The position numbers and the translations under genes were made by a program. A DNA stretch of 64,000 nt from Clostridiales bacterium (lineage in GTDB: Bacteria; Bacillota; Clostridia; Christensenellales; UBA1242): assembly GCA_015055605.1 (NCBI GenBank), contig SVHV01000001.1, forward strand, positions 65,026-129,025, in the 5' to 3' direction. A model generated the notes under the pieces. The model was not told the DNA's origin. It made no database searches and saw nothing but the letters and a program-made list of their open reading frames with translations. How positions within the stretch are numbered: position 1 is the stretch's first letter; the number at the start of each line of letters is the position of its first letter. This document shows positions 1-64,000 of this stretch, piece after piece.

Positions 1-277
1 ACTTGATGATGCAATCAACGAAATGGTAGATTTGCTAGCACCGCAAGGAAGGTTATGTATAATTACATTCCATTCTCTAGAGGATAGAATAGTAAAACAA
101 ACTTTCAAAGATAGAACAACAGATTGTATTTGTGATAAAACCTTACCATTCTGTGTATGTAATCATATAGCAGATGCTGAGTTGGTAAATAAAAAACCAA
201 TTGTGGCAGGTAAGGAAGAATTGAAATACAACAAAAGAAGTAGTAGTGCAAAGCTAAGGGTTTTGCAAAAAAAATAA
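1..277 (+). CDS. rsmH: 16S rRNA (cytosine1402-N4)-methyltransferase RsmH/MraW, C-terminal part (5' end lies outside the window)
   Basis: The reading frame is open from the window edge. It contains the ITFHSLEDRIVK and SAKLRV motifs typical of the RsmH C-terminus. It lies immediately upstream of ftsL-like and PBP genes, as in dcw clusters. Confidence 0.85.
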   Translation, partial: LDDAINEMVDLLAPQGRLCIITFHSLEDRIVKQTFKDRTTDCICDKTLPFCVCNHIADAELVNKKPIVAGKEELKYNKRSSSAKLRVLQKK

Positions 278-285
278 AATGAGGG

Positions 286-879
286 GTGAAGGATATGAGC
301 GCTTATGGTAAAGTTTCTTATTCAGAAAGTGATGTAGAATCTACTGAAGAAATCAAACAAGACTTTGAGTCTACATCTGCCGTTGAAGAACAAGTAGAAA
401 AATTCGACAATTCCTACACCCAGGCTAGATTAAAAGATTTATATGAACAATATGATAAAATCACTATTGATGAGGAGAGAATTAAGTCTGTTACTCAAGT
501 AAAAGTGAATGCTGTAAGTAATGCAATTCCTTTTAGAGTGGTTTTAGTAATGACAACAACAGTTCTAGTTACATTACTCCTAGCATTCCTTTGTATCTAT
601 AATATTTCTGTCATAAATGGTATGAATACTAACATACAATACCTACAGGAAGAAGTAGTACAATATGAATATGATTTAGCTAATTCAAAGGCAATATATA
701 GTGATTTGACATCTGTTGAGAATATTCAAGGTGACCTATCTTCAATGGGTTACGGTGACATTGCTTCTTCAAATATCGTGGCTATATCCGTTCCAGAAAA
801 AACGGAGGTAATTGAGTTACAAGCTGAAACTAACTGGTTTGATGGCTTCTGTAATTTTCTTAGCCAATTATTTGGGTAG
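286..879 (+). CDS. FtsL-like bitopic cell-division protein (an in-frame ATG at 295 is an alternative start)
   Basis: It occupies the position between rsmH and the class B PBP. It has an acidic N-terminal region, a single TM helix (FRVVLVMTTTVLVTLLLAFLCIY) and an extracytoplasmic coiled region. There is no sequence motif beyond this architecture. Confidence 0.5.
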   Translation: MKDMSAYGKVSYSESDVESTEEIKQDFESTSAVEEQVEKFDNSYTQARLKDLYEQYDKITIDEERIKSVTQVKVNAVSNAIPFRVVLVMTTTVLVTLLLAFLCIYNISVINGMNTNIQYLQEEVVQYEYDLANSKAIYSDLTSVENIQGDLSSMGYGDIASSNIVAISVPEKTEVIELQAETNWFDGFCNFLSQLFG

Positions 880-884
880 GTAAT

Positions 885-2792
885 ATGCAAAATACTTCAA
901 TAATATCATTAAAAAGAAGACTACTAGCAGTATTTGTGCTAGTGTCTTTTTGTTTTTTAGGTGTAATTGTGAGGTTAGGGTATTTGCAACTAATTAAGGG
1001 TGAATGGCTACAGGTAAGGGCTATTGACCAGTGGACTAGAGATTTACCTTTAAATGCGATTAGGGGTAGTATTTTTGATTGTAATGGTGTAACGCTTGCT
1101 ACTAGCTATTCCTCGTATGATGTTTATGTGAGGCCCAGTATGGTTAAAGATGAGAGGGCTGTAGCTCATATTCTATCAGATGCTTTAGGAGTTGATTTTG
1201 AAAAAGTATATTCTAAGGTTATAGATAGGTATGTAAGCGAGGCCTTGATTAAGTTACAGGTGTCTAAGGATAAAGTGAGTGAAATTAAGGCTAGTGGACT
1301 CTCTGGTATTTTATTTAGTGAGAATAATAGTAGGGTTTATCCTCATAATTCTATGCTCACACAGGTACTGGGGTTTACTACTATTGATAATGTTGGTCAA
1401 GCTGGTTTGGAGGCTTATTATGATAAGTATTTAACCGGAATCAATGGTTATATTGTAGAAGAAAGTGATGTTAAGGGTGTTACAATAGATAATACCCTAA
1501 CTACATATATGCCTAGTATACCTGGAATGAATCTAAATCTCACTATAGATACAAATATACAGAGATTTACTGAGAATGCTTTACAAAAACTATACATAGA
1601 ACAGAAACCAAAGAAGGCGAGTGCTATCGTAATGAATCCTAATACTGGAGAAATTGTAGCGATGGCAACACTACCTAATTTTGACCTTAATAATGTGCCA
1701 AGAAATGATGTGTCTGTATTGATGGAGACGGTAAAAAATATAAATATAGTTGATGTTTATGAGCCTGGCTCTACTTTTAAATGTATAACTATGGCTAATG
1801 CTATTGAAAATGGTGTTGCCAGCCTATCTGATACTTTCTTTGACCCAGGTTATAGAATGGTTGATGGTGAAAAGATTAAGTGTTGGAAGCTTACTGGTCA
1901 TGGAATGCAGACTCTGAGTGAGGGGCTTTGTAATAGTTGTAATAGTGTGTTTGTTGATTTGGCTCTAAGGCTTGGCAAAGAGGGCATCTATGAGATGTTT
2001 GAAAAGTTTGGTTTTGGTGTGCAAACAGGTATAGATTTTTACGGTGAGAGTTCTGGGATAATCATGGATAGTAGTGTTTCAAAAACGGTAGATATTGCTC
2101 GAATGGGTTTTGGTCAAGCAGTAGCTGTAACGCCTATCCAACAAATCTCTGCAATTTGTAGTATCGTTAATGGTGGTAAGTTATATAAACCATATTTTGT
2201 AAAATCTATTGAAGACAGTATGGGTAATATTATTTCAAAGACCGAACCTACCGTTGTTGCTAGAACAATATCCGAAAATACTAGTGATATTATGCGAATT
2301 ATGATGGAAGATGTTATTAAGCAATATAGTGGATATTATTCATATATACCGGGATATAGGGTGTCTGGCAAGACGGGAACAACACAGAAGTATGCTGATG
2401 GTAAAATCAGTGGAGAATATATTGCATCATTTGTAGGTGCTTTTCCTGCTGACAAACCTGATTATGTGATACTGATTATTGCTGATGAGCCGGGTGGTGA
2501 TAGTTATTATGGTAGCATTGTTGCTACTCCGTATGCAAAATTAATTATAGAGGATATTATTAAGTATAAAAATTATGCACCTGCTAATCCAAAGGAATTA
2601 GAAAATGGAGGAGTGTTTGAGTATATAGATATGCCGCATCTTATGGGGCTTAATATATATGAAGCATTAAATATTTTAGATGGTATTGGTTTACAGGTGG
2701 AGATTGAGGGGAGTGGTAATGTTGTTCTTGACCAGTTTCCGTATGCGGGGGTCATAGTTGTAAAGAATGGAATAGTTGTTGTAAAGACATAA
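885..2792 (+). CDS. Class B penicillin-binding protein (FtsI/PBP2B/SpoVD type transpeptidase) with one C-terminal PASTA-like domain
   Basis: It has an N-terminal TM anchor and the motifs STFK (SxxK), SCN (SxN) and KTGT. The C-terminal ~60 aa are PASTA-like (LNIYEALNILDGIGLQVEIEGSG). It sits in dcw context. Confidence 0.92.
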   Translation: MQNTSIISLKRRLLAVFVLVSFCFLGVIVRLGYLQLIKGEWLQVRAIDQWTRDLPLNAIRGSIFDCNGVTLATSYSSYDVYVRPSMVKDERAVAHILSDALGVDFEKVYSKVIDRYVSEALIKLQVSKDKVSEIKASGLSGILFSENNSRVYPHNSMLTQVLGFTTIDNVGQAGLEAYYDKYLTGINGYIVEESDVKGVTIDNTLTTYMPSIPGMNLNLTIDTNIQRFTENALQKLYIEQKPKKASAIVMNPNTGEIVAMATLPNFDLNNVPRNDVSVLMETVKNINIVDVYEPGSTFKCITMANAIENGVASLSDTFFDPGYRMVDGEKIKCWKLTGHGMQTLSEGLCNSCNSVFVDLALRLGKEGIYEMFEKFGFGVQTGIDFYGESSGIIMDSSVSKTVDIARMGFGQAVAVTPIQQISAICSIVNGGKLYKPYFVKSIEDSMGNIISKTEPTVVARTISENTSDIMRIMMEDVIKQYSGYYSYIPGYRVSGKTGTTQKYADGKISGEYIASFVGAFPADKPDYVILIIADEPGGDSYYGSIVATPYAKLIIEDIIKYKNYAPANPKELENGGVFEYIDMPHLMGLNIYEALNILDGIGLQVEIEGSGNVVLDQFPYAGVIVVKNGIVVVKT

Positions 2793-2806
2793 GATTGTAA
2801 ATATAG

Positions 2807-2838
2807 ACCCACTGGTATTGAGTGGGTCTTTTTTTGTT
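2807..2838 (+). terminator. Rho-independent terminator after the PBP gene
   Basis: A 9-bp stem (agacccact / agtgggtct) with a 7-nt loop is followed by a T7 run. Confidence 0.7.
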
Positions 2839-2894
2839 GGAATATGTAAAAGGTGATTGTAATTATTGTGTCGATATTTGGTGTCTGGTCCTAA

Positions 2895-4394
2895 ATGAAA
2901 TATTTAGATGATACAATATGTAAAAGGCTAAAGAGGTATGGTATGAGGCTTAAAAAAATTATAGAAAATCTACCTATTGTGAGTATAAAAAATTTAAAAA
3001 ATTATAATATAAAATCTATCACACATATATCACGAGATGTTGCAAAAAATAGTATATTTATCTGTATAAAAGGTAGTGAATATAATGGTAATGATTATAT
3101 AGATGAGGCTATTCAAAATGGTGCAAAAGTAATTATTACAGAGGAGGAAGTTTGTAGTCCTAATATAACTATAATTGTTGTAAAAAATATCAGAAAAGCC
3201 ATGAGTATTGTGGCTAAAAACTTCTATAATAAGATATGTGATACGATGCAAATAATAGGAGTAATAGGAACTTCTGGTAAGACTACAACTAGTTTTATTA
3301 TCAAACAATTATTGTGTTCTACTGGCAATAAGATAGGTATTATAGGCACAAACGGTATATATATTGACAATATTAGATTAGAAAATGATTTTACAACACC
3401 TGACCCTCTGGAGATGCATTACATCTTTTATCAGATGAAAATGCTGGGAGTTGAGACTGTTGTAATGGAGGTGTCTGCACAGGCAATTAGTCAATATAAG
3501 ATGTATGGAATTAGACTCAAAATAGGTGTGTTTACAAATATTAGTAATGAACATCTAGACTTCTTTGGAACAATGGAAAATTATGCTAAATGTAAGATGG
3601 ATTATTTCAATATTCGTAATATGGATGAGGCAGTTATTAATGTTGATGATTTCTATGGGAGGGAGTTGGCATTTAAAACAAATATGCCCGTTGTTAGTTA
3701 TGCTATAGATTCACCTGCGAATGTTTTTGCAATGAATATTGAGAGTAGTTTAAATGGAATAGAATTTGTAGTTAATTGTTTAGATGATATATACAAAATA
3801 AATACAAAATTAGTTGGCAAATATAATGTTTATAATATTCTCGCAGGAATGACTGTGTCTAAAATGTTGGGTTGTAAAAAATCTGATATAGAGTATGCTG
3901 TGAATAATCTTCAAAAGATAGATGGTAGATTTAATCTTTTCAGTTTGCCTAAAAACAATAGTATTATAGTTGACTTTGCTCACACGATAGATAGTATTGA
4001 GAAGTTGCTTTCATTTGTTAGAGAAAATGTGGTGGGTAGAGTCATTACACTATTTGGATGTGTTGGCTATAGTAATAGAGATAAAAGAAAACAGATGATG
4101 GAGAATGTTCTTAGATATTCTGACTATGTGATTGTGACTACCGATAATAGAGGGGAGACACCTTACGAAGATATAGTTGCTGATATGGTAGATGGTGTTT
4201 CTCCTAGTAAATATATTTCTATAGAGGATAGGGCTTGTGCTATACATTTTGGTTATGGGTTACTTAAGGAGAATGATGCATTAGTTGTAATGGGTAAGGG
4301 TGCTGAGAATTTTCAGAAAATAGAAAAAGAAAGAATACCGTATAGTGATATTGATATTGTTCAACAATTAATTAAAAAGCAAGGTTTAGTATGA
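2895..4394 (+). CDS. murE: UDP-N-acetylmuramoyl-L-alanyl-D-glutamate ligase MurE (a likelier start is ATG 2943, behind an AAGAGG site)
   Basis: It has the Mur ligase P-loop GVIGTSGKTTT and family-wide similarity (HLDFFGT, DGRF). It lies between the PBP gene and mraY. Confidence 0.9.
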   Translation: MKYLDDTICKRLKRYGMRLKKIIENLPIVSIKNLKNYNIKSITHISRDVAKNSIFICIKGSEYNGNDYIDEAIQNGAKVIITEEEVCSPNITIIVVKNIRKAMSIVAKNFYNKICDTMQIIGVIGTSGKTTTSFIIKQLLCSTGNKIGIIGTNGIYIDNIRLENDFTTPDPLEMHYIFYQMKMLGVETVVMEVSAQAISQYKMYGIRLKIGVFTNISNEHLDFFGTMENYAKCKMDYFNIRNMDEAVINVDDFYGRELAFKTNMPVVSYAIDSPANVFAMNIESSLNGIEFVVNCLDDIYKINTKLVGKYNVYNILAGMTVSKMLGCKKSDIEYAVNNLQKIDGRFNLFSLPKNNSIIVDFAHTIDSIEKLLSFVRENVVGRVITLFGCVGYSNRDKRKQMMENVLRYSDYVIVTTDNRGETPYEDIVADMVDGVSPSKYISIEDRACAIHFGYGLLKENDALVVMGKGAENFQKIEKERIPYSDIDIVQQLIKKQGLV

Positions 4395-5371
4395 AGGTTG
4401 GTTTAATTAATTTAATTATTTGTTTTGTTGTGGCAATGATTCTTGCACCATTCATGATTAAATTCCTAAGGAAGCTGAAGTTTGGACAGAGTATACTTGT
4501 TTATGTTGAGGCTCACAAAACAAAGTCGGGCACGCCTACTATGGGTGGAATAATATTCATACTATCAGCAATAGTCGGATACTTTTTGTTTTGGAGTAAA
4601 AACAATGTTTTTGCTACGATTTCTATATTGAGTTTGGTCTTTTTTGGAGTTATCGGATTTTTAGATGATTTTATTAAGATTAAGTATAAACAGAATGAGG
4701 GACTGAAGCCTTATCAAAAGTTGATAGGGCAATTCGGTATTGCTGTTATTATTGCAGTATTTGTATATAAGTCAGAATTGATAGGCTCAGAGGTAATTCT
4801 CCCTTTTACAGGTATGTCTATTGATTTCGGGTTTTGGATTGTTCCTTTTGTTATATTTGTTTATTTGGCGATTGTGAATAGTGTAAATCTAATTGATGGG
4901 CTAGATGGTCTTTGTAGTTCGGTGTCTGCTATAGTTTTATCTGCATTTTCGATTGTGATTTTTTTGAAAAAAACATTAGTAGATGGAGTATATGCAAATG
5001 AGATTAATAATCTAGTTATAGTGACATTAGGTTTGGTTGGGGCGATACTTGGTTTTATATTTTTTAATTCTCACCCTGCCAGATGTTTTATGGGTGATGC
5101 TGGCTCGCTAGCATTAGGGGGATATATTGCATCAGTTTTTGTGGTGACTAGACAATATTTATTATTTTTAATTTTAGGCTGTGCTTATGTGCTAACAGTA
5201 ATATCAGTTGTGTTGCAGGTGGGGTATTATAAGTTGACGAAAAAGAGAATCTTTCGAATGGCTCCACTCCATCATCATTTTGAATTAAAGTACGGAGAAA
5301 CTAAGGTGGTCTCGTGGTACAAGATTTTTACAATTATTTTATGTGTACTAACAATTATTTTATATGTGTGA
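4391..5371 (+). CDS. mraY: Phospho-N-acetylmuramoyl-pentapeptide transferase MraY
   Basis: It is a polytopic membrane protein with the motifs GTPTMGG, NSVNLIDGLDGL, FMGDAGSLALGG and APLHHHFE. Its start overlaps the murE stop (ATGA). Confidence 0.96.
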   Translation: MKVGLINLIICFVVAMILAPFMIKFLRKLKFGQSILVYVEAHKTKSGTPTMGGIIFILSAIVGYFLFWSKNNVFATISILSLVFFGVIGFLDDFIKIKYKQNEGLKPYQKLIGQFGIAVIIAVFVYKSELIGSEVILPFTGMSIDFGFWIVPFVIFVYLAIVNSVNLIDGLDGLCSSVSAIVLSAFSIVIFLKKTLVDGVYANEINNLVIVTLGLVGAILGFIFFNSHPARCFMGDAGSLALGGYIASVFVVTRQYLLFLILGCAYVLTVISVVLQVGYYKLTKKRIFRMAPLHHHFELKYGETKVVSWYKIFTIILCVLTIILYV

Positions 5372-6692
5372 GGGGATTATGAATTTTGATTACAAAAACA
5401 TATTAATAATGGGCTATGGTAAAAGTGGTGAGGCTGTGGAAGAAATTGTGAAAAAACTTCAGGTTGACTACAAAATATACGATGCTAGCAAAAAAATTAC
5501 AGGAGGAAATTATTATTCAACTCTTAGCAAAAAGATAATTAGAGACTTTGATTTACTTGTACTATCTCCTGGGATATCAATCTATAATAAATATGTAGTT
5601 TACGCTGAAAAAATTGGTATCAAAGTTGTGGGAGAACTAGAATTTGGTTACTGGTTTACTTCGTCACCAGTTTTGGCTATCACCGGCACTAATGGGAAGA
5701 CTACAACTACTAGGCTTTTAAATGAAATTGTTGGAACAACTTTTTCGTGTGATGCTTTTGGTAATATAGGTAATCCTCTGAGTTCTGGGTATAATAGAGA
5801 ACTAGACTATATGGTTTGTGAGGTTAGCTCATTTCAACTGGAATCAACATATTCTTTTAAACCATATATTTCAGTTATTCTAAATATTGCAGAAGACCAT
5901 ATAGATAGACATAAGACCTTTGAAAACTATATTTGTTGCAAAATGGGGCTACTTAAGAATTGTACGGAAAAATCTCTCGTTGTTCTCAATGCTGATGATA
6001 AGCTCCTAATGGATAGGGGTATCTCTATTAATGCAAAAAAGTATTACATATCTAAGTTTGGAAAAGTGAAGGGAGTGTACTATTTAGATGGAAAAATTTA
6101 TTCTAATATAAGTGGTAATCATCTTTTTTTGGATATGACGGGTTATGATAGGTATTTGCCTATTCTTGATGATTTACTCGCTAGTATTTTAGTGAGTTTG
6201 CTTTTAAAAATAGATAAAGAAAAAATAGTAGAAGCAATAGATAAATTTGAATTATCTCCACATAGACTCGAAAAGGTATGTGAAGATTGTGGGGTAGAGT
6301 ATATTGATGATAGTAAAAGTACAAATATACACAGTACACTCAATGCTTTGGAAAGTACAAAGGGTAATGTTGTATTACTATTAGGTGGAGTAGATAAAAA
6401 ATTAAATTTTGAAAAAATATTTTCTGCCTACGGTAATAAAATTAGTCAGGTTATTGCCTTTGGTGATGCTAGGAAAAAAATACTTAGGAGTGCGAAGAAA
6501 AGTAACTTTGAGAATGTTGTGAGCTATAGATTTTTTTACGATGCAGTAAAGTATGCTTGTGGTATTGCAAAAGAGGGTGAGACGGTGCTACTTTCCCCAG
6601 CCTGTGCGAGTTTTGATGAGTTTAGTAGTTATGCAGAGAGAGGAGATTGTTTTTTAAAAATAATCAAGGAATATGTAAATGCAAAAAACTAG
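5364..6692 (+). CDS. murD: UDP-N-acetylmuramoylalanine--D-glutamate ligase MurD (alternative start ATG 5379)
   Basis: It has the P-loop ITGTNGKTTT, an N-terminal Rossmann-like GYGKSG, and a Mur ligase C-terminal domain. It sits in dcw position. Confidence 0.9.
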   Translation: MCEGIMNFDYKNILIMGYGKSGEAVEEIVKKLQVDYKIYDASKKITGGNYYSTLSKKIIRDFDLLVLSPGISIYNKYVVYAEKIGIKVVGELEFGYWFTSSPVLAITGTNGKTTTTRLLNEIVGTTFSCDAFGNIGNPLSSGYNRELDYMVCEVSSFQLESTYSFKPYISVILNIAEDHIDRHKTFENYICCKMGLLKNCTEKSLVVLNADDKLLMDRGISINAKKYYISKFGKVKGVYYLDGKIYSNISGNHLFLDMTGYDRYLPILDDLLASILVSLLLKIDKEKIVEAIDKFELSPHRLEKVCEDCGVEYIDDSKSTNIHSTLNALESTKGNVVLLLGGVDKKLNFEKIFSAYGNKISQVIAFGDARKKILRSAKKSNFENVVSYRFFYDAVKYACGIAKEGETVLLSPACASFDEFSSYAERGDCFLKIIKEYVNAKN

Positions 6693-7824
6693 AAAATTGA
6701 ATATTGTTTTGATTGTGACTGTAGTTTGTCTATGTTTATTTGGTATACTCATGATTTATAGTGCGAGTTGTTATTCTAGTAATGTTCTCTATGGTGATAG
6801 TTTTCACTTTGTAAAGAAACAATGCTTTGGTTTTTTGATGGGACTGGGGTGTCTAGTTTTTACAGCCCGCTTTGATTATCACAAATATTACAAACTGAGA
6901 TATTGGATAATAGCAACTTCAATTATTTTATTAGTATTGGTTTTTGTGCCTGGTATTGGTATTTCTGCTAATGGTGCTCGGAGATGGATAGGCTTTGGCT
7001 CATTTAACCTGCAGAGTAGTGAGGTTGCTAAATTTGGCTTTGTTATATTTTCTGCTTGTTATTTGTCCAAAAATTATAAGAAAACAAAAACATTTATGGG
7101 TATTCTGCCTATACTGTGTGTAGGAGGATTAATCTGTTTACTCGTAATGTTAGAGCCAAATATGAGTGTGACTATGTGTATAGCAATGGTAATGATTATT
7201 ATGTTGATAATAGGTGGTATGAGGTGGAAACACATTGTTATTCTTGCTATACCAGCATTGGCTCTAGTGGTATTGCTTATAGTCATAGAACCATATCGAT
7301 TAGATAGGCTTATGGCTTTTATTAATCCATGGGCAAATCCCAAAGAAGAGGGCTATCAATTAATACAATCCCTATACTCTCTCGGTGCTGGTGGATTTTT
7401 TGGTGTAGGGCTATTCAATAGTAGACAGAAGTATCTATTTTTACCGTTTAGTGAGAGTGATTTTATCTTTGCTATTATTGGTGAAGAGTTCGGTTTCTTG
7501 GGTTGTGTTATTTTGATTATGGTATACATTTTGATTATATCTATTGGTATCAAAATTGCCATTACTTCGGTAGATAGATTAGGTACATATCTGGCCTCAG
7601 GTATAACATCAGTCATAGCAGTACAGATGCTTATTAATATTGCTGTAGTTACAGGCTCTATTCCTCCGACTGGAATACCACTTCCGTTTATGAGTGCAGG
7701 TGGCACTAGTTTAATGGTGTTTATGGCAGCGATAGGGATACTATGTAATGTGGGGAGGAGTAATCAAGAGAGTGCTAATGGTTTTAATTTATTCAAAATA
7801 AAAAAAATAAAGGAGCATAAATAA
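6679..7824 (+). CDS. ftsW: SEDS-family peptidoglycan glycosyltransferase FtsW/SpoVE
   Basis: It has about 10 TM segments and SEDS motifs (RWIGFGSFNLQSSEVAKF, LPFSESDFIFAIIGEE, IPLPFMSAGGTSL). It follows murD, as spoVE does in B. subtilis. Confidence 0.92.
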   Translation: MQKTRKLNIVLIVTVVCLCLFGILMIYSASCYSSNVLYGDSFHFVKKQCFGFLMGLGCLVFTARFDYHKYYKLRYWIIATSIILLVLVFVPGIGISANGARRWIGFGSFNLQSSEVAKFGFVIFSACYLSKNYKKTKTFMGILPILCVGGLICLLVMLEPNMSVTMCIAMVMIIMLIIGGMRWKHIVILAIPALALVVLLIVIEPYRLDRLMAFINPWANPKEEGYQLIQSLYSLGAGGFFGVGLFNSRQKYLFLPFSESDFIFAIIGEEFGFLGCVILIMVYILIISIGIKIAITSVDRLGTYLASGITSVIAVQMLINIAVVTGSIPPTGIPLPFMSAGGTSLMVFMAAIGILCNVGRSNQESANGFNLFKIKKIKEHK

Positions 7825-7836
7825 TGCTCTTTTTTA
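7813..7836 (+). terminator. Rho-independent terminator overlapping the ftsW stop codon
   Basis: A gagcat / atgctc stem with a 5-nt loop is followed by T6. Confidence 0.6.
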
Positions 7837-7887
7837 TTGTCCCTACATTATTTTATAATGTAATTTTAATAACATCTATTAATTCAT

Positions 7888-7916
7888 TTGACAAAGTTGT
7901 TCGGGGGGGGTAAGAT
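7888..7916 (+). promoter_or_regulatory. Sigma-A-type promoter with a G8 tract inside the spacer (TTGACA, 17 nt, TAAGAT)
   Basis: TTGACA lies at 7888-7893. The spacer at 7894-7910 ends in GGGGGGGG (7903-7910). TAAGAT lies at 7911-7916, about 55 nt upstream of the AAGGAG RBS and ATG at 7970. A paralogous copy lies at 11620-11650. Confidence 0.65.
7903..7910 (+). repeat. Homopolymeric G8 tract (candidate slipped-strand contingency repeat)
   Basis: This is a run of eight G in a genome of about one third G+C. It lies between the -35 and -10 elements. Confidence 0.9.
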
Positions 7917-7969
7917 AAAAATGTATAGATGTGTCGAAAAAGGGCACAATATGTATAAGGAGATAATAA

Positions 7970-9694
7970 ATGGCAAAAAACAAAGACAAGAAAAAAATTC
8001 CTTTTAATACCTTTAGAAAAGGTATTACTGCAGGAACTCTAGGTCTTACTATGTTACTAAGTGGAGCAGGAATGCTTGCTGGTTGTGGTGAGAAGGGTGA
8101 CAGAGGTGAAGTTGGTGCTACAGGTAAGAGTGCTTATGAAATTGCAGTGGAATATGGATTTTCTGGCACCGAAGCCGAATGGTTAAACAGCCTAAAAGGT
8201 GCTAACGGAACTTCTAGCTATACACACATAAAATATGCTGATTCAATGCCTGATGAAAATTCGGATATTTTATTAAGTGGAACAGGTGCTTACATTGGTA
8301 TTTATGCAGGGCCAAGTGAAACTGCACCTACTAACTATACCGACTATAGTTGGTATAAAGTTAAGGGTGAAAATCCTAAAATAACCTACGATAAAAATGG
8401 ATACATTGTTGTTGATGGAGTAAAAACAGATGTTTGTTTGTATCCTACCGGGGTTTCTTATCCTTTCAATTTAAATTCAGAAAACTACTCTAGTTATAAA
8501 TACGAATTTAAACAAGCCAATGCTTTAGGTGTTTCTAGCAATATAAGGATTTCACTTTGGTTTGATTACAAATTTAAAGCGGGCACACAATTTAAATGTG
8601 TAGGTGATGATACTAAGTATAAAATGGGTTTACTTATTTCTCGTGATGGTGTTAATTTTGATGCTAGTAAAACCCCTCAAATTGCAGAAGATACTGGTTG
8701 GATTAATAGTTCTTCAGCAACAGGTAATTACAACAAGGGCAGTGGCACAGTAGCACACCCATACGATGCAACAACAAAAACCCTAACTTTAGCCGCAGAT
8801 TCGTATGTAAGAATTGGTTTTGCTACAACAAGTGATGCAGCTATTTCAACATCTAACTTTAACTGGCAAAATTATATTGCAATTACCGGACATTATTTAG
8901 AATATGACAAAATTATAAATGTAACAACTGGCGAAATTCCTACTCAAGTTGGCAATTATGGTATGAATGCAGTTGCACACAGAGGCGCTTCTACTGAAGC
9001 TCCAGAAAACACACTTATTGCATATCAAATTGCAAAAGAGCGTGGCTTTATAATGGCAGAGTGTGATGTAACATTTACTAAAGATGGAGTTGGTGTGTTA
9101 TTACACGATGACACAATTAACAGAACATCTAATGGAACTGGTAATATTAGGGATTTAACTCTTGCCCAAGTTAGACAATACGACTTTGGTAGTTGGAAAG
9201 GTACTGAGTTTGTTGGAACACAAATTCCTACATTTGAAGAATTTATTAGATTATGTAAATATATTGATATGCATCCTTACATTGAAATTAAGAGTGGTTG
9301 TTCACAAGCAGAAGTTGAAAGTTTGGTTGCTACTGTAAGAAAATACGGAATGCTTGATAGAGTTACTTGGATTTCTTTTGAGTTTAGCGCTATACAATAT
9401 GTTAAAAATGTGGATGATACTGCTAGACTTGGTTATTTAGCAGCTCCAATTACAGAACAAAAAATCACAGAATTAAAAACTTTGAGAACCGGTAAAAACG
9501 AAGTGTTCTTTAGTGCTGATAATACAAAAGTAACTACAGCACTTATTGAAAGATGTATTGAAGAAAAAATTCCACTTGAAGTTTGCACTGTTGATAATGT
9601 TGACACCATTACAAACCTACATCCTTACATTACTGGTGTTACAAGTAACGATAAAATTGCTGGTCAGCTTTTATACGACAAATATAAAAAATAA
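7970..9694 (+). CDS. Surface lipoprotein: collagen/tail-fibre-like head module, unknown beta-rich middle domain, and C-terminal glycerophosphodiester phosphodiesterase (GDPD) domain
   Basis: The signal peptide has the lipobox LAGC. A GxxGxxG segment plus SAYEIAVEYGFSGTEAEWLNSLKG follows. The GDPD motifs are AHRGASTEAPENT, ECDVTFTKDGVGVLLHDDTINRTSNGTG, and FEEF...YIEIK. Confidence 0.85.
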   Translation: MAKNKDKKKIPFNTFRKGITAGTLGLTMLLSGAGMLAGCGEKGDRGEVGATGKSAYEIAVEYGFSGTEAEWLNSLKGANGTSSYTHIKYADSMPDENSDILLSGTGAYIGIYAGPSETAPTNYTDYSWYKVKGENPKITYDKNGYIVVDGVKTDVCLYPTGVSYPFNLNSENYSSYKYEFKQANALGVSSNIRISLWFDYKFKAGTQFKCVGDDTKYKMGLLISRDGVNFDASKTPQIAEDTGWINSSSATGNYNKGSGTVAHPYDATTKTLTLAADSYVRIGFATTSDAAISTSNFNWQNYIAITGHYLEYDKIINVTTGEIPTQVGNYGMNAVAHRGASTEAPENTLIAYQIAKERGFIMAECDVTFTKDGVGVLLHDDTINRTSNGTGNIRDLTLAQVRQYDFGSWKGTEFVGTQIPTFEEFIRLCKYIDMHPYIEIKSGCSQAEVESLVATVRKYGMLDRVTWISFEFSAIQYVKNVDDTARLGYLAAPITEQKITELKTLRTGKNEVFFSADNTKVTTALIERCIEEKIPLEVCTVDNVDTITNLHPYITGVTSNDKIAGQLLYDKYKK

Positions 9695-9737
9695 AATTGT
9701 ATGAATAATATAAAAACAAAATAATAGGAGATAAGAT

Positions 9738-11465
9738 ATGTCAAAAGATAAAAATAAAAAACCTTTTAATGTATTAAGTAAAAAAGGTTTAATGACACTT
9801 GCACTTGCTGGTGCTATGGTTGCTAGTCCATTTATGTTTGTAGGTTGTGGTGAAACTGGTCCTAAGGGTGATGCGGGAAGCGTTGGTAAAAGTGCTTATG
9901 AAATAGCTGTAGAAAACGGTTTTACAGGCACAGTTCAGGAGTGGCTAAATAGTTTAAAAGGAACAAGTGGAACTAATGGTTATACTCATATAAAATATGC
10001 AGATTCAATGCCTGATGAAGATGCAGACATTTTAGTATCAGGAACAGGTGCTTACATTGGTATTTACAATGGAACAAGCGAAACAGCACCTACAAGCTAT
10101 ACTGCTTATACATGGCACAAAATTAAAGGTGATACACCAAGTATTGCTTTTGATAGCGAAGGATTTATTATTCTTGATGGTGTAAAAACTAATATTTGTA
10201 TTTATGATGCAGAAATCGAACAAGAAATTGTATATAATGCAGCAACTTATTCTAATTATGAATATGTAAAAAAACAAGGCAATGCTTTAGGATCAGTTGA
10301 TGCTCAGACTGCTAAAAGAACATCTATATGGTATCCTTACAAATTTAAAGAGGGTACAACATTTAAATGTGTAGGGGATGATTCAACTTATAACTACGGT
10401 TTTTCTATTTCTTCCGATGGTGTTAATTTTGATGCAAGAGAAGTTCCTGGTTTAGCAGAAGATACTGGCTGGATTTCTAGCACAACACCTTCAGGAGGCT
10501 TAAACCTTGGAGCTAGTGCAGTTAAACATCAATATAACAAAGATACAAAAACTTTAACTTTAGCTAGAGATTCTTATGTAAGAATTAATTTCAGCACAGC
10601 AGGCCAAACTGGAGAAATTTCACCTAACACTCAAGAATGGGAAAAATATTTTGAAATTAATGGTTCAATTTTAGTTGATTCCGATACAGTTCATATCACA
10701 CCTGATAAATCAGGCGAAGTTAATAGTTATGGTATGAATTCAATTGCCCTTATGGGTTATTCTACCGAAGCTCCGGAAAACACACTTTCTGCAGTTAGAT
10801 TAGCTCATGAAAAAGGCTTTGATATGGTTGCTTGTGATGTTTCATTTACAAGTGACGGTGTTGGTGTACTATTGCATGATGATACAATTGATAGAACTTC
10901 TGATGGAACAGGTAATATTTCAGAAATGACACTTGCCCAAGTTAAAGAATATGACTTTGGTTCTTGGAAGTCTGCTGCTTATGCTGATGAAGAAATTCCT
11001 ACATTTGAAGAATTTATTAAAGTATGTAAATATATGGCAATTCACCCTTACATTCAAGTTAAGAGCAGTGCAACACAAGCAAATATCGAAAGTTTAGTTA
11101 CAACTGTGTTCAGAAGCGGAATGTTAAATAAAGTTACTTGGGTTTCTTCTGATATTGATGTTTTAACAGCTATTAATCAATTAAATGCTAAAGCAAGATT
11201 AGGATATGCAACTGAATCTATTACAACTGATCAAATTGCAGAATTGGAAGCATTAAAAACAGAAACTAACGATGTGTTCTTCTATGCTAATAATGCAAAT
11301 TTAATTGTTTCTCTTGTTGATAGTTGTATTTCTAAATATCTACCAATTGAAGTATATGGGGTTAATGAAGTTTCAGACATTGAAAATTTACACCCTTATA
11401 TTACTGGTGTTGCAAGTAACGACAAAGTTGCTGGACAAATCTTATATGATAAATATATGAAATAA
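9738..11465 (+). CDS. Paralogous surface lipoprotein with a C-terminal GDPD domain, probably co-transcribed with 7970..9694
   Basis: It has the lipobox FVGC and the same head module (SAYEIAVENGFTGTVQEWLNSLKG, YTHIKYADSMPDE). The GDPD motifs are STEAPENT and ACDVSFTSDGVGVLLHDDTIDRTSDGTG. The 43-nt gap upstream contains no promoter or terminator. Confidence 0.85.
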   Translation: MSKDKNKKPFNVLSKKGLMTLALAGAMVASPFMFVGCGETGPKGDAGSVGKSAYEIAVENGFTGTVQEWLNSLKGTSGTNGYTHIKYADSMPDEDADILVSGTGAYIGIYNGTSETAPTSYTAYTWHKIKGDTPSIAFDSEGFIILDGVKTNICIYDAEIEQEIVYNAATYSNYEYVKKQGNALGSVDAQTAKRTSIWYPYKFKEGTTFKCVGDDSTYNYGFSISSDGVNFDAREVPGLAEDTGWISSTTPSGGLNLGASAVKHQYNKDTKTLTLARDSYVRINFSTAGQTGEISPNTQEWEKYFEINGSILVDSDTVHITPDKSGEVNSYGMNSIALMGYSTEAPENTLSAVRLAHEKGFDMVACDVSFTSDGVGVLLHDDTIDRTSDGTGNISEMTLAQVKEYDFGSWKSAAYADEEIPTFEEFIKVCKYMAIHPYIQVKSSATQANIESLVTTVFRSGMLNKVTWVSSDIDVLTAINQLNAKARLGYATESITTDQIAELEALKTETNDVFFYANNANLIVSLVDSCISKYLPIEVYGVNEVSDIENLHPYITGVASNDKVAGQILYDKYMK

Positions 11466-11484
11466 AAATTATAAATATATAAAA

Positions 11485-11513
11485 AGAGTGGGAATTTACT
11501 CCACTCTTTTTTT
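11485..11513 (+). terminator. Rho-independent terminator of the two-gene GDPD lipoprotein unit
   Basis: An agagtgg / ccactct stem is followed by T7. Confidence 0.75.
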
Positions 11514-11540
11514 GTGTTTTTAGTATTAATAGTTGGTATG

Positions 11541-11575
11541 CAACAGGTATGAAGTCTTCCGTTTAGTTTCTGATG
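11541..11575 (+). pseudogene. Degenerate relic resembling the ftsW/spoVE 3' end (out of frame, with a stop)
   Basis: caacaggtat followed by cttccgttta is collinear, with one indel, with the relic at 14307-14388 and with ftsW at 7668-7690. It is too short to be certain. Confidence 0.4.
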
Positions 11576-11619
11576 GAGAAATTGGTCCTTTGATTTTTAT
11601 TTAATATATTAAATAATAT

Positions 11620-11650
11620 TTGACAAAAAGCATCGGGGGGGGGGTAATAT
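11620..11650 (+). promoter_or_regulatory. Paralogous sigma-A-type promoter with a G10 tract in the spacer (TTGACA, 19 nt, TAATAT)
   Basis: TTGACA lies at 11620-11625. The spacer at 11626-11644 ends in G10 (11635-11644). TAATAT lies at 11645-11650. The downstream leader, RBS and first codons are homologous to those of 7888-8000. Confidence 0.65.
11635..11644 (+). repeat. Homopolymeric G10 tract (candidate contingency repeat)
   Basis: This is a run of ten G between the -35 and -10 elements. It is 2 nt longer than the paralogous tract at 7903-7910. Confidence 0.9.
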
Positions 11651-11704
11651 AAAAGTGTATATTAGTGTCTAAATAAGACAAAATATGTATAAAGGAGATA
11701 ATAA

Positions 11705-14170
11705 ATGGCAAAAAACAAAGACAAGAAAACAATCCCTTTCAATGTATTTAGAAAGGGAATAACCGCAGGTGCACTAGGTCTTACTATGTTACTAAGTGGA
11801 GCAGGAATGCTTGCTGGTTGTGGTGAGAAGGGTGACAAAGGTGAAGTTGGTGCTACAGGTAAGAGCGCTTATGAAATTGCTGTAGAAAATGGATTTACTG
11901 GTACAGTTCAAGAGTGGCTAGATAGCCTAAAGGGACAATCTGGTGGTGCAGGTAGTGCAGGTATAGATGGTAAGGGTATTCAGTCTATCACAAAGACTGG
12001 TACAAATGGTCTAGTAGATACATATACAATTACATTTACAGATGGTACATATACTACATTTGAGATTACAAATGGTGCAGAAGGTCCACAAGGCGATCCG
12101 GGACAACCAGGAACTCCAGGACAACCAGGAACTCCGGGTGCTCCAGGACAAAATGGTGCTACTTGGTTAACAGGTACTGCTATTACAGGAACTGGCACAG
12201 GAATCTCTGCAACTATTGCAAATTCAAAAGTTGGCGATTTGTATTTCAACACTAATACTAGCGATATTTATCAATGCACAGCAGAAAACACTTGGAATTG
12301 GATTGCCAATATTAAAGGCGAGAACGGTGAAGATGGTATTTCTGCTTATGTCGGATATGATGGCAACTTGTGGTATGGCACCCAACGAAGTGATTTGCAA
12401 ATTGAAGATTATACCGAATCTGGTGTTTTTGAAAATTCTATTAGAATACCTGGTTCTGAAATGGAAAAATATTTTGAAAGGGAATATGTTAACCTTTCTA
12501 GCAATACAATTGCCTTGATGTCAAATTATATGCCAAATGCAAAACTTACACAGTATAGTGGAGTGAAAGTTAATGAACTTTCTATATATGCAGAAGATGC
12601 AGGTTTATTACAGATAGGTACAGCTAAGGTTGCAGATGTTGTTGACGCTAGATTAAATGGTGTAACTTATTCTTTAACATCTCAATTTTCTTTTAGTGTT
12701 CAAAAAGGATTAAATGATTTAGTTGTTAATATTGAAGTCGCAGAGGATGAAACTTTAGTTGTTGGAGGTAATAACTCGGTTGGATTATATGTGTCAAAAG
12801 GTATAACTAAAACCGGTGTTGAGGGTGATTATACTTTACTTGATCGTAATCAAAATGCTTATGTGTTAGAAATGTCTGATAACATAAAAAACACTTTAGC
12901 TTTAAAAGTAAAAGCAACCCCTTTGGCTGGCATAAAAGCAGTATTCCCAGATTTATTGAATCAAGTAAATCCCGCTATGCAAAATTCTTCATTGCCGGGA
13001 GCGTTGCAAGCTTTCCCATTTCATTATGGAAAAAAAGATTTATTTGCAAATAAGCAAATTGTCAAAATTGGTTTAATTCCAAAAGCCTGTACCGATTTTG
13101 ACAATCCTACTTTCACAGTGTATAAAGTGCGACAAAGTCAAACGACAAATTATACAGATCAAGGCAATTATATTGAAAAGTATACTCTTCAAGTACCAAT
13201 TTCATCTAGTGATGATTATGGTAAATTTGTGTATGTTGATTGTGATATTACAGTTGGCGCAAATGAAAAAATAGTATTTGGTGATCCTAGCGATACTGTC
13301 AATTGGGGGTATTTAAGGGAAGTTGCTCCAGAGTATTCAGTGTCAGAAAATCAAGATCCAAATGCTGCTAGTTACACATGCTTAATTTTTGATATTTATG
13401 AATATTCAGATTTTACTTACGAAGACCATATTAACAAACTAAAAGAAGAAGAGATTAATGCGTCGGGTGTACTTAATGCAAAATATGAGGAATTGGCATC
13501 TATTTTAAAAAATAAAACAATTTCTATTTTAGGAGATAGTATTAGTACTTATAACGAATATTCAGAAGGGTCTGCTGCTCAGACATCAAATAGCACAATT
13601 GGTAGTAACTCATTATTTTATACAGGTGAAAATATTATTTCTGATGTGAATGATACTTGGTGGATGCAACTTATTAATCAAACAGAAATGAAATTGCTAG
13701 TTAATAATTCTTTTTCTGGGGATGAAGTATGGAATCGTGGTCAAACAAGATGTGAACAACTTCATGATGATACAGGAACTAATGCGGGGACAGAACCTGA
13801 TTTTATTGCTGTGTATTTAGGAACAAATGATTTAAATAGAAGTGCAACTGTTGAAGACTTTACAACAAACTATAGAAATATGGTTAATAAAATCCTTACT
13901 AAATATACAAATTCCGAAGTGTTCTTGTTTACATTATTGCCAAATGGACAACCAATAGAAAGACAAGATGCATTTAATAATGCTATTAGAAGTATTGCTG
14001 AAGAATTGAATTGTGGGTTAGTAGACATAAATGCTGAAAGTGGTTTCACATCGAGCAATTTTAGAATTTATACTGCGGATGGTACACATCCAAATAGTTG
14101 GGGTATGGATTTAATTTCTGAGTGTTTTTGGAATGTCTTATACGATAAATATGTAACAAATGCTGATTAA
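11705..14170 (+). CDS. Surface lipoprotein: shared head module, collagen-like GXY tract, large unknown middle region, and C-terminal SGNH/GDSL hydrolase domain
   Basis: The first ~60 aa are nearly identical to the 7970 product (lipobox LAGC). The collagen tract reads GPQGDPGQPGTPGQPGTPGAPGQNG. The SGNH blocks are ILGDSIS (I), LGTNDL (III) and DGTHPN (V). Confidence 0.85.
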   Translation: MAKNKDKKTIPFNVFRKGITAGALGLTMLLSGAGMLAGCGEKGDKGEVGATGKSAYEIAVENGFTGTVQEWLDSLKGQSGGAGSAGIDGKGIQSITKTGTNGLVDTYTITFTDGTYTTFEITNGAEGPQGDPGQPGTPGQPGTPGAPGQNGATWLTGTAITGTGTGISATIANSKVGDLYFNTNTSDIYQCTAENTWNWIANIKGENGEDGISAYVGYDGNLWYGTQRSDLQIEDYTESGVFENSIRIPGSEMEKYFEREYVNLSSNTIALMSNYMPNAKLTQYSGVKVNELSIYAEDAGLLQIGTAKVADVVDARLNGVTYSLTSQFSFSVQKGLNDLVVNIEVAEDETLVVGGNNSVGLYVSKGITKTGVEGDYTLLDRNQNAYVLEMSDNIKNTLALKVKATPLAGIKAVFPDLLNQVNPAMQNSSLPGALQAFPFHYGKKDLFANKQIVKIGLIPKACTDFDNPTFTVYKVRQSQTTNYTDQGNYIEKYTLQVPISSSDDYGKFVYVDCDITVGANEKIVFGDPSDTVNWGYLREVAPEYSVSENQDPNAASYTCLIFDIYEYSDFTYEDHINKLKEEEINASGVLNAKYEELASILKNKTISILGDSISTYNEYSEGSAAQTSNSTIGSNSLFYTGENIISDVNDTWWMQLINQTEMKLLVNNSFSGDEVWNRGQTRCEQLHDDTGTNAGTEPDFIAVYLGTNDLNRSATVEDFTTNYRNMVNKILTKYTNSEVFLFTLLPNGQPIERQDAFNNAIRSIAEELNCGLVDINAESGFTSSNFRIYTADGTHPNSWGMDLISECFWNVLYDKYVTNAD
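12101..12136 (+). repeat. Perfect-but-one 18-nt tandem duplication encoding GQPGTP x2 within the collagen-like tract
   Basis: ggacaaccaggaactcca is followed directly by ggacaaccaggaactccg. Confidence 0.85.
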
Positions 14171-14183
14171 TATTAAATAATTA

Positions 14184-14212
14184 AGAGTGGAAAATTATTC
14201 CACTCTTTTTTA
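14184..14212 (+). terminator. Rho-independent terminator after the SGNH lipoprotein gene
   Basis: An agagtgg / ccactct stem with a 9-nt loop is followed by T6. Confidence 0.75.
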
Positions 14213-14306
14213 TATCAAAAATTGAAATGGCAGTTAGTACCTGTCTTTTTTGAATATAATTAAAGTGAAAAACAATTATATTATATTTTATAATGCAATA
14301 ACTGAT

Positions 14307-14388
14307 GTTAACAGGTAGCATTCCACCAACAGGTATACCACTTCCGTTTATGAGTGCAGGAGGAACTATCCTTATGGTCTTTATGGTT
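14307..14388 (+). pseudogene. Orphan fragment of an ftsW/spoVE 3' end (would encode TGSIPPTGIPLPFMSAGGTILMVFM)
   Basis: It aligns with ftsW 7648-7730. A 26-nt identical core (ataccacttccgtttatgagtgcagg; 7675-7700 = 14335-14360) is flanked mostly by synonymous-type differences. No upstream part of the gene is present. Confidence 0.8.
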
Positions 14389-14412
14389 AAGAGTGGTTTT
14401 GAAAGAGGGGTA

Positions 14413-14441
14413 TTGAAATTGGTGTTTATTTGTGTTATAAT
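14413..14441 (+). promoter_or_regulatory. Sigma-A-type promoter for the first orphan gene (TTGAAA, 17 nt, extended TGtTATAAT)
   Basis: TTGAAA lies at 14413-14418 and TATAAT at 14436-14441, preceded by TG. This places the TSS downstream of the ORF-track start at 14430 and so supports ATG 14475. Confidence 0.6.
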
Positions 14442-14474
14442 TTAATCACTCAAATTATGGAGGGGTTAAAAATT

Positions 14475-15386
14475 ATGGGAATTATAGAGTTTTTTCGTAA
14501 AAAATTCGCAAAAGATGAGGCTGAACAAACAACAACTGTTGATCAGGGTGTAAGCGAAGAAAAGTTTGTATCTGATTTAAGCTTTGTGGAAATGCAAGAT
14601 GCAGACTGGAGAAAGTTTGCTGGAATTCTTAAGAAAGAGGGTGTTTTATCTAATTCTTATGAAAAAAGTCCTGTTTCTATTGAGTATTATGTTGCAAAGG
14701 ATAATACTCCTGTGGTAGATATGACTTTTAAGTCAGCAACTTCAGACAGTGTTAGAAGAGTTCAGTTAATGAATAATTCTGCATTTTTGTTTGTGAATGG
14801 TGCTATAGAGTCTTTTCCTGAAACCAAAAGAAACAAGGACCTAAATCGTTTATGGGCAGATTTTCAAAATAGACTAAGACATTATAATATGGTGGATATT
14901 AATCGTGAGGGGTATTTACATGCTCTTCGTGGCAAGAGATTAATGAAAAAAGCTCAAAAGATGATGGGAATGCGAGATATTTATGATCGTGAACAAGAAT
15001 TTTTGAAACAAAATAAAGATGCTGTTTATGATGAGTTCTGTTATTCTGCTGTGTTTGAAAGAAATGAAAATGGTTTTTATGATTACGCTGGTGAGATGCC
15101 TAAATTTGTGCCTTTAGTAGAAACAGAAGATGGTCATTTTGTTAGTGGTGAACCAGTTATGCCATTTACTCCTAGAACACTAGAGCATTGTATTTTGCGT
15201 ATGACAGAAGGTCAAAAAGTAGAAGACGGAGAGTTCCTTGTAGAATTCGAAAAGAAATGTAGACAACTTCAAGAGTATTCTTGTTTTGAATCAGAAGATT
15301 GGGATAGAGTTATAGGCTTTGGTAAAAACATTGTTAGGAATCAATACTTGACAAGTATGACGGCTGATGACTGTCAAATGAGATAA
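14475..15386 (+). CDS. Hypothetical cytoplasmic protein (303 aa), no recognisable motif
   Basis: It is a long ORF with a GGAGGGG RBS 8 nt upstream of ATG 14475. It has its own promoter and its own terminator. Confidence 0.6.
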   Translation: MGIIEFFRKKFAKDEAEQTTTVDQGVSEEKFVSDLSFVEMQDADWRKFAGILKKEGVLSNSYEKSPVSIEYYVAKDNTPVVDMTFKSATSDSVRRVQLMNNSAFLFVNGAIESFPETKRNKDLNRLWADFQNRLRHYNMVDINREGYLHALRGKRLMKKAQKMMGMRDIYDREQEFLKQNKDAVYDEFCYSAVFERNENGFYDYAGEMPKFVPLVETEDGHFVSGEPVMPFTPRTLEHCILRMTEGQKVEDGEFLVEFEKKCRQLQEYSCFESEDWDRVIGFGKNIVRNQYLTSMTADDCQMR

Positions 15387-15414
15387 GAGCAAACAAATTG
15401 CTCTTATTTTTTTA
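15385..15414 (+). terminator. Rho-independent terminator
   Basis: An aagagca / tgctctt stem is followed by a T-rich run. Confidence 0.7.
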
Positions 15415-15481
15415 GTTTTTTGGGTATTTACAATGTGGTATAAGTATGTTACAATTTCTCTATATAAAGGGGAGAAAAGTA

Positions 15482-15994
15482 ATGATTACTAAACAGCCGA
15501 GACCAGAACATCAGGGGTGCTATGACCTAACAGTTACAGATAGGGACGGTAAGTCTTTTATAATGACTGTGGGAGGAAACTTTGACCTTTACTGGTTACC
15601 AGAAAATCATAAAGAAAATAGAACCTTTGGTATTGACCGAGAGGATGAATTTACATTTAATATATTTGAGCAATTATTTGATGCTGTTGGCAAAAAAGAC
15701 GATAAGTATCGTCCAGTTTTGCAGGATAATACCATTAAGTTTATTAGTGAGGATTGGCCGGAAGAAGAGGCTAATCATTTACTAATTACTAGAGAAAAAG
15801 ATTCTTTTCAAATAGACTTTGTGCAGAATGAAGACAAAGAGTCGTGGACTTATCCACATAGAGGTTGTGCGATTTGTTTTTGTAATAGTGGTAGTAGGGT
15901 GCCTAAGGTTGAGTCATTATTTATGAGAATGTTTAACTATCTTGCTTATGAGTGCGATATGGTACAATGTGAGCATGATGACAATGTAATGTAA
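15482..15994 (+). CDS. Hypothetical acidic cytoplasmic protein (170 aa)
   Basis: ATG 15482 follows an AGGGGAG RBS. The promoter TTTACA(15427)-17 nt-TACAAT(15450) lies downstream of the ORF-track start at 15446, so the shorter form is favoured. Confidence 0.55.
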   Translation: MITKQPRPEHQGCYDLTVTDRDGKSFIMTVGGNFDLYWLPENHKENRTFGIDREDEFTFNIFEQLFDAVGKKDDKYRPVLQDNTIKFISEDWPEEEANHLLITREKDSFQIDFVQNEDKESWTYPHRGCAICFCNSGSRVPKVESLFMRMFNYLAYECDMVQCEHDDNVM

Positions 15995-63816: not shown

Positions 63817-64000
63817 TGAGTTTATTTTTTGTAGATAATAACTGCGATTTGGGTAATGAATTAATAGGCAAAATGTCGATAGAGTGTATTGATTTCCCAT
63901 ATCTTTTAGATGGCAAAGTCATGACTTTTGACTATGATTACTCAAAACTAGTTTCTAAATCAAAAAAATTATTAAAAATAGAGGCATTAGAACTAAGTAA
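63817..64000 (+). CDS. 5' part of an unidentified gene (possibly DegV-like); runs off the window
   Basis: A GGAGAG RBS precedes ATG 63817 and the frame is open to the window end. The pattern FFVDNNCDLGNELIGKMSIECIDFPYLLDGK only weakly resembles DegV N-termini. Confidence 0.35.

Follow-up and report, generated by a model that had tools for sequence, protein, structure and literature searches.

The interval between ftsW and murA in the DNA analysed here (a stretch of 64 kb, hereafter the window) holds three genes coding lipoproteins, all on the + strand and starting at positions 7970, 9738 and 11705. They form two transcription units, each preceded by a promoter whose -35 and -10 elements are spaced by 9 nt plus a run of G. 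The interpretation that we favour, and regard as probable with a good measure of doubt, is that these are sigma-A promoters with a slipping poly-G spacer that phase-vary lipoprotein enzymes editing the surface polymers of their own cell.

The locus follows ftsW/spoVE (6679-7824, 381 aa, Pfam FTSW_RODA_SPOVE 1e-102), after which comes a terminator-like hairpin (7809-7833). Promoter P1 (7888-7916) is composed of TTGACA (7888-7893), N9, G8 (7903-7910) and TAAGAT (7911-7916). It precedes the genes of lipoprotein 1 (7970-9694, 574 aa; defined by ORF, Pfam, structure and homologue comparison) and lipoprotein 2 (9738-11465, 575 aa; ORF, Pfam and catalytic-residue alignment). The two genes are separated by 43 nt and the second, which has its own RBS, is predicted to be co-transcribed with the first. 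A terminator-like hairpin (11481-11511) closes unit 1 and is paralogous to the one that closes unit 2 (14183-14207). Promoter P2 (11620-11650), found directly downstream of a second, degenerate vestige of the ftsW 3' end (11541-11604), features TTGACA (11620-11625), N9, G10 (11635-11644) and TAATAT (11645-11650) and is followed by the gene of lipoprotein 3 (11705-14170, 821 aa; ORF, Pfam, PHROG and structural matches). A further, 5'-truncated ftsW 3'-end remnant lies at 14311-14386, and all these features are on the + strand. The original prediction placed three paralogous lipoprotein genes after ftsW/spoVE in two units, each with a paralogous promoter. The ORFs, lipoboxes and common head of the proteins bear out the first statement, and the second agrees with the three hairpins that bound the units and with a repeat of promoter, UTR and head between them (265 nt, 88.7% identity).

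Both promoters follow the pattern TTGACA-N9-Gn-TAnnAT, with a perfect -35 hexamer; upstream, the sequence is AT-rich and a terminator precedes the unit. Poly-G fills the spacer as had been proposed, G8 giving 17 nt in P1 and G10 giving 19 nt in P2. The two tracts are the sole runs of at least six G or C in the 64 kb, where chance would produce ~0.14 tracts of eight or more G and ~0.006 of ten or more, and both exceed the mononucleotide run of at least 7 between -35 and -10 taken to define a slippage-capable tract. An alternative -35 element that would give P2 a 17-nt spacer was rejected, only two of its six positions matching. The leaders have no match to riboswitches or other known RNAs of Rfam at E values up to 0.1. 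Long G runs are simple sequence repeats prone to slippage. In the mechanism proposed, each unit would be under a sigma-A-type promoter, slipped-strand mispairing in replication would shift a tract by a single G, and the spacer would move among 17 (optimal), 18, 19 and 20 nt (poor). Transcription of each unit, from a predicted start, would then rise or fall in a heritable yet reversible manner, an expected dependence of expression on tract length that is deduced from the rule that a spacer should measure 17 +/- 1 nt.

The three proteins start with a basic n-region and a hydrophobic stretch, which lead to a lipobox (LAGC, FVGC and LAGC in proteins 1 to 3) at residues 36-39 in proteins 1 and 3 (C39 in protein 1) and 34-37 in protein 2. 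The lipobox Cys is invariant in an alignment of 23 homologues. Signal peptide and lipobox classify proteins 1-3 as bacterial lipoproteins, with predicted lipidation. The lipobox is followed in all three by five Gly-X-Y triplets and the sequence GKSAYEIAVExGFxGTxxEWLxSLKG. Protein 3, whose head is 86% identical to that of protein 1, carries ten Gly-X-Y triplets beyond the common five; its score with the collagen family PF01391 is 24.3 bits, under the Pfam cut-off of 27.2. Among PHROGs, the head module has its matches in phage tail and tail-fibre families (E 1e-7 to 1e-13). It also matches proteins annotated as antireceptors of Streptococcus phages (41% identity, E 7e-5; 259 phage records), which bears out its earlier likening to the amino terminus of phage tail-fibre or receptor-binding proteins. 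The homology to tail-fibre families concerns this N-terminal module. The proteins do not qualify as virion components, which would be coded in a phage tail module and lack a secretion signal: their genes are in the dcw cluster and they have a lipoprotein signal peptide. The collagen-like, phage-fibre-type head probably trimerises, and the enzyme domains would thereby be placed in the wall, all three proteins presumably being anchored by a lipidated Cys.

Proteins 1 and 2 have a GDPD domain (PF03009, cut-off 23.6 bits), with Pfam matches of 2e-31 and 110 bits for protein 1 and 2e-28 and 100 bits for protein 2. Protein 1 is built of the lipobox (C39), the five Gly-X-Y triplets, the SAYEIAV head, a YTHIKY module, a beta-sandwich (residues ~160-310) and the GDPD domain; protein 2 is 54% identical and has the same build. 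The domain is a TIM-barrel (TMt 0.79-0.84 with 2pz0 and 5t9b) whose fold is nearest to the central spike petal of phage phi812, Bacillus subtilis GlpQ and GDPD proteins of Lactobacillus and Lactococcus phages, the best structural matches being 9eul (E 1.6e-18) and Bromius (E 3.7e-24 over 568 columns). The catalytic set was taken as defined in PMC10194240 (after Shi et al. 2008) and comprises a His pair, an Arg and the metal-binding residues Glu, Asp and Glu. Protein 1 has the full set (H337, R338, E364, D366, H379, E439). In protein 2, L338, M339, A365 and Q440 replace His, Arg and two Glu, while D367 and H380 remain, so that of the two complete GDPD motif sets claimed originally only the one in protein 1 stands. 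The losses recur in orthologues of protein 2 (P0014, P0016, P0018, P0019, P0020, P0023). Since four catalytic or metal-binding residues are lost, protein 2 is probably a non-catalytic paralogue or pseudoenzyme. In unit 1, the first lipoprotein would be an active GDPD and the second a paralogue devoid of catalysis that perhaps still binds a ligand.

Protein 3 is composed of the head, the Gly-X-Y triplets, a tail-fibre-like repeat, beta-sandwich domains and a carboxyl-terminal SGNH esterase domain. The SGNH blocks noted earlier in the third gene are there as a complete set of four (GDS 610-612, G672, GTND 706-709, DGTH 792-795), with a Pfam match to Lipase_GDSL_2 (3e-16, 61 bits, cut-off 32.9). 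The structures nearest to this part are those of CE2 esterases and of the peptidoglycan O-acetylesterase Ape1 (E 1e-9 to 4e-8), and unit 2 would code a carbohydrate-esterase-like SGNH lipoprotein. In CE2 esterases and Campylobacter jejuni Ape1 a beta-sandwich likewise precedes the SGNH domain; unlike protein 3, they lack a lipobox and a head of collagen-like or fibre type.

The enzymes would remodel presumed glycerol-phosphate polymers of the teichoic-acid type, together with the O-acetylation of glycans, on the cell that makes them. Subpopulations with differing surfaces would thereby arise within a clone, with consequences for phage receptors and for the targets of antibodies or lectins, and stochastic surface remodelling or phage-receptor variation is a plausible role. 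The same switch might instead control enzymes directed to teichoic acids of foreign cells or of the environment, to phospholipid head groups or to acetylated glycans, whether to scavenge phosphate or carbon or to attack competitors, phase variation mainly limiting their cost or evading antibody or phage recognition of the proteins themselves. We see this as possible but rather doubtful: the lipid anchor confines the enzymes to the wall of the producer, their architecture is modelled on phage wall-penetrating proteins rather than on scavenging enzymes, and the locus lies inside the cell-wall/division cluster, although the structurally close GlpQ is a teichoicase of phosphate starvation, plant glycans are substrates of CE2-type esterases, and an ABC substrate-binding lipoprotein has such a promoter too (see below).

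The favoured interpretation, editing of the producer's own surface under slipping promoters, requires tracts whose length changes. Seven independent metagenome contigs are 99.98-100% identical to the window over ~88 kb aligned, and their variation was read between consensus assemblies, in which homopolymers are error-prone. The contigs differ from the window by two SNPs and three indels, and each of the three indels is one additional G in a G tract. Tract 1 is G8 in four cases and G9 in two (L005 and L008; 18-nt spacer); tract 2 is G10 in five and G11 in one (L001/L007; 20-nt spacer). The pairs of lengths found are 8/10, 8/11 and 9/10, three of the four or more possible. Heterogeneity between assemblies had been named beforehand as a test and is found at both tracts. 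A/T runs of at least 8 show no length change in 13 contig-by-run comparisons. Contigs L002, L014 and L095 terminate at or inside such a tract, which is suggestive of mixed lengths within one population. The within-species sampling consists of these seven contigs because the metagenome collection scanned with the exact pattern of both promoters lacks this species; that scan gave no match, with a pattern that recovers the retrieved loci.

The locus had been described as a two-switch contingency locus. Hypermutable promoter-spacer tracts, both polymorphic and conserved, support this designation at the sequence level, while its four ON/OFF combinations are an extrapolation, since the samples have 19-20 nt in P2 and 17-18 nt in P1 throughout. 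At 19-20 nt in every sample P2 is presumably weak or OFF, and it could alternatively be a decaying promoter. Spacers of 17 and 18 nt can both be active, so that the changes in P1 may amount to modulation rather than ON/OFF switching.

Orthologous promoters of relatives (L010, L097, L011, L098) retain TTGACA-N9-G8/G9-TAGTAT with the other spacer bases diverged, the identity of proteins from tract-bearing orthologues being 87% in L010 and L097 and 76% in L011. This retention points to selection acting on the tract. An SGNH homologue (L094, 41% identical) found at an unrelated genomic site is preceded by TTGACA-N9-G10-TAAGAT and a near-identical UTR; homologues L096 and L012 have no G tract. A scan of genome contigs, in which the full-length alignment keyed on GDPD motifs, yielded nearly exclusively generic GDPD genes, the only close relative being L014, whose contig starts inside the G tract. 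The generic promoter pattern is followed in metagenomes by lipoprotein or secreted-protein ORFs of many independent families, with tracts of G8 to G11 within one family and also between contigs with identical 189-nt flanks. This suggests that the same promoter type lies upstream of many lipoprotein genes in gut Clostridia. One of the matches is an ABC substrate-binding lipoprotein, so that nutrient-uptake lipoproteins appear to be under such promoters as well.

It is unlikely in view of these data that the G tracts are fixed promoter elements (a duplicated cassette or a regulator site) in which differences of one G are sequencing or assembly errors, with no phase variation. The comparison is limited to consensus assemblies and each difference is a single G, yet consensus lengths differ between samples that have two SNPs in the 88 kb of flanks, and A/T runs of 8-9 are constant. 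Poor read quality could cause the contig breaks at the tract; the error reading sits less well with a tract kept at varying lengths in species whose spacer is otherwise diverged, or with families of high GC and no relation to this one, where the pattern recurs and ranges from G8 to G11 although the flanks are identical. Moreover, a run of 8-11 G in a genome of 33% GC is intrinsically slippage-prone.

The ftsW 3' end (7651-7726) is repeated at 14311-14386 (76 nt, 80% identity, direct repeat). This copy is a 46-aa ORF with weak similarity to FTSW_RODA_SPOVE, called in L001/L007/L008, and marks the distal border of the 6.66-kb segment. The remnant at 11541-11604, found by local alignment, scores 30 against the ftsW 3' end, shuffles scoring 16.6 +/- 2.4 with 0 of 500 reaching 30. 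Comparison with relatives did not tell which copy is the native ftsW 3' end. As in genomic islands, direct repeats of the end of the target gene are found at both borders (7651-7726 / 14311-14386); no integrase or recombinase was detected by Pfam or PHROG matches within 7825-18423. The GDPD pair occupies the same post-ftsW position in relatives with 76-87% protein identity. By this comparison it is no recent insertion, and only the SGNH unit and the ftsW remnants are confined to this lineage. The claim of an insertion after ftsW is therefore backed by the downstream repeat of the ftsW 3' end (76 nt, 80% identity) and weakened by the GDPD pair, which relatives have there too. Synteny of this pair after ftsW in several related species is in line with a conserved, perhaps housekeeping, wall function and so speaks against the favoured interpretation. 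A prophage was rejected, no integrase or other phage gene being found nearby and viral GDPD relatives having no lipobox. It is very improbable that the segment derives from a prophage tail module or integrative element, caught at the ftsW 3' end and now in decay with its genes as non-functional passengers, even if its head and GDPD modules resemble phage tail-fibre and baseplate families and ftsW 3'-end duplicates border it in att-site manner, because it comes without integrase or other phage genes among dcw genes and ORFs without phage-family function, all three ORFs are intact with identical proteins in many samples, a lipoprotein signal peptide is present in every close homologue and absent, as is the G tract, from the eight nearest GDPD relatives examined on viral contigs, and the gene pair is syntenic between species.

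Read as a slippage-driven promoter switch, the locus has several known counterparts. Tract-length phase variation in the promoter spacer occurs in porA (poly-G) and opc (poly-C) of Neisseria meningitidis and fim (poly-C) of Bordetella pertussis. The arrangement is alike in having a G or C run between -35 and -10 whose single-base slippage changes spacer and promoter strength of surface protein genes. Those systems belong to Gram-negative pathogens and switch porins, adhesins and fimbriae, whereas the one described here, known from sequence, is that of one uncultured, spore-forming member of the Clostridia and its cargo is lipid-anchored wall-polymer hydrolases. The Vlp lipoproteins of Mycoplasma hyorhinis, a member of the Firmicutes-related and wall-less mycoplasmas, have poly-A in the promoter spacer. 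They share with this locus the spacer homopolymer, independent ON/OFF switching of paralogous lipoprotein genes and a common 5' region with signal peptide, but the tract is poly-A rather than poly-G, and the Vlps form a repetitive antigenic coat and have no enzyme domains. The general mechanism of homopolymer-tract phase variation has been reviewed (PMC11868660). In Treponema pallidum a poly-G upstream of the transcription start modulates transcription of tpr surface protein genes (PMC7864442), a likeness limited to poly-G near the promoter of surface-protein genes, phylum and gene family being different.

Among GDPD proteins, those of phages compared here (the central spike petal of Staphylococcus phage 812, phage K gp155 and the proteins of Lactobacillus phages Ld17 and Bromius and of Lactococcus phage 340) have the same succession of trimeric-fibre-type amino-terminal modules, beta-sandwich and carboxyl-terminal GDPD. 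Teichoic-acid cleavage was proposed or shown for phage tail/baseplate GDPD proteins (PMC13433997, PMC10194240), and for the phi812 petal it is a proposal of the authors. The window proteins differ in being chromosomally encoded next to ftsW with a lipoprotein signal peptide and no phage genes nearby, and their closest viral-contig relatives lack lipobox, head module and G tract. B. subtilis GlpQ (PDB 5T9B), the teichoicase of phosphate starvation (PMC13433997), shares with protein 1 the GDPD TIM-barrel (TMt 0.79) and the catalytic set of His, Arg, Glu and Asp, but it is a small secreted single-domain protein under phosphate-starvation control without fibre head, lipid anchor or repeat switch. 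CwpV of Clostridioides difficile is a phase-variable surface protein that alters phage susceptibility (PMC4737114). It is also from spore-forming Clostridia, with a switch that is a recombinase-driven DNA inversion and not a repeat tract, and is an S-layer-type wall protein rather than a lipoprotein enzyme.

In gut commensals, the known cases of phase variation are nearly all DNA inversions (capsules in Bacteroides; in C. difficile, cwpV, flagella and c-di-GMP phosphodiesterases). A 2025 review gives no repeat-based phase variation for Clostridia (PMC11868660). No report of repeat-based promoter switching in Clostridia or Lachnospiraceae was found in the literature library searched, an absence that is no proof. 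Promoter-spacer repeat switches are known; their occurrence in Clostridia, and their coupling to phage-tail-like wall enzymes, appears to be new. A broader and tentative proposal is that TTGACA-N9-poly(G)-TAnnAT marks a widespread, undescribed phase-variation system of gut Clostridia for surface lipoproteins and secreted proteins, spanning this low-GC spore-former, Lachnospiraceae such as Mediterraneibacter and lineages of 55-60% GC. At this locus it might randomly turn on and off wall hydrolases that were domesticated from phage tails and that remove or modify the phage receptors of their own cell, a host-encoded and phase-variable "receptor-editing" defence. If the tracts switch, spore-forming gut Firmicutes possess repeat-driven contingency loci that can be read straight from metagenomes as tract-length mixtures, with a new class of cargo, lipid-anchored enzymes built of phage tail-fibre/baseplate modules. 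The locus would then connect wall-degrading domains of phage origin with heterogeneity of the host surface and, possibly, with resistance to phages, and would provide a simple sequence signature for finding more switchable surface genes in uncultured Clostridia.

The three lipoprotein genes occupy the gap between ftsW/spoVE (6679-7824), the last gene of the division and cell-wall cluster before them, and murA (18586). Ahead of ftsW the cluster carries a PBP gene (885), murE (2895), mraY (4391) and murD (5364), and murA is followed by ftsQ, ftsA, ftsZ, spoIIGA, sigE and sigG, a gene order that fits a spore-forming member of the Clostridia. Genes 1 (7970-9694, 574 aa), 2 (9738-11465, 575 aa) and 3 (11705-14170, 821 aa) all lie on the + strand. 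Terminators composed of a hairpin and a T-run are found 3' of ftsW, of gene 2 and of gene 3, and thus define two transcription units, the first with genes 1 and 2 and the second with gene 3. As stated in the original prediction, each unit has a promoter whose -35/-10 spacer contains a poly-G tract: P1 reads TTGACA (7888)-AAGTTGTTC-G8-TAAGAT, with a spacer of 17 nt, and P2 reads TTGACA (11620)-AAAAGCATC-G10-TAATAT, with a spacer of 19 nt. From the tract into the region coding for the SAYEIAV head module the two units are 88.7% identical over 265 nt. Tracts 1 and 2 are the only runs of six or more G or C in the 64 kb, which have a GC content of ~33% and for which base composition predicts ~0.14 runs of G8 or longer.

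The length of both tracts varies within the species. Seven independent metagenome contigs coding for identical proteins (2.8-24 kb each, ~88 kb in total) are 99.98-100% identical to the window, from which they differ by two SNPs (8451 and 11866) and three indels, all three being one G added within a tract. For tract 1, four contigs have G8 and two have G9; for tract 2, five have G10 and one has G11. Length heterogeneity, the first test proposed for the two-switch contingency locus, is therefore found among near-identical assemblies at both tracts. As a control, the four A/T runs (8-9 nt) within the sequence shared with the window are invariant in 13 of 13 contig-by-run comparisons. Apparent differences at one end of contig L002 are adapter sequence. 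This same contig stops 3 nt past tract 2, and two others (L014 and L095) begin within the homologous poly-G tract; the three independent assembly breaks fit reads that are either heterogeneous or of poor quality at poly-G. The spacer lengths seen are only 17-18 nt for P1 and 19-20 nt for P2, the latter presumably making a weak promoter. Judged from these sequences, the tracts are probably genuine hypermutable switches.

The arrangement is shared by relatives. In L010, L097 and L011, whose first GDPD (glycerophosphodiester phosphodiesterase) lipoprotein is 87%, 87% and 76% identical to that of the window, respectively, the GDPD gene pair also follows ftsW and its promoter reads TTGACA-N9-G8/G9/G9-TAGTAT, with differences in the nine non-G spacer bases. 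Between L010 (G8) and a short contig 93% identical to it (G9), the tract differs by one G. A homologue of protein 3 (41% identity) is found in L094 at an unrelated site after pfk, with the promoter TTGACA-N9-G10-TAAGAT and a leader near-identical to that of P2. These promoters indicate maintenance of both hexamers and of a tract offset by 9 nt from the -35, with drift in tract length and neighbouring bases, the pattern expected of a selected repeat switch. The 5' leaders (7917-7969 and 11651-11704 in the window; also L010, L011 and L097) share the position of a short hairpin, but its sequence differs by lineage (GTCT..AGAC in P2 and L094, TTAAAAC..GTTTTAA in L010, L011 and L097). This hairpin may represent a conserved stem-loop of the leader. 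An Rfam search of the window leaders matched no family.

Metagenome contigs were also scanned for the generic pattern TTGACA-N9-G(8 or more)-N0-4-TARKAT, which selects the promoter by design and is blind to tracts shorter than 8; at least 120 stretches were obtained. Among the matches listed, 52 of 123 have an ORF with a lipobox pattern within ~160 nt downstream, as against a background of 8.5% among ORFs of at least 100 aa in the same contigs. Clustering of these matches gave 63 families, of which 13 carry the pattern; on visual inspection a few of the 13 seem false, and about six further lipoprotein families are missed. Ordinary signal peptides are present in several more families. Tracts range over G8-G11, G8-G9 and G8-G10 in the three largest families among the matches listed, and contigs identical in their 189-nt flanks carry tracts of different length (8/8/9 and 8/9/9). 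Even given the design of the scan, enrichment in surface proteins and length spread both match the situation in the window. The ORF at one match codes for an ABC substrate-binding lipoprotein that occurs in Mediterraneibacter. Across the scan contigs (L098-L217), TTGACA-N9-G8-11-TAAGAT/TAATAT/TAGTAT precedes lipoprotein or secreted ORFs of many unrelated families, including in human-gut contigs of 55-60% GC. L127, L153 and L182 code for two tandem paralogous lipoproteins (MRLYKKAAAV...) ~1.2 kb apart, each gene with its own poly-G promoter; an unrelated high-GC organism thus has the two-switch layout of the window.

The proteins have the predicted lipobox, Gly-X-Y and SAYEIAV head in all three ORFs. 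Each starts with an n-region rich in Lys, then has a hydrophobic segment and a lipobox (LAGC, FVGC and LAGC in proteins 1-3), whose Cys is invariant in 23 homologues; next come five Gly-X-Y triplets and GKSAYEIAVExGFxGTxxEWLxSLKG. The likeness of the head to phage tail-fibre modules, put forward in the original prediction, is borne out: residues ~34-84 have hits to several tail and tail-fibre families of PHROG (E 1e-7 to 1e-13), and tblastn with residues 40-331 matches 259 phage records, with Streptococcus thermophilus phage antireceptors among the best (41% identity across the head and the YTHIKY module). Pfam identifies GDPD in proteins 1 and 2, and GDSL/SGNH families plus a sub-threshold collagen match in protein 3. 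The SGNH blocks of protein 3 are all present (GDS 610, G672, GTND 706, DGTH 792). The claim of two complete GDPD motif sets holds for protein 1 only. Alignment to the T. tengcongensis GDPD 2pz0 gives the full catalytic set in protein 1 (H337, R338, E364, D366, H379, E439); in protein 2, four of these residues are replaced, by L338, M339, A365 and Q440. Its orthologues share the losses, which makes it a conserved, probably non-catalytic paralogue. Elsewhere in the window, a 92-aa ORF (33901-34179, +) has a Cys-rich amino terminus (CNCGCNCGCGC) and then ~10 Gly-X-Y triplets; this small protein is collagen-like and possibly spore- or surface-associated. A 1175-aa protein (40570-44097, +) combines a signal peptide with Ig-like domains of bacterial type (Big_13, Bact_surface_Ig-like); its gene, like the lipoprotein genes, lies where GC skew is lower than in the surrounding sequence.

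The predicted structure of the protein 1 GDPD is similar to those of T. tengcongensis GDPD, B. subtilis GlpQ and the C-terminal domain of phage K gp155. For the full-length protein, matches are GDPD proteins from the Lactobacillus phages Bromius and phiLdb and from Lactococcus phage 340. Cleavage of wall teichoic acid was proposed or shown for such phage domains (PMC13433997, PMC10194240). The protein 3 model (mean pLDDT 70) has the beta-sandwich plus SGNH domain of CE2 carbohydrate esterases and of Ape1, a peptidoglycan O-acetylesterase, and resembles both. In the eight closest viral contigs the GDPD ORFs (44-47% identical within the domain) lack lipobox, SAYEIAV head and G tract; the window genes therefore code for cellular lipoproteins built from phage-tail-type modules and are not virion genes. 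That they remodel the envelope of their producer is a tentative idea, somewhat more doubtful than not.

The final 76 nt of the conserved ftsW part (7651-7726) are repeated with 80% identity after the SGNH unit (14311-14386), and a more degraded copy lies just 5' of P2 (11541-11604; score reached by 0 of 500 shuffles). Both copies are 5'-truncated. The remnants were not found in the relatives compared. There the space from the GDPD pair to murA is occupied by other cargo, in L011 genes for NUDIX and large unknown proteins and in L012 genes for Fic and LRR proteins, which points to the ftsW-murA gap as a variable hotspot. At this site the GDPD pair is old, and the SGNH unit is lineage-specific. 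The repeats suggest stepwise capture of promoter-plus-gene cassettes, each bringing a piece of the ftsW end, as would occur by single-crossover integration of circular DNA; Pfam and PHROG revealed no integrase. Between the distal remnant and murA are five successive + ORFs (14430-18423; 318, 182, 215, 307 and 177 aa) with no Pfam and essentially no PHROG matches, and a strong promoter-like site is found at 14413-14441.

The mechanism would be like the homopolymer promoter-spacer switches of Neisseria (porA, opc) and Bordetella (fim), the closest likeness being the variable lipoproteins of Mycoplasma hyorhinis under poly-A control. Poly-G tracts also modulate tpr promoters of Treponema pallidum (PMC7864442). 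In Clostridia, the phase-variable surface protein CwpV affects phage infection but switches by DNA inversion (PMC4737114), unlike the candidate repeat tracts of the window. A phase-variation review from 2025 mentions Clostridioides for inversions only (PMC11868660), and no report of a repeat-based promoter switch in Clostridia was found in the literature search. The combined explanation, in which switching serves remodelling of the own envelope, is reasonably likely.

Follow-up and report, generated by a model that had tools for sequence, protein, structure and literature searches.

The locus raises the question whether a run of eight guanines, placed between the two hexamers of a putative promoter, may set the expression of the genes behind it by changing its own length. 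The window, i.e. the whole stretch of 64,000 nucleotides which was analysed, has a G+C content of about 33%. A first-pass annotation had pointed to two long G runs as the only ones in 64 kb, both at the same place of paralogous promoters, and had called them unexpected in DNA of such low G+C. Both statements were borne out. G runs of length 4 occurred 77 times and those of length 5 14 times, lengths 6 and 7 were absent, and there was one run of 8 and one of 10; the longest C run did not exceed 4. Because the window is otherwise devoid of G or C runs above 5, the G8 and the G10 are outliers. The expectation from a first-order Markov model is 0.2 for runs of at least 8 G and 0.009 for runs of at least 10 G. 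Homopolymers of G or C are regarded as hypermutable simple sequence repeats at a length of about 7-8 or more, and both tracts are in this range. The notion that the tract itself is an assembly or sequencing artefact was rejected because it is present in >14 independent assemblies (JGI, ENA and Logan) and in several species.

Upon re-reading, the hexamers, the spacer and the G tract of the first promoter, P1, were located exactly to the base where they had been annotated (Table 1). Its TTGACA is identical at the second promoter, P2, and at the loci L001, L002, L003, L006 and L026. In both promoters the tract resides within the spacer, the arrangement being TTGACA-17-TAAGAT in P1 and TTGACA-19-TAATAT in P2. 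We consider it likely that P1 and P2 are promoters of the sigma-A/sigma-70 type with a hypermutable G tract in the spacer, and that slippage in this tract drives phase variation of the downstream lipoprotein units. Slipped-strand mispairing at replication would add or remove single G residues. Gain or loss of a G would change the distance between -35 and -10 in 1-bp steps (17, 18, 19, 20 nt) and concomitantly alter the rotational phasing of the hexamers. Since a perfect -35 hexamer is combined with a weak -10 hexamer (4/6), promoter strength should depend strongly on spacing. The outcome would be a heritable, reversible, stochastic and independent switching of two units, one consisting of two GDPD phosphodiesterase lipoproteins (P1), the other of a collagen-like GDSL hydrolase lipoprotein (P2). 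For the configuration captured in the window, the prediction is a high or ON state of P1 (17 nt) and a low or OFF state of P2 (19 nt); that G8 at P1 represents the ON configuration is plausible. What the comparisons show is the presence, position and rarity of the tracts, their length polymorphism among samples and species, and the recurrence of the architecture; promoter use, direction and size of the effect on expression, the rate of switching, its reversibility and heterogeneity within a population are inferred.

Table 1. Predicted promoter elements, genes and terminators in the window, and the corresponding promoters of related species.
Feature	Position	Strand	Remarks
Terminator-like hairpin ending ftsW	7809-7833	+	10-bp stem and T run
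P1 -35 hexamer TTGACA	7888-7893	+	perfect consensus
P1 spacer, 17 nt (aagttgttc + G8)	7894-7910	+	
P1 G8 homopolymer	7903-7910	+	proposed slippage-prone tract; adjoins -10 hexamer
P1 -10 hexamer TAAGAT	7911-7916	+	4/6 to TATAAT; A2 and T6 kept
Predicted P1 transcript start (~7922-7925) and 5'-proximal stem-loop of the 5' UTR	7923-7956	+	start deduced from position of -10 hexamer
Ribosome-binding site AAGGAGA	7957-7963	+	6 nt 5' of ATG; from sequence
Gene 1, lipoprotein	7970-9694	+	lipobox LAGC; short collagen-like/GKSAYE motif; C-terminal GDPD phosphodiesterase domain
Gene 2, lipoprotein	9738-11465	+	GDPD paralog
Terminator-like hairpin ending P1 transcription unit	11481-11511	+	12-bp stem and T run
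P2 -35 hexamer TTGACA	11620-11625	+	
P2 spacer, 19 nt (aaaagcatc + G10)	11626-11644	+	
P2 G10 homopolymer	11635-11644	+	adjoins -10 hexamer
P2 -10 hexamer TAATAT	11645-11650	+	weak, 4/6
Gene 3, lipoprotein	11705-14170	+	N-terminal module as in genes 1 and 2; collagen repeats; C-terminal GDSL/SGNH hydrolase domain
Terminator-like hairpin ending P2 unit	14183-14207	+	
L001 promoter			G8; spacer 17 nt; -10 TAGTAT
L003 promoter			G9; spacer 18 nt; -10 TAGTAT
L006 promoter			G8; spacer 17 nt; -10 TAAGAT
L026 promoter			G10; spacer 19 nt; -10 TAGTAT
L002 promoter	4262-4291 (in L002)		GGGGGAGGG, interrupted tract; spacer 18 nt; -10 TAGTAT

P1 and P2 can be aligned from about position 7885 into the coding region, i.e. 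they are paralogous promoters. Because of this paralogy the identical position of the two tracts does not represent two independent events. As far as the alignment tells, what counts in the comparison is that the tract is retained despite a diverged remainder of the spacer, in which only 4/9 positions are identical. Two further readings of the region were tried. A TATAAA downstream of the P2 tract was rejected as an alternative -10 box because the spacer would then be 22 nt, and a G-quadruplex at the tract was rejected because there is a single G run only.

Upstream of P1 is a dcw cluster with mraY, murD (5364-6692) and ftsW (6679-7824; identified by Pfam). The hairpin at the end of ftsW is predicted to shield P1 from read-through out of this cluster. 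P1 had been proposed to drive both GDPD genes as one unit. As far as can be read from the DNA this stands: the 43-nt gap between the genes (9695-9737) is without a terminator, and the sole promoter-like match in its vicinity, at 9670-9697, agrees in 9/12 positions, which is at the level of chance. Genes 1 and 2 are probably co-transcribed from P1, and gene 3 is predicted to be driven by P2. A GDPD-GDPD gene pair behind a single poly-G promoter is also present in L001. All three proteins carry a signal peptide and a lipobox (LAGC or FVGC) and have extracytoplasmic GDPD or GDSL domains, as befits surface products. Probably, these lipoproteins act on lipids or teichoic acids of the host or of neighbouring cells.

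Following the lipobox, a motif GKSAYE[IL]AVENGF.GT..EWL.SLKG is encoded at 8120-8200, 9880-9960 and 11855-11935 of the window. It is very widespread, with >577 relatives in the genome scan, not only in Firmicutes but in Neisseria, Acinetobacter, Treponema and others as well, and often it is located beside collagen-like repeats. A genome search with an alignment of the N-terminal module retrieved mostly GKSAYE..GF.GT..EWL in unrelated proteins; only L026, L054 and L098 were added as loci with poly-G promoters. Another peculiarity of the region concerns ftsW. A 76-nt copy of its 3' end (7651-7726), 80% identical, is present at 14311-14386, just downstream of gene 3. Because of this copy the 6.5-kb lipoprotein island is flanked by direct repeats of ftsW sequence, which could be the scar of an insertion or a duplication at the 3' end of ftsW.

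3' of both -10 boxes, the expected +1 position is occupied by a purine, which is followed by a 5' stem-loop and a free AAGGAGA ribosome-binding site. At P1, the ATG of gene 1 is 53 nt downstream of the -10 hexamer with hairpin and ribosome-binding site in between. The hairpin has a folding energy of -9.2 kcal/mol (z = -3.6). A 5' hairpin was present in all 7 promoters of the family which were folded (P1, P2, L001, L002, L003, L004 and L006), even when the sequences differed. This order of purine, hairpin and free ribosome-binding site is as expected if the hexamers flanking the tract constitute a working promoter. The P2 counterpart of the P1 stem-loop is at 11657-11690, and the z-scores in the family range from -2.1 to -3.6. 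The hairpin sequences differ between two promoter subfamilies, e.g. GUGUC...GGCAC vs UUAAAAC...GUUUUAA. The stem-loop could be an mRNA-stabilising hairpin or an operator palindrome. A comparison with Rfam assigned none of the 5' UTRs to a known RNA family; the sole match in the window was a tRNA at 25934-26005.

Phase variation predicts that tract length differs within the organism. Contigs of the same organism were collected from JGI, ENA and Logan assemblies by exact-protein look-ups with ftsW and the three lipoproteins; all tract lengths reported are assembly consensus calls. Twenty distinct contigs were compared with the window, each aligned over 1.6-7.7 kb with 0-1 mismatches, and every indel was within a G tract. 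At P1, G8 was present in 10 samples and in the window, and G9 in 3 samples (JGI 3300022660, JGI 3300029705 and ERZ27248314). At P2, G10 was present in 6 samples and in the window, and G11 in 2 samples (JGI 3300024270 and JGI 3300024272); the predicted optimum of G8, equivalent to 17 nt, was found in 0/9 samples. Tract lengths thus differ among samples of one organism while the flanks are conserved, and the variation seen within the species is ±1 only. The first-pass annotation had asked for a comparison of tract length in related genomes and had named as its refutation a tract which is fixed in all populations and relatives. The tract turned out to be variable, with G8 and G9 at P1, G10 and G11 at P2, and G8-G10 or an interrupted tract in other species, which supports the proposed reading.

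Ten A/T runs (7-8 nt) located within the same 10.7 kb served as control, and 0 length variants emerged in 100 contig observations. One of them, an A8 at 7800-7807 just 96 nt away from the G8 tract, was A8 in 15/15 contigs. Illumina sequencing and assemblers err more at G homopolymers than at A/T runs, and for this reason the control is imperfect. The contigs of the same organism were collinear with the window in this region and no inversion was seen.

Several contigs terminate at the tracts. L021 stops exactly after the G8, L230 starts inside the P1 tract and ends 16 nt past the P2 tract, and the end of L231 is within the P2 tract. In a related species, contig L004 starts inside its own tract. 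Otherwise, Logan contigs break at a 30-nt stretch common to genes 1 and 3. Such breaks would fit branch points of the assembly graph; hence the end of L021 may indicate two tract lengths within the sample. This potential heterogeneity within a sample is suggestive only.

Other contigs had unusual joints. In the last 16 nt of L229 and L230, from two JGI samples, TAAATAAAAAGGTTTA takes the place of TAATATAAAAGTGTAT after the G10 of P2, and there the contigs end. A tail of the TAAATAAAAAGGTTTA type is absent from the window. It may stem from another genomic poly-G promoter which the assembly graph connected through the tract. Metagenome contigs gave no match to an exact 32-mer taken from the ribosome-binding site and 5' coding region that the genes share. 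In L015 (ENA ERZ27248370, k141_1176835), P1 together with the beginning of gene 1 is fused to gene 3 and both GDPD genes are missing. The crossover is inside a 64-nt stretch which is identical in genes 1 and 3 (8039-8102 and 11774-11837). The same sample also yielded L231, which holds gene 1, gene 2 and the P2 tract. Because the allegedly deleted segment is present in the same sample, an assembly chimera across the 64-nt stretch is as likely as a genuine variant, with a deletion or a swapped promoter, within a mixed population.

When species genomes were scanned at the protein level, relatives were identified in MAGs of uncultured Clostridia from gut samples, those of sheep and goat among them (Table 1). 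L001 and L003 are syntenic with the window, i.e. mur genes, ftsW, promoter and GDPD lipoprotein succeed each other; in L001 a second GDPD lipoprotein follows. L006 has its promoter before a GDSL lipoprotein gene elsewhere on the chromosome, after ileS. TTGACA and TAnnnT around the tract are conserved in P1, P2 and six other loci, and the remaining spacer diverges. In these predicted promoters the relatives keep the position of the tract, the perfect -35 hexamer and the TAnnnT; what changes is the length of the tract. An interrupted tract as in L002 would be expected of a switch 'locked' by mutation. In two loci with more distant genes that share the N-terminal motif, L054 (G10 at 143-152) and L098 (G9 at 1143-1151), the tract is in mid-spacer. 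The layout is TTGACA-5 nt-G9/10-5 to 7 nt-TATAAT with 20-21 nt in total, i.e. the tract does not always abut the -10 box.

Is this architecture confined to one family of lipoprotein genes? One genome from each of 185,579 species was scanned with the pattern TTGACAAA-N7-10-GGGGGGGG-TA (G8+), by which only spacers of 17-20 nt are detectable. At least 120 loci with the -35/poly-G/-10 pattern were found in many phyla, mostly in gut or host-associated MAGs. Among the matches listed, the groups represented included Clostridia, Lachnospiraceae, Bacilli/'Tenericutes', Spirochaetes, Saccharibacteria, gut Alphaproteobacteria, Lentisphaerae and Coriobacteriia. The -10 box was completed to TAnnnT at 119/123 sites (97%) among the matches listed, compared to a background of 30% in the same loci, and TATAAT, TAAAAT and TAGAAT were the commonest boxes there. 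The median distance from the -10 box to the ATG of the ORF was 42 nt among the matches listed. According to a crude heuristic, 70% of the downstream ORFs among these listed matches start with a signal-peptide-like N-terminus vs 24.5% of the remaining ORFs at these loci. With poly-C in place of poly-G, a search of the complete collection gave 23 loci, of which 12 had a TAnnnT. Two such poly-G promoters before paralogous genes were observed in L120, L142, L146 and L207.

The census shows the hexamer/poly-G/hexamer arrangement as a real, recurrent design of predicted promoters and not as a chance match to consensus. It also shows what appears to be a specific preference for G on the non-template strand beside the -10 box. 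The excess of G over C, at least 5 to 1, would call for a mechanistic explanation, e.g. a G constantly present at -14/-13 which contacts sigma irrespective of tract length. Among the matches listed, spacers of 17 nt occurred at 21 sites, of 18 nt at 36, of 19 nt at 51 and of 20 nt at 14. The commonest spacers are 18-19 nt and not 17 nt; accordingly, either the majority of these promoters rest at low activity, or the optimal length of a spacer with a G tract deviates from 17 nt. Tentatively, we propose that P1 and P2, together with these loci, may belong to a much more general, under-appreciated class in host-associated bacteria of many phyla, in which TTGACA and a short spacer are followed by G8-15 on the non-template strand abutting TAnnnT. 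The class would be located upstream of secreted, lipoprotein and pilin-like genes.

How else can the tracts be explained? They might be fixed structural or spacer elements that do not switch, the ±1 differences being homopolymer errors of sequencing or assembly. Such errors are conceivable: only consensus contigs are behind the lengths, the differences are just ±1, Illumina chemistry is known to be weak at poly-G, and contigs may end at a poly-G also when coverage drops. Nevertheless, this explanation is unlikely. The G9 at P1 came from two pipelines (JGI and ENA/megahit) and the G11 at P2 from two JGI samples, G8 and G10 were agreed upon by most samples across three pipelines, and the A/T runs of 7-8 nt showed 0 variants per 100 observations. 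Moreover, sequencing error cannot explain that different species have 8, 9 or 10 G or an interrupted tract.

Even less probable is that the tract is the binding site of a regulator or exerts an effect via DNA structure, e.g. as a rigid A-like G.C tract or by a G at -14 as in an extended -10. Regulation would then be deterministic and length changes incidental. A binding site should keep its length, whereas here length varies between identical flanks, and an architecture spread over many phyla is unlikely to share one regulator. It is true that the strand bias, at least 120 poly-G loci against 23 with poly-C, indicates that base identity matters and not only length, and that an operator could be formed by the hairpin or palindrome conserved immediately downstream. 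Yet a regulator or a structural effect is compatible with phase variation and not exclusive of it. Finally, the flanking hexamers could be chance matches to consensus, with the real promoter elsewhere and tract length without effect on transcription. In this AT-rich region promoter-like matches are indeed at chance level (34 found vs 33.2 expected). However, TTGACA and TAnnnT around the tract were kept in P1, P2 and six other loci despite divergence of the spacer, TAnnnT was present at 119 of the 123 sites among the census matches listed, and the upstream terminator, the 5' hairpin and the ribosome-binding site are placed as expected. We regard a chance match as very improbable and favour slippage-driven phase variation at P1 and P2.

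If slippage operates here, an uncultured Clostridia lineage of the animal gut would use the spacer-length device of Neisseria, Treponema and Mycoplasma, and the expression of surface enzymes, i.e. glycerophosphodiester phosphodiesterases and a GDSL hydrolase, would be diversified. If the general class is real, much of the surface variation in gut commensals would arise from promoter switches based on simple sequence repeats (SSR) and not from invertons alone. Tracts of this kind interrupt assemblies, and expression state would differ between otherwise identical genomes; poly-G tracts in metagenomes are best read per individual read. As a lead, the pan-phylum poly-G/-10 architecture with its strand bias has the greater novelty. 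Together, census and preference of G over C may hint at a rule by which such switches are generally built. In the literature we found no report of a poly-G or SSR-type promoter switch in Clostridia, which, as coverage was incomplete, is weak evidence. Apparently, the device is that of known SSR promoter switches in a new, uncultured clade, and undescribed in Clostridia.

The closest precedent for the position of the tract is porA of Neisseria meningitidis. There, a poly-G is located between -35 and -10, its length sets the spacing with an optimum of 17 nt, and expression is graded or off (PMC7864442). P1 and P2 likewise have a G tract in the spacer of a putative sigma-70 promoter in front of a gene for a surface protein. 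Unlike porA, an outer-membrane porin of a Gram-negative pathogen, the genes reported here code for lipoprotein enzymes of uncultured gut Clostridia of Gram-positive type. In Treponema pallidum, tp0126 has a poly-G between -35 and -10 and is transcribed best at a spacing of 17 nt; in tprE/G/J up to 8 G are permissive and longer tracts are off, and in tprE/G/J/L the tract lengths vary from 7 to 11 G within isolates (PMC7864442). As in T. pallidum, the device is common to paralogous genes for surface proteins (PMC7864442). Many loci from Treponema and other spirochaete MAGs were among the census matches listed. Phylum and gene families of our locus are different from those of T. pallidum. In the tpr genes the transcription start is a few nucleotides past the tract, and the geometry is not always of the spacer type, unlike that of P1 and P2.

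In the vlp genes of Mycoplasma hyorhinis a poly-A is located in the -35/-10 spacer, 17 nt correspond to ON and each gene is switched independently. The vlp genes are paralogous lipoprotein genes with a conserved cassette of promoter, 5' UTR and signal peptide and with divergent mature parts. The present locus is similar in that lipoprotein paralogs share a cassette of promoter and signal peptide, and a homopolymer is in the spacer of the predicted promoter. The differences are a poly-G in place of a poly-A, and GDPD and GDSL enzyme domains in place of repetitive structural antigens.

Within the class Clostridia, phase variation is known from Clostridioides difficile, with switches at cwpV, the flagellar genes, cmrRST and pdcB; in each of them a site-specific recombinase inverts a segment of DNA (PMC11868660). 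In gut commensals, Clostridia especially, phase variation has been described mainly via invertible promoters (PMC11868660). With C. difficile our locus would share the class and the phase variation of surface or signalling genes. Unlike the C. difficile invertons, the candidate switch here is a simple sequence repeat.

Follow-up and report, generated by a model that had tools for sequence, protein, structure and literature searches.

Can a promoter with ten consecutive G's in the spacer of its -35 and -10 boxes switch the gene behind it on and off and, if so, which state does the length found here represent? The question arises in a stretch of 64,000 nucleotides (hereafter "the window," that is, the whole stretch of DNA that was analyzed) from an uncultured, spore-forming, low-GC lineage of Clostridia, whose closest species representatives are MAGs from ruminant and other gut samples. 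Our reading, to which we give a probability of about two in three, is that the promoter, here called P2, is a slipped-strand phase-variable sigma-A promoter, stochastic and independent of its paralogue P1, in which G10 would most likely mean low or OFF and G8-G9 would mean ON.

P2 lies on the forward strand, and its layout is, to the nucleotide, the one that a first-pass annotation had given: the -35 hexamer TTGACA at 11620-11625, the non-G part of the spacer (aaaagcatc) at 11626-11634, the G10 homopolymer at 11635-11644, and the -10 hexamer TAATAT at 11645-11650. The hypermutable element is thus part of the promoter core, between TTGACA and TAATAT, and together with the nine nucleotides before it makes a spacer of 19 nt. 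A conserved 5' leader follows (11651-11704, forward strand), which contains a small inverted repeat (TGTCT-N5-AGACA) and, at 11692-11699, the ribosome binding site AAGGAGAT; ribosome binding site and start together read AAGGAGATAATAAATG (11692-11707), with the ATG at 11705.

Chance does not explain such sites. TTGACA-N9-G8 occurs twice in the window versus 0.00 expected (100 dinucleotide shuffles), and the only two runs of at least six G's or C's in the 64 kb, at 32.8% GC, are the tracts of P1 and P2. Set against a sigma-A housekeeping promoter (TTGACA, TAnnnT, 17 ± 1 nt), P2 scores 6/6 and 5/6 in its hexamers and departs from it in its 19-nt spacing; a consensus promoter scan that allows spacers of 16-18 nt detects P1 and misses P2. 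This mismatch in spacing is the core of the switch model.

The paralogous promoter P1 (7888-7916, forward strand) consists of TTGACA at 7888-7893, aagttgttc, G8 at 7903-7910, and TAAGAT at 7911-7916, with a spacer of 17 nt. From the -35 box to approximately the first 65 codons, the P1 and P2 5' modules are ~89% identical over 265 nt, so the leader, ribosome binding site, and first codons are indeed homologous, as previously stated; beyond this the divergence is complete, and 5' of the -35 box the two are unrelated. The accompanying claim, that the copies differ by the kind of change expected from slippage, stands for the tract itself, which is 2 nt longer in P2, but not for the promoter as a whole, as five of the nine non-G spacer positions and one -10 position differ too. 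Both leaders (7917-7969 and 11651-11704) contain an inverted repeat, GTGTC-N7-GRCAC, nested in ATGTATA...TATGTAT. The consensus energy of this hairpin is only -5 kcal/mol and there is little covariation; it could be a 5' stabilizing hairpin or an operator.

As for the genes, the window holds a dcw cluster for the cell wall and division (mraW, PBP, murE, mraY, murD, and ftsW, with murA, ftsQ, ftsA, and ftsZ downstream), and a block of three lipoprotein genes is placed after ftsW (6679-7824). P1 heads two GDPD lipoprotein genes on the forward strand, 7970-9694 and 9738-11465, which are 43 nt apart; in the second, the signal peptide has diverged and a promoter of its own is lacking. P2 heads a forward-strand gene at 11705-14170, the 821-aa product of which has a lipobox, LAGC, with Cys39 (MAKNKDKK...LLSGAGMLAGC, assigned only by a match to the pattern [LVI][ASTVI][GAS]C), repeats of the collagen-like GXY and tail-fibre-like types, and at the C-terminus an SGNH/GDSL hydrolase domain (PF13472, 61 bits against a cut-off of 32.9, residues 650-802). 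The Pfam domains found in the lipoproteins are GDPD, SGNH, and collagen. PDB relatives of the SGNH domain are 4m8k and 4nrd, and the motifs "SAYEIAV...EWL..LKG" and "TYTITFTDGT" in the 821-aa product are of a type known from phage tail fibres. Because 14 contigs carry its ORF intact and in identical form, the SGNH gene is evidently maintained.

Intrinsic terminators are located after ftsW (7809-7833), after the GDPD pair (11481-11511, forward strand, a 12-bp stem and then a T run), and after the SGNH gene (14183-14207, forward strand), and there are therefore two units, one running from P1 through the GDPD pair and one from P2 through the SGNH gene. The middle terminator shields the SGNH gene from read-through and, because the units are separated in this manner, they can switch independently.

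Two side observations concern this block. The GDPD domains of both P1-driven genes match, among others, a GP-PDE-domain chain named ORF58 (PDB 9euf/9eul), which we take to be a phage protein, and the N-terminal collagen-like and SAYEIAV modules of these lipoproteins resemble phage tail-fibre modules; on these resemblances, the GDPD surface enzymes may be derived from phage receptor-binding proteins. In addition, the SGNH gene is followed by 46 codons left over from the 3' end of ftsW (14305-14445; compare 7690-7760). They repeat the final part of the intact ftsW that lies upstream of P1, so that ftsW and an incomplete copy of it bracket the lipoprotein block, an arrangement reminiscent of an insertion or duplication scar.

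Is the tract length variable in nature? Contigs of the same species were recovered through exact-protein look-ups in JGI, ENA, and Logan metagenome assemblies, covering about 14 independent samples. The 18 contig segments obtained match the window at 99.97-100% identity over 2.8-15.8 kb and, away from contig ends, the only indels are single G's in the P1 and P2 tracts. There are five of these versus one recurrent and one private SNP in ~140 kb of aligned contigs, again away from the ends. P1 has G8 in nine samples (window included) and G9 in three (ERZ27248314, JGI 3300029705, and JGI 3300022660), and P2 has G10 in 11 samples (window included) and G11 in two (JGI 3300024270 and SRR7031455); G8 or G9 alleles of P2 were not seen in these 13 samples. 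With such length differences in otherwise identical contigs, the tract is the mutational hotspot that it had been suspected to be.

Three (P1, P2) combinations were observed, (8,10), (9,10), and (8,11), which means that the two tracts vary independently. This, along with the terminators on either side of it, bears out the proposal of the first-pass annotation that the SGNH gene is a unit apart from the GDPD pair. The recurrent SNP, 8451 G/A, marks two haplotypes across the samples, and G8 and G9 of P1 are each present on both alleles; as all four gametes are found, the P1 tract change arose more than once. Please note that homopolymer lengths called from short reads are error-prone to some degree, and that several contigs break at the tracts. 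Five contig ends lie in or adjoin a tract, which fits, weakly, with heterogeneity within samples.

Some of these breaks deserve mention in their own right. The assembly of JGI 3300031555 breaks exactly at 8451, which indicates mixed strains in the samples. Two JGI contigs from different samples (L007/L078 and L079) end just past the P2 tract and are missing T11648, which turns TAATAT into TAAATA. Their tail, aaaggttta, is short, unalignable, and absent elsewhere in the window, and these ends may reflect noise where contigs stop or a junction with some other locus.

Related species provide further examples of the promoter. A homologue search with the 124-aa N-terminus yielded only short or fragmentary proteins, and the full-length query was required. 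In these species, this 5' module introduces lipoproteins that are 633-1044 aa long and have an SGNH or a GDPD domain, and the common leader peptide, MAKNKDKKK[IV]PFN[VT]FRKG..., ends in a lipobox. Five more G-tract promoters were found, all of which keep TTGACA and a -10 box of the TAAGAT or TATACT type. Four have a non-G spacer part of 9 nt, and their runs are G8 (L015, aacttgttc-G8-TAAGAT at a different locus, spacer 17 nt), G9 (L088, aagtcgttc-G9-TAAGAT directly after ftsW as in the window, 18 nt), and twice G10 (L087, aactcgttc-G10-TAAGAT, and L085, aaatgcctc-G10-TAAGAT, both 19 nt). The fifth, L071, has 10 nt plus G7 and TATACT, with a spacer of 17 nt. Elsewhere the tract is interrupted (L069/70, gggtgggga, 17 nt) or replaced (L066-68, ttatagatggg, 18 nt); the latter locus is orthologous to L085, and its downstream gene is split into ORFs of 76 and 452 aa.

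The L085 locus (8055-10545) combines its G10 promoter with an 801-aa SGNH lipoprotein, and the orthologous site in L066-L068 (3250-3565) is from another population; the switch and its gene may have decayed there. In L088, a single SGNH lipoprotein gene occupies the ftsW site that the three-gene block has in the window.

In L015, L085, L087, and L088 the tract is the sole run of at least six G's in 12-22 kb each. When the homologues are aligned, the -35 box is invariant, TTGACA being the same in every homologous promoter, the -10 box is variable at one position (most have TAAGAT), the leader is for the most part conserved at its start, and differences in length come mainly from the G run. The non-G part of the spacer changes its letters yet holds to 9 nt in the G-tract promoters. 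Such a pattern is characteristic of a conserved promoter with a slippery spacer and identifies TTGACA and TAAGAT/TAATAT as the functional boxes. Spacing in the family centers on 17-18 nt, and P2, at 19-20 nt, is the outlier.

A scan of metagenome contigs with TTGACAAARWKSWTCGGGGGG found unrelated loci only, and no contigs of the window's species. About half of the matches are chance occurrences of G6 in high-GC DNA; the remainder are analogous poly-G promoters, on contigs that include L041, L045, L048, L054/L055, L051/62/63, and L092/L093. Counted as distinct loci of the form TTGACA-N9-Gn-TATNNT in unrelated contigs (24-60% GC), there are about six with G10, four with G9, one each with G11 and G7, and none with G8. 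Many of these promoters precede secreted or surface proteins (DUF285/List-Bact/SLH, SLH, a lipoprotein, and a pilin-like protein), and at some loci the architecture is present twice, with paralogous genes. The excess of G9-G10 could equally reflect a default-OFF rest on the long, still-mutable side or G-tract spacers that work at a nominal 18-19 nt.

Slippage of repeats in promoter spacers is textbook knowledge for Neisseria, Haemophilus, Treponema, and Mycoplasma, and the switches known so far in gut anaerobes are mostly invertible promoters. A full-text literature search brought up no account of a poly-G spacer switch in Clostridia, and absence is not proved thereby. The mechanism is already known; what is new is the host lineage (walled, sporulating gut Clostridia) and the family of enzyme-bearing, collagen-stalked lipoproteins.

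In Treponema pallidum, tp0126 has a poly-G tract between -35 and -10 and is transcribed best at 17 nt, and for tprL a reporter with G8 is active and one with G10 is near background (PMC7864442). The likeness extends to the layout, as tp0126, tprL, and tprE/G/J have 7-11 nt of poly-G in the promoters of surface proteins, with one tract per paralogue (PMC7864442). However, T. pallidum is a pathogenic spirochaete and its proteins in question belong to the outer membrane, whereas here we have lipoprotein-anchored hydrolases in spore-forming, low-GC gut Clostridia, no sequence homology, and an effect on expression that we infer. In N. meningitidis, according to the summary in PMC7864442, the poly-G in the porA spacer sets the -35/-10 distance and so the level of transcription. 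P2 likewise has homopolymeric G in its spacer, but porA is a Gram-negative porin gene with non-optimal states below 17 nt, whereas the resting states here would be longer (18-20 nt).

[quoted passage not shown] P1 and P2 head just such paralogues, with a common promoter, leader, and lipoprotein signal peptide and with mature parts that diverge. The Vlp tract lies within the -35/-10 spacer, as Citti and Wise reportedly described in 1995. The vlp genes switch singly via a poly-A tract in a promoter that is common to all paralogues (PMC10502178); as here, each of these paralogous lipoproteins has a conserved 5' module and a promoter homopolymer, and indels that switch them singly lead to combinatorial surface variation (PMC10502178). 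In contrast, the Vlp proteins are small, repetitive coat proteins under poly-A control, and those described here are large GDPD/SGNH enzymes on collagen-like stalks, under poly-G, in a walled, sporulating host. The two systems are non-homologous, and no Vlp-related family is among the Pfam matches. The invertons of Clostridioides difficile and Bacteroides also bring about phase variation of surface or signaling genes in gut anaerobes (PMC11868660), but they do so by site-specific inversion at inverted repeats, whereas here there are no convincing repeats and no inverted orientation was seen.

How, then, would P2 work? We infer slippage as the mechanism, an effect on transcription, and the identity of the ON length. 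Slipped-strand mispairing at replication would add or remove single G's in the P2 tract, and each change would reset the distance between TTGACA and TAATAT, to 17 nt with G8, 18 nt with G9, 19 nt with G10, and 20 nt with G11. This distance would set the contact of RNA polymerase with both boxes and hence the strength of the promoter. The predicted outcome is heritable, reversible, and stochastic switching of the SGNH-hydrolase surface lipoprotein, which would proceed apart from the P1-driven GDPD pair through the strong upstream terminator and a tract of its own.

At 19-20 nt, P2 is most likely low or OFF, from what is known of sigma-70/sigma-A spacing, by analogy with T. pallidum and N. meningitidis, and because relatives that lack an intact tract have spacers of 17-18 nt and the majority of P1 alleles are G8 (17 nt). 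Running counter to this assignment, P2 was seen only as G10 or G11, and G9 and G10 are the commonest consensus lengths among the homologues and analogues of this promoter. In addition, a partial extended -10 element could be formed by the G's at -14 and -13, which would lessen the dependence on spacing.

Poly(dG) tracts are under-wound and A-like, and a hypermutable tract might be a rheostat or have a shifted optimum, so that G10, at a nominal 19 nt, would be an expressing and perhaps preferred length and the window would not be OFF. We consider this unlikely, although the skew toward long tracts deserves weight. It would agree with the dominance of G9-G10 in the consensus (three of the seven uninterrupted tracts of the family are G10), with the prevalence of G10 and G9 and the lack of G8 among the unrelated loci, and with an 821-aa ORF that is intact everywhere. 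Exact-length scans of viral contigs lean the same way, with one match for G8, two for G9, three for G10, and none for G11, whereas chance favors shorter runs, these counts being too few for a length statistic. However, the relatives without a slippery tract are at 17-18 nt and not 19, P1 is G8 in most samples, and contingency loci usually default to OFF on the long, still-mutable side; furthermore, tested poly-G spacers peak at 17 nt, with G10 near background and G8 active (PMC7864442).

It is improbable that the G tract is no control element at all, its length changes being nearly neutral and the gene at 11705 being driven by some other promoter or by a regulator of the leader repeat. Weak matches at 11590 (TTGATT-16-AATAAT) and 11675 (AAGACA-16-GATAAT), each 9/12, do exist in this AT-rich DNA, but the latter overlaps the ribosome binding site and its -35 is not conserved in P1, and promoter-like matches, at 34 versus 33.2 in shuffles, are not in excess. 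The alternative promoters in 11512-11704 were accordingly set aside as weak and not conserved. The leader inverted repeat is conserved, and could be read in favor of such a regulator; against this, TTGACA and TAAGAT are invariant or nearly so among homologues, with no conservation 5' of the -35 box, and the keeping of a G8-G11 run at this exact site across several species in a 33% GC genome needs selection. Very improbable indeed is an artefact of sequencing or assembly, or an invertible promoter. Homopolymers are error-prone and contigs do end at the tracts, but tracts are present in every JGI, ENA, and Logan contig and in five related species, and the variant lengths recur across independent samples on two haplotypes. 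Imperfect, AT-rich inverted repeats flank both promoters; these are weak and at chance level for such DNA, and every contig has the promoter in the same orientation, so that an inverton was rejected.

If the switch that we propose is real, uncultured Clostridia of the ruminant gut hedge their bets in displaying surface hydrolases, namely a glycerophosphodiesterase pair and an SGNH esterase. Both types are carried on phage-tail-fibre-like, collagen-like stalks, which are plausible targets of phages or of host immunity. The lengths of tracts in metagenomes could then record the ON/OFF states of populations. On the practical side, G tracts break assemblies and shift gene calls, and annotation pipelines may mishandle such loci.

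A broader proposal is offered tentatively, at rather less than even odds. It is that of a Vlp-like combinatorial system in gut Clostridia, in which a portable poly-G cassette (promoter, leader, signal peptide, and collagen-like stalk) would be placed on GDPD, SGNH, and other enzymes at several chromosomal sites, toggled by slippage and rewired by recombination (compare the fusion below). TTGACA-N9-G(9-10)-TATNNT would then be a recurrent default-OFF design for surface and S-layer-anchored proteins and pilins in many uncultured bacteria.

One contig points to recombination as a second route of variation. L006 (ERZ27248370) joins ftsW, P1 (G8), and the 7970 gene up to about codon 23 straight to the SGNH body (L006 9146-9700). 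The crossover lies within a 64-nt run on the forward strand that the two modules share without a mismatch (8039-8102 in the P1 gene and 11774-11837), and the 3.7-kb GDPD unit is deleted. Outside the swapped 5' module, L006 is 100% identical to the window; a divergent strain was ruled out by position-by-position comparison, in which all mismatches fall inside that module. The GDPD pair of the same sample is found on a separate 3.66-kb contig (L080). Either L006 is a true deletion, produced by recombination of the 5' modules and present alongside the full locus, or it is a chimera of the assembly; the k=141 contig and the separate L080 favor a real mixture. If real, the fusion brings the SGNH gene under a 17-nt promoter.

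Finally, collagen-like sequence is also present well away from this block. A short ORF on the forward strand, at about 33900-34100 of the window, has a Cys-rich N-terminus and then a long collagen-like GXY run (GPAGPTGPVGPAGPPGATGPEGPAG), and resembles exosporium proteins of the BclA type.
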